A DNA stretch of 64,000 bases from positions 96,001-160,000 of the forward strand of contig JALNLM010000002.1 of assembly GCA_023254095.1 (NCBI GenBank), written 5' to 3'. The stretch is from Candidatus Geocrenenecus huangii (GTDB lineage: Archaea > Thermoproteota > Nitrososphaeria_A > Caldarchaeales > Wolframiiraptoraceae). Position 1 is the first letter of the stretch; the number at the start of each line of letters is the position of its first letter. The position numbers and the translations under genes are program-made. The notes under the pieces were generated by a model. The model was given only the letters and a program-made list of their open reading frames with translations. It did no database searches and was not told the origin of the DNA. Of this stretch, positions 1 to 64,000 are shown piece by piece.

Positions 1-2
1 TA

Positions 3-128
3 TCTTACAACTTAAGGATCCGACAATTAGGCTTAATGAAATTAATGTTTGACATTATTAAAGACCTTGAAGAAGTCTGTAAATCATATCCGGCTGAGGC
101 AGGCTCAACCTTTCGTAAAGAGATATGA
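3..128 (+). CDS. possible 3' end of an upstream gene (partial)
   Basis: Frame 3 is open from the window edge to TGA at 126-128 (SYNLRIRQLGLMKLMFDIIKDLEEVCKSYPAEAGSTFRKEI) and converges on the EF-1beta stop. No family recognised. Confidence 0.3.
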   Translation, partial: SYNLRIRQLGLMKLMFDIIKDLEEVCKSYPAEAGSTFRKEI

Positions 129-132
129 TGTT

Positions 133-405
133 TTAAGAACTAACCCTACTGATCGAGGATACCTCGAATTCTCCGACTTCAGGGAATCCTCTCAAGTATT
201 CTTCTAATTTATTCGGGTAACCTTCTTCATCAGGCATCCTGAATAATGCATTTATCACTTTAAGTCCGAATACGAATGGTTCAGTCCTCACTGAGAGAAG
301 CTCGATATTCTCAGGAAGACCTATCTTTATCTTGCTGAGTAAGTTGTCCACGTCTACTGATTCATCGACCGGCATTATCTTTATCAACACTATTACCTTC
401 GCCAT
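133..405 (-). CDS. ef1b: translation elongation factor aEF-1beta
   Basis: MAKVIVLIKIMP...EPFVFGLKVI...GEFEVSSISRV is the archaeal EF-1beta pattern. Start moved to the ATG at 405. Confidence 0.92.
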   Translation of the reverse strand: MAKVIVLIKIMPVDESVDVDNLLSKIKIGLPENIELLSVRTEPFVFGLKVINALFRMPDEEGYPNKLEEYLRGFPEVGEFEVSSISRVSS

Positions 406-412
406 CTCTATC

Positions 413-586
413 TCACGGCCCCTCAAATCCGCAGGATGGACACACGTATGATTTAGCAAGCTCTCTACACGATTCACATCTCCATATCTTTACTCTTCCA
501 CAGTTAGGGCATGGGAAATTTACGGCAGACTCTCCAGGTGCTATAGGCTTATTACACGATGTACAGACAACTACCCGTCTACTCAT
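413..586 (-). CDS. small Zn-ribbon protein (DUF1610 / HVO_2753-like)
   Basis: CTSC, CPNCG, CESCR and CPSCGFEGP motifs; usual position upstream of EF-1beta. Start at ATG 586. Confidence 0.9.
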
Positions 587-748
587 ACTGTCTCTCAATC
601 TTAAGCCTACAATATAAAGGCATTCCAGTTCATATCGAGATGTCCAGGATAGCAATTCGAGACTTATCGCTAGGCGTAGGTGAACTCCGACGTACCTTTA
701 GATAAGTATTTTAAGGAAATGTTTTAAGGGTATTAATCGGGTGGAGGC

Positions 749-919
749 TTGGGATTGAGAGAATTCTTCAAGAATTCGATAGTTCTATTTAAGTTGGCTA
801 GGAAACCTTCTAAGAATGAATTTCTACTCGCATTGAGAATTACATTGATAGGTTTAGCTGTTATCGGCGTGATAGCATTTATTATAAGGTTTGTAGCATT
901 AGCTATCCAGGGAGTATAG
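749..919 (+). CDS. secE: protein translocase subunit SecE / Sec61-gamma (not in ORF track)
   Basis: TTG start after GGAGG; translates to MGLREFFKNSIVLFKLARKPSKNEFLLALRITLIGLAVIGVIAFIIRFVALAIQGV. Has the ARKP..EF motif plus one TM helix and lies directly upstream of spt5. Confidence 0.92.
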   Translation: MGLREFFKNSIVLFKLARKPSKNEFLLALRITLIGLAVIGVIAFIIRFVALAIQGV

Positions 920-930
920 GTAGACCGGAA

Positions 931-1440
931 TTGTCTGAAAAGTCTCCAAGATACTTTGCAATCAAGGTAACGGTTGGACAGGAGAGGAATGTAGCGAAGA
1001 TAATTGAAAGCAAGATCGTTAGAGAAATCATAGAGGATGGGAAAACATTGAGAAGAGAAATAATCGAAGAAGGCATCTACTCTATTATAACTCTACCAAA
1101 TATTAAGGGATACATCTTCATCGAAGCTGAAAGTAAAGAAAAAGTCTCATTGATAACTCAAGGTATTAGACATGTAAAATCTAGACCTATACTGGTGGTC
1201 AAGAAGGATGAGATCATCCAGCACCTAGTAGAGAAACCTATAATCGAGATGATCTCTATCGGAGACATAGTTGAGATAGTTGCTGGACCCTTAAGAGGAA
1301 TATACGGCAAAGTAGTAAGAATAGATAAACCTAAAAATGAGCTTACGATAGAACCTACCGATGCTACATTCCCACTCCCAATCTCTATCTCAGCAGATCA
1401 GGTTAGGGTAGCCCAGCAACCAGCTAGGGAGAGTGGTTAA
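931..1440 (+). CDS. spt5: transcription elongation factor Spt5 (NusG family)
   Basis: NGN domain (VTVGQERNV, KGYIFIEA) and KOW domain (GDIVEIVAGPLRG). Confidence 0.95.
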   Translation: MSEKSPRYFAIKVTVGQERNVAKIIESKIVREIIEDGKTLRREIIEEGIYSIITLPNIKGYIFIEAESKEKVSLITQGIRHVKSRPILVVKKDEIIQHLVEKPIIEMISIGDIVEIVAGPLRGIYGKVVRIDKPKNELTIEPTDATFPLPISISADQVRVAQQPARESG

Positions 1441-1442
1441 GA

Positions 1443-1931
1443 ATGCCTGAGAAAACAATCCGATTCCTAGTACCAGGCGGTGAAGCTAATGCTGGTCCAC
1501 CAATAGGGCCAGCTCTAGGACCCCTAGGCGTAAACGTCTTACAGATTGTTGAAGAGATAAATAGAGTTACTTCAGAATTTAAAGGAATGAGGGTTCCAGT
1601 AGAAGTAACCGTAAATACCGATACTAAAGAATTCAAAGTCGTCGTTGGTACACCTACAACTACTGCCTTGATCGTGAAAGAAGCCGGCGTAGAGAAGGGT
1701 GCTAAAATGGCCGGTAGAGAAAATGTTGGTCAGGTCAGTTTAGACCAAGTTATAAAGATAGCTAAGATGAAGATGAATGATATGCGTGCTAAGACCTTGA
1801 AAGCAGCTGTAAAACAGGTTCTTGGAACATGTCTAAGCATGGGCATCATAGTAGACGGCAAAAACCCGAAAGAAGTAATAAGAGAGATAGATTCCGGAGC
1901 TCACGATAACAAACTAAAACAAGAAACTTGA
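1443..1931 (+). CDS. rpl11: 50S ribosomal protein uL11
   Basis: GGEANAGPPIGPALGPLGVN and GTCLSMGI motifs. Confidence 0.97.
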   Translation: MPEKTIRFLVPGGEANAGPPIGPALGPLGVNVLQIVEEINRVTSEFKGMRVPVEVTVNTDTKEFKVVVGTPTTTALIVKEAGVEKGAKMAGRENVGQVSLDQVIKIAKMKMNDMRAKTLKAAVKQVLGTCLSMGIIVDGKNPKEVIREIDSGAHDNKLKQET

Positions 1932-2140
1932 AACTCAAATAATGGAAAACCTTATCCAATCACAGATAACTAGACCGAGATAAATCCAGCTACCAAGGGA
2001 TAGATAAAGAGAGTCTAAGTCAATTTGATCTATTTATCTTCTATGTATTTGGAGCTCACTCGGAAAAAGTATCTCGGAATGTTTATATAAATGAGAAATT
2101 CTTAAATTAACCTGAATCCGTCAACTATCAGAGAAGAGCT

Positions 2141-2797
2141 ATGTTGAGAACGCTAGAAGCAAGCCTGGCTACAGCTATTGAACAAGCTAAGAATGATGGA
2201 GTATCTAGGAAATTTGAGCAGAGCATAGAATTGATAATAAACGTTAAGGGGATAGATTTGAAGAAGCCTGAGAATAGGTTCGTGGAAGATATAGAGCTTC
2301 CGAACGGTCTAGGAGATGGGAGGAAGATATGCGTTATAGCTGGAAGCGCTTTAGCTTCCGAAGCAAAGAAGCTCAAGGAAGTAAGTAGAGTAGTAGAGAG
2401 AAATGAGCTGGAATCTCTTGTTGGGAATAAGAGATTAGCGAAGAAGATTGCTTCAGAATATGATTACTTCCTAGTGGATCCTCCTCTAATGGGTTTAGCA
2501 GCGAAGGCTCTTGGAGCAGTTCTTGGAGGCAGGGGCAAAAGACCCGTCCCGATACCTCCCGGGTCAAACATAGCAGACCTAGTTAAGAAGTACTATAGAA
2601 CGGTAACGGTGAGTGTGAGGAAGAACCCTCAAGCCATGTGTAAAATAGGCTTAGAAAGTATGGATACGAAGGCTCTTGTAGAGAATGCCTTAACAATAGT
2701 TTCTAAGGTCTCGGATAAATTGGAGAAGCATTTCAAGAACGTAAACTCGATATATGTCAAGAAGACTATGGGTAAGCCTATCAAGGTAGAATTGTAA
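2141..2797 (+). CDS. rpl1: 50S ribosomal protein uL1
   Basis: RKFEQSIELIINVKGIDL and C-terminal YVKKTMGKP motifs. Confidence 0.96.
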   Translation: MLRTLEASLATAIEQAKNDGVSRKFEQSIELIINVKGIDLKKPENRFVEDIELPNGLGDGRKICVIAGSALASEAKKLKEVSRVVERNELESLVGNKRLAKKIASEYDYFLVDPPLMGLAAKALGAVLGGRGKRPVPIPPGSNIADLVKKYYRTVTVSVRKNPQAMCKIGLESMDTKALVENALTIVSKVSDKLEKHFKNVNSIYVKKTMGKPIKVEL

Positions 2798-2809
2798 AAG
2801 TCGTGTAGA

Positions 2810-3466
2810 TTGATTGGAGGAAAGTTTATCAACAGAGTAAGAATAGTTGTAAGCTGGAGCTTGAAGCATAAACTTGGTTTAAAGATCGCAAAGATCCTGA
2901 TAAGAAACAGCGATTGTAAAGTTGTAGAATTCTTGAAGAATAAGGCTATAGAAGCACAATTCAGAAAAGTCAGAATAAGCGAGAAGTCTTCTACCCATCT
3001 CCTAAAACTCTATGGAGAGATAAGGATTAGTAAACGCTTAGATATTCCAGGCTCCTACATGGTCTTGCCGAACAATTACCTATGGATAAGTACTGAAAGC
3101 TGTACATCCTGCAGAATCTTCTCTCGTCTACCAGTAATCGTCGAATCCATATAATATGTAAGATCTCTAGGCGTTATTACAACAATGATAATTCCAGGAA
3201 GGCTATTCTGTAAGCGGGTTTTAGAGGATTTGAAGGAGGCTGATCTAAGTGTAGAAACAATCTCAATCAGAGATTATGAAGATCATGAGTTGACGAAGAG
3301 GCAGAGGGAAGTTCTCTCAGCAGCTTTGAGGATAGGCTGCCTGGGGAGTAAAAGGAGTGCGAGATTAAAAGACCTAGCATTCTTGGTTGGAGTAGATTCT
3401 TCTACAGCCTCTAGGATTATTAGAAATGCTATAAAAAAGGTTGTGGAAAAGACTCTCGACGAGTAA
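2810..3466 (+). pseudogene. Bat/HTH_10-type (DmsR/NarO-like) transcriptional regulator interrupted by an in-frame TAA at 3152-3154
   Basis: ORFs 2810..3154 and 3185..3466 are in the same frame, separated by one TAA. The C-terminal LTKRQREVL...ARLKDLAFLVGVDSSTASRIIRNAIKK is a Bat-type HTH; the N-terminal part has CTSC and further Cys residues. Confidence 0.75.
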
Positions 3467-3481
3467 TTAATATAGAATAGG

Positions 3482-3495
3482 TGCAACATTTTGCA
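3482..3495. promoter_or_regulatory. candidate operator palindrome TGCAA-N4-TTGCA
   Basis: Perfect 5-bp inverted repeat in the short gap between the regulator and oxidase subunit II. Confidence 0.4.
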
Positions 3496-3531
3496 TCCCA
3501 CGATTATCTTTAATCAATTCAATATTAATTA

Positions 3532-4113
3532 TTGGATATGGCTCCACAAGTCTTCATAGAGATAGTTTATTTTGTTATGATATCCATTGTGATAGGCTTC
3601 ATAATAGCATTCTACATCATTACACGAAAAAGAGGGGGCGGAAGACCCAACCCGGCCAATGAAGGGCATGCAGAAAAGAAAGGCATGGAGAAAGGAGAAA
3701 AGCGATGGCTTATCTTCTTATTCATAATAGTTGTTGTCGGGAACATACTCATGTTATCTCCGATACTTCCATCTTCACAATATGCATTATGGCTTAAAGA
3801 AGAACCAAAAATAACTATTACGATAGAAGTAAGAAACTATGAATTCGTTTTCCCCGAGAAACCGATAACTATTCCAGCCGGAGTCCCGGTAGAGTTCATA
3901 GTAATATCTCAAGACCTGGTTTATGGTTTCGGAGTATTCAAGAAGGATGGACTCATGGTTTTCCAGATGCAGGTTGTACCTAATCCATATGTGAATCGGA
4001 TAGTATGGATATTCGATGAGCCCGGATACTATGACGTGAGGTCTACAGAATACAGTGGCCCGAAGCATCCCTACCTGTATTTCCCGGACGCGATTAGAGT
4101 AGTCGGGGGATGA
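3532..4113 (+). CDS. heme-copper oxidoreductase subunit II, cupredoxin fold lacking CuA ligands
   Basis: Two N-terminal TM helices plus a cupredoxin domain. SQDLVYGF replaces DVxH, and RSTEYSGPKHPYL replaces CxExCGxxHxxM. The ATG at 3538 may be the true start. Confidence 0.88.
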   Translation: MDMAPQVFIEIVYFVMISIVIGFIIAFYIITRKRGGGRPNPANEGHAEKKGMEKGEKRWLIFLFIIVVVGNILMLSPILPSSQYALWLKEEPKITITIEVRNYEFVFPEKPITIPAGVPVEFIVISQDLVYGFGVFKKDGLMVFQMQVVPNPYVNRIVWIFDEPGYYDVRSTEYSGPKHPYLYFPDAIRVVGG

Positions 4114-4119
4114 TGTTAG

Positions 4120-5688
4120 GTGGATGAAGAAGAGAGGAAGAGAATTTCAATCAGATTCGTGGTCGTTTCATTAGTCTTCTTGGCATTGGCTGGGATAGAA
4201 GGAATATTGATGAGGCTTAGGTTGATGAATACTCTTGTAGAGTTCTTTGATGAAAAGCATTTCTACTCCATGATGACCGCTCACCCATTTGTAGGAGTAT
4301 ATGGATGGGCTTACATGGCAGTGATGGGCGCATTCTACTTCCTCGTACCCTACATTCTCAAGAAAGATATCTATAGCAAGAAAGCTGCATACCTGAGCTT
4401 CTGGATGATGCTAACAGGCCTGATAGCAGTTTGGAGTACAACATTTCTTACACATTATGCTCCGCTCTACACATTGTACTGGCCCATACCAGTAGCATAC
4501 ACTATCATTGGATGGGACTTATACTCTATACTAGCGTTTGGAATAGGTGTCGGACTAATCCTAGGAGGAGTACTCGTATTCTTTGGAAACATGTTCGCAA
4601 CAATATTCCTTCCAGCTAGGCAGATGGATGGAGGACCAGCCAGCCCATGGTATATCATTAAAGAACTTCTCACAACAGCCTTCAACCTAGACAAGATTAA
4701 AGCAAAGATAACCGGTATACCTCAATATACTTCTAAAGCATTCAATTACCCTGTTTTCGTCGTCGCCGTATTTAGAGGATGCGTGGATACTACACTAAAT
4801 GCGTTCGTTATCGGTGGAGTAGGCATACTATTAGCGGCATTCGCGATAGGGAACCTTGCCCCCTCGATCTCTCTATCAACAAGCATGGTTGACCCCTTAG
4901 TATACAAGAACGTCTTCTGGTGGGGTTTAGACTTAATAGCGGATGGAAATGTGCTCATCTTTACTGCTGGCACATGGTATCTCCTAGTACCATTATTACT
5001 AAATAGGACATTATACGGTGAAAATGTTGTTAGAACAGTTATATTGGCAGATCTGGTCGTTTCTCTCTTCGTATGGAATCACCATATGCTTGCAGATACG
5101 CCTCAGCCAATCTTCTTACAGATACAGGAGCAGATATTTACTTGGGGAGAGCTTTTAACTATGGGTCTCACAATGTTCGCAGTACTTGCGACAATATGGT
5201 TCGCCAGACCTGTAAAGTACAACATGCCCCTGAAATTTGTTCTTGTATCGATTACTGGCTATGCGGTAGGAGGTCTAGCAGGTATAATACAAGCAAATTA
5301 TGCATCAAATAGGTTCTTCCACAATACTCAATGGGTGATAGGTATCCATGGGCACATACAACTACTCGTAGGATTATCCTCAACATTGTTTGCGGCGATC
5401 TATGCTCTCTTCCCACTGCTAACAGGTAAAAATCTCAGTGATAGACTAGGTAACATTCATCTGATACTGTGGAGTGTAGGTGGATTAGTGATGGGTTTGA
5501 GCATGGGGTTGGCGGGAACTCTAGGCATGTTGAGGAGAACTCTCTACCCGATGGGTTTGGGACTATATGAACCCTACATGGTGGTAGCCTCTCTTGGAGC
5601 ATTCATGATGGCTACAGGGTTCTTAGTATTCCTAGTAAATGTTCTGAAGACAGTAAAATTAAAAGATCTCTTAAAGATAATCTTCTAA
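4120..5688 (+). CDS. heme-copper oxidoreductase subunit I, gNOR-like (putative nitric oxide reductase)
   Basis: Polytopic membrane protein. Heme ligands retained (MMTAHP; HNTQWVIGIHGH), helix VII WNHH and GMLRR present. Helix VI reads FWWGLDLIADG instead of FWFFGHPEVY. Confidence 0.85.
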   Translation: MDEEERKRISIRFVVVSLVFLALAGIEGILMRLRLMNTLVEFFDEKHFYSMMTAHPFVGVYGWAYMAVMGAFYFLVPYILKKDIYSKKAAYLSFWMMLTGLIAVWSTTFLTHYAPLYTLYWPIPVAYTIIGWDLYSILAFGIGVGLILGGVLVFFGNMFATIFLPARQMDGGPASPWYIIKELLTTAFNLDKIKAKITGIPQYTSKAFNYPVFVVAVFRGCVDTTLNAFVIGGVGILLAAFAIGNLAPSISLSTSMVDPLVYKNVFWWGLDLIADGNVLIFTAGTWYLLVPLLLNRTLYGENVVRTVILADLVVSLFVWNHHMLADTPQPIFLQIQEQIFTWGELLTMGLTMFAVLATIWFARPVKYNMPLKFVLVSITGYAVGGLAGIIQANYASNRFFHNTQWVIGIHGHIQLLVGLSSTLFAAIYALFPLLTGKNLSDRLGNIHLILWSVGGLVMGLSMGLAGTLGMLRRTLYPMGLGLYEPYMVVASLGAFMMATGFLVFLVNVLKTVKLKDLLKIIF

Positions 5689-5879
5689 AACTTCATATAT
5701 GGACTCTTTTTCATTAATAACGTTACATGGGATAGCAGATTGTGACCTGTAGATATCTTAAGAGCAGAATCGAGAAAGGAATATAGAAGTCCTTCTCTCC
5801 AGCTGATTTTAGGTTTTTTAAGTAGATGAGGATATAGAGTTTGTGAGTTAGGAGAGTTTAGAGAGGCGTTCAGCTGGAC

Positions 5880-6746
5880 TTGTCCGGGCAGACTCTCGTC
5901 TCAAAAGTACAGAAATGGAAGGCTGAAGAAGTAGAAGAATTAGCGGAACTTATCAATAGGTATCCTGTAGTCGCCGTCTTTAATCTATCTGGTCTTAGAG
6001 CCAACCTGCTACATGAGATCAGGAAGAAGCTTAGAGGCTACTGTACGATAAGGGTTGCCAAGAAAACCTTATTCATTAAAGCTGCTGAGAAAACTGGTAA
6101 AAAAGATTTGGTCAAGCTTGTGGAAGATTTGAAATCGAGTGCTGGTTTTATCTTCTCAGATGTAAGCTTGTTTAAGCTAAAGTTACTCTTTGATAAAAAC
6201 AAGATTTTAATGCATGCTAAAGCAGGAGAGAAGGCAGACATAGATATAGTCGTACCTGAGATGAATACTGGTCTTCCACCTGGTCCAGTTCTAAGCGATT
6301 TCGGAAAATTAAAGATACCAACTAAGATAGAAGGCGGACAAATATGGATCGCTAAGGATACTGTGGTTGCTAAGAAGGGCGATGAGATCTCCCCTCTACT
6401 AGCTTCGCTGCTAGCTAGATTAAACATTAAAGCAGTGATGAAAGGTATAACAATCGATAAGGGTTATGAAGACGGAGTAGTAATCTCAGGGAAAGATCTT
6501 GAGATAGACTTGGAGAAGATGAAGAACGAGGTGATCGAGGCGAACAGCCTTGCTATTAAGCTAGCGATCGATATAGCGTATGTAACTAGAGAGACTATTC
6601 AGACTCTAATAATCAAAGCCCATAGAGAAGCTAGAATATTAGCGGTTGAAGTAGGTCTACCGATCAGAGAAGTAATAGGGGAGATCTTGTTAAGAGCTGA
6701 AGCTGTTGCTAGAAAACTGAAAGAGAAAGTAGATTCAAAGACGTAA
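5880..6746 (+). CDS. rpl10: 50S ribosomal protein uL10 (P0)
   Basis: WKAEEVEEL, RVAKKTLF and NTGLPPGPVLSDF motifs. Confidence 0.96.
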   Translation: MSGQTLVSKVQKWKAEEVEELAELINRYPVVAVFNLSGLRANLLHEIRKKLRGYCTIRVAKKTLFIKAAEKTGKKDLVKLVEDLKSSAGFIFSDVSLFKLKLLFDKNKILMHAKAGEKADIDIVVPEMNTGLPPGPVLSDFGKLKIPTKIEGGQIWIAKDTVVAKKGDEISPLLASLLARLNIKAVMKGITIDKGYEDGVVISGKDLEIDLEKMKNEVIEANSLAIKLAIDIAYVTRETIQTLIIKAHREARILAVEVGLPIREVIGEILLRAEAVARKLKEKVDSKT

Positions 6747-6755
6747 CCTAGGATT

Positions 6756-9548
6756 TCACGTAGGTTGTTCTCCGAGCATATGGGATAATATTTCACCGAC
6801 GACGAGCCTCAAGGCTTCTTCATCTACATCTCTATCTAATGTTCCCTGACCTATCCTGGGTTGCCCACCTGCCCTCCCACTCAACTTTAACGTAAGCTCT
6901 TCAGCCATCTTTCCAGCATGAACACCTTGGGATTGAGCTTCTTCATTAGATACTACGAGTAAATTTGGCCTCTCGAACCCGTAAACAAGTACAATACATT
7001 TCGGTCCGGCCTTCTCCATCAACTTGTCGGAAATCATGAAAGCATATTCTTTATCTCCGCCAACCTCTCTGGCCACGTATGCCTCCACGCCCCTAATCCT
7101 CAACGGTCTACTAGATAGTTCTCGGGCTCTATAATCCGCGATAATCTTTGATAACGAGTGAATCTTCTTCCTGAATTCTTTAACTTCCTCTAGCTGTTCT
7201 CTTACTTTCTCTAAGAGGTCTTGCGGAGAAGATTTAAGCGTCAAAGATGCTTCGTAAATTATTCTATCATTTTCCTGGAGATATGGTAGCGCGGATACGC
7301 CTGCTGAGAAGATGAACCTCTCAACACCCTCTTGTATCCTCTCTGTTCTCAGTATTTTGATTATTCCTACGTCCTCAGTATTTTCACAGTGTATCCCTCC
7401 ACATGCCTCTGCATCCCAGCCAGGTATCTCTACCACTCTTATTATAGCCGATGGAACTTCTCCTCCCTGATACAATGTAAATCCGTAAATCCTCTCAGCT
7501 TCATTCCTATCCATCCACTTGACGATGACTGGAAGCCGGCTTGCAACAACATCGTTAGCTAGATTCTCAATCTTATTCAAATCCTCTCTGGACAATCTCT
7601 TATGATGGTATACGTCGAGCCTAGCTTTATCAGGCTCCTTCTCCGCTCCCGCCTGCCATGCATGTTTTCCCAAGACTCTCCTAGCGGCCCCCAATACTAT
7701 GTGGGTAGCAGTATGATGCCTCATCAACCTAAGCCTTCTATCTCTGTCTAATTCTCCTATAACGTCTATCCCGACCGGTGGAGTACCGCCCTGTACTTTA
7801 TGTAAGATTACTCCACCGCCGAGGAGAACAGCTTCTTCAACTCTTGCTTCACTCTCCCCCCATCTTAGGAATCCCTTATCTGATGCTTGTCCCCCACTCG
7901 TTGGATAGAATAACGTCTGGTCTAAAATAACGTAATCGTCTACAACTCCTAAGACTCTTGCCTTAAAACTGAATTCCGTAGGTTTCTCATAGTATAGCTT
8001 CCTCGTAGCTGGATGATTCTTTACTTTTTCTTCAAGGATCTTTATCCAATCCTGCGTTGATGTTTCGACTGCTCTAAGATGCCTGGAAGCTACGAGTTCA
8101 TAAAAGTTCTCAGGGATACTAAGCTTCACATTAATTTTTTCAGCTATCTGTTTGACGAAGTCTGGCGTTAAACCCTTCTCATCATACATCCTTACCAAGA
8201 AGTCGGGAGGCACAGTGTCTGTCTTATTCTTTAATTGATTGAGCTCTTTCTCTACATAGGATGCTCCACGCTGAATTGTTTCTCTGAATTTTCTGATTTC
8301 TGACTCGACTATTTCGACTATCTCATCTCTCGCCTCAACTAGATGCGGGAAATCTCCACCCCAGTGATCTATTTGTAGGTCTACTAGTTCGATGAGTTTA
8401 TCTCCAGAATTAAGTAACTCTAACAATCTACAGGCTTTCCTAATGAGTAGTCTAGCTAGGTAGCCGACTTTAACATTTGATGGTACCACCCCCTCACCGA
8501 TTATGAAGGTTATAGATTTAGAGTAATCTAGGAGTGCGTAGACTCTTTCAAGGGGAACTATCTCTTTCTCAATTACTTCTAAAGGTATCCCTGACCTTTC
8601 TGATACTATTCTTCTAGCATCATGAATAGTCTGGCTGGCTTTCGGAACTACTAGAGCCGTGTACGGTGAGTATGCTTCTAGAAGCTTCCGGTCTGGTTTA
8701 GGTACTTCAAGTATCTTCTCCAACTTTGGATAAAGCCTACCATAGATTGCGTCGAAGCAACTCGGAGTTCCTTGGCTGAACCATGCAAATCTTTCTATTC
8801 CATAACCTGTATCCACAGTCCTGATCGGTAGCTCTACCAGCCAGCTATCTAGAGTCTTGTATTGCATGAATACTAGAGTGGCTAGTTCTAAGCCATAGGA
8901 GATAGTCTCGAAGCATGGGCCAGCGTTTCCTCCACCACTCCATATAGATTCCTTGTAGATTATTTCTTCTTCAGGTATTCCGAATTCTTCTCTAACGTAT
9001 TCATGGTAGTATCTTACAGTATCTTCTTTCCAGTAAACTTCCCTGTCAGGATAGTTGAAGGCATGTGCACCCCCCATCTCGAATATTGTTAAGTGTCTCC
9101 CAAATGTTAGCCCAACCTTATCTACGTCGACCAGTCTTATACATGGTTGGCTGATAACTAGAGGGTTTGCTGGGGGTGGAGCTATACCTGAAGTAACGAA
9201 TGGCTGGAAATCTACAATGCTTGCATCGGTCAAGAACATGTCTGTCCTCCATCTAGCTACGACAGGATAAGGCTTGATAACCTGATGACCTCTCCTCTCG
9301 AAAAATCTTAGGAACAATTCTCTTGATCCTTTAACATCTACCTGTTTTCTTGCCAGATTCTTGCCTACGAATTTATATTCTTCGCACGGCGACTCGCCGC
9401 ATATATCCCTATCAGGATTCACTGTCCAGAAGTATTCCCCACATATTCTACATTTTTTCCTAACATATCCTCTTTCTCTGAAAAATTCTAGGGAATACGT
9501 TTCTGGGCCGCGGAGTTTATCAAACGTGACCATTGATCCTTGCGACAA
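6756..9548 (-). CDS. alaS: alanine--tRNA ligase
   Basis: Archaeal N-terminal CxxC, YPVVARWR, VDTGYGIER, editing-domain HTATH and CGGIH motifs. Confidence 0.97.
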   Translation of the reverse strand: MSQGSMVTFDKLRGPETYSLEFFRERGYVRKKCRICGEYFWTVNPDRDICGESPCEEYKFVGKNLARKQVDVKGSRELFLRFFERRGHQVIKPYPVVARWRTDMFLTDASIVDFQPFVTSGIAPPPANPLVISQPCIRLVDVDKVGLTFGRHLTIFEMGGAHAFNYPDREVYWKEDTVRYYHEYVREEFGIPEEEIIYKESIWSGGGNAGPCFETISYGLELATLVFMQYKTLDSWLVELPIRTVDTGYGIERFAWFSQGTPSCFDAIYGRLYPKLEKILEVPKPDRKLLEAYSPYTALVVPKASQTIHDARRIVSERSGIPLEVIEKEIVPLERVYALLDYSKSITFIIGEGVVPSNVKVGYLARLLIRKACRLLELLNSGDKLIELVDLQIDHWGGDFPHLVEARDEIVEIVESEIRKFRETIQRGASYVEKELNQLKNKTDTVPPDFLVRMYDEKGLTPDFVKQIAEKINVKLSIPENFYELVASRHLRAVETSTQDWIKILEEKVKNHPATRKLYYEKPTEFSFKARVLGVVDDYVILDQTLFYPTSGGQASDKGFLRWGESEARVEEAVLLGGGVILHKVQGGTPPVGIDVIGELDRDRRLRLMRHHTATHIVLGAARRVLGKHAWQAGAEKEPDKARLDVYHHKRLSREDLNKIENLANDVVASRLPVIVKWMDRNEAERIYGFTLYQGGEVPSAIIRVVEIPGWDAEACGGIHCENTEDVGIIKILRTERIQEGVERFIFSAGVSALPYLQENDRIIYEASLTLKSSPQDLLEKVREQLEEVKEFRKKIHSLSKIIADYRARELSSRPLRIRGVEAYVAREVGGDKEYAFMISDKLMEKAGPKCIVLVYGFERPNLLVVSNEEAQSQGVHAGKMAEELTLKLSGRAGGQPRIGQGTLDRDVDEEALRLVVGEILSHMLGEQPT

Positions 9549-9747
9549 TTTATCTCTCCAGCAAGCAATCTAAGAAAAGACACTTTAAATACTTTAAATC
9601 AAGCATACTCTCTTTCGCCATTAATATTTTTATTCATATTTTGTTCCACGTCTCATGACCTCTACGGTTTTTCTTTTTATCCGGCTCGGTAAGACTAACT
9701 AATTTAGTTTAGTCGACCGTAATGCCTCCTAATCGGATCGAGTATGT

Positions 9748-10059
9748 TTAACCAAATAATGCGCTCAGTCCAGCTAATGCCTCTTCCTCTTCTTTCTTTT
9801 CTTCTTTCTTCTTCTCCTCAACGGGTTTAGCTTCAGTCGTAGTGGTAGGTGCAGGCGCTGTTGGAGCTACGGCAACAGGCATAGCCGTCGCAGACTTCAA
9901 CACCTCATCTATATTTACTTCAGAGATTGCGGCTACTAGTGATTTTACTCTTACCTCGTCAGGCGTTATCCCCGCAGCTACTAGGACTTTCCTTAGATTT
10001 TCTTCATTGATTTGTTTCCCAGCTTTATGAAGTAGAAGAGCAGCATAAACATACTCCAT
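9748..10059 (-). CDS. rpl12: 50S ribosomal stalk protein P1/L12
   Basis: [11 protein letters not shown] start, Ala/Pro hinge and [14 protein letters not shown] end. Confidence 0.97.
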
Positions 10060-10535
10060 GGTTATCGTATAGAGAACGTTTTTACCTATTTTTAAGTATT
10101 ACCTAGAAGATAGGCCTCGTACCTATAAAGCAGCTAGATACAGATTCGAACCTATTCATCTCAGAAAATCATGCATGTTCATCAGTAATGTATTAAAACC
10201 ATTCTCTGGAAACATCCTAAAGATGTGTAGAGAGGTTCAAGACCTCTAAGCTGTGGCCCTAGACCTCTCCATATGATTAGGCTCTAGCCGTTCAGACTAA
10301 TTTATCGATTATGCTTTGTAAAATAATTTGATAACTATTTTTACTGAGGATAGCGTAACTGGGAAATAAATAAGAAGGACAGGAATAAGAGGACAGTTGG
10401 GAAAAGAATATTCGAGGAAATATTCATAGGTAGGAAGTGAAAAGTTCTCGACCTGAGAAAGTAAGTATAGAAGGTATAATAATAAGAAAATAAATAAACG
10501 TACCGTAGCGTGAAGATTTGAGTAGTGTGGATTAG

Positions 10536-11759
10536 ATGTTTGATAAGAAGTTAATGCTTAAGGTATTCATTACACTAAGCATAGTCTCGCTGCTTGGAGA
10601 TGTAGTATACGAGGGGGCGAGGTCGGTCTCCGGAGCATATCTGAATTTTCTAGCCGCACCCACTATAGCCGCGGGATTATTAGCTGTTGGAGAAGTATTG
10701 AGTTATCTAATGAGGCTGATGGGCGGGGTAATTGCGCAGAAGACCTACTCCCCTAAGAAATTTTGGAGCATGATCTATATTGGCTACTCTGTTAACTTGG
10801 TTATCCCTTTACTTGCATTAACTAACAACTGGTTTATCGCTCTAATCTTATATTTCATCGAGAGGATTGGTAAAGGGTTAAGAGCACCTGTACGAGATTT
10901 ATTAATTTCAGAGGTCTCTGAAGGAATAGGGAAGGGAAAAGGGTTCGGAATACATGAAGTAGTAGACCAAGTTGGGGCTATAGCTGGCCCTTCAATCCTA
11001 GGAGTGCTATTAGCATATCATCCAGACGAGATAGGTTTAGGCTTCAAACTAGGTTTCTCCATTCTAGGTATCCCCGCAATACTATTAATGATAGTCATAA
11101 GCTATGCATATATTATCTACCCAAAGCCGATAGCAGCGAGAATCGAGAAGACTGGTTTAACTTTGAAGAATCTTAAGAGAAGCTATTGGCTATACTTGGG
11201 AGGTTCAACATCAGCCGTCATGGGCTTACTCTACTGGGGGTTTATATCATATTATCTTCAAGATGTAGTTAAGCTAGGGGTAATCAACCAGAGCGAGATA
11301 CCTCTAATTTACATAATAGCCATGGTGACAGATGCTTTGATCGCTGTTCCAATGGGAGTGGCCTACGATAGATACAGGGTCTTCTCCTTGCTTCTTATCC
11401 CTCTTGTCGCTATACCTATACCATTCTTCTTATTCATGCATGTGGAGAGAACATCATTATATATTGCGTCTATATTTTTGGGTTTATCAATGGGTGGCAT
11501 CGAAACAGTTATGAGGGCCTCCGTCGCAGACATAGTTGATTACTCTTCAAGACCAATAGCGTACGGAATACAATCAACAGCTATCGGATTCTCAGTACTT
11601 CTAGGGGGATTGATAGATTCTTATCTATACCAAATCAATATGACAGACTACATAATATTGGTAACATTGTTTCTAGAGATCTCCGCCATATCTAGTTACA
11701 TAGTTTTAATCAAATATGGAAGACAAGAGAAGCCGTTGCTAGAAGGATATAATCAATAG
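10536..11759 (+). CDS. MFS transporter
   Basis: About 12 TM segments; ERIGKGLRAPVRDLLI and GKGFGIHEVVDQVGA motifs. Confidence 0.88.
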   Translation: MFDKKLMLKVFITLSIVSLLGDVVYEGARSVSGAYLNFLAAPTIAAGLLAVGEVLSYLMRLMGGVIAQKTYSPKKFWSMIYIGYSVNLVIPLLALTNNWFIALILYFIERIGKGLRAPVRDLLISEVSEGIGKGKGFGIHEVVDQVGAIAGPSILGVLLAYHPDEIGLGFKLGFSILGIPAILLMIVISYAYIIYPKPIAARIEKTGLTLKNLKRSYWLYLGGSTSAVMGLLYWGFISYYLQDVVKLGVINQSEIPLIYIIAMVTDALIAVPMGVAYDRYRVFSLLLIPLVAIPIPFFLFMHVERTSLYIASIFLGLSMGGIETVMRASVADIVDYSSRPIAYGIQSTAIGFSVLLGGLIDSYLYQINMTDYIILVTLFLEISAISSYIVLIKYGRQEKPLLEGYNQ

Positions 11760-12680
11760 CTGGCTTACTACATGTGATATAAAGTAGACTAGCAGTACAA
11801 CGATGGCGGCTGTTGTTCCGCTAAGTCTTCTACCATAAGCTACTAGGGCTATCAAGAAAGGAAGACTAAGAGATTGAGCTATAATCATGTATAAGTCTCT
11901 CACACGATAGTAATAAGGTGTCCCTAGCTGAGGTAGTAAGTTAAGATTAAAGAATTTATCTAAAGCTAGAAGACCAGGGTAAAGAAGTATTGGAATAAGT
12001 GCGACTATTAGTGAAAGGAAAAACTTTAATTCATCATTTAGAGAATTCAGGATCTCTCTCTTTGTATCCTCTATATTCTTAATAGTTTTCTTAAAGTGGA
12101 ATAATCGCCCAGAGGCTAGTAGCGAGATGAACGTTAGGGAAAGGTAGAGTATGGCCAGATTCCCAAGATATTTGGAAATGATCTCATAGATATTCGGCGG
12201 AGAATCATAAATATTCAAGATTAGTGGAGAAGTTCTTGTATAGATAAGTAGAAATGCGCTTACTATTATTGAGAGAGAGGATGTTATAATTCTTAGACCA
12301 GTATTCTCATACAATGGTGAAAACAACCAGATAGGAAAGAAAATATTAGTGATAATCTTCATGAGCCTGCTAGGAGGCTTCGGCCTCAATAGATCTGGAG
12401 AAAGAACGCCACCTTCTTTCAAAACCTTGTAGACTCTTTCACCCTCTTCTGTCAAGACATAGTTTCTATCTTCATCCTGTGTAACGAAGTCTTTTAACTG
12501 TCTAAGATTGTAGTACAGAGAGCCGGTGCTTATCTTTAGCATATCTCTTAATGTGGTCGCGCTTATCCTTCCAGAATCCCCGATGGCCAATATTATTCTC
12601 CTCCTAGTCTTATGTCTAAGAAGCCAGACAAGTTCATCTTCACTACTTGAATCCATAGAGCCTAGAGACAAAGCTTCCAC
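11739..12680 (-). CDS. membrane-anchored winged-helix (ArsR-like) regulator
   Basis: N-terminal LRHKTRRRIILAI...ISTGSLYYNLRQL...YVLTEEG wHTH followed by several hydrophobic helices. Confidence 0.75.
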   Translation of the reverse strand: MEALSLGSMDSSSEDELVWLLRHKTRRRIILAIGDSGRISATTLRDMLKISTGSLYYNLRQLKDFVTQDEDRNYVLTEEGERVYKVLKEGGVLSPDLLRPKPPSRLMKIITNIFFPIWLFSPLYENTGLRIITSSLSIIVSAFLLIYTRTSPLILNIYDSPPNIYEIISKYLGNLAILYLSLTFISLLASGRLFHFKKTIKNIEDTKREILNSLNDELKFFLSLIVALIPILLYPGLLALDKFFNLNLLPQLGTPYYYRVRDLYMIIAQSLSLPFLIALVAYGRRLSGTTAAIVVLLVYFISHVVSQLLIISF

Positions 12681-12806
12681 TCTCTGAACAGAAAAATATA
12701 TTCTAAATTTTAAACTTGACTATTGCGTTCAAGACATATTCCCACTACGTTGCTGAGCTTAAATATATCTTTTTTATTAATATCTCTGAGAGAGGTATAT
12801 TGGAAG

Positions 12807-13382
12807 ATGGATTGGGTTGAAGATAGCGTAGTATTCAGGGGAGCTATAAGAAGAAGTGGGAATAGTCTCGTAATCACTATTCCGTCAGAACTCTCACAAA
12901 GACTCCTCCTCAGAGAGGGTCAAGAATTCATAATATATGGGATAGGTAGGAAGAGACCAGAGTTTGAAGGAGGACTACAAGTATACCTGGGATACTTCAT
13001 AATTCATGAGAAAGTACTAGTTGTGAGGATGAGGGTTGATGTCTCGAGTGGAAGCTTCGAGAGATTCGGTTCGACAATTAAGGAATTTCAGGAAACCTAT
13101 TCTTTAACAGATGTCAAGTTTAAGCAGGTCAACTCATCTATTGTAGATGTTGAATTATATTTTGGGGCATTAACGGATAGGGGGGTGACGAGACCAAAGA
13201 CTAGAGAAGAAGTAGAAGAATCTGCTTCATCCATAGAATTCAAGCTTAGGCTTGAAGGATTTAAGGTACTAGAAAAAGAAATTATAGAGAAAATAGTTGA
13301 AAGGAAGAGTATTGACCCTGCAACGATCTCGAAGGCCTCATATAAGATTACTGAAATAATCAGATGGCGGTGGGAGTTATAA
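12807..13382 (+). CDS. AbrB/SpoVT-like DNA-binding domain protein with uncharacterised C-terminal domain
   Basis: IRRSGNSLVITIPSELSQRLLLREGQ swapped-hairpin motif. Start moved to ATG 12807. Confidence 0.7.
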   Translation: MDWVEDSVVFRGAIRRSGNSLVITIPSELSQRLLLREGQEFIIYGIGRKRPEFEGGLQVYLGYFIIHEKVLVVRMRVDVSSGSFERFGSTIKEFQETYSLTDVKFKQVNSSIVDVELYFGALTDRGVTRPKTREEVEESASSIEFKLRLEGFKVLEKEIIEKIVERKSIDPATISKASYKITEIIRWRWEL

Positions 13383-13410
13383 TTTTATCTAAAGCCGGAT
13401 TAAATCATTC

Positions 13411-14700
13411 ATGGATATGGAGCTCATAGCGGACCTCCACCTCCATAGTAAGTATTCTGGGGCCACATCTCAGAGAATGAATATTTCCGAACTTGTTGAT
13501 TTTGCTAGAATAAAAGGTTTAGATATAGTAGGTACAGGAGACGCTCTTCATCCAAAATGGTTGAAGGAGTTAGAAAGAGAATTGGAATACATCGGTGATG
13601 GGTTATATGTTTCTAGGAAATATGAAAAAACATATTTCATTATACAGGTGGAGGTTGCTACTATACATCAGTTTAACGGAAAGTCTAGAAGAATACATCA
13701 TGTAATCCTCATGCCGCATCTAGAGATAGCTAGGCAGCTGTCCGAGATTCTGAGAAGTTATGGAGACGTAGAATCTGATGGTAGACCAATCCTTAACATG
13801 AACCCTGCCGAGCTGGTCGAGATTGTAATCGAGGTAGATAAGTCGAATATAGTTTTTCCAGCACACGCCTGGACGCCTTGGTGGAGTATGCTAGGAGCAT
13901 TCAGCGGCGTAAACCACATTAGAGAATGCTATCAAGATATGGTGAAATACATCTATGCTATCGAGACAGGTTTAAGCAGTGATCCCCCAATGAACTGGAG
14001 AGTAAGCTGGCTTGACTATTATACTCTTCTAAGCTTCAGCGATTCTCATAGTCCTTACCCGTATAGGCTTGGAAGAGAAGCGGTAGTATTCAATCTCTCT
14101 AAGCCAAGCTACAGCGAGATACTTGAAGCTATAAAGAATAAAGATCCCGAAAAGATACTCATGACTATAGAGGTTCCTCCAGAATACGGTAAGTATCATT
14201 GGAGCGGACATAGAAATTGTGGTTACGGTCCACTAGATCCTCTGGAAGCGAGAAGACTAAACTACAAATGTCCAGTGTGTGGTAGAAAGCTTACTAAAGG
14301 AGTAGATGACCGTGTTGAAGAACTTGCAGATAGGCCTAGAGGATACCTCCCGGCGAACAAGATAAACTACGTACATTTGGTTCCTCTACAAGAATTAATC
14401 GCTTTAAGCATGGGAATAGAAGTTGATGATGAATCCAAGCTTAATAGCAAGAAGGTGTGGAGTGTATATGAGAAGCTTGTCAATGCTTTCAGCAATGAGT
14501 TTAAGATACTTCTAGAGACAAGTGAAGAGGAAATAGAGAAAGCTGGTGGAAGAAGACTTGCTGAATTAATATCATCCATGAGGCAAGGGAGGATAAAGAT
14601 CGTTCCTGGATATGATGGGGTGTACGGGAGGCTAATGATAGAACCTAAGCATCAGGAGGAGAAGCAGGCGGGAACAAGAAAACTTGAAGACTATTTCTAG
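13411..14700 (+). CDS. endoQ: endonuclease Q family protein (PHP domain plus Zn finger)
   Basis: ADLHLHSKYS, GTGD, PAHAWTPW, ETGLSSDP, SDSHS, GKYHWSGHRNC...CPVCG and PGYDGVYG motifs. Confidence 0.9.
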   Translation: MDMELIADLHLHSKYSGATSQRMNISELVDFARIKGLDIVGTGDALHPKWLKELERELEYIGDGLYVSRKYEKTYFIIQVEVATIHQFNGKSRRIHHVILMPHLEIARQLSEILRSYGDVESDGRPILNMNPAELVEIVIEVDKSNIVFPAHAWTPWWSMLGAFSGVNHIRECYQDMVKYIYAIETGLSSDPPMNWRVSWLDYYTLLSFSDSHSPYPYRLGREAVVFNLSKPSYSEILEAIKNKDPEKILMTIEVPPEYGKYHWSGHRNCGYGPLDPLEARRLNYKCPVCGRKLTKGVDDRVEELADRPRGYLPANKINYVHLVPLQELIALSMGIEVDDESKLNSKKVWSVYEKLVNAFSNEFKILLETSEEEIEKAGGRRLAELISSMRQGRIKIVPGYDGVYGRLMIEPKHQEEKQAGTRKLEDYF

Positions 14701-14800
14701 ACCTCTTCTTCGATCATAGTAGGCGGATAGCCCTAAGTCGCAACATCAACGCGACAATATGTAATCGATTAATATAAGAATTTAGAGAGTCTATTATAGA

Positions 14801-15313
14801 ATGGAGAATCTAGAATGGATAAAGTACGTTGAAAGTATATTGGAGAACTGTGATGAAGAGAATCCTCTACACGTATTTGGGTATGGAAACGTTCTTAGAA
14901 GAGATGACGGTGTAGGGTTATACATAATCTCTAACTTATTGAAAACTATTAAAGAGAAACCCAAGTATATTCACATACATCCCGCCTCAACCGTTATTGA
15001 AAGAAAATTAGACAAGATTCCGAAGTCGAGCAAGATTCTAGTGATCGATGCGGTGAAAGTAGAGGGGGCACCTGGAGCAATAATCTTTACGGAGTTCAAG
15101 AAAGTTGAAAGCTACATCCTCGATACCCACAACATATCCTTAAAGTTCATACTTGAAGCTAAATCACAATTAGAAAACTCTTATCTTCTTGGCATAATCC
15201 CCGAAGATACAAGCATTGGAGAAGAGCTGACACCAGTAGTTAGACAATCTGCAGATGAGATCGTAACGCACTTGAGGAGCATTCTAACCAAGGTTTCAAA
15301 GTTAAAGAAGTAA
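14801..15313 (+). CDS. hydrogenase maturation protease family protein
   Basis: GYGNVLRRDDGVG, VIDAV and DTHNISL motifs. Confidence 0.88.
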   Translation: MENLEWIKYVESILENCDEENPLHVFGYGNVLRRDDGVGLYIISNLLKTIKEKPKYIHIHPASTVIERKLDKIPKSSKILVIDAVKVEGAPGAIIFTEFKKVESYILDTHNISLKFILEAKSQLENSYLLGIIPEDTSIGEELTPVVRQSADEIVTHLRSILTKVSKLKK

Positions 15314-15363
15314 TAGCTTCAACACCTCAGATACCACTATAACCTATAAACTAATGCCGTTAT

Positions 15364-15468
15364 AGCCCCGGGCGGGATTTGAACCCGCGACCTGCGGCTT
15401 TCCCACGAAAACAACAATGTTTTACGAATGTTACAAGGCCGCCGCTCTACCCGCTGAGCTACCGGGGC
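15364..15468 (-). tRNA. tRNA-Thr(TGT) with a 32-nt intron at 37/38 (15400-15431)
   Basis: Reverse complement folds as a cloverleaf: GCCCCGG acceptor stem, GCGGC/GCCGC anticodon stem, CT-TGT-A loop and GGTTCAAATCC T arm. Confidence 0.93.
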
Positions 15469-15648
15469 TCGACCTACAATATCCAGACTGAACATCCTCA
15501 TTTTTATGTTTAATTTCCTCTAACCTATAAGCAGCCCAGTGTAACTGTTCTGCAAGGATTGAAAAGTAAGCTTAAAGCAGAGGTAGTTTTCTCTACCTGT
15601 CAAAATCTAATAACTGCTATTACGCATTAAAGATTAATGGGTAAAGGT

Positions 15649-15723
15649 GGGGCCGTGGTCTAGCATGGCTATGATACGCGGCTCGGGCCCGCGTGGTCCT
15701 GGGTTCAAATCCCAGCGGCCCCA
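15649..15723 (+). tRNA. tRNA-Pro(CGG)
   Basis: GGGGCCG/CGGCCCC acceptor stem, CGCGG-CTCGGGC-CCGCG anticodon arm and CTGGG-TTCAAAT-CCCAG T arm. Confidence 0.95.
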
Positions 15724-16104
15724 CTTCATTGAACGGTCTATCCTCGAACAATTACTTCATTGTGTTTGACTATTTTCTTCTACTTCTAAATCTGCTATCG
15801 TTCAGCAGTGAGAACTCTAAATAATCCCAGCATCAAGTAGCATTCTGGCAACGGGGGAGGGTACGGGTTCCGTGAAGTTCTATTATATTGCATCCAAACT
15901 TCTATACTCTGCTTAATATTTTCACCAGGTCATTAATATCCCAAAAGTCAACACCATAATGAGCAAGTTTCTTTTTATCCTCTCGGCGACTAACTCTTCA
16001 CTCCAAGTTCTTCACCAAGGCATAAATCTCCTATCAACAATTTTGATGGACTCTTATTACTTAAGGCTCGAATATTCAATGCATGGGTAATACGAGGTCT
16101 TTCA

Positions 16105-16195
16105 TGGGCCCGGGGGGACTTGAACCCCCGTCCTCCGGCTTTCTCCGATTTCTTCACCGCAGGCCGGCGCCATATCCATTCTAGGCCACGGGCCC
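16105..16195 (-). tRNA. tRNA-Arg(GCG) with a 16-nt intron at 37/38 (16141-16156)
   Basis: Reverse complement: GGGCCCG acceptor stem, CCGGC-CTGCGG[intron]A-GCCGG anticodon arm and GGGGG-TTCAAGT-CCCCC T arm. Confidence 0.92.
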
Positions 16196-16419
16196 CTTCA
16201 CCGTTTGTAGAGTTCCACCTAATTCCTATTCCTTACCTAGACTATTTAAATTATCTAGATTGATTCTATTCTAACTTGTTTCTGGGCTAGAACGATTGTA
16301 AGAATGGATTGGCCAAGCTTTTTCTCTCAATTTTACTTTGATGACTTTTTCCTTATTTACCTAATGTGAAGAATTCTCAATATTTATATGGTGGACTATC
16401 ATAGTCTGAGAAGGGTTTT

Positions 16420-17151
16420 GTGGGTTACTGCCTTGAAGGCAAGGCTCCTTTAAGATTATGGAGATTTGCGCAAGATAAGCAAAGTCGGTTGATTCTCGCG
16501 TTAGATCTCCTTGACGATTCTTCTCTCAGAGCTGAACCTAGAGAAATATTGGGTAAATGCTTCTCGCTACTAGAGAGATTAAAAGAGTATGTTGTAGGAG
16601 TAAAGATAGGATTCCCACTCTCGTTAAATCTAGGGGTTGATAGCCTAAAAGAATTAATTCAGAATTTTAAGGAAGAATTCTACTTTTTATCCGACTTCAA
16701 GCTTGGAGACATACCCGAAGTAAATAAGTTTACTTTAAGACTTCTTGAAAGATTAGGGTTCGATGGTGCAACGATCCACTTATTCCAGGGGAGCTTAACG
16801 AATATGATTGGAGACTCTATCAATCTATTCGGAATATTGATGATGAGCCACCCTGAAGCAATAATCTTTGAGAAAAATTTCGAAGACTTACTTAAAGAAG
16901 CCTCGAACTCCAAGCTAGATGGAGTTATAGTGGGAGCAACCAAGAAGCAATATATTCAAGAAGTTAGGAGCAGATTACCTCGTAAAACCATACTTTGCCC
17001 CGGCGTAGTAATTCAGGGTGCTGAAGTAGCTCAAGCTTTAAGGTATGGAGGAGATTTTGAAATAATTGGAAGAGCGATAACAGCGTCTCCCGATCCTGCC
17101 CTATCTGCAAAGAAGATTGTAGAGGTTGAGAGAAATGTACTCCAAAGATAG
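16420..17151 (+). CDS. pyrF: orotidine 5'-phosphate decarboxylase
   Basis: LILALD, GVKIG, DFKLGDIP, PGV..QG and IIGRAI motifs. Confidence 0.93.
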   Translation: MGYCLEGKAPLRLWRFAQDKQSRLILALDLLDDSSLRAEPREILGKCFSLLERLKEYVVGVKIGFPLSLNLGVDSLKELIQNFKEEFYFLSDFKLGDIPEVNKFTLRLLERLGFDGATIHLFQGSLTNMIGDSINLFGILMMSHPEAIIFEKNFEDLLKEASNSKLDGVIVGATKKQYIQEVRSRLPRKTILCPGVVIQGAEVAQALRYGGDFEIIGRAITASPDPALSAKKIVEVERNVLQR

Positions 17152-17722
17152 GCTAGCCGAGATCCTGATAGCTACGAATTGTGTGAGATTCGGAGAATTT
17201 ACTCTCAGTTCGGGTGCTAAAAGCGATGTTTACGTAGATATGAGGAGGATTATTTCTCACCCCACTGAGTTTATGGAGCTGGTCAAAATCTCCATAGAAG
17301 TTGTCGCGAAGATGAAGTTTGACGTCTTAGCAGGCGTAGAATCTGGAGGAATACCGTTCGCTACAGCTATAGGGCTCCAGTTGAAGAAGCCGATAATATA
17401 CATCAGGAAAGAATCTAAGGACCATGGGTTAAGAAAACTTGTTGAAGGAGAGTATAGAAATGGAGACATAGCTCTCGTAGTCGATGACGTCTCAACGAGC
17501 GGAAACTCCATATCCAGAGCCATAGAAACGTTAAGGTCGAGCAACATAGTAGTAAATGAGGCATTCGTGATAGTTGATAGAGAAGAAGGAGCAAGAGAGA
17601 GGTTGAGACAACTTAACGTCAATCTACATTACCTAATAACGCTAAGAGAAGTTCTATCCACGTTACATGAACGTACTTCGGGACTTCAAGAGGTGGAGCT
17701 AGGTGACGAACACAAAAGATGA
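17126..17722 (+). CDS. pyrE: orotate phosphoribosyltransferase
   Basis: FGEFTLSSG.KS.VYVD, YIRKESKDHG and VVDDVSTSG motifs. Confidence 0.95.
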   Translation: MREMYSKDRLAEILIATNCVRFGEFTLSSGAKSDVYVDMRRIISHPTEFMELVKISIEVVAKMKFDVLAGVESGGIPFATAIGLQLKKPIIYIRKESKDHGLRKLVEGEYRNGDIALVVDDVSTSGNSISRAIETLRSSNIVVNEAFVIVDREEGARERLRQLNVNLHYLITLREVLSTLHERTSGLQEVELGDEHKR

Positions 17723-18578
17723 TAAACCCTTCACAGAGACAGGCATAAGTGGTAAATTCATGAGAATAGAACCATCTTATACAATGCGGTCAAGATACAT
17801 TATTGGAGAAGTGCATAAAGTACGAAGGCTTACGCAAAAGGTTAGAGAATATATTATCGTGTTAAAAGAAGAAATTGACCCTGACCCCGGGCAATTTGCA
17901 ATGTTATGGGTACCGGGTGTAGGCGAAATACCCCTCAGTTTCGCAGATTATACTTCGAAGACTGTGAAATTTGTTATTAGTAGGGTTGGCGCCGTCACAA
18001 CATATATTCATCAAAATATTGGAGAAGGGTCAAAGATACTCCTTAGAGGTCCTCTCGGAAAAGGTTTCACAATATATCCATCGAGGAATTGTCTACTAGT
18101 CGGGGGAGGATACGGTCTAGCACCATTACACTATCTTGCGAAGAAACTAAGTACGAAGGGATGCAGGTTGAAGATCTTGCTAGGGTTCAAGAATTCTACG
18201 GACATATTCTATGTCGATGAATTTAGAAGTATCTCCAATACGTTTATCTCAAGTGAAGATGGGGAAGAGGAATTCAGGGGCACAGTTGTAGAGTTGATGA
18301 AGAACATTCTAGAAGAAGAGTCTTTCGCCATCGTTTACGCGTGTGGAAGAGAAGAAATGTTGGTGAAGATAGCTAGAGAATGTGCGGCGAGGAATGTAAA
18401 GCTCGAAGTTTCCTTAGAAAGAATAATCAAGTGCGGGCTAGGCGTCTGCGGGTCATGCTCTATCGAACCATTAGGATTAAGAGTTTGCAGAGATGGGCCG
18501 GTATTCGATGGGGGCATTCTCCTGAGGCTTGAAGATTTGTCGAGAAGGAGTAATGAGAAAATATGCATGAACCATTAA
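17703..18578 (+). CDS. pyrK: dihydroorotate dehydrogenase electron transfer subunit
   Basis: PGQFAMLW, RGPLGKGF, GGGYGLAP and KCGLGVCGSC...VCRDGPVF motifs. Confidence 0.93.
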   Translation: MTNTKDDKPFTETGISGKFMRIEPSYTMRSRYIIGEVHKVRRLTQKVREYIIVLKEEIDPDPGQFAMLWVPGVGEIPLSFADYTSKTVKFVISRVGAVTTYIHQNIGEGSKILLRGPLGKGFTIYPSRNCLLVGGGYGLAPLHYLAKKLSTKGCRLKILLGFKNSTDIFYVDEFRSISNTFISSEDGEEEFRGTVVELMKNILEEESFAIVYACGREEMLVKIARECAARNVKLEVSLERIIKCGLGVCGSCSIEPLGLRVCRDGPVFDGGILLRLEDLSRRSNEKICMNH

Positions 18579-19534
18579 CCGATGCAGATGATGAATGCGT
18601 AAGCAATGATAAAAATTCTTTACCTGACCTAACAATCTTTATCTCAGATCTCTTTTTAAGGAATCCTACGGTACTAGCTTCAGGGATCCTCGGCGGATCT
18701 TATGGTCAACTGAAAAGAGTGGAAGAAGCTGGTGCAGGTGCATTAACTACTAAGACCATAACTAAGGATCCCCGTACGGGTTACATTAACCCGGTCTTCG
18801 TAGATCTCGGATATGGTTATCTTAATGCAATAGGATTAAGAAATCCAGGAGTAGAACAATTCAGTATAGAACTCTCTAAAGCGAAGAAAGATATCATGAT
18901 CCCGATTATAGCAAGTGTAGGCGGGACCAGCATCGAAGAATTCACCTATGTAGCTGAAAAGATGGTTGAGTCAGGCTCAGACGCTATTGAGCTAAACTTG
19001 TCATGCCCTCACGTTGGAGGATACGGTTTGGATATCGGCTCGGATGTAAAACTTACGAAAGAAATAATTAAAGAAGTAAAGAGCATATCCGATAAGCCTT
19101 TACTGGTAAAAATCTCGTTATTTCATTCTAATAAGGACATCATAGAGAAATTCATAAGCGCAGGTCTCAATGGAATAACAGCTATAAACACTTTGAAAGC
19201 TCTAGCGATAGATATAAATTCATTATCACCTGTTCTCTCAAACATTCTGGGAGGATTATCAGGACCCTGTATAAAGCCTGTTACCCTAGCGGTTATATAC
19301 GAGATCTATAGAGAGTTCCCAGATATACCGATTATAGGGGTGGGAGGAGTAGAGAAGGCTGAAGACGCAATCGAGATGATCTTAGCTGGAGCATCCGCTG
19401 TAGGTATAGGTTCCGCTATAGTAAGAAGAGACTTAGAAGTATTCACGGAAGTAACGAGAGGGATAGAGAGGTTCATGTTGGAAAATGGTTTCAAATCAAT
19501 AAAAGAGTTGATAGGATACATTCATAGAAGATAG
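18563..19534 (+). CDS. pyrD: dihydroorotate dehydrogenase (family 1B)
   Basis: NPTVLASG, NAIGLRNPG, ELNLSCPH and GGLSGP motifs. Confidence 0.95.
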   Translation: MHEPLTDADDECVSNDKNSLPDLTIFISDLFLRNPTVLASGILGGSYGQLKRVEEAGAGALTTKTITKDPRTGYINPVFVDLGYGYLNAIGLRNPGVEQFSIELSKAKKDIMIPIIASVGGTSIEEFTYVAEKMVESGSDAIELNLSCPHVGGYGLDIGSDVKLTKEIIKEVKSISDKPLLVKISLFHSNKDIIEKFISAGLNGITAINTLKALAIDINSLSPVLSNILGGLSGPCIKPVTLAVIYEIYREFPDIPIIGVGGVEKAEDAIEMILAGASAVGIGSAIVRRDLEVFTEVTRGIERFMLENGFKSIKELIGYIHRR

Positions 19535-19654
19535 CTAGGAGCTGACCTGTAGATAAGAAAAACTAAATTATTAGACGAAAGCAATATCCATGTATAGTTA
19601 TTCTCTTCGTTATTGGGAAAAGATTATTATTCTAACTCACCAACCAGTTAATAG

Positions 19655-20797
19655 ATGATTCCTAAAGATGAAATAACAAGGATCATGGAAAAGTATTATC
19701 ATACAAGGGAACTGACTATAGGCGTTATCGGAACACATTCTGCTCTAGAAGTATGTAGAGGGGCAAAAGACGAGGATTTCAAAACGATCGTCATATGCCA
19801 GAAAAATAGAGAGAAGACTTATTCGAAATACTTTGTCTCTAGAGAAAGATTTGGAAAGAAGGTCGGCATAGTAGATGAAGTACTAGTATTAGAGAAATTC
19901 AGTGAGATAGCTAGAGAAGAAGTTCAAGAAGAGCTTAGAAGAAAGAGTACGTTACTAGTTCCTCACAGAGGTCTATCCGTATATGTTGGGTACGAAACGA
20001 TAGAGAACCTATTGAAAATACCTATCTTCGGAAATAGATATCTTCTAAAGATCGAAGAGAGGGGGATCGACCTCAACCAGTATAAATTGTTAGAGAAGGC
20101 AGGTATACCGTACCCTAGAATTCTTAGAAGTCCAGAAGAGATTGATGGTCCAGTCATAGTTAAGGTATCTGAAGCAGCTAGACAATACGAGAGAGGTTTC
20201 TTTATAGTTTCATCTGCGAAAGAGTTTGAAGAAAAATCAGCAGCCCTTATAGAGAAGAAATTAATCGCTAGAGAAGCTTTAGAGAAAGCAGTAATAGAAG
20301 AACTAGTAGTAGGAGCACCCTTCAATTTTAACTTCTTCTACTCTCCTCTAGATGGAGAAATAGAATTATTAGGGATAGATATGAGAAGGCAGACGAACAT
20401 CGATGGGTTACTCCGATTACCCGCCACCCAACAATTAGAGGTATTGAAATATGTCGTGGTGAGAAATATCGAGGTCGGCCACGTAGCGTGTACGATTAGA
20501 GAATCTTTACTGGAGAGAGCTTTCGAGCTGGCTGAAAAATTTGTGAAGACTACGCAGGAGACTCATTCTCCAGGAGTCATAGGTCCATTCGCTCTTCAAG
20601 GCATAGTAACGCCCGGCCCTCCGCATGAAGAGATCGTCGTGTACGATGTTAGCGTAAGAGTACCAGGTTCTCCGGGAACGAAGTTCACTCCGTACTCTGA
20701 GAATCTTTGGGGATTCCCAATTAGTGTTGGTCGAAGAATAGCCTTCGAGATCAGAGAAGCTTTAAGACAGGATAAGTTGGAGAAGATCCTAACATGA
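19655..20797 (+). CDS. purP: PurP-family ATP-grasp protein (FAICAR synthetase-like), copy 1
   Basis: GTHSAL...GAKDEDF, FGNR, IGPFALQ and VGRRIAFEI motifs. Confidence 0.85.
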   Translation: MIPKDEITRIMEKYYHTRELTIGVIGTHSALEVCRGAKDEDFKTIVICQKNREKTYSKYFVSRERFGKKVGIVDEVLVLEKFSEIAREEVQEELRRKSTLLVPHRGLSVYVGYETIENLLKIPIFGNRYLLKIEERGIDLNQYKLLEKAGIPYPRILRSPEEIDGPVIVKVSEAARQYERGFFIVSSAKEFEEKSAALIEKKLIAREALEKAVIEELVVGAPFNFNFFYSPLDGEIELLGIDMRRQTNIDGLLRLPATQQLEVLKYVVVRNIEVGHVACTIRESLLERAFELAEKFVKTTQETHSPGVIGPFALQGIVTPGPPHEEIVVYDVSVRVPGSPGTKFTPYSENLWGFPISVGRRIAFEIREALRQDKLEKILT

Positions 20798-21894
20798 TTG
20801 ATAGGAGCGAAATACTAGGTATCTTGTCTGGTTACAATGAATCAGATATCAAGATAGGGACAATATGTTCACATTCATCTCTCCAGATATTTCATGGAGC
20901 CAGAAGAGAAGGTATACCTTCTGTAGGAATAGTATTAAGAGAGAACAAGCCATATTATGAGAGCTTCCCTAAAGCTACGCCAGACATATTCATGGAGGTT
21001 GAAAGCTATAAAGAGATTCTCACCGACCATTTTCAGAAGCGGCTAATCTCTGAAAACGTAGTAATTGTACCACATGGATCTTTCGTAGAATATGTTGGGT
21101 CTGACAACATTCTCGAGAGATTTAGAGTGCCGCTGATCGGAAATAGGCTAACATTATACTGGGAAGGTGATAGAAGGAGGCAAAGAGAATGGTTGGAGGA
21201 AGCTAGAGTAAACACTCCGAAGATTTATAGAAACCCTTCAGAGATAGATAAACCTGTAATCGTCAAACTCCACGGAGCGAAAGGAGGGAAGGGGTACTTC
21301 AAAGCCTCTAACAAAGAAGAATTCTATACAAGGTTTAATGAGCTCAAAGTAAAGAACGTAGTAGATGGTCTGGATGACTTAGTGATAGAGGAATTCATTG
21401 CAGGAGTAAGATATTACCCTCACTTCTTCTACAGTGTTCTCGGAGAGAAGAATCTCCCAAGATTAGAAGAGGGGAGACTAGAACTCCTCGGGATAGATAG
21501 AAGATTAGAGGTTATAGACGAAATACATCGAGGCTTACCCTTGATAATTGAAGACTACCTCGACTATACGGTAACAGGGAATATCCCCGTCGTTGTTAGA
21601 GAAAAATACCTAGTAAGTTTATTGGAAGATACGATAAGGATTGTATCAGCTGCCAGGAAGCTTTTTTATCCAGGCTTGATCGGTCCCTTCTGCATAGAAA
21701 CGATATATCATCCAGTTAGAGGATTTATAGTATTCGAAGTATCTGCTAGAATAGTAGCAGGGACAAATCTCTATCCTAACGGTTCTCCCTACTCCGTATA
21801 CTATCACGATGAGCCGATGTCTATGGGTAGGCGGATAGCTAGAGAAGTAAAGAATGCGTTAAGGATGAATTCTCTAGATAAACTGGTTTACTAA
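20794..21894 (+). CDS. purP: PurP-family ATP-grasp protein (FAICAR synthetase-like), copy 2
   Basis: CSHSSLQIFHGA, PHGSFVEY, GAKGGKGYF, FEVSARIVAGTN and MSMGRRIAREV motifs. Confidence 0.9.
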   Translation: MIDRSEILGILSGYNESDIKIGTICSHSSLQIFHGARREGIPSVGIVLRENKPYYESFPKATPDIFMEVESYKEILTDHFQKRLISENVVIVPHGSFVEYVGSDNILERFRVPLIGNRLTLYWEGDRRRQREWLEEARVNTPKIYRNPSEIDKPVIVKLHGAKGGKGYFKASNKEEFYTRFNELKVKNVVDGLDDLVIEEFIAGVRYYPHFFYSVLGEKNLPRLEEGRLELLGIDRRLEVIDEIHRGLPLIIEDYLDYTVTGNIPVVVREKYLVSLLEDTIRIVSAARKLFYPGLIGPFCIETIYHPVRGFIVFEVSARIVAGTNLYPNGSPYSVYYHDEPMSMGRRIAREVKNALRMNSLDKLVY

Positions 21895-22024
21895 TAATTC
21901 ATTAACTCTAATTCCTAGGAAGGCTAAATCTGTGATCTTCATCTTTATCCAAGGATGTTAAATTTCATCGGCTAGATGAGATAAAAGATATATCCTGGTT
22001 TTTAATGATCGGCTGTGGGATTTC

Positions 22025-23482
22025 TTGGTTAAAGTCTTAGAAGATTTTGGATTATCTTTTGATGATGTCCTCCTACTACCTAGGAAGTCTTCTGTAGTAT
22101 CTAGGAGAGAGATATCTACTACGACTAGATTCGCCGGGAAGATTATGATAAATATTCCCATCGCATCTGCAGCTATGGATACTGTAACGGAATCCGCTAT
22201 GGCCATTACTCTTGCTAGAGAAGGTGGAATAGGAGTAATACATCGCTTCATCCCTCCGGAAAGACAAGCGGAGGAAGTTGCTAAAGTAAAAAGAGCAGAT
22301 AATGTAATCATAGAGAAGCCTACGACCATATCTCCAGATAAGACTGTGGGAGAAGCAAGAGAATTAATGAAGACTCTTGGAATAAGCGGTTTGCTCGTCG
22401 TAGATTCAGAGAATAGGCTTCTGGGGATACTGACTAAGAGGGACGTATTATTCGAAGATGATAAAATGCTCGTCAGTAAGTGTATGACCCCTAGGAGTAG
22501 TATGGTCATTGCTGAATCAGACATATCCATAGAAGAAGCCAAGAATATATTCAGACGGTACAAGGTCGAGAAAATCCCAATAGTCGACAAGGACAATAGA
22601 GTTAAAGGATTAATAACATGCGTTGACTTGTTGAAGAGAGAAGCCTACCCGAATGCTTCCAGAGATCCTAAGGGTAGATTGATGGTTGCAGCAGCTATAG
22701 GCGTAAAGGAGAATGAGATATATCGGGCTAAGCTCTTGATTGAGGCTGGTGCTGATGCGATAGTTATAGACGTTGCACATGGACATACAACCATGTGTAT
22801 AGAAACAATAAAGAAGCTAAAGAATTTGTATGGAGATGATGTGCAGGTAGTCGCTGGCAATGTCGCAACAGCTGAAGGCGTAGAAGACCTTGCCTCCGCT
22901 GGAGCTGATGCGGTGAAGGTAGGTGTAGGACCAGGCTCGGTATGCACTACTAGGATAGTTGCTGGGGTAGGGGTACCACAGCTATCTGCAATACTTGAAT
23001 GCGGTGAAGCAGCTGAGAAGATGGATATACCTATAATAGCTGATGGCGGGATACGGGAGAGTGGAGATATAGTCAAAGCGTTAGCCGCAGGTGCTTCTTC
23101 AGTTATGATAGGAAGATTGTTAGCGGGAACCGATGAGAGTCCTGGGACGATTATAGTCAAGAATGGTAGAAGATATAAAATCTATAGAGGGATGGCTTCA
23201 ATCTACGCTATGCTTGGTAGAGAATTTAGGTCTAGAGAAGAGTTCTCAGAAGCATTGATAGATTCCTCAGAGTATTCGTACTACGCTGAGGGTGTCGAGG
23301 CATACGTGCCCTATACAGGTTCAGCGTCAGAGATGATAAAGAAGCTGCTGGCAGGATTAAGATCTGGGATGAGCTACTTAGGCGCTAGAACAATAGATGA
23401 AATGAAACGCAACTCGATATTTGTTAGGGTAACCCAAGCAGGGATAAGGGAAAGCATGCCTCATGACGTAGAGGTAATATAG
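22025..23482 (+). CDS. guaB: IMP dehydrogenase with CBS pair
   Basis: [30 protein letters not shown] and EGVE motifs. Confidence 0.95.
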
Positions 23483-23498
23483 ACTAGTGAAGTAGTCC

Positions 23499-24746
23499 AT
23501 GACAGGCGTAGCCATAATAGGGTTGCAATGGGGAGATGAAGGAAAAGGAAAAATATCATATTTGTTGTCTAGAGATGCAGAATACGTTGTAAGATTTCAA
23601 GGAGGAGCAAACGCTGGACATACCGTAGTCTTAGACGGCAGGGAGCTAAGATTCAATATGCTTCCAGCTGGTTCAGCATCTGGAGCAAGACCATGTATAG
23701 CTTCTGGCACAGTAGTAGATCTGGATGAAGTTATCGAAGAAATTGAATTGTTAAAAAGCATAGGGATAGATGTTAAACCTCTGATAAGCAAGAATGCCAA
23801 TGTGGTCCTCCCCGTACATAAAGAGCTCGATGAGATGATTGAGAAGCTTAGAAGTAGAGAACTAATAGGTACGACGAGGAGAGGCATAGGTCCAGCATAC
23901 TCGGACAAGGCTTTAAGAATAGGTATCAAGATAGTAGACTTGCTAGACCCTGAAGTACTCGAGAGCAAGGTCAAGCTACTAGAAGACTTCCATAAACTAT
24001 CCATTGGAGACATCGAGAAAAGCGTTAGGATAGCTGAGAAACTTTCAGAAAATACATGCGATTTAGAGATAATCCTAAATGAAGCATTAGATGAAGGAAA
24101 AAAGATCGTCTTCGAAGGTGCGCAGGGAACCTTGCTTGACATAGACCAGGGAACATATCCTTATGTAACGTCATCTAATACTACTATAGGAGCGGTATTC
24201 ACGAGTTGTGGAATAGGTCCTAGAAAGATCTCGGAGATAGTCGGAGTGATGAAGGCATACACGACTAGAGTAGGAGCGGGGGTATTTCCCACAGAGTTAA
24301 GGAACGAGGAAGGAAGCATTCTTAGAGAGAAAGGTAGAGAATACGGGACAACTACGGGAAGACCTAGAAGAGTTGGATGGCTCGATATCCCTCTACTAAG
24401 ATACAGCATAATGATAAACAGTATTGATTGGGTAGCGTTAACAAAGCTAGACGTCTTAAGCGGGTTAAGGAAGATACCTATATGCGTAGAATATGATGTA
24501 GATGGAAAAACAATCAGGATAGCTTCTCCAAACGTTAAGATGCTTGAGAAAGCAACCCCTATCTATTCTTATCTAGATGGTTGGCCCGATCTAGGGAGAG
24601 AAGAATGGAGAAAGATAACCTTGAGAGGGTGGGATGCTCTACCTGAGAATGCTAGAACATACGTGGAGACTATTGAGAATCTTGTAGGTAAGCCTATAAA
24701 GCTAGTTTCAGTGGGAGCAGCAGCTAGAATGGAGGTCGTAAAGTAG
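23499..24746 (+). CDS. purA: adenylosuccinate synthetase
   Basis: GLQWGDEGKGK, GGANAGHT, EGAQGTLLDID and EYGTTTGRPRRVGW motifs. Confidence 0.97.
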   Translation: MTGVAIIGLQWGDEGKGKISYLLSRDAEYVVRFQGGANAGHTVVLDGRELRFNMLPAGSASGARPCIASGTVVDLDEVIEEIELLKSIGIDVKPLISKNANVVLPVHKELDEMIEKLRSRELIGTTRRGIGPAYSDKALRIGIKIVDLLDPEVLESKVKLLEDFHKLSIGDIEKSVRIAEKLSENTCDLEIILNEALDEGKKIVFEGAQGTLLDIDQGTYPYVTSSNTTIGAVFTSCGIGPRKISEIVGVMKAYTTRVGAGVFPTELRNEEGSILREKGREYGTTTGRPRRVGWLDIPLLRYSIMINSIDWVALTKLDVLSGLRKIPICVEYDVDGKTIRIASPNVKMLEKATPIYSYLDGWPDLGREEWRKITLRGWDALPENARTYVETIENLVGKPIKLVSVGAAARMEVVK

Positions 24747-26146
24747 TGGATCCATTAGAAGCTATAACGCCGATAGATGGAAGATATAGAGAAAAGCTGT
24801 CTAATCTAAAGGATTACTTCTCCGAGTACGCTCTGATAAAAGAGAGGGTCAGGATTGAGATAGAATACTTGGCTGAATTCATTGAGGAAGTCGAGTATTC
24901 AAAATCATCCTTGCTTCCAAGTGATTGGAGAGAGATCCTCTTAAATATATATCGAAATTTCTCATTAGAAGATGCTGGGAAGGTTAAGGAATTCGAGAAG
25001 AAATTAGGTCACGACGTCTTTGCAGTCGTAAAGTATCTGATGGAGAAGCTTGATGAGAAGAAACTAGAAATCTTGAAGCCGTACATACATATAGGCTTAA
25101 CTTCTGAAGATGTAAACAATCTCGCCTACTCATCGTTACTCAATAGATTCAACCGAGAAGTTTTAGTGCCTGTTCTTCTTAAACTTGTAGACAAGCTGTC
25201 CAGCATCTCTCTCCAGTATGTCGATACCGTTATGCTTGGCAGAACACATGGTGTACCCGCAGTTCCCACAACTTTCGGTAGATTCATCGTTAACTATGCT
25301 TACAGAATAGCTAAGATCCTAGAGCAGATAGCGGATATGAAGTTTCCAGGTAAGCTGGGTGGAGCTGTAGGAGACCATAATGCTTTGAAATTCGTCTACC
25401 CCGAGGTTGACTGGATTTCTTTCAGTAAGTCTTTCGTTGAATCTCAAGGACTTATTTATTTCCCAGCCACTACCCAGATTCTACCACATGAAATTTTATC
25501 GAGCTACTTGATGGAGATATCAATACTAGACTCGATACTATCAAATCTTTGTAGAGACATATGGATGCTCTCATTGATAGAATATGTATCCTTCCCTTTA
25601 GAAGTAGGTGAAGTGCATTCATCGACTATGCCTCATAAATCTAACCCCATACTACTGGAAAATGCTGAAGGGGCATTCGACTTAGCATCGAGCATCTTAT
25701 CATACATGAGTACGAGATTAATATCGAGTAGACTCCATAGAGATCTCTCAGACTCAGTGGTTAAGAGATTCTATGGAGTTCCTCTATCCCTAACATATAT
25801 GGGGGTAAAGAATCTACTAACAATACTTGATAAGATGCAGATCAATAAAGAGAGAATGGCCTTAGATGTTGAAAAACATCCTGAAATTCTTTCTGAAGCC
25901 TTCCAATTATACTTGAGAAGACATGGACACTCTAAGGCTTACGAGATAATTCAGAGAATAGTTAGAGAAAGACCTGAAAAGATAATAGAAGAATTAGAGA
26001 GTCTGGTCCCTGCGGGAGAAATTGAAAAATTGGCTAAGCTAAAACCAATAGAATACCTTGGTGAAGCAGAAAGAATTGTTATGAATCTAATTCAGGAAGT
26101 TGAGAAGATAAAGAGTAGAATAGAAGATTATAGGGGCAGCTTATAG
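24746..26146 (+). CDS. purB: adenylosuccinate lyase
   Basis: PIDGRY, LTSEDVNN, GRTHG and SSTMPHKSNP motifs. Confidence 0.95.
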   Translation: MDPLEAITPIDGRYREKLSNLKDYFSEYALIKERVRIEIEYLAEFIEEVEYSKSSLLPSDWREILLNIYRNFSLEDAGKVKEFEKKLGHDVFAVVKYLMEKLDEKKLEILKPYIHIGLTSEDVNNLAYSSLLNRFNREVLVPVLLKLVDKLSSISLQYVDTVMLGRTHGVPAVPTTFGRFIVNYAYRIAKILEQIADMKFPGKLGGAVGDHNALKFVYPEVDWISFSKSFVESQGLIYFPATTQILPHEILSSYLMEISILDSILSNLCRDIWMLSLIEYVSFPLEVGEVHSSTMPHKSNPILLENAEGAFDLASSILSYMSTRLISSRLHRDLSDSVVKRFYGVPLSLTYMGVKNLLTILDKMQINKERMALDVEKHPEILSEAFQLYLRRHGHSKAYEIIQRIVRERPEKIIEELESLVPAGEIEKLAKLKPIEYLGEAERIVMNLIQEVEKIKSRIEDYRGSL

Positions 26147-26221
26147 CCTATACATGTTTATGTTAATTTTAGAAGCGTATGTCTAGGCAGCTTTAAATAA
26201 AATTGTAACGAGAAAATCAAC

Positions 26222-26785
26222 ATGGTTCAGCAGGGTACTAAATTAAGGAGACCTGACCCTTTCACAGGTATAGCCTACATGGCGGTAGCTTCAGCTGTAA
26301 CAGGTGTCGGCTTCCTACTAACAGCTCCTATACCGCTGATCCCGGGCGCAATCCACTGGAGAGTCCTAGCATTTCTCCCATGCGTGTTCGGGATATTATA
26401 TGGCCCAATCATAGGATTCGTATCAGGCGCCTTAGGTAACACTCTCTGGGCGTTGATAGGCGGATACTTTAATCCAGCTACCCCGGTCTTCGACCTCATA
26501 GGCGTAGGACTTACAGGGTTAATTCCAGGATTAATCTGTAAACCTCAAGACGCATCTTCCAGCAAGGGATTACTGAAGATCGCGTTAATCAGCCTATTAT
26601 CAGGAGTTGTCATGGTTCCCATAGTTGCAGTTGGATTCGACTTAGTAGGCGTGGCCCCCTTCGGCCCAGCCATTGTATTTCTAGCGTTAAGTGATCTCCC
26701 ACCAATCCTGATAGGTACACCTTTAGTCATGGCCGCAGTTACTCCACCGTTATTGAGGAGGAACTTAATTAAATGGAGGTTCTAG
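26222..26785 (+). CDS. ECF transporter substrate-specific (S) component
   Basis: Small, about 6-TM protein with FGILYGPIIGFVSGALG, directly upstream of ECF A and T genes. Confidence 0.85.
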   Translation: MVQQGTKLRRPDPFTGIAYMAVASAVTGVGFLLTAPIPLIPGAIHWRVLAFLPCVFGILYGPIIGFVSGALGNTLWALIGGYFNPATPVFDLIGVGLTGLIPGLICKPQDASSSKGLLKIALISLLSGVVMVPIVAVGFDLVGVAPFGPAIVFLALSDLPPILIGTPLVMAAVTPPLLRRNLIKWRF

Positions 26786-28227
26786 ATTCTCTTGAAGTCA
26801 GAAACCTGAATTGTAGATATGATTCCAAATGGATACTGAGAAATATATCTTTCAAGGTTAAGCCTGGCGAAGCATTAGCTATAGTGGGTCCAAGCGCTTC
26901 GGGGAAGACAACTCTCACATACTGTCTTTCAGGAGTCATCCCTAACAGGATACGGGCAGAAGTATCAGGATGCTTGAGAGTAGATGGTGAAGAACTTCTA
27001 GGAAAGCCGATTAAAGAAATAATAAAGTCAATTGGAGTAGTCCTCCAAAACTATGAATTACAGGTCTTCGGATTAACAGTTGAAGAAGACTTAGAATTAA
27101 GTATGAAGGAAGATGACCGAGATACACTTGAGAGAGTTCTAAAGCTCTTTGAACTAGAGAAGTATAGGAGATACTATGTTCATGAACTTTCAGGAGGATT
27201 GAAACATCGGCTAGTCATAGCTTCTACAATCCTAACAGACCCGAAATACATTGTGATGGATGACCCGGTAGTGAACCTAGACTGGAACAGTAGGATGATA
27301 GTAGCAAAAACAATAGAATTACTAAAACAAAAAGGAAAAGGAGTAATAATACTTGGGAGGAGGCTAAAAGGATTGGAGAAAGTCGTAGACCGATGGATAC
27401 ACATAACCCCAGAGCGATCAGAAAATACACTTCCGTGGCCACAACAGACCAAGACTACAAATAGTAAGACTGTAACCGAACTTTCAGATGACCCTATAAT
27501 TGAATTTAGAGAAGTATATTATAGATATAGTAAGGAATATGTTTTGAAGAATGTATCTCTACAGATTAGGAAGGGCGAGATACATGCAGTCATGGGTCCG
27601 AATGGTTCAGGGAAAACTACCTTGATGAAACATATCAATGGATTACTGAAACCATCTAGAGGAACAGTGTTGGTGAATAATGTAGATACGAAGAAGACTA
27701 GCCCTGCCGAAATGTCAAAGTTTGTTGGAATAGTCTTCCAAGACCCTGAGAAATACTTTGTCTCAGAAAGAGTTTGGGATGAAGTCGCATTTGGTGTTAG
27801 AAACCTCGGTCTAGATGAAAAGAATGTTGATGTAGCTTTACGCATGTTGAACCTAGAAGATAGGAAAGATTCAAGTCCATACTCTCTAAGCATGGGAGAG
27901 AAGATTAGACTGTACATAGCATCTGTTGTAGCAATGGACCCGCAGATAATAATCCTGGATGAACCTACTACCGGCCAAGATGAGGGAACTCTGGAGCAGA
28001 TGATGAATACTATTAAAAAGCTAAGGGACATGAATAAAACAATTGTTGTCGTAACACATGATTCAGATTTCGCGCTATCTGTCGCTGACAGGTTGACGAT
28101 ACTGAAGGATGGAAGCGTCTATGCAGAAGGAAGCCCCCTAGAACTGTTGAATAATATTTCATTGGTTCAAGAGGTTGGAATTGAACCTTTATCGATAGAA
28201 GGTGAAGAGAAATGCTTGGCAAAATAG
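26773..28227 (+). CDS. ECF transporter ATPase with two fused NBDs
   Basis: Walker A motifs GPSASGKTT and GPNGSGKTT; second domain has LSMGEK, LDEPT and VTHD. Confidence 0.9.
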   Translation: MEVLDSLEVRNLNCRYDSKWILRNISFKVKPGEALAIVGPSASGKTTLTYCLSGVIPNRIRAEVSGCLRVDGEELLGKPIKEIIKSIGVVLQNYELQVFGLTVEEDLELSMKEDDRDTLERVLKLFELEKYRRYYVHELSGGLKHRLVIASTILTDPKYIVMDDPVVNLDWNSRMIVAKTIELLKQKGKGVIILGRRLKGLEKVVDRWIHITPERSENTLPWPQQTKTTNSKTVTELSDDPIIEFREVYYRYSKEYVLKNVSLQIRKGEIHAVMGPNGSGKTTLMKHINGLLKPSRGTVLVNNVDTKKTSPAEMSKFVGIVFQDPEKYFVSERVWDEVAFGVRNLGLDEKNVDVALRMLNLEDRKDSSPYSLSMGEKIRLYIASVVAMDPQIIILDEPTTGQDEGTLEQMMNTIKKLRDMNKTIVVVTHDSDFALSVADRLTILKDGSVYAEGSPLELLNNISLVQEVGIEPLSIEGEEKCLAK

Positions 28228-28934
28228 CTCTCGATCTAGATTCGAGAACAAAAATACTCTTATTCATTACGTGGTTTTCCATGGTATTCATCTGTAGAAA
28301 CCTCTATAGCCTTCTAACACTGTTCGCATCCTCGACCTTGATATTGATCTTATCTGGTTCAGCATTCTCGGTTTTTAAGAAGATGAAGATTATGCTCCCA
28401 CTGGTATTACTTTCATGGCCTCTCTGGACATTTCTCGGAAATTGGTCTCTATTCCACTCGACAGGTGGAGGATTCGACCTATTCTTCGGACTATTCATGA
28501 TGCTTAGATTACTACTCATAATAATGATCTCTGTAGCTTTCATATTGATTGTTAAACCGACGGAAATAATCGGAACAATTAATTCTGTCAAGCTACCCCC
28601 TCAGGTCGGTGCAGTCTTCGCATTGGCTTTCAGAAACTTGTATATTACTGCAGAAGATTATAAATCAATTAAAGAAGCTCATACATCCAGAGGGTTAGAG
28701 CTCGATAAAGGTTCTCTAGTCAAGAGGATTAGGAGTCACATACCATTATTAATCCCCTTAATTATAAAGAGTATAGACAATGCGGAAAAACTTGTATTAG
28801 CATTAGAGTTGCGTCCAAGCATTATGAACCGGAGGAAGTCTAAACCTCTAAGACTTCAAGATACAGTGATGATTATAGGATGCGTTATTGTACTCCTCTT
28901 TATGGCTTACTATAGCTTTGTAATGGTGAGTTGA
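28212..28934 (+). CDS. ECF transporter transmembrane (T, CbiQ-like) component
   Basis: LDSRTKILL start and the two X-R-X coupling motifs (SRG, ELR). Confidence 0.88.
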   Translation: MLGKIALDLDSRTKILLFITWFSMVFICRNLYSLLTLFASSTLILILSGSAFSVFKKMKIMLPLVLLSWPLWTFLGNWSLFHSTGGGFDLFFGLFMMLRLLLIIMISVAFILIVKPTEIIGTINSVKLPPQVGAVFALAFRNLYITAEDYKSIKEAHTSRGLELDKGSLVKRIRSHIPLLIPLIIKSIDNAEKLVLALELRPSIMNRRKSKPLRLQDTVMIIGCVIVLLFMAYYSFVMVS

Positions 28935-29525
28935 ATGTCTCCTAGAGTCTTAGAGTATAAAGGTCAAGAAAAACATATTATACAATTAGGCGGATTAGTA
29001 AGGGAGTTACCAATTATACAAGTCTCGAACGATATCTGGATAGCTTCAAACGCAGACCTAATCTTAGGAGACATAGAATTCATTCAGACAGCTGCAGACC
29101 TGCTATCCGAGAAGATTAAGAAATACGCCCCCGAGATCATAGTTACTCCGGAAGCCAAAGCTATAGCATTCGCATATGAAGTGGCCAAGAAGCTCGGTCA
29201 CAAGAAACTAGTTATCGCTAGAAAATCCGTAAAGGCGTATATGAGAGACTATCTCCTAGAAGAATGTTCATCGATAACTACGAAGGGGAGACAAGTTCTC
29301 CTATTCGTGAAAGAAGATGTAGAGAAGATAAGTAATAAGAAAGTATGTATACTGGATGACGTTGTATCTACTGGTGGAACTATTACAGCTTTAGAGAAGT
29401 TGGTTAGGAAGGCAGGTGGAGAGGTAATCTGCAAAGCCACCATCTGGATCGAGGGTCCATGGTATACGGGTGAACTAGTATATCTAGATGAACTCCCAGT
29501 ATTCGTGAAGCAGCAGGAAGGCTAG
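28935..29525 (+). CDS. purine phosphoribosyltransferase (APRT/XPRT-like)
   Basis: PEAKAI, ARKS, SITT and PRPP motif ILDDVVSTGGT. Confidence 0.85.
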   Translation: MSPRVLEYKGQEKHIIQLGGLVRELPIIQVSNDIWIASNADLILGDIEFIQTAADLLSEKIKKYAPEIIVTPEAKAIAFAYEVAKKLGHKKLVIARKSVKAYMRDYLLEECSSITTKGRQVLLFVKEDVEKISNKKVCILDDVVSTGGTITALEKLVRKAGGEVICKATIWIEGPWYTGELVYLDELPVFVKQQEG

Positions 29526-29589
29526 CCCTAATTTACCAGAACTCAAGAATATCAGGAGTGCTACGATCTCTTTAATAGTAACTCCGGCG

Positions 29590-30318
29590 ATGTTAATAGT
29601 TGAATTCATGAAGAAAGTTGAAGAATTGAATTATAGGCTATACTCGATCGAGGCTCTTAGAATCCTGAAGAAGATGACATCCTATGACAAACTCTCATCT
29701 ATGCTAGAAATCCCCCCGACAGCCTTAAGCAGGTATGTTAATGGACATGTCGTCCCGAGCCTTGAAACAGCACGCTCAATATTTAATATATTCAAGAGAG
29801 AATACTTAATGAATGAAGTAAACAAGAGGATAATAGTTGATGAGTTTGGTGCAGTAGATAGTAGCTTAATAATATATGACCCAGTATTCTTGAAGAACCT
29901 CATCGTATCAGAATACGAAAAACTGAACTCTGTGAAGGTAGACAAGGTCTTAACCCTTGAAGCGGATGGAATACCTGTCGCATATCAGATAGCTTCGATA
30001 CTCGGTAAAGAAGTCGCGGTTGCTAGAAAAGCGAAAAAGCTTGGTGTAAGAGATTTCCTCGAGATAAAACAGGTCTTCGAGTCTGGAACATATAGATACA
30101 TCTACCTAGCTAGAAACGCTATAAAGAAAGGAGAATATGTACTCTTAACAGATGACATAATCAGGACAGGAGCAACCATAAAAGCATTGGTAAACTTGTG
30201 CAAAGAGGCGAAAGCAAACGTTTCAGGGATATTCACCATAATATCTTTAAAGAAGATGCATACAAAGCTTGAAGAGGAATTAGGCATTCCTGTGATCTCA
30301 TTCATAGAACTACAGTGA
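29590..30318 (+). CDS. HTH plus phosphoribosyltransferase-fold protein (PurR-like regulator)
   Basis: N-terminal SYDKLSSMLEIPPTALSRYVNGHVVPS HTH; C-terminal LTDDIIRTGAT. Confidence 0.82.
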   Translation: MLIVEFMKKVEELNYRLYSIEALRILKKMTSYDKLSSMLEIPPTALSRYVNGHVVPSLETARSIFNIFKREYLMNEVNKRIIVDEFGAVDSSLIIYDPVFLKNLIVSEYEKLNSVKVDKVLTLEADGIPVAYQIASILGKEVAVARKAKKLGVRDFLEIKQVFESGTYRYIYLARNAIKKGEYVLLTDDIIRTGATIKALVNLCKEAKANVSGIFTIISLKKMHTKLEEELGIPVISFIELQ

Positions 30319-30451
30319 CCAGAATACTTTACAGATACTCTGTTTAGACTTGTTCAATACCTAGCATATCATGAGTGTATCTAATGTTTCTTCTACGTTA
30401 AGCGTTCACGCCGTAAAATAATATTCAAATATTCTCTAGTGGTGTCACTTA

Positions 30452-31387
30452 ATGATGGATAGATGTGGAAGATGTAAGAATGAGAAAACGCCACTGTTTA
30501 AGATGAGTAGGTTAAACAGTTTGTTATGTTCATCTTGTTTTGAAGATTATTATGAGAGGAAGGTTAAGAATACAGTGTTGAAGTATGGAATGCTTAATGG
30601 AGTGAATAAGCTTGCAATAGCTGCTTCAGGAGGAAAAGATAGTATGGCTTTATTGAAAGTCTTCTCGGAATTGTTTCCTCACATTAAGTTTGCCGTCATA
30701 CATCTAAATCTAGGGATACCTGGGCACTCGGATGAATGCATTAAGGTTGTAGAGAAGTTTTGTATAGAAAACTCTATAGAACTCTTAGTATACGATCTGA
30801 AGAAATACCATGGTTACACAATAGGCGATCTTAGCAATTTGAAGAATAATAAGAGAATTTGTGGAGTATGCGGAATAGTTAAGAGACATCTTATGAATAA
30901 GGTCGCATACGAGAATGGCTTCGATACCCTCGCTACGGGCCACAACCTTGACGATGTCGTCGAGATACTGTTCAACCTATATCTCAATGGAAATGTAGAA
31001 GAAATGTCGAGAATTAAGCCTGTCGCACCTAGTATGAACCCGAAGCTGATTAGGAAGATAAAACCGTTGATAGAGGTGACCGACCAAGAAGACCTATACT
31101 ATGTAATCTCCAAGAATCTCGATTACGCCTCTTCTGAGTGCCCACTTATTAAAGGCTCGAGAATGGTTGAAAGGAAGAATTTGATTCTGAGAATTGAAGA
31201 AGAGATACCTAACTTCAGGTATAGGTTCCTTAAGACTCATCTAAAACGTTTCCTACCTATACTTAAAGAACATTCACAACCTATCACCTTAAGAGAATGT
31301 GACGTTTGCAGTATGCCTTCAGTAGGCTCGATATGTAGTTTCTGTAAATTATCTTCAAGAATACTCAATTGGGTGGAAAATGCTTGA
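30452..31387 (+). CDS. tRNA 2-thiolation protein (TtuA/NcsA family)
   Basis: Terminal Zn fingers, PP-loop SGGKDS, CGVCG and TGHNLDD motifs. Confidence 0.88.
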   Translation: MMDRCGRCKNEKTPLFKMSRLNSLLCSSCFEDYYERKVKNTVLKYGMLNGVNKLAIAASGGKDSMALLKVFSELFPHIKFAVIHLNLGIPGHSDECIKVVEKFCIENSIELLVYDLKKYHGYTIGDLSNLKNNKRICGVCGIVKRHLMNKVAYENGFDTLATGHNLDDVVEILFNLYLNGNVEEMSRIKPVAPSMNPKLIRKIKPLIEVTDQEDLYYVISKNLDYASSECPLIKGSRMVERKNLILRIEEEIPNFRYRFLKTHLKRFLPILKEHSQPITLRECDVCSMPSVGSICSFCKLSSRILNWVENA

Positions 31388-31995
31388 AAAAGAAGAGAGA
31401 ACTGGAAAATAAGCTTATAACACGTCTTTCAAGCAGTCTCGTAGATGTGATCTCATCCACAAGAATAAGACCTATAGACCTAACGCTTACATCATTCCTC
31501 CTAGCTCTCTCATCATCTTCTACATATTATTTTTCTCGAGAAAATGTCTATTTTTATTTTCTAGCGGGAAGTCTTCTTCTCTTGTCAGGCTTCCTCGATG
31601 CGTTGGATGGGGCAGTAGCTAGGAAGAAGAACATGGAGACACAGATAGGAGCATTCTTAGATTCAACTCTCGATAAGATAGGGGAAGCAGCAGTCTTCAT
31701 CGGGTTGATTGCTTCTGAAGCTACTACTCCTCTATTGGGCTCTCTAGGCTTAGCCTCCTCCATCCTCATCAGCTACACTAGGTCTAGAGCAGAAGGCCTT
31801 AATGTTGATTTGAAAGGAGTAGGATTGATGGAGAGAGCTGAAAGAATAGTCTTGTTAGTGGTTGCCTCGTTTCTCGAACCATTCTTTAGAGGAGTGATCA
31901 ACTTAACAATGATCGTACTGGTAATTCTATCCTTATATACGCTTGTACAGAGAATACTGTATGTAAGTAGAATACTTAGTCAAAGGCTTTCTTGA
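31369..31995 (+). CDS. CDP-alcohol phosphatidyltransferase (archaetidylinositol-phosphate synthase-like)
   Basis: DALDGAVAR...GAFLDSTLD, SYTRSRAE and GLMERAER motifs. Exact start uncertain. Confidence 0.88.
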   Translation: MGGKCLKKKRELENKLITRLSSSLVDVISSTRIRPIDLTLTSFLLALSSSSTYYFSRENVYFYFLAGSLLLLSGFLDALDGAVARKKNMETQIGAFLDSTLDKIGEAAVFIGLIASEATTPLLGSLGLASSILISYTRSRAEGLNVDLKGVGLMERAERIVLLVVASFLEPFFRGVINLTMIVLVILSLYTLVQRILYVSRILSQRLS

Positions 31996-32320
31996 ATCTT
32001 ATAGTAGCATCTTTAAATTCCAGCTCATATACATCGTTTACTTCTAGTCTTGTTCCGAGAAGTTCGTATTCTTCCTCGCTGAGGTATAGTGTCATCTTAG
32101 GCTTCACAGGTTCTCTCACATAAGGCATTAACCCAAGTTCCCGCAGGTGGCTTAACGCATCCTGAAGCATTTGATGGAACATGAGCGAGTCTTCGGTAAT
32201 TCCATGAGTTCCTCCTGCCCTAACTGTTTTCTTTTCTTCTACGAGTTCAATTATCTTACCTCTCCTACCAGTTTCAGGATCGCTCATGCTTGAGATTCTG
32301 TATACCCTTACCAAGACCAT
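31976..32320 (-). CDS. arcadin-1 homolog
   Basis: DP.TG...IELVEEK and PKMTLYLSEEEYELLG.RLEVNDVYELEF match my recollection of Pyrobaculum arcadin-1 (PRITLWLTEEE...IDVGDVIEI). Confidence 0.7.
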   Translation of the reverse strand: MVLVRVYRISSMSDPETGRRGKIIELVEEKKTVRAGGTHGITEDSLMFHQMLQDALSHLRELGLMPYVREPVKPKMTLYLSEEEYELLGTRLEVNDVYELEFKDATIRFKKAFD

Positions 32321-32329
32321 TCTACGGTC

Positions 32330-32746
32330 TCACTCTTCTGCTTTAGCCTCCTCAAGATCTTCTAAGTATTTCACATATTCGTCAGAATCCATAAAATCTT
32401 CATATGTGATCGGCTCTACAAGCTCTATTAAGGCTATCCAGCCTTCGCCATATGGGTCTTCATTCACTAACTCTGGATTATCTATTAGCTTGCTATTCAC
32501 TTCGACCACTTTGCCAGTTACGGGTGAGTAGACATCTGCTGAAGCTTTAACAGATTCTATCGTAGCAAGTGTCTCATTCTTCCCAATCTTCTGACCGACA
32601 TTCGGGAGTTCTACAAAAATGATCTCTCTAAGTTTCCTTTGAGCATAATCCGTTATACCAACTCGGGCTTTATTCTTCTCTATCTTAACCCATTCATGTT
32701 CTCTAGTATAGTAGTATCCTTCTGGGACTTCGTATTCTGAAGACAC
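32330..32746 (-). CDS. gcvH: glycine cleavage system H protein (lipoyl carrier)
   Basis: YTREHEWV, GITDYAQ, lipoyl-Lys ESVKA and NEDPYGEGWI motifs. Confidence 0.95.
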   Translation of the reverse strand: MSSEYEVPEGYYYTREHEWVKIEKNKARVGITDYAQRKLREIIFVELPNVGQKIGKNETLATIESVKASADVYSPVTGKVVEVNSKLIDNPELVNEDPYGEGWIALIELVEPITYEDFMDSDEYVKYLEDLEEAKAEE

Positions 32747-32853
32747 TCACTCAACCTCCACGCTCAATGGATAAAAATGCTTCCCTATAAATCTATATCC
32801 TTGACCACCATTCTTCGAGCATCTTGACAAGAAAATGAAGCCTGATAACGATA

Positions 32854-33231
32854 TTATTCCTTAAGTAAGTCTGAGAGAGATTTGTATTCGCCATGCCTAT
32901 AATACTTTATACTGGTCTCTATACGTACAGGTATCCCTAGGTTCTCAAATAGTCTTAGAAGATCCCCACCGGAAATCTTATCAATTATTTTCCTTTCTAG
33001 AATCTTCTTCGCAAGTAATGTTACAATCTTTCTCGTTACATCGGGGTAGTCTCTCATCGCGGCTTCAAGAACTTCTTCACCTCTTTCAGTTAAGTTTTCT
33101 CTGAAAATCTTAAGATATCTTTCAAAATCCTCCTCCCCTACAGAAGACTCAGTAATACTGGTAGGTTTAGCGCTAAGCATCTGCTTCATTTTCTTTAATC
33201 GAAGAAATTTTAGCTCGATACTCTCATCCAT
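32854..33231 (-). CDS. PDCD5-like / dsDNA-binding domain protein
   Basis: LTERGEEVLEAA...YP and KISGGDLLRLFENLGIPVRIETSIKY pattern of archaeal PDCD5-related proteins. Confidence 0.6.
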   Translation of the reverse strand: MDESIELKFLRLKKMKQMLSAKPTSITESSVGEEDFERYLKIFRENLTERGEEVLEAAMRDYPDVTRKIVTLLAKKILERKIIDKISGGDLLRLFENLGIPVRIETSIKYYRHGEYKSLSDLLKE

Positions 33232-33345
33232 ATCTGCAATAGATATTGTGAATTCCTGAATTTAAAGTAATTCTCATGAATCTTATATCCTTCAGGGGTA
33301 GGGAAAAAATAGTTGAAGGTGAGAAATAATTTATCCTAGGTCTTC

Positions 33346-34836
33346 TCACCTCTTCTTCAATGCTTCATCTAGGTCGTATTCCATGTCTTTTTCCAATTCT
33401 CTCTTAATACGTTTAGACTCTGATCCCCCAACTGCCTCTGATAAAGTCTTGTCTACGTTGCTCTTTATTGGATTAGCTTTTCCATGGATTCTTCCCAGCC
33501 ATTCTTCATATCCTCCCCACCTGAATGGACCATAAAGTCCTTGAGCAATATCTAGTAAATCTCTCTGCGCTCCACCAAGCCACATTTGAATAATCTTGTA
33601 GTCCCGATAATATTTTTCGACATTCATCTCAAAGGAGTATCCATAGGATCCCATGAGCTCCATCGCTTTATTTGTACAGAACATCGCTACTTCTCCTGCA
33701 AAAGATCTAGCGGATGAGAATTTAGCGATCATGTGAGGAGACCATGGCTCACCATAGACTTCTGGTCTGGAAGCTTGCCACGTCACCGATAAATAGTATT
33801 GTCTTGCAAGATCGATCATTCTATACATTTGAGCAAGTATTGAAGCAAACAGCGACCTTTCTCTAACCGGCTTGCCGGCTATCATTCTATCTTTCGTCCA
33901 GTCTAGAACTATTTCTAGCACAGAGGTGGCTACCCCCGTAAGCCTCGCTGCTCCAGCCAGCCTACCTAAACCTATAACGTAACCATGAATGATCTTCGAA
34001 CCGTCACCGGGCTTTTCATCAATCCTGTATCTTGCTGGGACCTCGACATTTTCATACCATATATCTACGTTTTCATCTGTCATGCAGAATCCACATTTCT
34101 TGTATGGTTCCCCGAAAGTCATCCCTTTAGCATTGTATGGAACATATACCATTCCAGCTGCTTCTTCGCCTCTGCCAGGCTCCTCGGAGACTACCACCCA
34201 GTAACCAAGATGTCCAGCTAATAGATGTGGCCATTTTTCCCGCCATCTATCCCAATACTCTGGTTTAGCAGCTGGACCAGGCCATATCTTATGTCCATTC
34301 AGTATGTATACATCGCCTTCTTTTCTTGCGATGACTACGTTTAATGTTCTGAATTCTAGTGATGGGTCTTCGATGTTTGCTCCTCCCTCAGGCTCAGTGA
34401 TGCATACGCATGCTATATATGGAACGTTTCCAGTTAGTTTAGGAGCAAATTCTTCTAATAGGTCTCTTCTGATGTTGACTCTGTTGTACATGAAAGATAC
34501 TATCCAATGGATTTTGCCTACGAGGGTGCTTAACCCCGGGTCTCCTCTCGATAATTCTTCATTTATCATCTGTCTAACTATCGGTGAAAGGCCAAGTCCA
34601 CCATATTCTGATGGAAGGTTTGCGATTGTTAAACCAAGCTTATGACATTTATAGTATAACTCATACAAAGTCTTGTGAGCGAGTTCTTCATCTCTATACC
34701 ATCCACCCTCTAGATCCTGTCTTCTCGGAAAGACTTCTTTTTCTGTAAATTCTCTAATACTCTGAGCCATCAATAATTCTTCATCACTACAAAAACATCT
34801 TGGATATTTGTGCTCAGGCTCAAGAAGTAGATACAT
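33346..34836 (-). CDS. acyl-CoA dehydrogenase family protein
   Basis: LPSEYGGLG, ITEPEGGAN, ILNGHKIW and MGSYGYS...VEKYYRD motifs. Confidence 0.9.
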   Translation of the reverse strand: MYLLLEPEHKYPRCFCSDEELLMAQSIREFTEKEVFPRRQDLEGGWYRDEELAHKTLYELYYKCHKLGLTIANLPSEYGGLGLSPIVRQMINEELSRGDPGLSTLVGKIHWIVSFMYNRVNIRRDLLEEFAPKLTGNVPYIACVCITEPEGGANIEDPSLEFRTLNVVIARKEGDVYILNGHKIWPGPAAKPEYWDRWREKWPHLLAGHLGYWVVVSEEPGRGEEAAGMVYVPYNAKGMTFGEPYKKCGFCMTDENVDIWYENVEVPARYRIDEKPGDGSKIIHGYVIGLGRLAGAARLTGVATSVLEIVLDWTKDRMIAGKPVRERSLFASILAQMYRMIDLARQYYLSVTWQASRPEVYGEPWSPHMIAKFSSARSFAGEVAMFCTNKAMELMGSYGYSFEMNVEKYYRDYKIIQMWLGGAQRDLLDIAQGLYGPFRWGGYEEWLGRIHGKANPIKSNVDKTLSEAVGGSESKRIKRELEKDMEYDLDEALKKR

Positions 34837-34946
34837 TGTTAACCCTCAAAAGCTTTCTGAATATGATTCTTCTTAAATCTTTTTATTCTTATATGTTTCG
34901 GAAAATATTATATAAGCGAAGATAAACGAATATATGAGGTTGGATT

Positions 34947-35762
34947 ATGGGTGTGAAGAACATATATCTTCTAGATTTTGGTATCCTCTCTGGAGAACTA
35001 GGGTGGTTTCTACCTGATCCGGCAGGATACACTGAAACCATTATTGAGAAGAGACCTAGGATTCCCGTATGGACGGATATCCCGGTAACAGGTGCGATAA
35101 TAGAGCACTCAGATGGAGTAGTTTTGATGGATACGGGCAGTCATCCAGAAGCGAAAAAGGCTTGGGGACCTGTTTGGGAAGTATTTCCTATGACCAAGTT
35201 TACGGATGAGAATAGATTAGAGAACCAGTTGAAACTCTTAGGCCTGAGACCGGAGGATATATCCTACGTAGTCTTCACACATTTACATCTTGATCATGCT
35301 GGCCAGGCATATCTCTTTAAAGATCATAGGACGCCTCTCATAGCTCATAGGAAAGAGTTGATGTGGGCGACGTATCTAATGTATCTCGGAAAAGTAGGTG
35401 CTTACCAACCTGTTGACCTTGAATCCTTGAAAGGAGGAGAATGGTTTACTTTCGATGGTGAAACATTCGAGCTTCTCCCGGGAATAGAATTAATGTTTGT
35501 AGGAGGCCATACTCCCGGAAGTATAATAATGAAAGTTACAACGGAAGCTGGGAACAACTATCTCTTTACAGGAGACTTTATACATCTTCCAGAAGAATTG
35601 GAGAGGGAATCCAAGGGCTGGCTACTAGGAGACATAGATGAGTACATCACTGGTTTGAGAAAGATAAAACTACTCGCTAAGAGACCTAGAACAAACCTTG
35701 TTATAAGCCATGACCCGAAGCTTTGGGAAAAATATCCTAAGGCACCCAAACCTCTAAGATAA
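34947..35762 (+). CDS. N-acyl-homoserine-lactonase family metallo-beta-lactamase-fold hydrolase (AiiA/AttM-like)
   Basis: THLHLDHAG, GHTPGS, FTGD and SHD metal ligands; MDTG motif. Confidence 0.85.
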   Translation: MGVKNIYLLDFGILSGELGWFLPDPAGYTETIIEKRPRIPVWTDIPVTGAIIEHSDGVVLMDTGSHPEAKKAWGPVWEVFPMTKFTDENRLENQLKLLGLRPEDISYVVFTHLHLDHAGQAYLFKDHRTPLIAHRKELMWATYLMYLGKVGAYQPVDLESLKGGEWFTFDGETFELLPGIELMFVGGHTPGSIIMKVTTEAGNNYLFTGDFIHLPEELERESKGWLLGDIDEYITGLRKIKLLAKRPRTNLVISHDPKLWEKYPKAPKPLR

Positions 35763-35782
35763 GTGGATAGCTGAAGGAGAGT

Positions 35783-37054
35783 TTGAGGATGTCGTCTCTC
35801 ATCTATATCTCCGCCAATGACACAGTATTTACAGTTAGAAATGTTCAGGTAAAGTTTGGAGAAGGGGTCAGCTCAGAAATCGGATACGAGGCGAGAAGAC
35901 TAGGAATAAAGAAAGCATTGATAGTTACAGACAAGAATATCAATGAAAATACGAGGATTCCTTCAAGGATAAAAGAGTACCTTGATGAAGAGGGCATAAA
36001 GTCCGATATATTTGACGGCACGCATATCGAGCCAATAGATACAGAAGTAATCAAGGCAATCGAATTTGCTAGCGGTAAGGATTATGATGGCTTCATAGCA
36101 GTCGGCGGCGGATCATCGATCGATACCGCTAAAATGATAAACCTCTATACCACGTACCCCACTCCACAATTCAAAGATTATATCGCTCCTCCTACAGGAG
36201 GTGGAAAGCCGGTGCCTGGGCCTCTAAAACCGTTAATATGCCTGCCAACTACAGCTGGGACAGGAAGTGAAAATACCCCTGTTGCAATAGTCGACCTTAC
36301 TAAAGAGAAGCTGAAAGTAGGTATATCTAATCCATATCTTCTACCTTCTTACGCTTTGTTAGATCCTGTACTCACAATCACATTACCACCATATTACACT
36401 GCATCGACTGGGATAGACGCTCTAATGCATTGTATCGAATGCTATACTGCGATACCATACAATTGTAGACCTAGACCGTCTTCCCCCGACAAGAGACCTG
36501 TATACATTGGTTCAAATCCCGTCTCAGATATATTTGTTGAAAAAGCCATGGAGCTCATTGGAAAATACTTGAGGAGAGCATACTATAATCCTTACGATAT
36601 GGAGGCTCGCAGGAACATGCTGTTGGCAGCCCACTTGGGTGGAGCATTTGGAAACGCTGGAGTACATATCTCGCATGCGTTAGCGTATCCGATCGCAGGC
36701 AGGAGGCATGACCTTCCACATGGTATAACAGTAGCCGTTACGGGGCCAGCGATGCTAGAGTTTCTCGAACCGATAGTTCCCTATAAACTTGCTAAGATAG
36801 CTCAACTTCTAGGAGAGAAAACTGATGGGCTAACTATTAGAGAGGCGGCAGCGATTGCTAAAGAAGCATTGATAAAGTTGATGAAAGATGTTAATTTACC
36901 TTCAGGTATAAGTGAGTTTGGATTCGAAGAAAAAGATTTGAAAGAATTGTCTGAAGGAGCTATACTACAACAAAGATTGCTTGCGGTAAGCCCGAGGCTT
37001 ACCACTATAGAAGATATATTCGAGATATATCGGAAGAGCCTACATAACTGGTAA
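35783..37054 (+). CDS. hydroxyacid-oxoacid transhydrogenase (ADHFE1/HOT, iron-containing ADH family)
   Basis: GGGSSIDTAK and PTTAGTGSE motifs, the HOT-type insert YTAIPYNCRPRPSSPDKRPVYIGSNPVSD, and FGNAGVHISHALAYP. Confidence 0.88.
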   Translation: MRMSSLIYISANDTVFTVRNVQVKFGEGVSSEIGYEARRLGIKKALIVTDKNINENTRIPSRIKEYLDEEGIKSDIFDGTHIEPIDTEVIKAIEFASGKDYDGFIAVGGGSSIDTAKMINLYTTYPTPQFKDYIAPPTGGGKPVPGPLKPLICLPTTAGTGSENTPVAIVDLTKEKLKVGISNPYLLPSYALLDPVLTITLPPYYTASTGIDALMHCIECYTAIPYNCRPRPSSPDKRPVYIGSNPVSDIFVEKAMELIGKYLRRAYYNPYDMEARRNMLLAAHLGGAFGNAGVHISHALAYPIAGRRHDLPHGITVAVTGPAMLEFLEPIVPYKLAKIAQLLGEKTDGLTIREAAAIAKEALIKLMKDVNLPSGISEFGFEEKDLKELSEGAILQQRLLAVSPRLTTIEDIFEIYRKSLHNW

Positions 37055-37146
37055 AACCAGCAATACATCTCCACTTATTTTTCATATTTCTAGTAGAAAA
37101 ATAAAACTAAATATATGGTTGCCGTTATTCGTCGGTAGAGGAATAG

Positions 37147-38550
37147 ATGGCGAACTATTTTAACAAGATATCAGGTATGGATGTGGAATTTTTTGAGAAG
37201 CTTCTAGGAAGCGGGAATGTATCGACGAGTGAAGAAGAGTTAATAGCTAATTCCGTTGATGCATACCCTGGCGAGTTCTATAAGCCTGAGACCGTTGTGT
37301 GGCCTGAATCTTCCGAACAAGTAGCTGAAATACTGAGATACGCTTATGAGAGAAGGATTCCGGTTTACCCGAGAGGTGGAGGTACAGGTTTAACCGGTGT
37401 CGCCCCAATCTACGGCGGCATAGTTCTAAGCCTTGTCAAGATGAATAGGATAATAGAGATTTACGAAGAAGATATGCAGGTGAAAGTTCAGCCTGGAATA
37501 ATCTACGATAAGTTGAATAAAGAATTAGAAAAGTATGGTTTATTCTTTCCTCCAGATCCTTCTAGTGGTTCATGGTGCACGATCGGAGGGATGGTGGCAT
37601 CGAATTCATCTGGATTGAAAGCAGTGAAATATGGGACGACAAGAGAATACGTGCTGGGTCTAAAAGTAGTACTCTCAGACGGTAGGGTCGTAACGGTTGG
37701 CAGTAGAACTTTCAAGTACTCTACCGGATTCGACATCTTGAAGATGATGATAGGTTCTCAAGGAACGTTAGGGGTCTTCACAGAGATAACTCTCAGACTT
37801 AGGAACCTGCCTGAGTCTCTCCAGACAGCGGTAGCCTTCTTCCCATCAGTTGAGTCTGCAGTAAAAACAGTATACCAAATTGTTAGAAGAGGATTAGATG
37901 TAGCGGCAATAGAGTTCATGGATGAGAAGATGATGAAGGCGGTCGCCGAATACAAGAAGATTCATCTCCCAGAGTCCAAGGCATTACTCCTAGTTGAGAC
38001 TCATGGAACAAAGATAGCGGCTACGGAGATGATGGAGAAATGTGTTAGTGTATTCGAGGAAAATAGAGCTGTCGAAGTAAGAGTTGCAAGAGATGCTGAA
38101 GAAAGAGAAGTCTTATGGGCTGCTAGGAAGGGGGCTTACCCAGCCACTCTTAGACTCGGAAGATACATGATCATTAGTGATGTAGTCGTACCGATCTCGA
38201 AATTACATGAGGCCGTTCAGAAAGCGTACGAATTGGGGATGAAGCATGGAGTCCATTCATCTGTCATCGGTCATTTTGGGGATGGGAATCTTCACGTACA
38301 CTGGTCTGCTGGAAACGACAAGGAAAAAGTTGAATACCTCCATAGAGCAAACGATGAACTTACAAGATGGGCGATCAATGTAGGTGGAGCATTATCCGGA
38401 GAACACGGAATAGGTACTGAGAAGAAGAAGTTCGTTAAGCAACAATTTAGGGAAGCATACGATTTGATGCTGAAGATAAAAAGAATGATCGATCCTAAAT
38501 GTATATTGTCCCCGGGTATAATCTTCGATCTAGAAGAAGTAGTCTCTTGA
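37147..38550 (+). CDS. FAD-linked 2-hydroxyacid dehydrogenase (GlcD / D-2-hydroxyglutarate / D-lactate DH family)
   Basis: PRGGGTGL, FPPDPSS, GSQGTLG, GHFGDGNLH and SGEHGIG motifs. Confidence 0.9.
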   Translation: MANYFNKISGMDVEFFEKLLGSGNVSTSEEELIANSVDAYPGEFYKPETVVWPESSEQVAEILRYAYERRIPVYPRGGGTGLTGVAPIYGGIVLSLVKMNRIIEIYEEDMQVKVQPGIIYDKLNKELEKYGLFFPPDPSSGSWCTIGGMVASNSSGLKAVKYGTTREYVLGLKVVLSDGRVVTVGSRTFKYSTGFDILKMMIGSQGTLGVFTEITLRLRNLPESLQTAVAFFPSVESAVKTVYQIVRRGLDVAAIEFMDEKMMKAVAEYKKIHLPESKALLLVETHGTKIAATEMMEKCVSVFEENRAVEVRVARDAEEREVLWAARKGAYPATLRLGRYMIISDVVVPISKLHEAVQKAYELGMKHGVHSSVIGHFGDGNLHVHWSAGNDKEKVEYLHRANDELTRWAINVGGALSGEHGIGTEKKKFVKQQFREAYDLMLKIKRMIDPKCILSPGIIFDLEEVVS

Positions 38551-39810
38551 ATGTGGCGAAAGATGATTATGCGGGAAAAAGTAAAGTTAGAGAAGAAACT
38601 AGGAGAATACTTGGAAGATGTATGGAAGTGTATAAGATGTGGATTCTGCAATAGTGTATGCCCGACATCCACCATATCCAGAGCCTTCATGGCCTCCCTA
38701 ACTTCGAGAGGTAGGCTGATACTTCTCCAAGCCTATTTCTCAAACATCCTAGATAAGTCTCTATCGGATGAGAAGATACAGGAATTGATGGAGTACTGTT
38801 TTGGATGTAGAAGATGCATGGAGGTCTGCCCACCCGGCGTCAGGATACCAAATTTAATCTGGAGAGTAAAACAATTCAATAGGGAGAGAAGTTATCTTAG
38901 AAGAACGATACTCATCCGTTATGGTAGTATGCTGAAGCTGCTCTCTAGCGTCTCCAGCTTATCGAATCTTCTTCTACATTCATACATAGGGAAACTATTG
39001 CTTGAAGTAGTTGCTGAAATAAGTAGGGATGTGGATTTTCCCACATTCTATACTAGTCTAGAGAAGTGGATCAATAAAAGAGAGAAACGTCAAAGTCATA
39101 GAGGAAAGCTAGCGTACTTTATAGATGTATTCACAAATTATCATGAAGTAGATTTAGGGAAGAAAATCGTTGGATTAGTTGAAAATCTCGGATACGTCGT
39201 TGTGGCCCCATCTCAAAGAGAAGCTGGAACACTTCTCTTAGAAGAGGGATTAATAGATGAAGCTTACAGGATCGCGAAGGAGAATACTGAAAATCTTTAT
39301 TCAGCTATTCAAGATGGGGCCAGAGTATTGACTAGTTCACCGGCTGCATATCTCGCTCTAAAAAAAGACTATCCTGAACTTCTAGGCGACAGTAAATCGA
39401 GAATAGTCTCCGAGAACACGATAGACATAATCGAACTCTTATTAAAAGAATACGAAGAAGATGCGATAGACTTTGATAAGAACCCAGAGGCCCAAATCGT
39501 CTATCATCATAGCTGTTTTACTAAAGCTTCTGGATTAACCAAAGATATTAGAAGGTTGTTGACGTCGGCTGGATACACGTTAAAAGAAATTGACAGGTGT
39601 TGCGGTATCGGTGGGGTCTGGGGGATGAACAAGAAACATCATTCAGAATCGATCGAGATTGGCTTAAACTTGTTTAATGAGTTAAAAAGGATGAAATTGC
39701 CTGTTGCTTCCCAGAGCGAGACCTGCAGGTTCCAGATAAGAAACAATTCTTCAGTAGAGGTTAGACACCCATTCTCCTTTATAATGGATAGGGTAAAGAT
39801 AAAAAATTAG
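38551..39810 (+). CDS. Fe-S oxidoreductase subunit (GlcF-like: two 4Fe-4S motifs plus CCG domain)
   Basis: CIRCGFCNSVCP, CFGCRRCMEVCP, YHHSC and CCGIGG motifs. Confidence 0.88.
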   Translation: MWRKMIMREKVKLEKKLGEYLEDVWKCIRCGFCNSVCPTSTISRAFMASLTSRGRLILLQAYFSNILDKSLSDEKIQELMEYCFGCRRCMEVCPPGVRIPNLIWRVKQFNRERSYLRRTILIRYGSMLKLLSSVSSLSNLLLHSYIGKLLLEVVAEISRDVDFPTFYTSLEKWINKREKRQSHRGKLAYFIDVFTNYHEVDLGKKIVGLVENLGYVVVAPSQREAGTLLLEEGLIDEAYRIAKENTENLYSAIQDGARVLTSSPAAYLALKKDYPELLGDSKSRIVSENTIDIIELLLKEYEEDAIDFDKNPEAQIVYHHSCFTKASGLTKDIRRLLTSAGYTLKEIDRCCGIGGVWGMNKKHHSESIEIGLNLFNELKRMKLPVASQSETCRFQIRNNSSVEVRHPFSFIMDRVKIKN

Positions 39811-39891
39811 ATCATCAACATCTTTCCCGTTCTCAAGTTGAGATAGACATATTATCTTAAAAGCCTGAAGAATGTTAAACGAGATTATCCC

Positions 39892-41352
39892 TCATTGTGT
39901 TGGTCTAGCGCTTATCCTTACTTTTCTGAGTCTAACGTCTGGTCCTCCAAACCAGACAGGTATAGCTTGCATGGGCTCGCTCTTACCACAATACCCAGCT
40001 TTAAAGAAAAGCTTTCTTCCAATAGCATCTATTGAAGAATAGAAATCTCTTGTCGTAATCTCTAGCACGGGGTTTCTCACAGGTTCACGAATTTCTCCAT
40101 CAACAATCTTGTATGCCTCTACACCTACATATCTCTGATTCCATCTCTTATCATCTATATTCCATTCCTGGTTTGACTTAATGTATACCCCTAGTGAGAT
40201 GTCTTCTAACAATTCATGGAAAGTGTAATCCCCAGGCTTCATGAACGTGTTAGCCATCCGTATTATAGGTTCACGATCATATTGGCTTGCCCTCGCAGAA
40301 CCATTACTTTCAACGTTGAACACTTTCGCCGTCTCTCTATTATGCAGGAGCTCATTTATTACTCCATTACCAATTAAGACCCTCTCCCTAGCTTCTACGC
40401 CTTCCTCATCATATAGATAGTAGCCAAAAGATCCAGGGATCCTAGGATCGTCGACGACAGTCACAATTTCTGAACCTATTCTTTCACCAATCATGTTAGG
40501 CTTAACGTACGTTTCACCTGCTTGTGCTGCTTCTCTACCCAATACTCTATCGGCTTCAGCTGGATGTCCGGCCGACTCATGACATATCAGTCCTACAACC
40601 TCTGACCCGACTACTACGTCTACCACATCCTTCGGAGGCTCAACACCATTAAGAAGTATATTACATAGATTCTCTACTTCGTCTCTTAATGTTTCTACTA
40701 GATTCCATTTTTCTACTGCTTCCCAGCCTCTGGATTCTCCTAGCTCCTGTATCCTCTGGAGGGTTCCTTTCTGAGGGTGGTATAGAGTTAAAATGTAGCT
40801 GGCCATAGTCCTTGGAACGATATGTACTACATCTGCGCCATCACTATTTACAACATGTTTCTCTAACTCCCATTTCTCAAAGGTTAGTATTCTGGAGGGA
40901 AGCTTCACCCCAATCTTATCTGAAGCTTCAAGAATACTTCTATCTATATCTCTCAGGTATTCTATTTTGTCTTCCGTGTCGATTGTAGACCATTTGACTC
41001 TTGGCTTTATATTGACAGACCCTCTACATATCCTTCCTTCTCCTAGCGACTCTCCCTTTACGATTATCTTAGAAGCAGCTCTAGACATAGCGATAGCATC
41101 TTCTATGATCTTTCTGACAGATGCTTTAGTCAACGTGCTTGTAGATGCGAAGCCAAGCGAGTTCCCGACCAGTACTCTTACAGCTATGCCTTTATGGATA
41201 GATGATGCGGAGATCTCTGGAACGCCGTTCTTAAGCATTACTGATTCTACGGAATCTTTCTGGTATCTGGCTTCGGCATAACTTGCCCCAATGCTTAAAG
41301 CATAATCTATAGCCTCCCTCAAGAAATCCTCGAACATCAAGATAGATAACAA
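39892..41352 (-). CDS. tldD: TldD family metalloprotease
   Basis: HESAGHPAEADR, YDEEGV, PIIRMANT and CGKSEPMQ motifs. Confidence 0.9.
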   Translation of the reverse strand: MLSILMFEDFLREAIDYALSIGASYAEARYQKDSVESVMLKNGVPEISASSIHKGIAVRVLVGNSLGFASTSTLTKASVRKIIEDAIAMSRAASKIIVKGESLGEGRICRGSVNIKPRVKWSTIDTEDKIEYLRDIDRSILEASDKIGVKLPSRILTFEKWELEKHVVNSDGADVVHIVPRTMASYILTLYHPQKGTLQRIQELGESRGWEAVEKWNLVETLRDEVENLCNILLNGVEPPKDVVDVVVGSEVVGLICHESAGHPAEADRVLGREAAQAGETYVKPNMIGERIGSEIVTVVDDPRIPGSFGYYLYDEEGVEARERVLIGNGVINELLHNRETAKVFNVESNGSARASQYDREPIIRMANTFMKPGDYTFHELLEDISLGVYIKSNQEWNIDDKRWNQRYVGVEAYKIVDGEIREPVRNPVLEITTRDFYSSIDAIGRKLFFKAGYCGKSEPMQAIPVWFGGPDVRLRKVRISARPTQ

Positions 41353-41464
41353 AATTGCAGAATTAATCTATTTCTATTAAAGGAAGACATAAGACATAGA
41401 TTTTACGAGAATTATATCATACTGCCAAGTGGAACTTTTTAAACAGCATTACCATAATAAAAAT

Positions 41465-41495
41465 CATGCATATGAAAAACTTTTTCATATGCATG
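41465..41495. repeat. perfect 15-bp inverted repeat CATGCATATGAAAAA-C-TTTTTCATATGCATG
   Basis: Read directly from the intergenic sequence. Confidence 0.9.
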
Positions 41496-41511
41496 GGTCT
41501 GGAGAAAATGG

Positions 41512-42351
41512 TTAGGCTTTCTTTCTTTTTATCACTATTGCTATTATAGCTATTGATGCAGAGGCTATGGCCACTAATAGAGATATGAGTCTTTGTAGGC
41601 TCAAGTTGTCAAGTTCTGCTTGGGTATTGTTTAGTTTTTCTTGGAGGGTGTTTATCTCGGTAACCAATTTAGAGTGTTCTTTAGATAATGCGTCATATTT
41701 TGCTTTAGCATCCATTAGGTTATTCTCAAGTTCATGATTCTTCGATTCCAGTAAGGCTATCTCACTATCGGATTCTTGTAGCTTCTGTCCACACATGTTA
41801 AGAGAGTCCTGTAATGCTTGGTTTGCTTCTTTCATCTCTCCATAGACTTCTATAAATCTCCATGCTTGGTATGGTGTCAGGATTACAAATTTCGAGACTG
41901 TTATTAGCTCATCATTAAAGTATACCTTCACAGTCCATAATCCAGTCTGCTCTTCATTGATGTTCCCGGCTATAGGTATACGCGACCAAGTCCATAATCC
42001 ACTATAACTCTCACTAGTTTCCTCTTTAAGCATAGTTGATGCGAATAGTTGTCCTTCGGGACTGTACCACTCTGTAGTTAGAATGAATGGCCCCCTGATC
42101 TCTTTGAATCGAATATACGAGTATACGTAGTTATCTGTTGTTAAAAACACTGCTCCAAGACCGGAATCAGTTATGAATACTGGTTCACCTGAAGGGATGC
42201 CTTTATCTACATTCCTAGCAAGCGTAGAGTATTCTATTTCGTAGCTAGCACCATTTACGAATGGCTCGACCAATGTTACACACATAAGCAGCGTCATCAT
42301 AGAACAAAAAAGATAGATTGCCTTGTTGTTTACTCTTAAGATTTTTTTCAT
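41512..42351 (-). CDS. secreted, membrane-anchored protein with beta-rich domain and coiled-coil stalk
   Basis: N-terminal signal-like helix, EWYSPEG...GLWTVKVYFN Ig-like segment, heptad-rich region, C-terminal TM helix and KRKKA tail. Confidence 0.7.
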   Translation of the reverse strand: MKKILRVNNKAIYLFCSMMTLLMCVTLVEPFVNGASYEIEYSTLARNVDKGIPSGEPVFITDSGLGAVFLTTDNYVYSYIRFKEIRGPFILTTEWYSPEGQLFASTMLKEETSESYSGLWTWSRIPIAGNINEEQTGLWTVKVYFNDELITVSKFVILTPYQAWRFIEVYGEMKEANQALQDSLNMCGQKLQESDSEIALLESKNHELENNLMDAKAKYDALSKEHSKLVTEINTLQEKLNNTQAELDNLSLQRLISLLVAIASASIAIIAIVIKRKKA

Positions 42352-42698
42352 GATATATACTGTTTAAGCTACCATATATGTTTTCAAGATAGCTTTGGGA
42401 ATTTAAAGGATAAGGATCTTGAGTAAGCCTCCTTATTAAGTAATCCGATTTTAGTCGTCTCTAAAATACTCTATTATAACCATATTCTCCAAATAATTGT
42501 TAGAATATCTCTCTACTATTCCGGAAATTCGAATCCAAACAAAAATCACTTGGCTTAGGCTTTCCCGTAACCCTGCGTGAAGGTTTATTAACGATGATTT
42601 ACACCTTCGGATTTATGCTCATACTCTTTGCTCATTCTCTGAGAATATATTATTAAATTGGGTTATATATGGAAAATTTAGTCTAGATGGTGTCCTAA

Positions 42699-43127
42699 AT
42701 GTTGGAAGAAAGATCTGCAGGTGCAGTAGTATTCTATCTCTCTGAGGGTTTAATCGAATATCTTCTACTACATTATGAAGCAGGTCATTGGGATTTCCCT
42801 AAAGGAGCTATCGAAGAAGGAGAAACCGAACTCGATACTGTTAGGAGAGAGGTATGGGAAGAAACAGGATTAGACAAAATAGAGATAATCAAAGATTTTA
42901 GGAAAGAGATTGAATACTATTATAGGAAACTCGGTGAGCTTGTTAGAAAACGTGTAGTCTTCTATCTCGCGAGATCAAATGTTAAAGAAGTCCGACTATC
43001 ATATGAACACAAGGACTACATATGGTTAGATTATCCGAGAGCTATGAGGAAGCTTACGTTCAGAACAGCTAGAAATGTTTTAGAGGCAGCTCATGCATAC
43101 TTAACTCAACTTTACAAGGAAAAATAA
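42699..43127 (+). CDS. NUDIX hydrolase (Ap4A hydrolase-like)
   Basis: SAGAVVF, HWDFPKGAIEEGETELDTVRREVWEETGL and LSYEH motifs. Confidence 0.92.
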   Translation: MLEERSAGAVVFYLSEGLIEYLLLHYEAGHWDFPKGAIEEGETELDTVRREVWEETGLDKIEIIKDFRKEIEYYYRKLGELVRKRVVFYLARSNVKEVRLSYEHKDYIWLDYPRAMRKLTFRTARNVLEAAHAYLTQLYKEK

Positions 43128-43157
43128 GAATGTTTAGAGACACGATGGTGATGGATA

Positions 43158-44912
43158 ATGATGAAGATTGAATCCTATGATAAAATCATGTCAATAATAG
43201 AGGTACTCTCAATAGTCCTGCTTGCCTCAACCATCCTACTATCCATGGTGGGAGCTCAATCTCCAGAGCTAGTAATAAGGATTGTAGACCCATCTGGTAA
43301 TCCACTGGAAAGAGTCGAGGTCTCAATAACAAAAGGAGATGAAAGCTATAGATTCATAACTAATAGTACTGGATACGCGGTGTTCAGTAAAGTAACGGAG
43401 GGGACCTACAGTATCGTGGCGAAACTCGATAAAGTAGTCGTAGCGAGAGCATTCATAGACTTTCCGAAGGAAACGAGCAAGGTCGTGGTAGCAAATATCT
43501 CTACTGTAAAAATAAAGTTGCGTGATCTGGATGGAAAGCCTGTCCCATCTGCACAGATAAAACTATCAAGCAGGACCGGGATCACTGAATACAGTGCTAT
43601 AACCAACAATGATGGTAAAGCAGAATTTAACAGGATCCCCTACACATCTCTAGATGACATCAAAAGTTACGAGTTAGCTGTTTATATCGATGGGTATAGG
43701 GTTCTGTATCTAAATGACCTAGAGATAATCTTTCCAGAACATGAGCTTAACTATAGTCTCCAGCTTTTAACATTAAATGTAACTACTCTGAATATGGAGG
43801 GCGAGGAGGTTAGTAGGGCCAATGTGAAGCTCGTTGCTGGGAATTATACAAAGACATTAAGGACGGACAAAGGAGTGGCGCGATTCACTCAGATACCTTC
43901 ATCAATCTTTGAGTGGGTTGGTCAGTACACGATAAACGTAACATATACTATCGGAAAAACAGAATACACAGTGTATTCCAGTAAGAGGATGCTAACTTCG
44001 TCTCAATCTATTGACTTAATATTGGGCCTCGGAAGGATTGAAGTAGCAGTGTTAGATGATGAAGGTAGACCATTAAAGAATCTAGCTGTCTCCTTGAGCA
44101 ATCAGAGATCTCTGGACTTCATCCAGCAACAGACCGATGAAGATGGAAAAGTGGTATTTTCCAATATGCCTCTATCGAGAGATGTATCCGAGGCTGGAGA
44201 ATACATGGTCCAGGTATACAAGTTGAATAAGAAGATAATAGAGAGCAAGGTCGACCATTCATCCGCCAAGACGACCCTCACTCTTAAAGTAGCCAGGTCA
44301 AGTGTTAACATATTCTTGAGAGATTACAATAAACAGCCATTATCTGGGTACGATGTTGTTTTAATAGATCTAGACCTAGGAGATCGCTACAACGGTAAAA
44401 CCAGCGTGGATGGGTCGATACTGTTCAAGATTTTACCTGGGAAGTACAGGATAGAACTATACAAAGATGGTAGAATATTGCATAGAAGCGAATTGAATAT
44501 ATTAAATGAGTCTTTAACCCTGGATATTGAGAGCATTAACTTTCCACTAAATATAAGAATTGTAGACGCCTTCGGAAATGATGTAAGAATAGGTGAGTTG
44601 GTAGTCAAACTAGCCGGTGAAACACTCTACAGCGGCCCCATTGATAAGCTATCTAGCCTCACTATTCCACATGTAGGACTCGCAACCATAGATGTAAAGA
44701 TATCTGGAAGATTAGTTTGGAAAGAGACAATATTGGTGGATAGAGTTACGGAGCATGTTGTTAAACTTTCTAGCTACGTACTTCTACTCGGAAATATAGT
44801 GTCTCTAGAGACCCTAGGGGTAGCAGCGTCAATATTCTCCTCCCTGATATTCGTAATACTCGGAGGCTATACCATATATAGAAGTAGGAAAAGAAGATTA
44901 ATAACCAAGTAA
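43158..44912 (+). CDS. cell-surface protein with repeated carboxypeptidase-regulatory-like (beta-sandwich) domains
   Basis: Signal peptide; repeats of D..G.P...V....T...G...F..(G.Y); C-terminal TM helix and basic tail. Confidence 0.78.
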   Translation: MMKIESYDKIMSIIEVLSIVLLASTILLSMVGAQSPELVIRIVDPSGNPLERVEVSITKGDESYRFITNSTGYAVFSKVTEGTYSIVAKLDKVVVARAFIDFPKETSKVVVANISTVKIKLRDLDGKPVPSAQIKLSSRTGITEYSAITNNDGKAEFNRIPYTSLDDIKSYELAVYIDGYRVLYLNDLEIIFPEHELNYSLQLLTLNVTTLNMEGEEVSRANVKLVAGNYTKTLRTDKGVARFTQIPSSIFEWVGQYTINVTYTIGKTEYTVYSSKRMLTSSQSIDLILGLGRIEVAVLDDEGRPLKNLAVSLSNQRSLDFIQQQTDEDGKVVFSNMPLSRDVSEAGEYMVQVYKLNKKIIESKVDHSSAKTTLTLKVARSSVNIFLRDYNKQPLSGYDVVLIDLDLGDRYNGKTSVDGSILFKILPGKYRIELYKDGRILHRSELNILNESLTLDIESINFPLNIRIVDAFGNDVRIGELVVKLAGETLYSGPIDKLSSLTIPHVGLATIDVKISGRLVWKETILVDRVTEHVVKLSSYVLLLGNIVSLETLGVAASIFSSLIFVILGGYTIYRSRKRRLITK

Positions 44913-44957
44913 CCCAATAAATATACTGGCGTACGCGCATTAATGGGTGAATAAGGA

Positions 44958-45263
44958 TTGGAATGGGTTCTTAGTAGAGAGCCCACTGAAATATGCAACC
45001 CCCTCTGTAGATTCTTTAGATGCGGTAAAAAAGTTCTAGATTTCAAGAAGAATCCACCATGGTGCGGGTGGGTAAGTAGCCCCTGCATTGGCTTCAAATG
45101 TCCTTATTCTCAATGCATACAAGTCAAACTTTTACCAGACGGTAGATGTGGTTTATTCGTAAAAAGGAAGACAGTAGAACAAGAAGCTCCTGAGTTTACG
45201 AAACCATTAAAGGCTGACACGGTAAATCGAGTTAAAAAGAAACTTGATAAACTCGGAATATGA
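44958..45263 (+). CDS. small Cys-rich hypothetical protein
   Basis: Eight Cys in the first about 65 aa (CNPLC.FFRC, WCGW, PCIGFKCPYSQC, DGRC). Confidence 0.65.
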   Translation: MEWVLSREPTEICNPLCRFFRCGKKVLDFKKNPPWCGWVSSPCIGFKCPYSQCIQVKLLPDGRCGLFVKRKTVEQEAPEFTKPLKADTVNRVKKKLDKLGI

Positions 45264-45416
45264 CAAATCTATTAATTATTATTTTTTAGGGATTCTCGAA
45301 GAACACGTACATGTCTCAGACCTAGCCTACCTATTCTATCACCTCATCGGGATAGTAACTCTATGTCGCCTGACAGATACAATACGTCATAGTTAGAAAT
45401 AGACTTAGAAAATGAT

Positions 45417-47819
45417 GTGGACTCATCGGAAAGAATTAATTTAAGTTTAACTCCTAAGAGAGGAGAAGTAATGGCGGTTAGTATGAAGTTCGAGCCGAAG
45501 ATTGTAGAAACAAGGTGGCAACCTTCATGGGAGAGCAAGATATATGAGAAATGGATCGAAGAAGGGATCTATAAACTTCGATTAAAACCTAAGAGGAGAA
45601 TCTTCGTAATAGATACTCCCCCACCCTACCCGAGTGGTAGACCTTGGCATATAGGTGCTGCTGCACAGTACTCTCAAATAGATATGATTGCTAGAACCGC
45701 CAGGATGATGGGCGAGTCAGTATACTTCCCAATAGGTATAGATAGGAATGGGCTACCGGTTGAGCTATATGTTGAGAAGACTTACAAAATCTCTTTAAGA
45801 GATACAGGGAGAGAGGAATTCATCAATTTATGCAGTCATGCCCTAGACGATCTTGAATCTGAGATGATATGGATTATGAAGAGAATGGGGTTGAGCGGAG
45901 ACTTCGAGAACTATTATAGAACTGACTCAGAAGAATATCGTAAGCTTACACAGGCGACATTTATTGAATTATGGAGACGTGGATTGGTCTACACGGCCAC
46001 TAGGCCGAATAATTATTGCTGGGAATGTGGAACCACATTAGCAGATGCTGAGATAGATTATGAAGAGATGCCTACAAGGCTAGTCTACATAAAGTTCAAG
46101 ATAAAAGAGGATGGCTCCGATCTTGTCATAGCTACTACTAGACCTGAACTATTAGTCTCATGTAGAGCTGTGATCGTTAACCCTAACGATAATAGATACG
46201 TCGACCTACATGGGAAGCATGCGGTAGTACCTATATATGGGCAAGAAGTGGAGGTAATACCTCATCCAGCTGCCAAGCCAGAGTTTGGGACCGGAGCTGT
46301 AATGGTTTGTAGCTATGGAGACTATACGGACGTCCTACTCTTTAGAGAGCTTGGGTTACAGGAAGTTATCGCGATAGATGAAGAGGGAAAAATGACCGAA
46401 GTAGCTGGGAAGTATTCTAGCATGAAATTAGCAGAAGCTAGGGAAGAGATAATTAAAGATCTCCAAGAGGCAGGTCTCGTTGTTAAGATAGAGAATATAA
46501 TACATAGAACGCCCATCTGTGAGAGAAGTAAGACACCAATAGAGATTATACCGATGAAGGAATATTACTTAAAACAATTAGATTTCGTAGATGACCTACT
46601 TAAAGTAATTGATAAGATGAAGTTCCATCCACCCCACCACAAACGTCTACTGATAGACTGGATTAACTCTCTAAGAATAGATTGGCCGATAAGTAGGAGG
46701 AGATACTATGCTACGGAGATACCGATATGGTATTGTTTGAGATGTGGTGAACCTCACATCCCAGAACCTGGTAAGTATTATAGACCTTGGAGAGATAATC
46801 CGCCGTTCGATAAGTGTAGGAGGTGTGGAGGTGGCGAGTTTGTAGGAGAGCAGAGGACGTTCGATACATGGATGGATTCAAGCGTATCTCCATTATTCAT
46901 CTCAGGATACATGAACAATCGTAAATTCTTTAAGCTTGCCTACCCTAACGGTATAAGACCCCAGGGCAAGGATATCGTAAGGACATGGCTATACTATACT
47001 GTTCTGAGATGCTATCAATTGACAGAGAAGCATCCATTCTACCATGTATGGATAGGTGGAATGGGGCTTGACGAACATGGTCAGAAGATGAGTAAAAGTA
47101 GAGGTAACGTAATAGATCCTGTCCCAATATTAGAGAAGTGGGGGGCGGACGTCTTCAGATTCTGGAGTGCTCAAGAAGCAAACTTGGGAGAAGACTTTAG
47201 AATCTCTGAACAGAGAATACAGAATGCTGGAAAATTCATAACAAAACTATGGAATATTGCTAGGTATGTCTCATCCTTCCCTATCCCTAAAAGTGCAGAG
47301 CTGATGCCAAGCGATAAATGGATTCTCTCAGAACTCTCAAATACTATTAAGAAGAGTATGGAGGGTTATAGGGAATTCAACTTTTTCATCCCCTCAAACA
47401 GGATAAGATACTTTACGTGGAGCATATTCGCAGACCACTACATTGAATTAAGTAAAGCTAGAGCTTACGGTCTAGAAGGATTCAACCGCAAAGAACAAAA
47501 AGCGGCTTGGTATACCCTACACACTGTGCTTAAGACTACGCTATTACTTCTGGCTCCCGTAGCCCCCTTCATTACAGATGAGATATGGAGAAGACTCTAT
47601 TCAAAGAAGAGCATACACTTGCAGAGTTTTCCTGAGCCTATATGGTCTACACGTTACGCGAGATATACTGAGAAGATAGTAAATTTCAATTCTCGAGTTT
47701 GGGCCGTCAAGAAAGAAATGAACATCGCACTTAAAGACCCGATAAGTATTGAGATACCTAGAGATTTGAAAATATTTGAAAAAGACTTAATAGCGATGCA
47801 CAACATAAAGAGAACTTAA
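45417..47819 (+). CDS. valS: valine--tRNA ligase
   Basis: IDTPPPYPSG..HIG, ATTRPE, DWPISR, DTWMDSS and KMSKS motifs. True start probably at 45470 or 45483. Confidence 0.95.
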   Translation: MDSSERINLSLTPKRGEVMAVSMKFEPKIVETRWQPSWESKIYEKWIEEGIYKLRLKPKRRIFVIDTPPPYPSGRPWHIGAAAQYSQIDMIARTARMMGESVYFPIGIDRNGLPVELYVEKTYKISLRDTGREEFINLCSHALDDLESEMIWIMKRMGLSGDFENYYRTDSEEYRKLTQATFIELWRRGLVYTATRPNNYCWECGTTLADAEIDYEEMPTRLVYIKFKIKEDGSDLVIATTRPELLVSCRAVIVNPNDNRYVDLHGKHAVVPIYGQEVEVIPHPAAKPEFGTGAVMVCSYGDYTDVLLFRELGLQEVIAIDEEGKMTEVAGKYSSMKLAEAREEIIKDLQEAGLVVKIENIIHRTPICERSKTPIEIIPMKEYYLKQLDFVDDLLKVIDKMKFHPPHHKRLLIDWINSLRIDWPISRRRYYATEIPIWYCLRCGEPHIPEPGKYYRPWRDNPPFDKCRRCGGGEFVGEQRTFDTWMDSSVSPLFISGYMNNRKFFKLAYPNGIRPQGKDIVRTWLYYTVLRCYQLTEKHPFYHVWIGGMGLDEHGQKMSKSRGNVIDPVPILEKWGADVFRFWSAQEANLGEDFRISEQRIQNAGKFITKLWNIARYVSSFPIPKSAELMPSDKWILSELSNTIKKSMEGYREFNFFIPSNRIRYFTWSIFADHYIELSKARAYGLEGFNRKEQKAAWYTLHTVLKTTLLLLAPVAPFITDEIWRRLYSKKSIHLQSFPEPIWSTRYARYTEKIVNFNSRVWAVKKEMNIALKDPISIEIPRDLKIFEKDLIAMHNIKRT

Positions 47820-47916
47820 TTTTCTCACAGTATCAGGATGCTGCGAGCTGACATGTTAAGAACGTTTGGGTAGCTGAAGAATTTTACAATGATGGGGTCA
47901 AGATTATCAACATAGA

Positions 47917-48405
47917 TCAAACAATACGGGCATTCTCTAATTTCAGTAGTTTTCTCTTAAGCCAACTCATTCTTCCATATCTTCCTAGTGAATTGTTATT
48001 CCTAATCACGCGGTGGCATGGGATAATCAGTACGGCGGGATTGTGCGCAATAGCTGTACCTACTGCTCTAGCCGCTTTCGGATTACCGATCTCGCTCGCA
48101 ACCCATTTATAGCTTCTAACCTCTCCATAAGGTATCCGTTTAACTGTTTCCCAAACTTTCTTCTGGAAAACCGTTCCAGAGATATCTAGCGGATAATCTA
48201 GTTGAGTAAACTCTCCCCGGAAATAACCGTCGAGCATTTCTTCCAAGTCTACCAATCTCTCATGATTGTATTCCAGCGAAGAAGATTTAAGATATTGTTT
48301 GAACTCTATCTCATCTCTATAGAAATCCATCTTTCTCAATCCTTTATCGGTCCATATATATGCCAATACAACGTCGAAGGGGGTTTTATAGATGCTGAAA
48401 TTCAT
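47917..48405 (-). CDS. ogt: O6-methylguanine-DNA methyltransferase
   Basis: FQKKVW, IPYGEVRSY, ARAVG and active-site PCHRV motifs. Confidence 0.95.
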   Translation of the reverse strand: MNFSIYKTPFDVVLAYIWTDKGLRKMDFYRDEIEFKQYLKSSSLEYNHERLVDLEEMLDGYFRGEFTQLDYPLDISGTVFQKKVWETVKRIPYGEVRSYKWVASEIGNPKAARAVGTAIAHNPAVLIIPCHRVIRNNNSLGRYGRMSWLKRKLLKLENARIV

Positions 48406-48427
48406 CAGTAAAGTTTAAGCCTAGATA

Positions 48428-49171
48428 TTGATAAGTTTTTATAACATGATAGGAGAGCCGATTCACATTTTAGCTAAACCTGGGGAGGTAGCTGGAAAGG
48501 TTGTAGTCGCAGGTGATCCTGCTAGAATTGACTACATAGCACGAATGCTAGAAGAAGCAAGATTAATCTCTTCTAATAGAGGCCTCAACACTTATACAGG
48601 CAGATACAAAGATACCTTGATAACGGTTTCTTGCCATGGTATAGGTGGCCCATCCACAGCTATAGTCTTCGAAGAATTAACAATGCTTGGAGCGAAAACA
48701 ATTATTAGACTCGGCACTGCAGGCAGCTTGATAGAAGACCTAAACCCAGGAGATATCGTCATACCAAACATTGCATGTTACTACAAGGGAGCTGGCACTC
48801 TATCTGCATACATGCCTGGGCTAGCCCCTCCTGCCGCCCCCTCCTATGAAGTTTTAGAGATGTTAGTAAACGAAGCAAGAAAAAGTCTTAAGAAATTTAC
48901 CGTAAGTCCGGTTGTTTCTAGCGATGCATTCTATGCTGAAGATGAAGAATTCATATCTAGGTGGGTTAAAGTTGGTGCAGTAGCGGTAGAAATGGAGTGT
49001 GCGACAATTTTTGCTCTTGGATATCTTCGTAGAGTAAAAACAGGCGCGATCTTGATTGTAACAGATAATCTTGTAAACAAGAGCAGAGTAAGAGAAAAAG
49101 AAAAGATAAATGAATGGGTTCAACAAGCTGCGAAGATAGTGTTTGAATCATTAAGAAAGATCGAAACATAA
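48428..49171 (+). CDS. purine nucleoside phosphorylase (DeoD/hexameric PNP family)
   Basis: GDPAR, HGIGGPS, IRLGTAG, SSDAFY and VEMECA motifs. Confidence 0.9.
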   Translation: MISFYNMIGEPIHILAKPGEVAGKVVVAGDPARIDYIARMLEEARLISSNRGLNTYTGRYKDTLITVSCHGIGGPSTAIVFEELTMLGAKTIIRLGTAGSLIEDLNPGDIVIPNIACYYKGAGTLSAYMPGLAPPAAPSYEVLEMLVNEARKSLKKFTVSPVVSSDAFYAEDEEFISRWVKVGAVAVEMECATIFALGYLRRVKTGAILIVTDNLVNKSRVREKEKINEWVQQAAKIVFESLRKIET

Positions 49172-49294
49172 CATTTTGCAAGATCAGATAAAGAGTATTG
49201 CCGTTAAGAAGGAAGCCTGATTATAGAGAATGTTTAGAGTATGTATTTATCCGTATAGATTGTATATAGCTCAACGTTTTTTATTCTTAAATAT

Positions 49295-51460
49295 ATGTCA
49301 AAAGATCATACCTGTAGAGAATACTTGAGCCTTCATAAGATATTCTACCCCAATACACTAGCTGTAATAGGTGCTTCAAGAAACCCGGATAGCGTCGGTC
49401 ATGCAGTTCTAAGAAATCTGATAAACGGGCATTTTACCGGAGCAATATATCCTGTTAACCCGAAAGCTAGAGCCATACTTGGGATAAAATCTTACCCGAA
49501 TGTTTCATCGATCCCCGACCATATAGATCTTGCCGTAATAGTTGTCCCAAACACAGTTGTTCCAGGAGTTTTAGAAGAATGTGTTGAAGTAGGTATAACA
49601 TCATCTATAATAATCACAGCAGGGTTCAAGGAGACAGGTCCGGAAGGAGCAAAACTAGAAGAAGAAATTGTGTCGATAGCTAAGAGGGGTGGGGTAAGAG
49701 TAATAGGGCCGAACTGTTTAGGAGTGATTAACACTGACCCGAACGTCATGATGAATGCTACATTCGCTAGAGAAATGCCGCTGGCGGGTCAAACAGCCTT
49801 GATATCGCAGAGTGGAGCGATATGCGTAGCGGCATTAGAGTATGCTAGACAGAGACAATACAGGCTGGGCTTCTCCAAAGTCGTTAGTCTAGGAAATAAG
49901 GCAGATGTCAACGAGATAGATGTCCTAGAATATTTGAAGAATGATCCTGAAACAAAGGTTATTCTAATGTATGTAGAAGACATATCTCATGGTAGAAGAT
50001 TCATAGAGACGACCAGAGAGATTACTGGAGAAGTCGGTAAACCTATAATAGCTATAAAAGCTGGTAGAACGCCGGAAGGAGCTGGAGCGGCCTCAAGCCA
50101 TACAGGTGCTTTAGCAAGCTCTGACGAAGTCTACGATGCGATATTCAATCAATCAGGAGTGATTAGAGTTGAATCAGTTGAAGAATTATTCAATTATGCT
50201 AAAGCATTTTCTAGTCAGCCTATACCTAGAGGAGACAGGGTGGCTATTATAAGTAATGCAGGTGGACCTGCAATACTCGCTACGGATGCGGTAGTTAGAA
50301 ATGGATTGAGGATAGCACCCCTAAAAGAAGAAACAAAGAAGATTCTAAAAGCTGGGCTCTCACCAGCTGCAAGCGTTAAGAACCCAATAGATTTGGTTGG
50401 AGACGCTAATCACGCAAGATACCAGTATGCGTTAGACCACGTACTAGCTGATGAGAACGTGGATGCCGCGATAGTGATCTTAACACCTCAAGCCATGACT
50501 ACGGTTGACGATATCGCTAAAGTAGTAGTAGGAGTCGCCTCGAAGTATAATAAGCCAATACTTACCTGCTTCATGGGTGTAAGCGATATATCTTCAGCTA
50601 TAGATATACTTGAGAACTCAAAGATACCTAACTACAACTTTCCAGAAGACGCTGTTAGAGCACTAGCGGAATTATACCGTTATGGAGAATGGTTGACTAG
50701 ACCTAGAACGGGTATAAGAACATTTGTTGTAGATAGAGAAAGAGCTGGAGAATTAATCCGGAAAGCTTTATCTGAGGGGAGAACTTATATGCCGGATATC
50801 GAGGCCTTCGAGGTCTTGAAATGCTATGGAATAAAGACTGTTGATTATGTTCTCACCAAGAATGTTGAAGAAGCAGTAGAAGCAGCGGAGAAAATAGGTT
50901 ACCCAGTCGTCTTAAAGATAGCTTCCCCAGACATAATACATAAATTCGATATAGGAGGAGTAGAATTGAGATTGCAGAATGCGGCAGAAGTGGAGGCTGC
51001 CTATAATAGGATAATAAGTAATGTTCGAAGAAACGCACCCGATGCTAGAATATGGGGTGTATCTGTTCAAGAGATGGTGAAGAATGGTATTGAAGTAATC
51101 TTCGGCGTTAAGAGGGATCCACTCTTCGGACCCGTGATAATGTTCGGGTTAGGTGGAATATACGTTGAAGCCTACAGAGACGTTAGCTTTAGACTTGCAC
51201 CCATCCGTGAATTAAGTGCATACCATATGATAGAAGAAATACGTGCAAGGCAGCTATTGAGGGGGTATAGGGGAAGTAAAGAAAGAGATATAAACGCGCT
51301 TGCAGAAGGGCTTATGAGGCTTTCTCAGCTCTCCCTAGAACAACAGAATATAAATGAGCTCGACATAAATCCCGTAGTAGTTTTCGAGAAAGGAAGAGGA
51401 TTCAAAGCAGTTGACGCAAGAATAGTGCTTAAAGAGGATAGAGAAAAAGTTGCTAAATAA
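49295..51460 (+). CDS. ADP-forming acetate/acyl-CoA ligase, alpha-beta fusion
   Basis: AVIGAS, GPNCLG, SQSGA, phospho-His motif SHTGALA, YPVVLKI, HKFDIGGV and ELDINP. Confidence 0.92.
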   Translation: MSKDHTCREYLSLHKIFYPNTLAVIGASRNPDSVGHAVLRNLINGHFTGAIYPVNPKARAILGIKSYPNVSSIPDHIDLAVIVVPNTVVPGVLEECVEVGITSSIIITAGFKETGPEGAKLEEEIVSIAKRGGVRVIGPNCLGVINTDPNVMMNATFAREMPLAGQTALISQSGAICVAALEYARQRQYRLGFSKVVSLGNKADVNEIDVLEYLKNDPETKVILMYVEDISHGRRFIETTREITGEVGKPIIAIKAGRTPEGAGAASSHTGALASSDEVYDAIFNQSGVIRVESVEELFNYAKAFSSQPIPRGDRVAIISNAGGPAILATDAVVRNGLRIAPLKEETKKILKAGLSPAASVKNPIDLVGDANHARYQYALDHVLADENVDAAIVILTPQAMTTVDDIAKVVVGVASKYNKPILTCFMGVSDISSAIDILENSKIPNYNFPEDAVRALAELYRYGEWLTRPRTGIRTFVVDRERAGELIRKALSEGRTYMPDIEAFEVLKCYGIKTVDYVLTKNVEEAVEAAEKIGYPVVLKIASPDIIHKFDIGGVELRLQNAAEVEAAYNRIISNVRRNAPDARIWGVSVQEMVKNGIEVIFGVKRDPLFGPVIMFGLGGIYVEAYRDVSFRLAPIRELSAYHMIEEIRARQLLRGYRGSKERDINALAEGLMRLSQLSLEQQNINELDINPVVVFEKGRGFKAVDARIVLKEDREKVAK

Positions 51461-51497
51461 TAGACAAGACTTAATAGAAATGATTTCAGCTAATATG

Positions 51498-51553
51498 TGG
51501 GATGATGAACAACGTCCAGGTTGAAGAGTGATACACGACGGGCAGACTGACCA
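51498..51553 (+). ncRNA. box C/D 2'-O-methylation guide sRNA
   Basis: Box C ATGATGA (51502-08), 12-nt guide, D' TTGA (51521-24), C' GTGATAC (51528-34), 12-nt guide, D CTGA (51547-50); terminal TGG/CCA stem. Confidence 0.8.
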
Positions 51554-51781
51554 ATTAATTTTCTATTCCTAAAATAATTACTTCAATACTTGTCTTTTTA
51601 ACTGTAAATGTGTAGGGAACGTATTGAAAAACTATGATAGTCTGAAAAGTCATAGATTAGGTAATTGGTGTGAGCAGTTATAACATTATTGGATCCGTCT
51701 TTATCTGTAGAAGATCTTAAGCATCTATTGAATGTGATGAGAAATTACTTATAAGGTACCCTAGGTAGACATCTACCTAGA

Positions 51782-51970
51782 GTGAAGATGTCATACAAGA
51801 TTTTGATTAGGGAATCACTATCCATAGTAGCGTTATTCACGTTCTTCCTACTGGTGTTGATGGTGATTGCTGGTCTCGCCTACTATATACAGGAATACGG
51901 TGCTCTAGCAATAAGAGAGTTCTTCAGAATAGCCAAGATAATCCTTCCATTATTTACAGGCTATTTCTGA
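51782..51970 (+). CDS. small membrane protein
   Basis: 62-aa ORF with one long hydrophobic segment, filling an otherwise empty gap upstream of cofE. Confidence 0.55.
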   Translation: MKMSYKILIRESLSIVALFTFFLLVLMVIAGLAYYIQEYGALAIREFFRIAKIILPLFTGYF

Positions 51971-52016
51971 GAATCTGGTTAGAATATAAGAAGCCGATAC
52001 TTTATTTTTAACAGGC

Positions 52017-52775
52017 ATGAGGGCTAGGAAAATAGAGATAATCGGCATACAAGGTATACCTGAAATACAAAAAGACATGGATATTGGAGAGATAATAGTC
52101 GATGCTTCTAGGAGAATGGGCTTAGAATTAAGAAACGGAGACATCATCGTGGTTAGTCATATAATTGTTTCAAAAGCTGAAGGTAGAGTAGTCAACCTCG
52201 TAGATGTTGAACCCTCAGAATTTGCAAGGAAGGTTGCTGGGGAGTCCGGTAAAGATCCCAGACATGTAGAGCTCGTATTAAGAGAATCTAGAAGGATTGT
52301 GAGGATGAGGAGAGGATTAATAATATCTGAAACCGTGAACCGGATAGTATGTGCAAATGCTGGAGTAGACCTATCCAACGTGGGGGTAGGGAAGGCGGCC
52401 ATGCTCCCATTAGATCCAGATCTTTCTGCTAAGAAGATAAGAGACAGAATAAGAGAGTTAGCTGAAGTAGATGTGGCCGTCATAGTATCTGATACGCATG
52501 GTAGACCTCTAAGAAATGGTGCAGTAAATATAGCGATTGGATGTTCTGGAATTGAGCCATTGCTTGACAGAAGAGGCGAAGTAGACATGTATGGTAGAAA
52601 GCTTACATCCAAGATAATATGTATAGCAGATGAATTAGCCTCAGCGGCTGAGCTAGTTTTAGGTCAAGCAGATGAAAAAATCCCCGTCGCAATAATTAGA
52701 GGATACGTCTATAAGCCTTCTGAAACCCCTGCAAAAGTAATTCCTAGGAGAGAAGAAGATGACCTTTTCCTCTAA
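52017..52775 (+). CDS. cofE: coenzyme F420-0:L-glutamate ligase
   Basis: IVSKAEGR, ANAGVDLSN, DTHGRPLR.G and ADELASAA motifs. Confidence 0.93.
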   Translation: MRARKIEIIGIQGIPEIQKDMDIGEIIVDASRRMGLELRNGDIIVVSHIIVSKAEGRVVNLVDVEPSEFARKVAGESGKDPRHVELVLRESRRIVRMRRGLIISETVNRIVCANAGVDLSNVGVGKAAMLPLDPDLSAKKIRDRIRELAEVDVAVIVSDTHGRPLRNGAVNIAIGCSGIEPLLDRRGEVDMYGRKLTSKIICIADELASAAELVLGQADEKIPVAIIRGYVYKPSETPAKVIPRREEDDLFL

Positions 52776-53469
52776 AGATATCATTTCTAGAATACTGACA
52801 ACTTATCTCAGACTTACCTGTAGAGGTGAACAGCCGAAGATCAAGAAAATATCTGAAGAAGCATTAGCCGGGGAAGAAATAGTAGTGAAAACGTTGAGAG
52901 AATATGGGATAGGGGGAGAAGCCTCATCTTCTGAAAGAGTTAGAGTAGCATCAGCTTTAATAATGATGGGTGTTGAAGGAGATAGAATAGCTAGATATCT
53001 TCACTGGAGAGAGTTCGAAGAATTATCTGCTGAGCTTCTAAAAGAGGCGGGGTACACAGTCTACCTAGATACAAGAGTACGCATAGATAAAAAGAAGTAT
53101 CAAATTGATTTAACAGCTTACAGTACAGGTCTTCTACTGGTAGTAGATTGTAAACATTGGGCCAAGCCTCCAGCATATGCTCAGAGACGCAGGATTATTT
53201 CTATGTTGGAGCAGAGAATAAAGGCTTTAGCTAAGCTTGAAGGTGAAGTCCAAGTAAGAATCACCCCTATAGTTCTCACCCTATATGAGCCTAGAGAATT
53301 AATCGTAGAGGGATATCTATACGTCCCCCTCCGGAGAATAACGGGGTTCATAGAATGGTTTCAAAACAATTATCCACATATAAGATGTATTAAGACTAAT
53401 GTTTCCTTAGAGAAATTGAAAGAGTCCTCTAGAAGGATAATCTCTAAATCTCGGTTCAACGATGTATAA
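52759..53469 (+). CDS. PD-(D/E)XK restriction-endonuclease-like / NERD domain protein
   Basis: WREFEEL...L...GY, YQIDL and VVDCKHW motifs. Confidence 0.75.
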   Translation: MTFSSKDIISRILTTYLRLTCRGEQPKIKKISEEALAGEEIVVKTLREYGIGGEASSSERVRVASALIMMGVEGDRIARYLHWREFEELSAELLKEAGYTVYLDTRVRIDKKKYQIDLTAYSTGLLLVVDCKHWAKPPAYAQRRRIISMLEQRIKALAKLEGEVQVRITPIVLTLYEPRELIVEGYLYVPLRRITGFIEWFQNNYPHIRCIKTNVSLEKLKESSRRIISKSRFNDV

Positions 53470-53472
53470 TTG

Positions 53473-53530
53473 CCCAATGAAGACCCCATAGCTCAAACTG
53501 AAACATGATGACCCATAGGGTCTCTGAGGG
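53473..53530 (+). ncRNA. box C/D 2'-O-methylation guide sRNA
   Basis: CCC/GGG terminal stem; box C variant ATGAAGA (53477-83), D' CTGA (53498-501), C' ATGATGA (53505-11), D CTGA (53524-27). Confidence 0.82.
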
Positions 53531-53703
53531 AAAAAATGTCTTAGGAAATTATTGAGTAGTCGGGATGCATCCATTTCCAAGGTAATACACTCAGTATTTC
53601 ATCAGAGAACAAAATATTTCTAGAGAGCTATGTTTAAATTCTGTAGCTATAGATTCCTAGGAAACATTTATGAATAGACGTTCTCTTGTTTAATTGAACA
53701 GTC

Positions 53704-53823
53704 ATGGAGTTGGAAGATAGAATCTTCAAGATAGAAGAGGAAGAAGAGGAAGAATGGGAAGAATTTGAAGAAGAATTCGAGGAAGAGGAAGAAGGCTGGG
53801 AAGAAGAGGAAGAAGAATTCTAA
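53704..53823 (+). CDS. 39-aa extremely acidic peptide (not in ORF track)
   Basis: MELEDRIFKIEEEEEEEWEEFEEEFEEEEEGWEEEEEEF. GAA/GAG codons vary only at synonymous positions, and a TATA-like GAAACATTTATGA lies at 53661-73. Confidence 0.7.
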   Translation: MELEDRIFKIEEEEEEEWEEFEEEFEEEEEGWEEEEEEF

Positions 53824-54248
53824 TCAGCTGGCAAAAGAACTACAATCCTCTCAGATGCTTCGACAACTTTCTCAAGATTTGTTCGGCGGACTAACTTCCT
53901 AATTTTTCTTTCAATTTTCTTACTACTTTTTTGTAAAATAATCATGCCGGCTTCGACCTTCTCGGCTTCTGTCATTATCGCTTCAAAGACGTCTCTAGAA
54001 GCAGTTACTCTCAAGTCCGCCCCGATCCCCTGAGATCTAGCCCATTCAACCAAGTTTCCTAATTTTTTCCTAGCCTCTTCAACATAGGTGGATACGACCT
54101 CGGAGTATAGGGAGGTTGGCATTGGAAACTCGATTATGTGGAGGAAAACTATCTCTATATCTCTGGTGAGCATATCTAGCATATTTGCAAGAGCTTTAAA
54201 GTTTACGTCGTTTTTTACCGCTATGAGTATCTTGGTCTTCTTACTCAT
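53820..54248 (-). CDS. universal stress protein (USP) family
   Basis: KILIAV, IVFLHIIE, AIMTEAEK...MIIL and VVLLP USP pattern. Confidence 0.8.
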   Translation of the reverse strand: MSKKTKILIAVKNDVNFKALANMLDMLTRDIEIVFLHIIEFPMPTSLYSEVVSTYVEEARKKLGNLVEWARSQGIGADLRVTASRDVFEAIMTEAEKVEAGMIILQKSSKKIERKIRKLVRRTNLEKVVEASERIVVLLPAD

Positions 54249-54517
54249 TCTTCAACTGGTCTCCCGTTCCTCTTATATGTGTAGAGAACCATAGATGTTA
54301 CTGTGCTCTTAACCCCATCAATCTTTAAGATCTTATCTTTCAACAACTTTCTGAACGAGATAATGTCATTAGTATTTACGATAGCTATTATATCGAATTC
54401 TCCAGTGACCTCGTACACGTCTAATGCTTCTTCAAGCTTGTTAATCTCATTTGCTACGCTTTCTAGTTTTGAAGAATCTACAAATACATGGATGAACGCT
54501 AGCACTCCCTTAGGCAT
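54245..54517 (-). CDS. stand-alone Lrp/AsnC ligand-binding (RAM) domain protein
   Basis: VYEVTGEFDIIA and KILKIDGVKSTVT motifs; no HTH. Confidence 0.87.
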   Translation of the reverse strand: MPKGVLAFIHVFVDSSKLESVANEINKLEEALDVYEVTGEFDIIAIVNTNDIISFRKLLKDKILKIDGVKSTVTSMVLYTYKRNGRPVEE

Positions 54518-54519
54518 TT

Positions 54520-56415
54520 CTAAACCCTCCTCAATACCATGATTTTACCGTGATGCTTGGATATAACCTTATACAGTTTGCTTTCATGAGTTTTCTCGAT
54601 CTTTGTTTTTTCAGTTATTCGTCTGATTAACGCAATGAATTCCAGTCTCCCGGATTCGAGTAATATGGATGTTATTTTTTCTATGTCCCCTATGAAAACT
54701 CTAGCTTCAGCTTCATAACCAAGCTTTCTAAGTTTTTCAGCAGCCTCCTCGAGTTCTGATAAAGCTTCACTTCTTAATTCATATAATTGAGCTCTATCAC
54801 TAATTCTTGAAAAGTCCAAATATAGTTCTTCTGGGTCTATTATACTGATAAGAGTTACCCTGAACCTCTTGTCTAGATTCTCAACTACTATATCTGCTAT
54901 TTTCTCAGTTTTTTCAATTATGGGTCTTACTAGGACTCCGACATCGTATATTCGAGATAATGGTTGGATCTGTTGAGCAGAGTCGGAAGATATACACTTC
55001 AACCCTCTTCTCCTTCTATAAATTACATACATCAATATTCCAACTATTAGCCAGGCTGCACCGAGAATTCGCCCATTAGCATGGAAGAGTAGGGTGAGGA
55101 ATAGTAGGCATCCTACGCCGATTAATCCTAATACACCTATTATAGGTATTCGGAATGTTCTTCCATTCATCTTTAAGGATAGCTCACCTAGGACTTTCCA
55201 AGGTCTATATACTTCTTCCCTCATGTTTCTCATCTTTATGAAAGTGACCATTAGTATGAAGTAACTCACCAGGGCGCCGAAGATGTAGAGTTCTGCTACG
55301 AATGGGATATTACCGAAAGATGCTAAGACTAAACCAATAGATCCAAATAAGACTATAGTCCTTGTCGGTGTTTTAAATCTTGGATGTATCTTATAGAACC
55401 ACCCTGGTAGTAGTTTGTATCGACCCATCGATGCTACTAGCCTAGAGACCCCTATGATCCCAGTATTGGATGAAGCATAACATAAGATGAAGCCTGCTAG
55501 ACCTACAAGCTTTGCTCCAAAGACTCCAATTATAGGATAGGTCTCGACAAGCCCAGCTATCGAATACTCTAGCTGTCTTGATAGCTTCTCCCATCCTACC
55601 GAGCCTATAGATAAAGTCGAGAAGCCCATAACAGAGATGAGAACAGCTACAACTGAGAGCTTTGCAGCCTTAGGAATGTGTCTAGCCGGCCGCCTGGTCT
55701 CTTCAGCGGCCTGAGCTATGGATTCTATTCCTACGAAGGAGGCCATCGCGAGTGTTAAAGCGTATAGTAGGTTCTGGAGATTTATCGGCAAACCATCTAT
55801 GTAGGCAACCTCCTTAAGAATCTCAGGGGATCCAACTATTCTTAATTGCTCAATAAATTTTGATAAGTCGAAAACGAGTATAAAGCCTGGGACTAAAACG
55901 AAGGCTTGAATTACTAAGCCGAGGATTACAAGTCCGATCGAGACTTCTACTGAATACTTTATGCCTATATAGTTGATGAAGATGAGAGATGTTATGAAGA
56001 TTATTGAAAGGATCCCGATAGGTGGAAGCCCTCCTAAAGTCATTGAAGGAACAAGGTTAGGAAAAATATAAGATAAGTAGCCTGCTGCGGCTAAAGCGAA
56101 TAAAGAAATATCTATGGTATAATCTAGGACTAGCGCCCACCCAGCAATAAATCCTACAAAGTCGTTGAATCCCTTCATAGAATATACTTGGACTCCTCCA
56201 GCATATGGATAGATGGGTGCTAGCTCCGCATAGATTAAGCCTATGCAGATATAGATAAACGCGGTTACCAAGAAGACTATGGGAGTGGCCCCTGAAGCAT
56301 ATAGCGCAATCAATCCTAATGCGATAAATATGTCTGCTCCAACATCCGCGTATCCTAGAGAGAAAGACCCGAACCAGCCTACATCCCTCTTTAGAGAAAC
56401 TTCTTCCTCGTTCAT
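54520..56415 (-). CDS. APC-family amino acid permease with C-terminal USP-like domain
   Basis: LKRDVG, YAELA..YPYAGG, FVGIESIAQAAEET and HPRFKTP motifs; soluble C-terminal domain. Confidence 0.88.
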   Translation of the reverse strand: MNEEEVSLKRDVGWFGSFSLGYADVGADIFIALGLIALYASGATPIVFLVTAFIYICIGLIYAELAPIYPYAGGVQVYSMKGFNDFVGFIAGWALVLDYTIDISLFALAAAGYLSYIFPNLVPSMTLGGLPPIGILSIIFITSLIFINYIGIKYSVEVSIGLVILGLVIQAFVLVPGFILVFDLSKFIEQLRIVGSPEILKEVAYIDGLPINLQNLLYALTLAMASFVGIESIAQAAEETRRPARHIPKAAKLSVVAVLISVMGFSTLSIGSVGWEKLSRQLEYSIAGLVETYPIIGVFGAKLVGLAGFILCYASSNTGIIGVSRLVASMGRYKLLPGWFYKIHPRFKTPTRTIVLFGSIGLVLASFGNIPFVAELYIFGALVSYFILMVTFIKMRNMREEVYRPWKVLGELSLKMNGRTFRIPIIGVLGLIGVGCLLFLTLLFHANGRILGAAWLIVGILMYVIYRRRRGLKCISSDSAQQIQPLSRIYDVGVLVRPIIEKTEKIADIVVENLDKRFRVTLISIIDPEELYLDFSRISDRAQLYELRSEALSELEEAAEKLRKLGYEAEARVFIGDIEKITSILLESGRLEFIALIRRITEKTKIEKTHESKLYKVISKHHGKIMVLRRV

Positions 56416-56427
56416 CGATCTACACCT

Positions 56428-56997
56428 TCATTTTTCACGGTCTCTACGATCTTTAACGGCTTCAATTATCAATATCTCTTCGAAAAATAGTTTTCTAGAC
56501 AGCTTAATATAAGGGTTGAATCCCTCCATCCTAAGATAAAATAATATCTCGTCTATACTGCCAGTAAGAGTTGATGCGACAAGAACCAGAAGCCCCTTAT
56601 CTTTAATCTTCGATTTTGAGTGAGCAACTACTTGTTTTATAAAGTCTATTCCGCCCTCAATGGTTTTATCTCTTAATCCTTCTATTGGTAAATATGGAGG
56701 GTTAGACACAATTAGGTCGAATATTGGTGTATCTCTGAACATTGATAGAGTATCTCCTTGTATAACATGAGATGTGCCTGCATGAGATGATGAACTTATC
56801 CTCCTCCAAGTATATTTGACGGCCTCATAAGAAATATCTACAGCGAAGACTTCATCTGATAATTTAGCTAGAGCTACCGTAACTATACCGCTTCCCGAAC
56901 CCACCTCGACCACTCGTTTTAAAACATTGCGTTTGAGGCTTCTTAGAGCATCTATCAGCAAGTATGTATCTTCAGAAGGCTCGTAGACTTCGTTCAT
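56428..56997 (-). CDS. HemK2/Mtq2-family protein methyltransferase (release factor Gln methylase)
   Basis: VYEPSEDTYLL, EVGSGSG, SNPPY and LFFE motifs. Confidence 0.9.
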   Translation of the reverse strand: MNEVYEPSEDTYLLIDALRSLKRNVLKRVVEVGSGSGIVTVALAKLSDEVFAVDISYEAVKYTWRRISSSSHAGTSHVIQGDTLSMFRDTPIFDLIVSNPPYLPIEGLRDKTIEGGIDFIKQVVAHSKSKIKDKGLLVLVASTLTGSIDEILFYLRMEGFNPYIKLSRKLFFEEILIIEAVKDRRDREK

Positions 56998-58289
56998 GGA
57001 TAAACTCTTGCAGGTGTTCTAGGGAATAGGCATGCGCTGCGAATATGGGGAAGATGGAGTAGCCACCAAAGCATTCTCTCTATACCTAGACCGAATCCAC
57101 TATGCGGCACACTACCATACTTCCTTAAATCTAGATACCACCTATATTCTTCAGGGTTTAGATTATTTTCTCTTATTCTTTCGGTAAGCAGGTTGTAGTC
57201 ATGTATCCTCTGACCTCCCCCTACTATCTCTCCATAGCCTCCCGGAGCTAAAAGGTCGGCATTCAAGCAGACTGAGGGGTTGCTGGGGTCAGGCATATGG
57301 TAGAATGCTTTAGCTTCTTTTGGGTAATGTGTTACGAAGAATGGCTTACTAAATTCTTTAGAGAGTATTCTTTCTTCATCTGCTCCGAAATCATCTCCCC
57401 AGTTAATGTTAACTCCCTTACTTTGAAGTATTTGGAGAGCCTCAGAATACCTTATCCTAGGATATGGTGGCTCAGCCATCTCGGGTCTTAATTCTCTACC
57501 CAATGTTCTTATTTCTCTTTCAGACTCTTTATTTAAACCATTAACGATAGCGTAGACTAGTTCTTCTATAACCTTCATAATATCGTAGAGATCTGCGTAA
57601 GCCATTTCTACTTCCAGATGCCAGAACTCTGTTAGATGCCTCCTCGTTCTACTAAGCTCTGCTCTAAAACTAGGCTGGAGACTATAGACTTTTTCTAGAC
57701 TATAGATAGCTGCTTCTTGGTAGAACTGGACACTTTGAGTAAGGTATGCAGGCTTTCCGAAATAATCAACCTTGAATAATGTAGCTCCACCCTCTACTGC
57801 TGCCGTAATAAATGTTGGACAGTTCACTTCGACGAACCCATTCTCTCTCAACCATCTACGAGCTATATCCATGAGCGTAGCCCTGATCTTCATAATAATC
57901 GCTACCCTTGGGCTTCTCAGATGAAGATGCCTATTATCTAGGAGAAACTTCAATCCAACACCTTTCTTTATAGGAAAGTCCTCCAGGCTCGGTCCAACAA
58001 TTTCTAAGTGGTTGCAGTGGAGTTCGAGTCCACCAGGAGCTCTCGGGTCTTTCTTGAGTCTTCCCTTCACCTTAACAGACGACTCTAAACCAATATCTAG
58101 CGCCTTCATAAAGCTTTCATTGTCAGCTACTCCATGTTTGACCGCTACTTGTATTATGCCTGTTGAATCTCTCAAGTCTAAGAATATCAGTTTCCCATGA
58201 CGTCTCTTAGATCTAATCCATCCAATCAACTCTACCTCTAAGCCTTCTTCACATTGGAATGCATCTCTAACGTACAGTGTCTTGAACAC
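56994..58289 (-). CDS. asnS: asparagine--tRNA ligase
   Basis: OB fold, EGGATLF, YLTQS, FRAE.SRTRRHLTEFWHLE, KAFY and GSVPHSGFGLGIER motifs. Confidence 0.92.
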   Translation of the reverse strand: MFKTLYVRDAFQCEEGLEVELIGWIRSKRRHGKLIFLDLRDSTGIIQVAVKHGVADNESFMKALDIGLESSVKVKGRLKKDPRAPGGLELHCNHLEIVGPSLEDFPIKKGVGLKFLLDNRHLHLRSPRVAIIMKIRATLMDIARRWLRENGFVEVNCPTFITAAVEGGATLFKVDYFGKPAYLTQSVQFYQEAAIYSLEKVYSLQPSFRAELSRTRRHLTEFWHLEVEMAYADLYDIMKVIEELVYAIVNGLNKESEREIRTLGRELRPEMAEPPYPRIRYSEALQILQSKGVNINWGDDFGADEERILSKEFSKPFFVTHYPKEAKAFYHMPDPSNPSVCLNADLLAPGGYGEIVGGGQRIHDYNLLTERIRENNLNPEEYRWYLDLRKYGSVPHSGFGLGIERMLWWLLHLPHIRSACLFPRTPARVYP

Positions 58290-58348
58290 TCCTAATCCTC
58301 CAGGGTCTCATTGTACATTCGAATTATTTTCTATTTCTATTGGTTATG

Positions 58349-58690
58349 TCAGGTTATGGGGGTCCCCTCTGGTACCGGTTTCACTGGGATTAACGGTGCA
58401 ATGCTTTCTTCGGTTGAAGTGGCCGCAAGTATCATGCATTCAGATAGCTCTCCTCTGATCTTCTTAGGTTTAAGGTTGAAGACGAATGCAAAAAGTTGCC
58501 CAACGAAGTATTCTGGGTCGTAAATATGGCCAAGACCTGCTATAGCCTGCTTCCTAACACCTCCGAAATCTACCTGTAGCTTTATCAGACGATCTGTGCC
58601 TTTAATCCTCTCAGCTTTTACAACTCTTCCAATTCTAAGGTCAAGACGCCTAAATTCCGAGATATCAACTTCCCCCGACATACACATCAA
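58349..58690 (-). CDS. tRNA-binding OB-fold protein (Trbp111/CsaA/MetRS C-terminal-like)
   Basis: FRRLDLRIG and NLKPKKIRGELSECMILAA motifs. Confidence 0.9.
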   Translation of the reverse strand: MMCMSGEVDISEFRRLDLRIGRVVKAERIKGTDRLIKLQVDFGGVRKQAIAGLGHIYDPEYFVGQLFAFVFNLKPKKIRGELSECMILAATSTEESIAPLIPVKPVPEGTPIT

Positions 58691-58760
58691 GGATCATTAA
58701 TCTCGACTAGTTATTATCATTTGCTAAACTCCAATCCTAAACTTCATCTATCAATTTACC

Positions 58761-58774
58761 CGAAAATTTTTATA
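58761..58774 (+). promoter_or_regulatory. archaeal BRE-TATA promoter for the Lys-rich peptide
   Basis: CGAAAA-TTTTTATA about 40 nt upstream of ATG 58814; SD-like GGTG at 58801. Confidence 0.6.
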
Positions 58775-58813
58775 CAACTAAAAACATATTAAGAATTGAT
58801 GGTGTGTAAAAGC

Positions 58814-58957
58814 ATGCCCAAGAAGAAAGCTGCAAAGAAGAAGGGGGCAAAGAAGGCTGCAAAGAAGAAAGGAGCGAAGAAGGCTGCAAAAAAAGCTAGG
58901 AGACCGAAGAAGGCTGCTCCTAAACCAGCGCCAGCAGAAGAAGTTACTGGAGCTTAG
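58814..58957 (+). CDS. 47-aa histone-H1-tail-like Lys/Ala-rich basic peptide (not in ORF track)
   Basis: MPKKKAAKKKGAKKAAKKKGAKKAAKKARRPKKAAPKPAPAEEVTGA, with its own promoter, SD and T-rich terminator. The repeat copies differ at synonymous sites. Confidence 0.82.
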   Translation: MPKKKAAKKKGAKKAAKKKGAKKAAKKARRPKKAAPKPAPAEEVTGA

Positions 58958-58983
58958 AATGCCTAACTGAGTAAGGCCCCCAC

Positions 58984-59000
58984 TATTTTTCTTTTTTTAT
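58984..59000 (+). terminator. oligo-T archaeal terminator
   Basis: TATTTTTCTTTTTTTAT shortly after the peptide stop codon. Confidence 0.6.
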
Positions 59001-59549
59001 TTACCAAGCTGGATATTCTTCTTCTACTTTAGCCTCCTTATTCTTTGATGAAACAATATTGAGGATTAGATAGGCGCTTGTAGCTGAGATTATCGTAGGC
59101 ACAGATAAGAAGAATATAATGTCTAGAGACCTGTATAAGAAAAGGTCTGACATCACTAAATCTATTTCTGACAACCATGTAATACTATTACTCCATAAGG
59201 AATATAGCATAAAATTTGAGAATATCCAGAAACAGAAAATTATAGATGCGGATGTAAAGACTATCTTTGCTGCCCTGACAGGCTCCCCTGTTAGAAACCC
59301 TATGAATAATGAACTTATGATCCAGATTAAAAGAGGCCATACGCCTAAGTTTAATCCACTGCCTAGAGATGGTGCACCTAAAGCTGAAGAAAGAGGCGTA
59401 AGAAGGAAAGAATATATATCATGTAGTAATTTCAGTAAACCTAACTGTAGTGGAAACTCGGGTGACCAAACTGTACCGCTAAACGCTACCATTGACCCAA
59501 GAGTTAATGAGGCTGTCATCGTCCCTAAACCTATAAGAAAACTCTTCAT
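59001..59549 (-). CDS. hypothetical membrane protein
   Basis: About 4 TM segments. Start likely at MKSFLIGLG (ATG 59549), downstream of a GAAAGATTTAT promoter-like element. Confidence 0.65.
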   Translation of the reverse strand: MKSFLIGLGTMTASLTLGSMVAFSGTVWSPEFPLQLGLLKLLHDIYSFLLTPLSSALGAPSLGSGLNLGVWPLLIWIISSLFIGFLTGEPVRAAKIVFTSASIIFCFWIFSNFMLYSLWSNSITWLSEIDLVMSDLFLYRSLDIIFFLSVPTIISATSAYLILNIVSSKNKEAKVEEEYPAW

Positions 59550-59834
59550 ACCCTTCCTAGCATCTAAGAGTGAAGGGATAAATCTTTCTAGACTATTACT
59601 GCAGAATACTGACAAATGGATTCTCTTGGTAATCTGTCGAGACTATGCCGATAGGTCAAGCCTTAGGATTCCGGGAGCCAATAGGACGTATGTGAAGTTA
59701 CGTTCTCGAGTAAACATTTTGACTCCCACAGGAATAATTATAAATATAAGCTTAGAATTATCTGGATGTTGGAGATAGATGATCCTAGGCTCCTCCTGTT
59801 AGGAGACTAATACGTTGGTATCGGGGGGTCAGGG

Positions 59835-60161
59835 ATGGCCTGGCTAACAGGCTTCATATTAAGTGAGAGATTCAAGCAGAGTGGTAGAAGCAAGAATAGG
59901 AGAGACTACATAATAGACTTCCCAGGTGTAAGTGATAAAGAGACTGCCTCTCTTCTAACTGGTAAAAGAGTAGAGTATAGAGATAAGTCTGTAAGGATTA
60001 CTGGTCAGATCATCAAGACGCATGGTGTTAATGGGAGACTTAGAGCTAGATTCACTAAACCTCTTCCTGGGAGGTTCTGGGATGGTAGAGTATTCCTCCG
60101 ACTAGACAAGTCTATTCTTGAACTAGCTAAATCTGGAGAGCCCTCTTCTCAAACTGTTTAA
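59835..60161 (+). CDS. rpl35ae: 50S ribosomal protein eL33 (L35Ae)
   Basis: LTGKRV.Y and ITGQIIKTHGVNGRLRARFTKPLPG motifs. Confidence 0.9.
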   Translation: MAWLTGFILSERFKQSGRSKNRRDYIIDFPGVSDKETASLLTGKRVEYRDKSVRITGQIIKTHGVNGRLRARFTKPLPGRFWDGRVFLRLDKSILELAKSGEPSSQTV

Positions 60162-61704
60162 AATATCTTCTGATGACTTCTTGTATGGTGTCAGCTTCCA
60201 CAGGTCTTTTATCTAGTCTAATCCTAGTTATCCTGGCGAACCTCAATGCTAGACCCGACCTATACTTACTGCTCTTCTGGATCTCATTATATGCGACTTC
60301 CACAACTATCTCTGGCTTAACACTTATAGTATATCCTTCTTCGCCGATCTTTAATTCTAGCAGTTTCTTGGTAATCCATTCGAATTCATCATCAGTTAAG
60401 CCTTTAAAAGTTTTGCCAACGATCTCAAATCCCCCCGTCTCGGGGTCGTAAGCTGCAAGATGATAATTACTTAGCCAACCAGTCCTCCTACCGTAACCAT
60501 AATCGGCCTTAATAATTACTAGGTCAAGAGTTTCTGAGGGCTTAATCTTAAGCCAAAGCTTCTCTCTCCTACCAGGCTTGTACTTTCCATCAAGTTTCTT
60601 TAACATTATCCCTTCATGACCTGCATTGGTGGCTGATTCTAAGAATTCTTTAACATCCTTCTCTGAATAGGCTATCCTTCTAGGAATCAGCAGGTCGGGG
60701 GATGATATGCTTTTTAGCTTATTCCATCGTTCAAAGTATGGTAGATCCATGAGTTCTAGACCATCTAGGTAAAGTATATCGAAGAGGTATAATCTCAATG
60801 GTATTTGCAGGTCTTCTTCAAAAGTTCTGGTTCTCCTAAACCTTCTTAGGAGTACTTGGAACGGTAGAGGCCGATTTGACGAATCTACGGCTATTATTTC
60901 CCCATCCAATACGGCAATGCATTTCTTAACATTCTTTTCTACTTGCTCAATTACATCTGGGATACTTTCAGTTATATCTTTCAGCCCCCTCGAGAATATT
61001 TTCACACCATTGTATCCGACGTGGATTTGGACTCTCGCTCCATCTACTTTGTATTCTAGAGCATACATTACGTTAGGCTCCTTGAATAATTCTCGTATGT
61101 CTTGGCATTGTTCCGCCAACATGGGTTTTACAGGCCTATATACTTCTAGCCTTATAGATTCAACTATCCCGCCACCGTGAATCTTTAACTGTTTAGCCAA
61201 TTCACCGATGTCTCCCACTAGCATATACGCTCTATGAATATGTTCGAGTGAAACACCTCCTATTTCTGCTAAGGCCTCTAACAGTACTCCCTCGTTTACT
61301 CCATGTTGCATTTCTCCAATCACTATTTTCATAAACCACTCACGTTCAACTTCATCCATCCTCGCTAGAAGCCCTAAAATAATATTCTTCTTCTTTTCTC
61401 TAGAGCCGTAACCCTTAATCTTAGCTATCTCAAGAAGTTTCTCTGCAACGTCATTAATGGTTAGAGGTTCGTGCATCAAAGTCGACTGCATATCGCGTAT
61501 CTCTATCAAAGTGTTGTATCCTACGTCTAGTTCATCACTCATATTTTCAGGGAGAGGCTTACCTATGAGTAAACGTGAAGCATATTCTACTTGTATCGGG
61601 TCAAGGTTTCTTAGAAATCTGACTATTAGTGAGACCTTATCCTTTCTACCAAAAGTTTCCTTAAGCCTCTCACATAACTCAGATAACTCTTTGAAAGTAG
61701 TCAT
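60127..61704 (-). CDS. lig: ATP-dependent DNA ligase
   Basis: KPMLA, adenylation motif EYKVDGARVQIH, LDGEI, LFDIL, EGIMLK, WLKIK and LRFAR. Confidence 0.95.
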   Translation of the reverse strand: MTTFKELSELCERLKETFGRKDKVSLIVRFLRNLDPIQVEYASRLLIGKPLPENMSDELDVGYNTLIEIRDMQSTLMHEPLTINDVAEKLLEIAKIKGYGSREKKKNIILGLLARMDEVEREWFMKIVIGEMQHGVNEGVLLEALAEIGGVSLEHIHRAYMLVGDIGELAKQLKIHGGGIVESIRLEVYRPVKPMLAEQCQDIRELFKEPNVMYALEYKVDGARVQIHVGYNGVKIFSRGLKDITESIPDVIEQVEKNVKKCIAVLDGEIIAVDSSNRPLPFQVLLRRFRRTRTFEEDLQIPLRLYLFDILYLDGLELMDLPYFERWNKLKSISSPDLLIPRRIAYSEKDVKEFLESATNAGHEGIMLKKLDGKYKPGRREKLWLKIKPSETLDLVIIKADYGYGRRTGWLSNYHLAAYDPETGGFEIVGKTFKGLTDDEFEWITKKLLELKIGEEGYTISVKPEIVVEVAYNEIQKSSKYRSGLALRFARITRIRLDKRPVEADTIQEVIRRYFKQFEKRALQI

Positions 61705-61871
61705 CCCTACACTAATAGATAAAAGATTACTCCTGATATATCTTCACTTCCAGATGGACTGATGCGAAATATACTAAGACTATAATTGCGTAGATACAGA
61801 CTATATATAAGCACCGGATAAATGCAGACTCTCAACCGTTAATGTTAAAATTCTAGCTTTAGAAATTTTAC

Positions 61872-62087
61872 ATGAAAGAGATGTCTAGCAGTAAAGTTGA
61901 AGGAAAGATCCTATATCAATGTGTTTGGTGTAAAAGAATCTTCGAGAAGGAGATGCTTTCTAGGGTTGCTGAGACTAGGTGTCCGTATTGTGGTTTTAAC
62001 GTTATAAAGAAAGCAAAGCCTTTCAGAGCTAAGCTGATAACTACTTCTGAACTTAGCAAGGAGCAGAGGATCCTAACTGGGAGTTAG
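61872..62087 (+). CDS. rpoP: RNA polymerase subunit Rpo12 (P)
   Basis: YQCVWC...RCPYCGFNVIKKAKP zinc ribbon. Confidence 0.85.
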   Translation: MKEMSSSKVEGKILYQCVWCKRIFEKEMLSRVAETRCPYCGFNVIKKAKPFRAKLITTSELSKEQRILTGS

Positions 62088-62167
62088 CGTGCCCTGATGC
62101 CTGTTCTCTTATATTGTACTTCTAGAAAAATATGAGATGATTGCTGACGTCTTTAGGGAAGTAGAAG

Positions 62168-62548
62168 TTATGGTTTTCTGCCTCTTATCTCTACGATCTT
62201 CTTTATGATCTCTTCGAGGAAGTCTTTCGATGCACCGGGGTCTATTATTGAAACGCTACTTGCTGGTACGCTTATTCCAGCTGCTTCTCCTAAGCTCTTC
62301 TTGCTTGAAACAAAAGTATACGGGATCTTCTTTTCATCGCATAAGTGTGGTATGAAAGCAACTATTTCAGGCGGGTCAACATCTGTAGCTATTACGACGA
62401 ATCTTGCTTGACCTCTTTCGATAGATTTGATGACTTCGTTTACGCCTTTTCTTATCTTTCCAGATTCTCTAGCCATCCTTACGATTTCAAGAGTGGCCTT
62501 CATAAGTTCGTCTGGTGGGTTGAAGGTTTGATAACTCGGATTAGGCAT
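62168..62548 (-). CDS. rpl7ae: 50S ribosomal protein L7Ae (also the K-turn-binding sRNP core protein)
   Basis: GKIRKGVNEVIKSIERG, DVDPPEIV and LGEAAGI motifs. Confidence 0.97.
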   Translation of the reverse strand: MPNPSYQTFNPPDELMKATLEIVRMARESGKIRKGVNEVIKSIERGQARFVVIATDVDPPEIVAFIPHLCDEKKIPYTFVSSKKSLGEAAGISVPASSVSIIDPGASKDFLEEIIKKIVEIRGRKP

Positions 62549-62757
62549 GTGCCTTCATCTCCATTTACCTATCAGAGATAGTAAACTGCCTATACAAATA
62601 CGTTATGTTAACGTGAATTGACCAATCTAAATTAAGTCTTGACTATTTTTCTCCACTCTAACTTAAATAGTCGACTATAACGAGTGGGCTGAAATATTCC
62701 GTACTACATATTTTCACTAGCTAAAGATTTATTCATACCCAATTCCACTTATCACAT

Positions 62758-63252
62758 ATGATTAATAGGCTAAAGTTTGATGTAGTAGATGTAAAAATCC
62801 CCGAAGGATGTAATCTCATCTTTGGAATATCGCATTTCATAAAGACTGTAGAAGATGTTTACGAAGCGATTGTCAATTCTGTTCCCGGAGCAAAGTTTGG
62901 GATAGCGTTTGCAGAAGCAAGTGGACCATGCCTTATTAGACATGAAGGAACAGATGAAGAACTTAGAAAAATTGCAGCTGAAACACTTTTAAGAATAGGG
63001 TGCGGTCATACCTTTCTCATCGTGATGAGGAACTTCTACCCGATAAATATAATGGAAAAACTTAAACACGTCTCAGAGGTCTGTACGATATTAGCGGCTA
63101 CAGCTAACCCGCTGCAAGTCATAGTTGTTGAGACGGAGCAAGGAAGAGGAGTGCTAGGAGTAATAGATGGGTACAAATCTAAAGGAATAGAAGATGAAAA
63201 ACACATAGAAGAAAGAAGAGCATTCCTGCGAAGAATCGGATATAAATTTTAA
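62758..63252 (+). CDS. adenosine-specific kinase family protein (DUF355-like)
   Basis: SHFIKTVED, FAEASGPCLIR, GHTF, ATANP and GRGVLGVIDG motifs. Confidence 0.85.
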   Translation: MINRLKFDVVDVKIPEGCNLIFGISHFIKTVEDVYEAIVNSVPGAKFGIAFAEASGPCLIRHEGTDEELRKIAAETLLRIGCGHTFLIVMRNFYPINIMEKLKHVSEVCTILAATANPLQVIVVETEQGRGVLGVIDGYKSKGIEDEKHIEERRAFLRRIGYKF

Positions 63253-63395
63253 CAAAATATTTCTAGACAATTAAATCAACCAACATAGGCTCTCTAACTC
63301 ATTACTCGGTAATCTGTATTTTGAAGTTGCCTAAAACGGATAAATAAGGAAAGTTCATCAAGTAGCTCAAGGAATAAAATTACGAAGTCTGGAAG

Positions 63396-64000
63396 ATGAA
63401 GACGGAAGAGCTCGTATTGAAATGGGCTTTGAAGAATGCGTTAGAACATGGAGGCAAGGCTCTACAAAATGCGGTATTATCGAAGATAATTGGAGAAGAC
63501 CCCTCTCTAAAAGCTAGAATAAAAGAAGTATTAGCTCTCGTCGAAGAGATCGTAAATCAAGTGAATTCTATGAGTATAGATGAGCAGAAGGCTCTACTCG
63601 AAGAAATATCTCCAGAGCTCCTAGTATATGAAAAGAAAGTAGAGGAAAAGAAGCTACCACCTTTACCCAACGCTATTAAAGGAAGAGTTGTTACACGTCT
63701 TCCACCTGAGCCGAGTGGATACATGCATATAGGTCATGCTATGAGTGGTATATTAAACTATGTTTATGCTAAGATGTATGATGGTAAAGTATGGTTGAGG
63801 TTTGAAGATACAGACCCTAGGAAAATTAAGCTTGAATACTATGAAAGTTTTAGGAGAGGATATAGATGGCTCGGGATAGAATGGGATTATGAAAAAAACA
63901 ATAGTGAAGATATAGATCTGTTTTATGATTATGCAGAGAAGATAATAGAGATGGGGAGAGCGTATGTATGCTTCTGCGACCCTGAGAGGATAAAATCTCT
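63396..64000 (+). CDS. gltX: glutamate--tRNA ligase (5' part, runs off the window)
   Basis: MKTEELVLKWALKNALEHGGKA...LPPLPNA.KGRVVTRLPPEPSGYMHIGH...LRFEDTDP. Confidence 0.95.
   Translation, partial: MKTEELVLKWALKNALEHGGKALQNAVLSKIIGEDPSLKARIKEVLALVEEIVNQVNSMSIDEQKALLEEISPELLVYEKKVEEKKLPPLPNAIKGRVVTRLPPEPSGYMHIGHAMSGILNYVYAKMYDGKVWLRFEDTDPRKIKLEYYESFRRGYRWLGIEWDYEKNNSEDIDLFYDYAEKIIEMGRAYVCFCDPERIKS

What the first reader, a model, noticed from the sequence alone, without database searches (positions are those of the whole stretch)
3532..5688. gNOR-like heme-copper oxidoreductase in an archaeon: His-to-Asp active-site helix and no CuA
Seen: subunit I keeps the three heme His ligands and the helix VII His-His pair, but helix VI reads FWWGLDLIADG. 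It has no His and no cross-linking Tyr where oxygen reductases have GHPEVY. Subunit II has Ser at both CuA Cys positions and Tyr at the CuA His position. Established: Asp replacing this His is the hallmark of the gNOR family of putative NO reductases, known mainly from sulfur-oxidising bacteria. Inference: this is not a cytochrome c oxidase but a probably quinol-fed NO reductase or NO-detoxifying enzyme, likely acquired horizontally, that automated annotation would miscall as cox1/cox2. No nitrite reductase or heme-synthase genes lie in the window.
Basis: partly seen in the sequence, partly recalled or inferred. Interest (0 to 1): 0.85.

Follow-up and report, generated by a model that had tools for sequence, protein, structure and literature searches.

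The report
Archaeal gNOR-type nitric oxide reductase genes
These two genes of a hot-spring archaeon encode a relative of respiratory oxidases with two aspartates where a metal-binding histidine and the catalytic tyrosine normally sit; it belongs to the published but never purified gNOR family of presumed nitric-oxide reductases, so it is one more member of a known kind.

Summary
Subunit I (4120-5688) is a heme-copper oxidoreductase. It keeps the three heme histidines and the helix VII His-His pair. It has Asp271 in the column of the helix VI metal-ligand His and Asp275 in the column of the cross-linked Tyr. Subunit II (3532-4113) has Tyr, Ser and Ser at three CuA ligand positions.

Both traits are fixed in a sharply separated family found in at least 445 species genomes. 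That family includes Sulfurimonas, Sulfurovum and Persephonella, where gNOR was first named. Published work already places gNOR in Bacteria and Archaea, and this scan has reported gNOR at least 14 times on other DNA. So this is a new member of a known kind.

NO reduction is inferred, because no gNOR has been purified. The genome has no other heme-copper enzyme and I found no nirK, nirS, nosZ, true narG, hcp or cytochrome c maturation gene. That favours quinol-fed removal of outside NO.

Recent horizontal acquisition is not supported. The gene sits in an order-specific clade with conserved synteny inside the L11-L1-L10 ribosomal cluster.

Side findings:
- An archaea-only cysteine-bearing HTH_10 regulator lies next to the genes and carries a strain-specific stop codon here.
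- A conserved palindrome lies upstream of subunit II.
- A Thermofilaceae gNOR keeps its CuA ligands.

The parts
2861..3466 (+). HTH_10-family regulator gene with an unannotated N-terminal domain bearing conserved Cys19, His46, Cys81 and Cys84. In this assembly it is split by an in-frame TAA.
   Evidence: Pfam HTH_10 on the C-terminal piece. Relatives have one ORF of 201-207 aa. The intact 201-aa allele P0277 is identical apart from Tyr at the stop. Conserved residues come from 21 sequences.
3152..3154 (+). In-frame TAA stop inside the regulator gene, a strain-level polymorphism
   Evidence: Contigs of runs X9 and X10 carry the same letters. Run X13, a strain with 43 differences in 3101 bases, reads C at 3154, giving TAC (Tyr).
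3481..3497 (.). Palindrome GTGCAACATTTTGCATC, a candidate operator about 45 bases upstream of the subunit II start
   Evidence: An ATGCAA-N4-TTGCAT-like inverted repeat is conserved in the window and in 5 of 5 closest loci that carry the regulator. Binding by the regulator is inferred.
3532..4113 (+). Subunit II: two N-terminal membrane helices and a cupredoxin domain without a CuA site (Tyr131, Ser171, Ser175, His179, Leu182). The true start is probably the ATG at 3538.
   Evidence: Family-wide, Y is found in 73 of 75, S in 73 of 75 and S in 72 of 75. The start is inferred from relatives.
4120..5688 (+). Subunit I, the catalytic heme-copper-superfamily subunit of gNOR type
   Evidence: PF00115 at 210.6 bits. 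The AlphaFold2 model has pLDDT 85.5 and pTM 0.89, with Z 37-41 to solved subunit I chains. It falls in the family clade with SH-aLRT 100.
4282..4284 (+). His55, helix II, axial ligand of the low-spin heme (role by homology)
   Evidence: Invariant
4915..4947 (+). Helix VI motif FWWGLDLIADG. Asp271 is in the metal-ligand His column and Asp275 in the cross-link Tyr column.
   Evidence: Invariant in 57 sequences.
5080..5085 (+). His321-His322, the helix VII pair of non-heme metal ligands
5347..5355 (+). His410-Gly-His412, helix X: proximal ligand of the high-spin heme and second ligand of the low-spin heme (roles by homology)

Best explanation
The two genes encode a gNOR (norGH-type) member of the heme-copper oxidoreductase superfamily.

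Shown:
- Subunit I keeps the ligands of a low-spin heme (His55, His412) and a high-spin heme (His410).
- It keeps two of the three usual ligands of the neighbouring non-heme metal (His321, His322).
- The third ligand and the cross-linked Tyr are both Asp (271 and 275).
- Subunit II is a cupredoxin without CuA.

Inferred:
- The two-His, one-or-two-carboxylate site binds iron rather than copper.
- Without the Tyr the enzyme cannot carry out four-electron O2 reduction, and it reduces 2 NO to N2O.
- Electrons come from membrane quinol, because CuA is absent and no cytochrome c maturation genes were found.
- This strict-anaerobe lineage has no NO-forming nitrite reductase, so the enzyme most likely removes or respires NO made by neighbouring microbes or by chemical nitrite reduction in the spring.
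- In archaea the module is probably switched by the adjacent cysteine-bearing HTH_10 regulator acting at the upstream palindrome.
For: Active-site and heme ligand columns: (37 of 37 family rows; 33 of 34 others have His at the Asp271 column). These positions are invariant in 57 homologs.

CuA loss.

Family identity:
- An exhaustive search gives two full-length representatives at 497 and 381 bits, both with the D-x3-D motif. The next full-length protein scores 115 bits.
- All 37 D-x3-D rows form one clade with SH-aLRT 100 and a stem of 0.9. The clade includes Sulfurimonas, Sulfurovum, Nitratiruptor and Persephonella rows.
- A published table lists gNOR, with residue D, in Sulfurimonas, Sulfurovum and Persephonella (PMC8756737 appendix table, passage read).
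- Murali et al. 2024 define gNOR by Asp in place of an active-site His and by a cupredoxin subunit lacking the CuA residues, possibly quinol-oxidising (PMC11214002, passages read).

Selection: subunit I is 85.6% identical to the L011 ortholog. In the same pair L11 is 83.6%, L1 83.5%, L10 78.0% and AlaRS 76.8%.

Genome content (96.4% complete):
- Only one full heme-copper enzyme.
- No nirK, nirS, nosZ, true narG, hcp or PF01578 was found.
- Cytochrome bd is present and could handle O2.

Context in bacteria: among 102 nearest neighbours of gNOR genes there are hemerythrin domains (4), Crp/Fnr-type regulators (3) and Rrf2 (2).

Expression hint: contigs of an RNA library cover 3601-4140 and 5332-5537.
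Against: - No gNOR has been purified or assayed. The 2024 paper lists it among 'proposed' NORs, so the NO chemistry is inference.
- This genome and all 35 genomes of its family lack a NirK-like gene. Only 4 of 17 gNOR-bearing genomes of the order have one. There is thus no internal NO source here.
- In the 102 bacterial neighbours no nitrite or nitrous-oxide reductase family reached the 25 most frequent families.
- The metal could not be determined, and I had no coordinates to measure whether Asp275 is a ligand.
- Heme O synthase is not diagnostic. It is in 18 of 35 family genomes, while a heme-copper enzyme is in only 9.
- The RNA contigs may stem from carried-over DNA.
- My tree used the quick LG+G4 search. 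The other families were labelled only by motif, and the link to the B family was not resolved (supports 86 and 66).
Confidence: 0.7

Rival explanations
1. It is a true gNOR-family protein, but the physiological substrate is not NO. The 2-His/2-Asp heme site might scavenge traces of O2 or peroxide, or reduce another small oxidant met by sulfite-respiring anaerobes.
For: - No biochemical data exist for any gNOR.
- No NO-forming enzyme was found in this genome or its family.
- No denitrification enzyme recurs next to the genes in 102 bacterial neighbours.
- The family is said to be enriched in sulfidic settings.
- The same genome has a DsrC/DsrMK module according to an earlier scan note, which I did not test.
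Against: - The cross-link Tyr needed for four-electron O2 reduction is absent in 37 of 37 family rows.
- A cytochrome bd oxidase is already present for O2.
- Heme-copper enzymes whose Tyr is replaced by a polar residue and that have been tested are NO reductases (eNOR and bNOR).
- A synthetic mimic of the gNOR site reduced NO, according to the 2024 paper.
- NO-linked regulator types (Rrf2, Crp/Fnr) and hemerythrins recur beside bacterial members.
Confidence: 0.2
2. The module was recently acquired by horizontal transfer from sulfur-oxidising bacteria.
For: - Distribution in the order is patchy: 17 of 76 genomes and 5 of 15 genera.
- The regulator-subunit II-subunit I module sits in a different context in Ca. 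Geocrenenecus dongiae (L013) and in the Calditenuaceae loci.
- Proteins labelled by their sources as Terriglobales and Methylomirabilota nest beside a Bathyarchaeia row. Transfer between domains has therefore occurred in the family.
Against: - The nearest rows are all Caldarchaeales (6 rows, support 99).
- The Campylobacterota/Aquificota rows lie in a separate 14-row clade and are only 42-44% identical.
- Synteny within the ribosomal cluster is shared by 4 of 5 closest loci at 75-86% identity.
- G+C is 0.42 against 0.38-0.43 across the window.
Confidence: 0.05
3. It is a decaying or inactive relic of an oxygen reductase, or a canonical B-family oxidase that was mis-aligned.
For: Pairwise HMMER alignments to A-family structures place Leu or Asp ambiguously under the His. 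The adjacent regulator carries a stop codon in this strain.
Against: - There are 77 invariant columns across 57 homologs, including every heme ligand and the D-x3-D motif.
- Subunit I is as conserved as the ribosomal proteins beside it.
- No stop or frameshift occurs in either structural gene.
- There is no His or Tyr anywhere in the helix VI motif.
Confidence: 0.03

Closest known systems
gNOR (norGH) family of the heme-copper oxidoreductase superfamily. Sources seen: Murali et al. 2024, PMC11214002, passages read. Hemp & Gennis 2008 and Sievert et al. 2008 are cited from other papers' text only and were not read.
   Same: Asp in place of the helix VI active-site His, Asp at the Tyr position, a retained His-His pair and heme ligands, and a cupredoxin subunit without CuA. 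It clusters with sequences from Sulfurimonas, Sulfurovum and Persephonella.
   Different: There is no difference in the defining features. Specific to this case:
- It is the only heme-copper enzyme of a strictly anaerobic archaeal lineage without nitrite reductase.
- It lies inside the L11-L1-L10 ribosomal gene cluster.
- It is paired with an HTH_10 regulator rather than the Rrf2 or Crp/Fnr types seen beside bacterial members.
B-family oxygen reductases (Thermus thermophilus ba3, PDB 1EHK)
   Same: A two-subunit core. Subunit II is most similar to ba3 subunit II. The HNT and H-x-H helix X motifs are alike.
   Different: ba3 has His and a cross-linked Tyr on helix VI and a complete CuA site. 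Here these are Asp, Asp and Tyr/Ser/Ser. My tree did not resolve a specific sister relation.
cNOR and qNOR (for example Roseobacter cNOR, PDB 4XYD)
   Same: The same fold (Z 37.0, rmsd 3.1, 421 aligned). The presumed chemistry is also the same: a heme next to non-heme iron with a carboxylate nearby.
   Different: [quoted passage not shown] Here one His is replaced, and the partner subunit is a cupredoxin and not a cytochrome c.
sNOR and bNOR (His plus Asn at the Tyr position)
   Same: The helix VI context is nearly identical to that of a His...Asn representative (WWGLH...N against WWGLD...D).
   Different: Those families keep the His. Representative P0153 joins the family stem only with weak support and on a long branch.
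NarO of Haloferax volcanii, a regulator of denitrification genes. Its regulatory role is from passages of PMC10062603. Its cysteine motif and HTH type are recalled only, because the original paper is not held.
   Same: An archaeal regulator tied to genes of nitrogen-oxide respiration. By recall it has N-terminal cysteines and a C-terminal HTH.
   Different: No sequence comparison was made. The regulator here has a Cys-His-Cys-x2-Cys pattern on a tandem beta-alpha-beta-beta N-domain with no clear solved relative.

Membership tests
gNOR | Subunit I belongs to the heme-copper oxidoreductase superfamily | tested here: met
   PF00115 at 210.6 bits over the full profile. The model matches solved subunit I chains at Z 37-41.
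gNOR | One of the three active-site His ligands is replaced by Asp | tested here: met
   Asp271 column: D in 37 of 37 family rows, H in 33 of 34 other heme-copper rows. The definition is from PMC11214002.
gNOR | No cross-linked Tyr; Asp at that position | tested here: met
   Asp275 column: D in 37 of 37 family rows; in the others Y 25, N 7, Q 1, L 1. The table in PMC8756737 lists 'D' for gNOR.
gNOR | Cupredoxin subunit II lacking the CuA-binding residues | tested here: met
   Tyr131, Ser171 and Ser175 align to His, Cys and Cys of ba3 subunit II. The same holds in 72-73 of 75 family loci.
gNOR | Groups with recognised gNOR sequences in a phylogeny or under the authors' curated family models | tested here: met
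   One clade of 37 rows (SH-aLRT 100) holds rows from Sulfurimonas, Sulfurovum, Nitratiruptor and Persephonella. Caveat: these rows were picked by genus name and motif. The curated models and the named Methylomirabilis genes DAMO_1118-1119 were not available to me.
gNOR | Conserved quinol-binding residues | not tested
   The paper that names them is not held. Glu27 is invariant and Arg32 nearly invariant. They align with an Asp and an Arg on helix I of aa3-600 quinol oxidase. That this Asp binds quinol is recalled only.
gNOR | NO reductase activity | not testable with these tools
   It has never been shown for any member; the family is 'proposed' in PMC11214002.
B-family oxygen reductase | Helix VI His ligand with a cross-linked Tyr four residues on, and a CuA site in subunit II | tested here: not met
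cNOR / qNOR / nNOR | Three His ligands plus a Glu at the non-heme iron site | tested here: not met
   The helix VI His is absent.
sNOR / bNOR | Helix VI His kept, with Asn at the Tyr position | tested here: not met
   Asp and Asp occupy these positions.

The most novel reading that the evidence does not exclude
In strictly anaerobic, sulfite-respiring hot-spring archaea that have no way of making NO, the heme plus 2-His/2-Asp metal site carries out chemistry other than NO reduction. It would act on a different small oxidant, under control of a new cysteine-based HTH_10 sensor. gNOR would then be a misnamed family with a new heme-copper activity.
Probability: 0.12. Interest if true: 0.75.

Novelty: new member of a known kind. 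Interest (0 to 1): 0.3.

Why it matters
The family is already described, so the gene itself adds little. This lineage is nevertheless a clean place to ask what gNOR does.
- The enzyme is the only heme-copper protein in the genome, and the only one in each of the 7 of 8 genus genomes that carry one.
- No nitrite reductase confounds the picture.
- The host is thermophilic, which often helps purification.
- Natural strains differ by a stop codon in the adjacent regulator.

Public annotation as 'cbb3-type cytochrome c oxidase' would wrongly suggest aerobic respiration in a family described as strict anaerobes. That matters for metabolic reconstructions of hot-spring archaea and for N2O budgets.

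The archaea-only cysteine-bearing HTH_10 regulator and its palindrome give a testable candidate for an archaeal NO or redox sensor.

Tried and rejected
- Pairwise HMMER alignments to solved A-family chains gave shifting registers on helix VI, so I did not use them to assign Asp271. Thermus ba3 subunit I matched but was never among the printed alignments.
- Fold search of the subunit I model did not separate the families. A-type oxidases, bo3, cbb3 and cNOR all score Z 37-41. ba3 was not among the 50 rows shown, which says nothing.
- I had no model coordinates, so the binuclear site could not be measured.
- I tried heme O synthase as a marker of the heme type. It failed because one genus has it in 7 of 7 genomes with no heme-copper enzyme.
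- CtaA was not found. The control also missed Sulfolobus, so absence is weak.
- The weak COX1 match on contig 26 (23 bits) lies in a 176-aa membrane ORF and was set aside.
- The tally of bacterial neighbours showed no recurring denitrification enzyme. I gave it only the nearest upstream and downstream ORF of the 58 bacterial loci: 102 of the 103 listed, with one long ORF of L049 left out. The 110 archaeal neighbours were listed but not scanned.
- Fold search of the regulator model gave only weak matches. The best plausible one was Thermoplasma Ta1207, with TM 0.47 over 161 columns.
- Literature searches found no main-text statement of gNOR in Caldarchaeales. PMC12979851 credits an author with 'nitric oxide reductase screening', but no result is in its main text.
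- Supplements of that paper and of PMC11214002, which list genomes by family, are closed and may already name these genomes.
- The paper on quinol sites and the NarO paper are not held.
- RNA run X15 left 2700-3600, 4141-5331 and 5538-5800 uncovered. Contigs cannot show absence.
- No complex prediction was run, because subunit I with subunit II is a textbook pair.
Full report
**What is there.** The window holds two adjacent same-strand ORFs, 3532-4113 (193 aa) and 4120-5688 (522 aa). The larger one matches Pfam COX1 over the whole profile at 210.6 bits. Every NCBIfam oxidase equivalog scores far below its cut-off; for example CtaD scores 133.5 bits against a cut-off of 670.75. The smaller one matches no Pfam family. 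It matches CoxB and CyoA models weakly and aligns best to the CuA domain of Thermus ba3 subunit II.

**The active site.** Pairwise alignments to A-family structures disagree on the helix VI register. I therefore aligned 71 subunit I sequences: 37 of this family and 34 other heme-copper proteins drawn from an exhaustive search.
- Asp271 column: Asp in all 37 family rows. Of the 34 others, 33 have His and 1 has Arg.
- Asp275 column, four residues on: Asp in all 37 family rows. In the others Tyr 25, Asn 7, Gln 1, Leu 1.
- A representative reading WWGLH...N gives the same gapless register as WWGLD...D.
- His55, His321, His322, His410, His412 and the Arg472-Arg473 pair are kept in 37 of 37.
- All of these positions and the D-x3-D motif are invariant in 57 homologs down to 41% identity.

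The roles of these residues (heme ligands, non-heme metal ligands, propionate partners) follow from established knowledge of the superfamily and were not measured here.

**Subunit II.** Against ba3 subunit II, Tyr131 lies under the first His, Ser171 and Ser175 lie under the two Cys, His179 lies under the second His, and Leu182 lies under the Met. I compared the upstream ORFs of 75 of 80 related loci; the other five have none in reach, and one of the 75, L055, is a mis-called ORF. The first His position is Tyr in 73, and the two Cys positions are Ser in 73 and 72. The loop RSTEYSGP is itself strongly conserved, so it is under constraint without copper.

**Which family.**
- The exhaustive representative search returns two full-length proteins at 497 and 381 bits, both with the D-x3-D motif. 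The next full-length protein scores 115 bits.
Of these, 445 are relatives, and the best 80 were kept.
- Those 80 range from Caldarchaeales (86% identity to Ca. Geocrenenecus dongiae) through Bathyarchaeia, Geothermarchaeota, Thermofilaceae, Methanomethylicia and many Chloroflexota. At 42-44% identity they reach Sulfurimonas, Sulfurovum, Nitratiruptor and Persephonella.
- In a quick maximum-likelihood tree (LG+G4, SH-aLRT only) the 37 D-x3-D rows form one clade with support 100 and a stem of 0.9.
- A published table lists gNOR, with residue D, in Sulfurimonas, Sulfurovum and Persephonella (PMC8756737, passage).
- Murali et al. 2024 define gNOR by Asp for an active-site His and a cupredoxin subunit without CuA residues. 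They suggest quinol as donor and state that gNOR occurs in Bacteria and Archaea, in 156 GTDB genomes (PMC11214002, passages).

All sequence-level defining features are met. The relation to the B family was not resolved in my tree. The other rows were labelled by motif only.

**Origin.**
- The window's protein sits in a clade of six Caldarchaeales rows (support 99). That clade lies inside a 13-row subclade (support 100) whose 11 titled rows are all archaeal. Its other two rows are proteins whose sources label them Terriglobales and Methylomirabilota.
- In the window's order the gene is in 17 of 76 genomes and 5 of 15 genera. It is in 6 of 7 other genomes of the genus.
- The order Spt5-L11-L1-regulator-subunit II-subunit I-L10-AlaRS-L12 is shared with L011 and L012, and as far as the contigs reach with L014 and L036. 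In L013 (Ca. Geocrenenecus dongiae) the three-gene module lies elsewhere. The Calditenuaceae loci lack the regulator.
- G+C content is unremarkable.

The module has moved within the order, and transfer between domains has occurred in the family. Nothing points to a recent gain from sulfur-oxidising bacteria.

**Function.** NO reduction has not been shown for any gNOR. The arguments for it are:
- The Tyr needed for O2 reduction is absent.
- The site carries carboxylates, as in iron-containing NORs.
- Relatives with a replaced Tyr that have been tested are NO reductases.
- NO-linked gene types occur beside bacterial members: hemerythrin domains 4, Crp/Fnr 3 and Rrf2 2 among 102 nearest neighbours.

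The genome is 1.61 Mb in 32 contigs and 96.4% complete.
- It has one full heme-copper enzyme.
- It has a cytochrome bd.
- No nirK, nirS, nosZ, true narG, hcp or cytochrome c maturation gene was found.
- NirK-like genes are in 20 of 76 genomes of the order but in none of the 35 of the window's family. They coincide with gNOR in only 4 of 17 genomes.

I therefore read the enzyme as a quinol-fed sink for outside NO. I keep a 0.2 rival that the substrate is something else.

Purifying selection is evident. Subunit I is 85.6% identical to its L011 ortholog, against 77-84% for the flanking ribosomal proteins and AlaRS.

The stretch occurs in hot-spring metagenomes of several studies. Contigs from one RNA library cover parts of both genes. 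This is only a hint of expression.

**The regulator.**
- Upstream lies an HTH_10 gene (2861-3466) that relatives encode as one ORF of 201-207 aa.
- Here it carries a TAA at 3152-3154.
- Contigs of two runs, which may be one data set, show the same letters. A strain with 43 differences in 3101 bases reads TAC. The intact allele is on record.
- Twenty-one homologs conserve Cys19, His46, Cys81 and Cys84.
- The model (pLDDT 86.5) shows two beta-alpha-beta-beta units ahead of the HTH and has no clear solved relative.
- A profile of nine such regulators finds one beside the gNOR genes in 12 of 22 archaeal loci and 0 of 58 bacterial loci. Eight of the twelve were in the profile.
- A palindrome of the ATGCAA-N4-TTGCAT type lies upstream of subunit II in the window and in 5 of 5 closest loci.
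- Sensing of NO or redox state by this protein is my inference.

**Verdict.** This scan has met gNOR at least 14 times on other DNA. It is a new member of a known kind, of modest interest. Its useful side features are the regulator, its natural nonsense allele, and a CuA-bearing relative.

Noticed in passing
window 2861-3466 (stop at 3152-3154): The HTH_10 regulator next to the gNOR genes is cut by an in-frame TAA in this assembly and in contigs of two runs. A strain about 98.6% identical reads TAC (Tyr), and an intact 201-aa allele is on record. The stop codon is therefore a natural strain difference between a broken and an intact regulator gene.
   Followed up: yes
window 2861-3466; L011:4741-5346, L020:7578-8198, L021:7619-8218, L022:711-1343, L034:7508-8194, L064:979-1599 and others: This regulator family has an N-domain with conserved Cys19, His46, Cys81 and Cys84. 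Pfam matches only its HTH_10 end. It lies beside gNOR genes in 12 of 22 archaeal loci and in 0 of 58 bacterial loci. It may be an archaeal counterpart of the Rrf2 and Fnr-type control seen in bacteria.
   Followed up: partly
window 3481-3497: A palindrome of the ATGCAA-N4-TTGCAT type upstream of subunit II is conserved in the window and the five closest loci with the regulator. It is a candidate operator.
   Followed up: partly
L022:1713-2288 (Thermofilaceae MAG): One gNOR-type locus has a subunit II with the full set of CuA ligand residues (His, Cys, Cys, His, Met aligned to ba3), while its subunit I has the D-x3-D site. It is the only one of 75. It may be a copper-fed gNOR variant or an evolutionary intermediate.
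   Followed up: partly
window 931-10059: The three-gene gNOR module is inserted between the L1 and L10 genes of the conserved Spt5-L11-L1-L10 ribosomal cluster. This placement is shared by four related species-level loci.
   Followed up: yes
window 3532-3540: The listed TTG start of subunit II is probably two codons too early. Relatives begin at the ATG that corresponds to 3538 (MAP...).
   Followed up: partly
genomes G055-G061 (one genus of the window's family): All seven genomes carry a heme O synthase gene above the curated cut-off but no heme-copper enzyme. The role of heme O, or of this prenyltransferase, there is unexplained.
   Followed up: no
proteins P0158 and P0190 (representatives): Two heme-copper homologs show other odd helix VI and VII patterns. 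P0158 has Arg at the His column and Gln at the Tyr column, and reads H-W-Q-H on helix VII. I did not look into them.
   Followed up: no
G000 contig 13, 150073-152606: Two adjacent CydA-like genes (219 and 50 bits) suggest a cytochrome bd-type oxidase in this anaerobe.
   Followed up: no

Follow-up and report, generated by a model that had tools for sequence, protein, structure and literature searches.

We propose, with moderate confidence, that the locus described in Table 1 is composite: judged from sequence comparisons, a lactone module (unit 1, 33289-37142) would lie beside an autonomous D-2-hydroxyacid dehydrogenase (unit 2, 37147-39810). Unit 1, a conserved three-gene module, probably breaks down a lactone via the hydroxy-acid. 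An earlier note on the window, by which we mean the whole 64,000-nucleotide stretch of DNA from the hot-spring archaeon Candidatus Geocrenenecus huangii, had described one operon encoding a self-contained cycle. Its link between a lactonase and an iron-type alcohol dehydrogenase (Fe-ADH) was supported; the single cycle operon, the assignment of GlcD as a D-2-hydroxyglutarate (D-2-HG) dehydrogenase, and the identification of the Fe-ADH as hydroxyacid-oxoacid transhydrogenase (HOT) proper were not supported in the form given there.

An ORF check of the stretch placed all five ORFs at the coordinates given earlier and confirmed their order, with four genes co-oriented and the ACAD-like gene divergent across a gap presumed to hold divergent promoters. 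The family assignments were good at the superfamily level, as judged by Pfam and NCBIfam profile matches, and no semialdehyde dehydrogenase was found in the span or among the ORFs scanned at 28.9-44.9 kb; the earlier note had reported none in the whole window. The Fe-ADH ORF is open from a TTG at 35783 (ORF 35783-37054); the true start is likely the ATG at 35789, which matches the identical database proteins P0001 and P0002. Within the Fe-ADH/GlcD spacer, a T-rich run past the Fe-ADH stop codon and a TATA-like AAATATA approximately 30 nt 5' of the GlcD ATG represent a putative terminator and a putative promoter, respectively; the start codon of the Fe-S gene abuts the GlcD stop codon without a gap. 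RNA-library contigs from one study covered portions of four genes (ACAD-like, MBL, Fe-ADH, and GlcD), and one spanned the MBL/Fe-ADH junction (35676-35872); this support is weak because such libraries can contain DNA.

Table 1. Features of the locus (positions in the window)
Feature	Position	Strand	Length	Basis
ACAD-like flavoprotein	33346..34836	-	496 aa	Pfam Acyl-CoA_dh_N/M/1
AT-rich divergent intergenic region, ACAD-like/lactonase-like	34837..34946		110 nt	sequence read
AHL/GBL-lactonase-like metallo-beta-lactamase-fold (MBL) hydrolase	34947..35762	+	271 aa	Pfam Lactamase_B, 77 bits
HOT-related Fe-ADH, one-insert clade	35789..37054	+	421 aa	Pfam Fe-ADH + ADH_Fe_C
Fe-ADH/GlcD spacer	37055..37146		92 nt	sequence read
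GlcD/LDHD-like FAD-linked D-2-hydroxyacid dehydrogenase subunit	37147..38550	+	467 aa	Pfam FAD_binding_4 + FAD-oxidase_C
Fe-S/CCG electron-transfer subunit (GlpC-like)	38551..39810	+	419 aa	Fer4 dicluster + CCG domains
Indel block: ACAD-like + lactonase-like + Fe-ADH	33289..37142		3.85 kb	between backbone genes hyp125 and GlcD

In three of the eight genus genomes (G001, G005, and G007) hyp125 is followed directly by GlcD, the backbone order being GcvH-hyp125 / GlcD-FeS-TldD. When G007 was compared with the window by blastn, homology stopped at 33288 and restarted at 37143, so that the right junction of the indel (37142/37143) falls inside the Fe-ADH/GlcD spacer. Orthologues of the Fe-ADH and the ACAD-like protein were absent from G001 and G007 (completeness 91% and 94%; source genome 96%), where the best matches were 30-34% and 25-26% identical, respectively. 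The GlcD proteins of these two genomes were 72-83% identical to that of the window, with R327, Y331, I343, I374, H376, H383, H385, E419, and H420 all unchanged; G005 has an Fe-ADH, on a contig separate from that of GlcD. Because GlcD and the Fe-S gene stand on the backbone even where the other three are missing from the site (G001, G005, and G007), we conclude that the co-oriented set of four does not go back to a single ancestral operon; in its original form the self-contained cycle operon is unsupported.

Unit 1 lies directly 5' of unit 2, co-oriented and separated only by a 92-nt spacer, in five of the eight genomes; G002, G003, and G004 share the gene order of the window, and the fragmented G006 is consistent with it. 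The arrangement also occurred in 10 of 18 metagenome loci (L105-L113 and L121), L121 being 100% identical to the window and perhaps from the same organism. Across G002, G003, and G004, unit 1 proteins were 86-90% identical and flanking proteins 42-88%, with third codon positions equally saturated in unit 1 and its flanks. Within the lineage, the arrangement is beyond chance. The two units are neighbors because unit 1 sits within the intergenic region 5' of unit 2; their adjacency makes read-through transcription and functional coupling possible, in our reading such coupling would be optional and not the reason for unit 2's existence.

The top PDB matches of the MBL were the GcL and AiiA lactonases, and its top NCBIfam matches were AttM (86 bits, cut-off 390), AhlS (85 bits, cut-off 475), and 4-pyridoxolactonase, every one far under cut-off. 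Alignment to lactonases showed that it keeps H112, H114, D116, H117, H188, D210, and H255, with His213 standing where GcL and bacterial HOT-linked MBLs have Tyr. The protein called AttM/AiiA-like in the earlier note is thus AHL-lactonase-like, and not an AttM equivalog. Homologues of the Fe-ADH carry the name hydroxyacid-oxoacid transhydrogenase in JGI and NCBI, and an 18-residue insert at approximately 224-241, missing from PDB Fe-ADHs, corresponds to the first HOT insert. The second insert, which falls between two metal ligands in the two-insert clade, is absent, and a loop, AGRRHDLPH, is conserved; the earlier label HOT/ADHFE1 is therefore narrowed to HOT-related. According to the excerpted text of PMC5125639, it is unknown what activity HOT-family proteins have in organisms other than animals.

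An AHL-lactonase-like MBL gene adjoins 4 of 58 bacterial two-insert HOT genes (L035, L044, L047, and L067) and 0 of 22 other Fe-ADH loci. Outside the genus, L120 carries an MBL (70%) and an Fe-ADH (78.5%) followed directly by an aldehyde:ferredoxin oxidoreductase (AOR), all co-directional; L116 carries an MBL, an amidase, an Fe-ADH, and an ACAD; and L114 carries an ACAD-like gene (69%) followed by an Fe-ADH (75%). The four bacterial loci, L120, and L116 support the proposed functional pairing of a lactonase-like gene with a HOT-family Fe-ADH. The survey of operon conservation suggested earlier gave a divided answer: the MBL/Fe-ADH pair recurs across unrelated lineages with spacers of tens of bases, but the four-gene arrangement was confined, among the loci surveyed, to this genus. 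A genome profile search, made for the SSADH or tungsten aldehyde oxidoreductases that the earlier note had proposed seeking, found seven AOR genes and three ALDH genes, the latter SSADH-like, MMSDH-like (444.2 bits, cut-off 448.5), and P5CDH-like.

The recurrence of the pair, the AOR directly after the Fe-ADH in L120, and the joint presence or absence of the three unit 1 proteins in the genus, with conservation above that of their flanks, also make it decidedly unlikely that the MBL, Fe-ADH, and ACAD-like proteins are independent co-travelers without a shared pathway, the Fe-ADH being an ordinary NAD-dependent alcohol/aldehyde reductase. Such independence would fit the heterogeneity of bacterial HOT neighbors, since Pfam searches of 132 flanking ORFs from 38 of the 58 loci revealed no dominant partner; it would also fit the NCBIfam matches of the Fe-ADH, which were all sub-threshold and of similar strength for many alcohol dehydrogenases, and the location of the ACAD-like and Fe-ADH genes on different contigs in genus g4.

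PDB alignments placed Leu at the Y-E-G glutamate position of the ACAD-like protein, and its W419-L420-G421-G422 was shared without exception by the 12 homologues aligned, archaeal as well as bacterial and 57-75% identical; judged by this invariant MWLGG, it is a member of a conserved subfamily without the canonical catalytic Glu. In genus g4 the ACAD-like gene stands beside an MFS transporter. We considered a route resembling the propionate shunt of C. elegans, in which the ACAD-like protein would produce acrylyl-CoA, hydration would follow, the MBL would serve as a 3-hydroxypropionyl-CoA thioesterase, the Fe-ADH would convert 3-hydroxypropionate to malonic semialdehyde, and the MMSDH-like ALDH encoded elsewhere would yield acetyl-CoA. 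The worm HPHD-1, a HOT orthologue, does oxidize 3-hydroxypropionate, coupled to D2HGDH (excerpt of PMC10096224); in the genus, and also in L114, an ACAD-like gene accompanies that of the Fe-ADH; and the genome holds one enoyl-CoA hydratase and four ETF pairs besides the ALDH. Nevertheless, the route is highly improbable: alpha,beta-dehydrogenation needs the missing Glu, the MBL has lactonases as relatives and gave no score at E<=0.001 with thioesterase or glyoxalase II families in a profile search, and the cluster has no hydratase gene.

For unit 2, PDB scores of GlcD were 282.6 bits with mouse LDHD, 273.8 with glycolate oxidase, 252 with LctD, and 204 with human D2HGDH; the profile scores were 410 bits for TIGR00387 (glcD; cut-off 568) and 171.7 for YdiJ (cut-off 1350), for which the Fe-S protein scored 83.3. 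GlcD retains the catalytic R327, H376, H383, E419, and H420, with Y331, I343, I374, and H385 as pocket residues; the D2HGDH C5-carboxylate residues are missing, there is no Lys401 equivalent, and three of four subsite-B residues are of D-LDH type. By these measures GlcD is nearer D-lactate dehydrogenase than D2HGDH, contrary to the earlier assignment. The partner previously called GlcF-like is an Fe-S/CCG partner of GlcD as claimed, but matched GlpC best (PRK11168, 233.5 bits, cut-off 278; GlcF, 80 bits, cut-off 333). Two CxxCxxCxxxC motifs are present, together with a single CCG motif, the first of the two CCG domains being cysteine-free; a sequence check found no hydrophobic, transmembrane-like segment and a PDB search no relative at E<=1e-5.

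These properties bear on whether the Fe-ADH is a true transhydrogenase that would oxidize the hydroxy-acid derived from the lactone and in turn reduce 2-oxoglutarate to D-2-HG, with GlcD/FeS re-oxidizing the product and passing electrons to the respiratory chain, so that a quinone-level acceptor would pull the alcohol oxidation with no involvement of free NAD. Such a single self-contained cycle is possible, yet is not the simplest reading, and we think it rather unlikely. GlcD is the only FAD_binding_4 protein above cut-off in the genome. At pocket position 385 it has His, where the LDHD, GlcD, and LctD compared with it carry a hydrophobic residue, E. coli YdiJ an Arg, and human D2HGDH an Asn; this His would fit a substrate whose side chain is polar or anionic, for instance D-2-HG. 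The name and first insert of the Fe-ADH, its adjacency to GlcD in five genomes, and the HOT/D2HGDH coupling established in animals (excerpts of PMC10096224 and PMC5125639) also favor a cycle, as do FAD/Fe-S 2-hydroxyacid dehydrogenases near 5 of 58 bacterial HOT loci (L045, L049, L075, L078, and L080), three of them fusions whose best NCBIfam match was the D-2-HG dehydrogenase YdiJ (419-652 bits); canonical bacterial HOT genes adjoin YdiJ-like enzymes in several lineages. However, the bacterial HOT-YdiJ links all fall within the two-insert clade, to which this Fe-ADH does not belong, and GlcD and the Fe-S gene were downstream in none of the seven more distant one-insert loci (L114-L120), several on short contigs. 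The pocket and profile scores of GlcD, its retention with the same pocket in genomes lacking the Fe-ADH, and the separate contigs in G005 likewise count against it.

In the composite reading that we prefer, the MBL would be a Zn hydrolase opening a gamma- or delta-lactone to an omega-hydroxy-acid, which the Fe-ADH would convert to a semialdehyde or oxo-acid, with free NAD(P)+ or a 2-oxoacid as candidate hydride acceptor; the aldehyde would then be oxidized by a tungsten AOR or ALDH encoded elsewhere in the genome. Candidate chain lengths are C4 (gamma-butyrolactone/4-hydroxybutyrate), C5 (valerolactone/5-hydroxyvalerate), or other. The ACAD-like flavoprotein would belong to unit 1, and we assign no reaction to it. 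Unit 2, by its family, would be a two-subunit Dld-II-type FAD/Fe-S enzyme oxidizing D-lactate or a related D-2-hydroxyacid, with electrons passing through the Fe-S/CCG subunit toward the membrane chain. If the Fe-ADH reduces a 2-oxoacid, unit 2 would be the sole enzyme of the genome able to re-oxidize the product.

The locus resembles animal HOT (ADHFE1/HPHD-1) with D2HGDH in the first insert, the adjacent FAD-linked D-2-hydroxyacid dehydrogenase, and, as predicted from sequence, hydroxy-acid substrates; it differs in lacking insert 2 and in a D-LDH-like GlcD that has no Lys401, has an Fe-S partner, and is present without Fe-ADH in sister species. DVU3027-28 of Desulfovibrio vulgaris is a genetically tested two-subunit Dld-II D-LDH (PF01565+PF02913; PF13183+PF02754; excerpt of PMC4481167), and unit 2 has the same four domains over GlcD-annotated FAD and Fe-S/CCG subunits, without GlcE. 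Unlike that system, the window has no nearby lactate permease, por, pta, or ack, no lactate permease gene was found in the genome (96% complete), the first CCG domain is cysteine-free, and position 385 of the pocket holds His. E. coli YdiJ, a fused FAD/Fe-S D-2-HG dehydrogenase, equals GlcD plus the Fe-S subunit in domain content, has a GlpC-like C-terminal half, and also lacks the Lys401 equivalent; it is, however, a single 1018-aa chain to which both window proteins score far below cut-off, and it and the three HOT-adjacent fusions have H-x-R where GlcD has H-V-H.

In cyclopentanone/cyclohexanone pathways (CpnC/CpnD type), as proposed for unit 1, a lactone hydrolase step precedes that of an Fe-ADH-family omega-hydroxy-acid dehydrogenase. 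CpnD is a 5-hydroxyvalerate dehydrogenase (Table 1 of PMC5125639, excerpt). It belongs to another Fe-ADH subfamily (HVD), and no Baeyer-Villiger monooxygenase was recognized at the window locus. Relative to Agrobacterium blcABC (attKLM), in which AttL is an NAD-dependent Fe-ADH, the window cluster has neither an SSADH gene nor a BlcR-type repressor (the related contig L120 has a tungsten AOR), its lactonase scores far below the AttM cut-off and carries His in place of the conserved Tyr, and its dehydrogenase is HOT-related with an ACAD-like gene attached. In both, an MBL-fold lactonase gene adjoins a hydroxy-acid dehydrogenase gene, the blcABC logic being lactone to hydroxy-acid to semialdehyde (excerpt of PMC5924552).

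An ORF check returned open reading frames at exactly the coordinates proposed in the earlier note, and Pfam and NCBIfam confirmed the superfamilies of all five encoded proteins, none of which (0/5) reached a curated equivalog cut-off in the NCBIfam/Pfam scan. For the Fe-ADH the most likely start is the ATG at 35789, which a GGAG precedes; database proteins identical to it have 421 aa, and the Atlas record begins at residue 3.

Features of the region from the ACAD-like gene to the Fe-S/CCG gene, in window positions
Feature	Position	Strand	Length	Remark
ACAD-like gene	33346-34836	-		ORF
Gap between ACAD-like and MBL genes			110 nt	
MBL-fold hydrolase gene	34947-35762	+		ORF
Fe-ADH gene	35783-37054	+		ORF
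Spacer between Fe-ADH and GlcD genes	37055-37146		92 nt	
GlcD-like gene	37147-38550	+		ORF
Fe-S/CCG protein gene	start 38551	+		begins immediately 3' of the GlcD stop codon

The four co-oriented genes had been read as one unit, and comparison of eight genomes of the genus, among them the source genome G000 (1.6 Mb, 96% complete, 32 contigs), upheld their order but not their unity. An Fe-ADH orthologue at 87-92% identity was present in six of the eight; G001 and G007 held only relatives at 30-34%. The order of the ACAD-like gene followed by MBL, Fe-ADH, GlcD and Fe-S genes was kept in G002, G003 and G004, the contig fragments of G006 were consistent with it, and 10 of 18 metagenome loci repeated the genus arrangement. 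In G001, G005 and G007, however, the GlcD and Fe-S genes stood alone: genes for TtuA/AIP-synthase, arcadin, GcvH and hyp125 were followed by GlcD, the Fe-S gene and TldD, so that hyp125 and GlcD are direct neighbours. When G007 was compared with the window, DNA similarity stopped at 33288 and resumed at 37143, and therefore the ACAD-like, MBL and Fe-ADH genes (the triad) constitute a 3.85-kb indel. No ACAD-like orthologue was found in G001 and G007 (best match 25-26% identity) or in G005, where the MBL and Fe-ADH genes lie on a contig other than that of GlcD. The lactonase-like match of G005 (L016:1604-2417) is split in two frames, covering residues 1-36 and 35-271, and appears frameshifted; the triad module may be decaying in this genome.

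Nine active-site and pocket residues were identical in GlcD orthologues with and without the triad, and we therefore concluded that the GlcD/FeS pair has a function independent of the Fe-ADH. Upstream of GlcD, the spacer that follows the Fe-ADH gene contains a T-rich run and, some 30 nt ahead of the ATG, a TATA-like AAATATA; these elements would allow separate transcription of GlcD. The same spacer measures ~650-680 nt, versus the 92 nt of the window, in G003 (L015:10879-11536) and in a metagenome contig (L112:2168-2852). Across G002, G003 and G004 the triad proteins were 86-90% identical and the flank proteins 42-88%, a difference suggesting that the triad had recently spread in the genus by lateral transfer. 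Third-codon-position identity was nevertheless ~0.5 in triad and flank genes alike; as synonymous sites are thus saturated, we dropped the claim of recent transfer, and conclude instead that the triad is under strong constraint. Two other genes of the surroundings deserve mention: an arcadin-1 gene (31976-32320, minus strand; Pfam PF18653, 78 bits) lies two genes upstream, beside genes for GcvH and archaetidylinositol-phosphate synthase, and a plus-strand gene at 43158-44912 encodes a 584-aa protein of repeated CarboxypepD_reg/Ig-like domains, probably a surface protein.

The Fe-ADH (Pfam Fe-ADH 154 bits, ADH_Fe_C 130 bits) had been taken for a hydroxyacid-oxoacid transhydrogenase (HOT), the name that JGI or NCBI gives to its homologues at 47-79% identity and that the nearest Atlas clusters likewise bear. 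In an alignment of 13 rows the GGGS nucleotide motif (G108-G110 and S111) and the metal ligands D212, H216, H298 and H313 were invariant. PMC5125639 defines the HOT subfamily (cd08190, ADHFE1) by two inserts, the first of ~19 residues between helices alpha5 and alpha6 and the second of ~13 residues between helices alpha8 and alpha9, the latter in "all HOT proteins". Insert 1 was present in the window protein as 18 residues (224-241) unmatched in four PDB Fe-ADHs, and it occurred in all 13 rows. Insert 2 was missing: the spacing from H298 to H313 is that of ordinary Fe-ADHs, one residue longer than in PDB 8zrl. At this site, placed from the human numbering in PMC5125639 in an alignment without animal sequence, six of the 13 rows carried a 12-residue insert and seven, the window included, carried none. 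Among 58 HOT-like loci of reference genomes, insert 2 had 11-16 residues in 54 and was missing from one, the other three being unscorable; it was also missing from the genus of the window, from seven metagenome loci (L114-L120, 64-79% identity) and from G032. These one-insert members keep a basic loop, AGR(R/K/N)H(D/E)LPH, from which G032 deviates and which would suit a carboxylate substrate. Since insert 2 is absent, the window protein is related to HOT but falls outside it by the published definition, and transhydrogenase chemistry cannot be assumed. One survey describes HOT-family activity outside animals as unknown (PMC5125639); the literature searched yielded no characterised prokaryotic HOT, and a search for an operon of D-2-hydroxyglutarate (D-2-HG) and 4-hydroxybutyrate transhydrogenase found only PMC8651671, which cites the rat enzyme.

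The MBL protein had been called an AttM/AiiA-like lactonase. Its best relatives are indeed the thermostable lactonase GcL, AiiA, AttM/AiiB-type enzymes and 4-pyridoxolactonase (69-82 bits against PDB, 72-86 bits against NCBIfam), and all seven metal ligands are kept: H112-L-H114-L-D116-H117 (HxHxDH), H188, D210 and H255. Every named family cut-off was missed, however (score/cut-off: AttM 86.2/390, AhlS 85/475, 4-pyridoxolactonase 82.7/325, AiiA 71.6/375), and at the third position beyond the bridging Asp the window protein has His213 in place of Tyr. The Tyr of this D-x-x-Y has a catalytic role in MBL-fold lactonases. The window, G002 and metagenome locus L120 read D-F-(I/V)-H; GcL (PDB) and five of five bacterial HOT-linked MBLs read D-(A/S)-(V/I)-Y. 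No literature linking Aigarchaeota with lactonase was found.

The divergent gene had been assigned to an acyl-CoA dehydrogenase (ACAD). Its product aligned full-length with ACADs, at only 87-99 bits, but lacked the catalytic Glu both in the Y-E-G motif and at the IVD-type position: Leu420 occupies the position of the Y-E-G Glu of 2dvl, 3mpi and 2jif, and Gly stands at what we take to be the IVD-type Glu position. In an alignment of 12 family members the Leu was invariant (12/12), and K-I-x-x-M-W-L-G-G was invariant across a family in which the proteins of Archaeoglobaceae, Anaerolineae, Thermodesulfobacteriota, Rhodococcus, Roseovarius and others share 57-75% identity with that of this archaeon. 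A 4-phosphoacyl-CoA eliminase of the LvaC/ACAD10/ACAD11 type, which according to PMC12440821 has a catalytic Asp, an HCMR motif and a partner kinase, was rejected: the base position holds Leu, the alignment has no HCMR string, and the cluster has no kinase gene. Relatives of the ACAD-like protein were encoded near an AOR gene (G187) or between FAD_binding_4 and CCG genes (G080). At the latter locus, L143 (G080:C8:44000-60000), two divergent ACAD-like paralogues, 44-45% identical, lie between a CCG protein gene and a run of FAD_binding_4, CCG and FAD_binding_4 genes, which again ties the Glu-less family to GlcDEF-like redox proteins.

Parts of the arrangement recurred elsewhere. AHL-lactonase-like genes lay directly beside four of 58 bacterial HOT genes (in Rubrobacter, an uncultured actinomycete, Actinomycetospora and Streptomyces), and AhlS was the best family for the two of these four MBLs that were scanned; none of 22 non-HOT Fe-ADH genes from the same scan had such a neighbour. 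Within the one-insert clade, L120 has co-directional genes for an MBL (70%), an Fe-ADH (78.5%) and an aldehyde:ferredoxin oxidoreductase, and L116 has genes for an MBL, an FmdA/AmdA-type amidase, an Fe-ADH and an ACAD; at L114 an ACAD-like gene (69%) lies directly upstream of a co-directional Fe-ADH gene (75%). In genus g4 an Fe-ADH gene (45-49%) lies 4.7-6 kb from a GlcD-like gene (40-42%) on the opposite strand, and the ACAD-like orthologue is on a separate contig, beside an MFS transporter gene. A high-GC bacterial contig (L117:1005-6922) carries four co-directional overlapping genes, for a one-insert HOT relative (70% to that of the window), a GlcD-like FAD oxidase without the usual metal histidines, a DAO-family oxidoreductase and an FGGY kinase.

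An FAD/Fe-S dehydrogenase was encoded near five of the 58 bacterial HOT loci, and those of the five that were scorable all belong to the two-insert clade; a partial GlcD match occurred at one of the 22 control loci. Three of the five, L045 (5 kb away), L049 and L075, encode fused proteins of 977-1017 aa whose best NCBIfam hit is the D-2-HG dehydrogenase YdiJ (419-652 bits, cut-off 1350); at L078 the GlcD-type match has no intact ORF, and L080 has GlcD and LdhH-like Fe-S genes. These HOT/YdiJ-like gene pairs in three bacterial lineages are a lead towards a HOT/D-2-HG couple in bacteria. L049 (5461-12095) additionally encodes a LarA-type 2-hydroxyacid racemase near its two-insert HOT and YdiJ-like protein. 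The bacterial HOT neighbourhoods were otherwise heterogeneous, with no dominant partner in a Pfam survey of 132 ORFs from 38 of the 58 loci, which left out 60 ORFs from 17 loci, dropped four loci whose HOT ORF was unrecovered, and relied on ORF calling that is imperfect in high-GC DNA.

A genome search for SSADH or tungsten aldehyde oxidoreductases was productive, with seven AOR-family enzymes and three aldehyde dehydrogenases: SSADH-like, MMSDH-like (444.2 bits against a cut-off of 448.5) and P5CDH-like. The SSADH-like gene (G000:C2:44521-45912; locus L103, ~8522-9961, minus strand; TIGR01780, 416 bits) has one in-frame TGA; its ORF ends after 407 aa and the TIGR01780 match runs past the stop, which could reflect a pseudogene, a sequencing error or recoding. 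Four ETF pairs and one enoyl-CoA hydratase were also encoded. A 3HP/4HB or DC/4HB cycle was rejected, as the 96%-complete genome gave no match to HpaB_N (4-hydroxybutyryl-CoA dehydratase). Metatranscriptome contigs from two runs of one study matched, with 95-100% identity, stretches of the genes for the ACAD-like protein, MBL, Fe-ADH and GlcD, and one bridged the MBL/Fe-ADH junction; these assembled contigs weakly indicate that the locus is expressed. They stop short of the Fe-ADH/GlcD spacer and the Fe-S gene and are therefore uninformative on either reading of the transcription unit. The main texts of the Caldarchaeales genome papers PMC9246946 and PMC12979851 make no mention of lactate, lactonase, alcohol dehydrogenase or glycolate.

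In the cycle proposed by the earlier note, the Fe-ADH would act as a HOT that makes D-2-HG and the GlcD/FeS pair would re-oxidise D-2-HG and pass the electrons to the respiratory chain. GlcD scored higher against mouse LDHD (282.6 bits), glycolate oxidase (273.8) and LctD (252) than against human D2HGDH (204) in PDB; against NCBIfam it scored 410 bits with TIGR00387 (glcD) and 171.7 with YdiJ (NF049975, cut-off 1350). We mapped its residues onto sites described in PMC7801405 and PMC10589216. The Zn/substrate residues R386, H434, H441, E475 and H476 of D2HGDH correspond to R327, H376, H383, E419 and H420, residues which PMC7801405 gives as common to all 2-hydroxyacid dehydrogenases of the family. 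The C5-carboxylate site of D2HGDH (T390, K401, Y432, N443) reads Y331, I343, I374 and H385 in the window, and Lys401 is essential in the human enzyme according to PMC7801405. E. coli YdiJ also lacks a Lys401 equivalent and has Arg at the N443 position. This gives an H-x-R, beginning with the second metal His, that E. coli YdiJ shares with three of three HOT-adjacent fused proteins and that is our own alignment reading, not a published signature; His takes the place of this Arg in the window GlcD and in eight of eight genus orthologues examined. The position is hydrophobic or Tyr in the g4 protein, LDHD, GlcD and LctD. Of the hydrophobic subsite B of LDHD (V101, W351, S365, I407), Y331 and I343 fit and H385 replaces Ile407. 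Judged from these aligned residues, the pocket is a clean fit to neither the D2HGDH nor the LDHD type. The assignment of GlcD as a D-2-HG dehydrogenase is thus not supported, and with insert 2 also missing we regard the HOT/D-2-HG cycle as rather unlikely, in spite of insert 1 and the names of the homologues.

The best-supported account, which we hold with middling confidence, is that of a module that would convert a lactone through an omega-hydroxy-acid to a semialdehyde, placed upstream of a Dld-II-like D-2-hydroxyacid dehydrogenase that is autonomous. The semialdehyde would be taken onward by an aldehyde oxidoreductase whose gene lies elsewhere in the genome, and the role of the ACAD-like partner would stay unexplained. 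A further, tentative and rather doubtful account gives that partner a place in an NAD-independent prokaryotic oxidation of hydroxy acids. The one-insert HOT relative would take hydride from the omega-hydroxy-acid that the lactone yields and pass it to a 2-oxoacid, either 2-oxoglutarate or pyruvate; the membrane-linked FAD/Fe-S dehydrogenase with its His385 pocket would recycle the 2-oxoacid, and the respiratory chain would therefore drive the uphill alcohol oxidation. On the same carbon skeleton the attached ACAD-like protein, which has no catalytic Glu, would catalyse a new reaction. If true, this would be the first HOT cycle demonstrated outside animals, with the bacterial HOT/YdiJ-like gene pairs as its canonical form. 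Two contexts lend themselves to testing: in thermophilic archaea, lactonase, HOT relative and tungsten aldehyde oxidoreductase, and in bacteria, canonical HOT with a D-2-HG dehydrogenase like YdiJ. With them one could ask whether the transhydrogenase trick, in which a 2-oxoacid/2-hydroxyacid couple pulls an unfavourable alcohol oxidation, is ancient. A widely conserved ACAD-like family unable to use the textbook catalytic base also comes to light at this locus, and with the bacterial gene pairs it is a by-product worth following. The locus further warns annotators that an inserted module and a backbone operon can together form a row of co-oriented neighbours.

The label "GlcF-like" for the Fe-S partner of GlcD holds in that the protein is of the Fe-S/CCG kind, but it is GlpC-like; it has two ferredoxin motifs and a single CCG domain with cysteines, and it lacks a membrane segment. 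It scored 83.3 bits against YdiJ NF049975 (cut-off 1350), and the window has two genes rather than one fused chain. The genome gave no match to a lactate permease. Only one FAD_binding_4 protein exceeded the cut-off in the 96%-complete genome, and we therefore conclude that GlcE is absent, in contrast to GlcDEF glycolate oxidase, which has GlcE as a second FAD subunit. The two-subunit Dld-II D-lactate dehydrogenase DVU3027-28, by the domain list in PMC4481167, has the same domains as the window pair: FAD_binding_4 and FAD-oxidase_C in one subunit, 4Fe-4S dicluster and CCG in the other.
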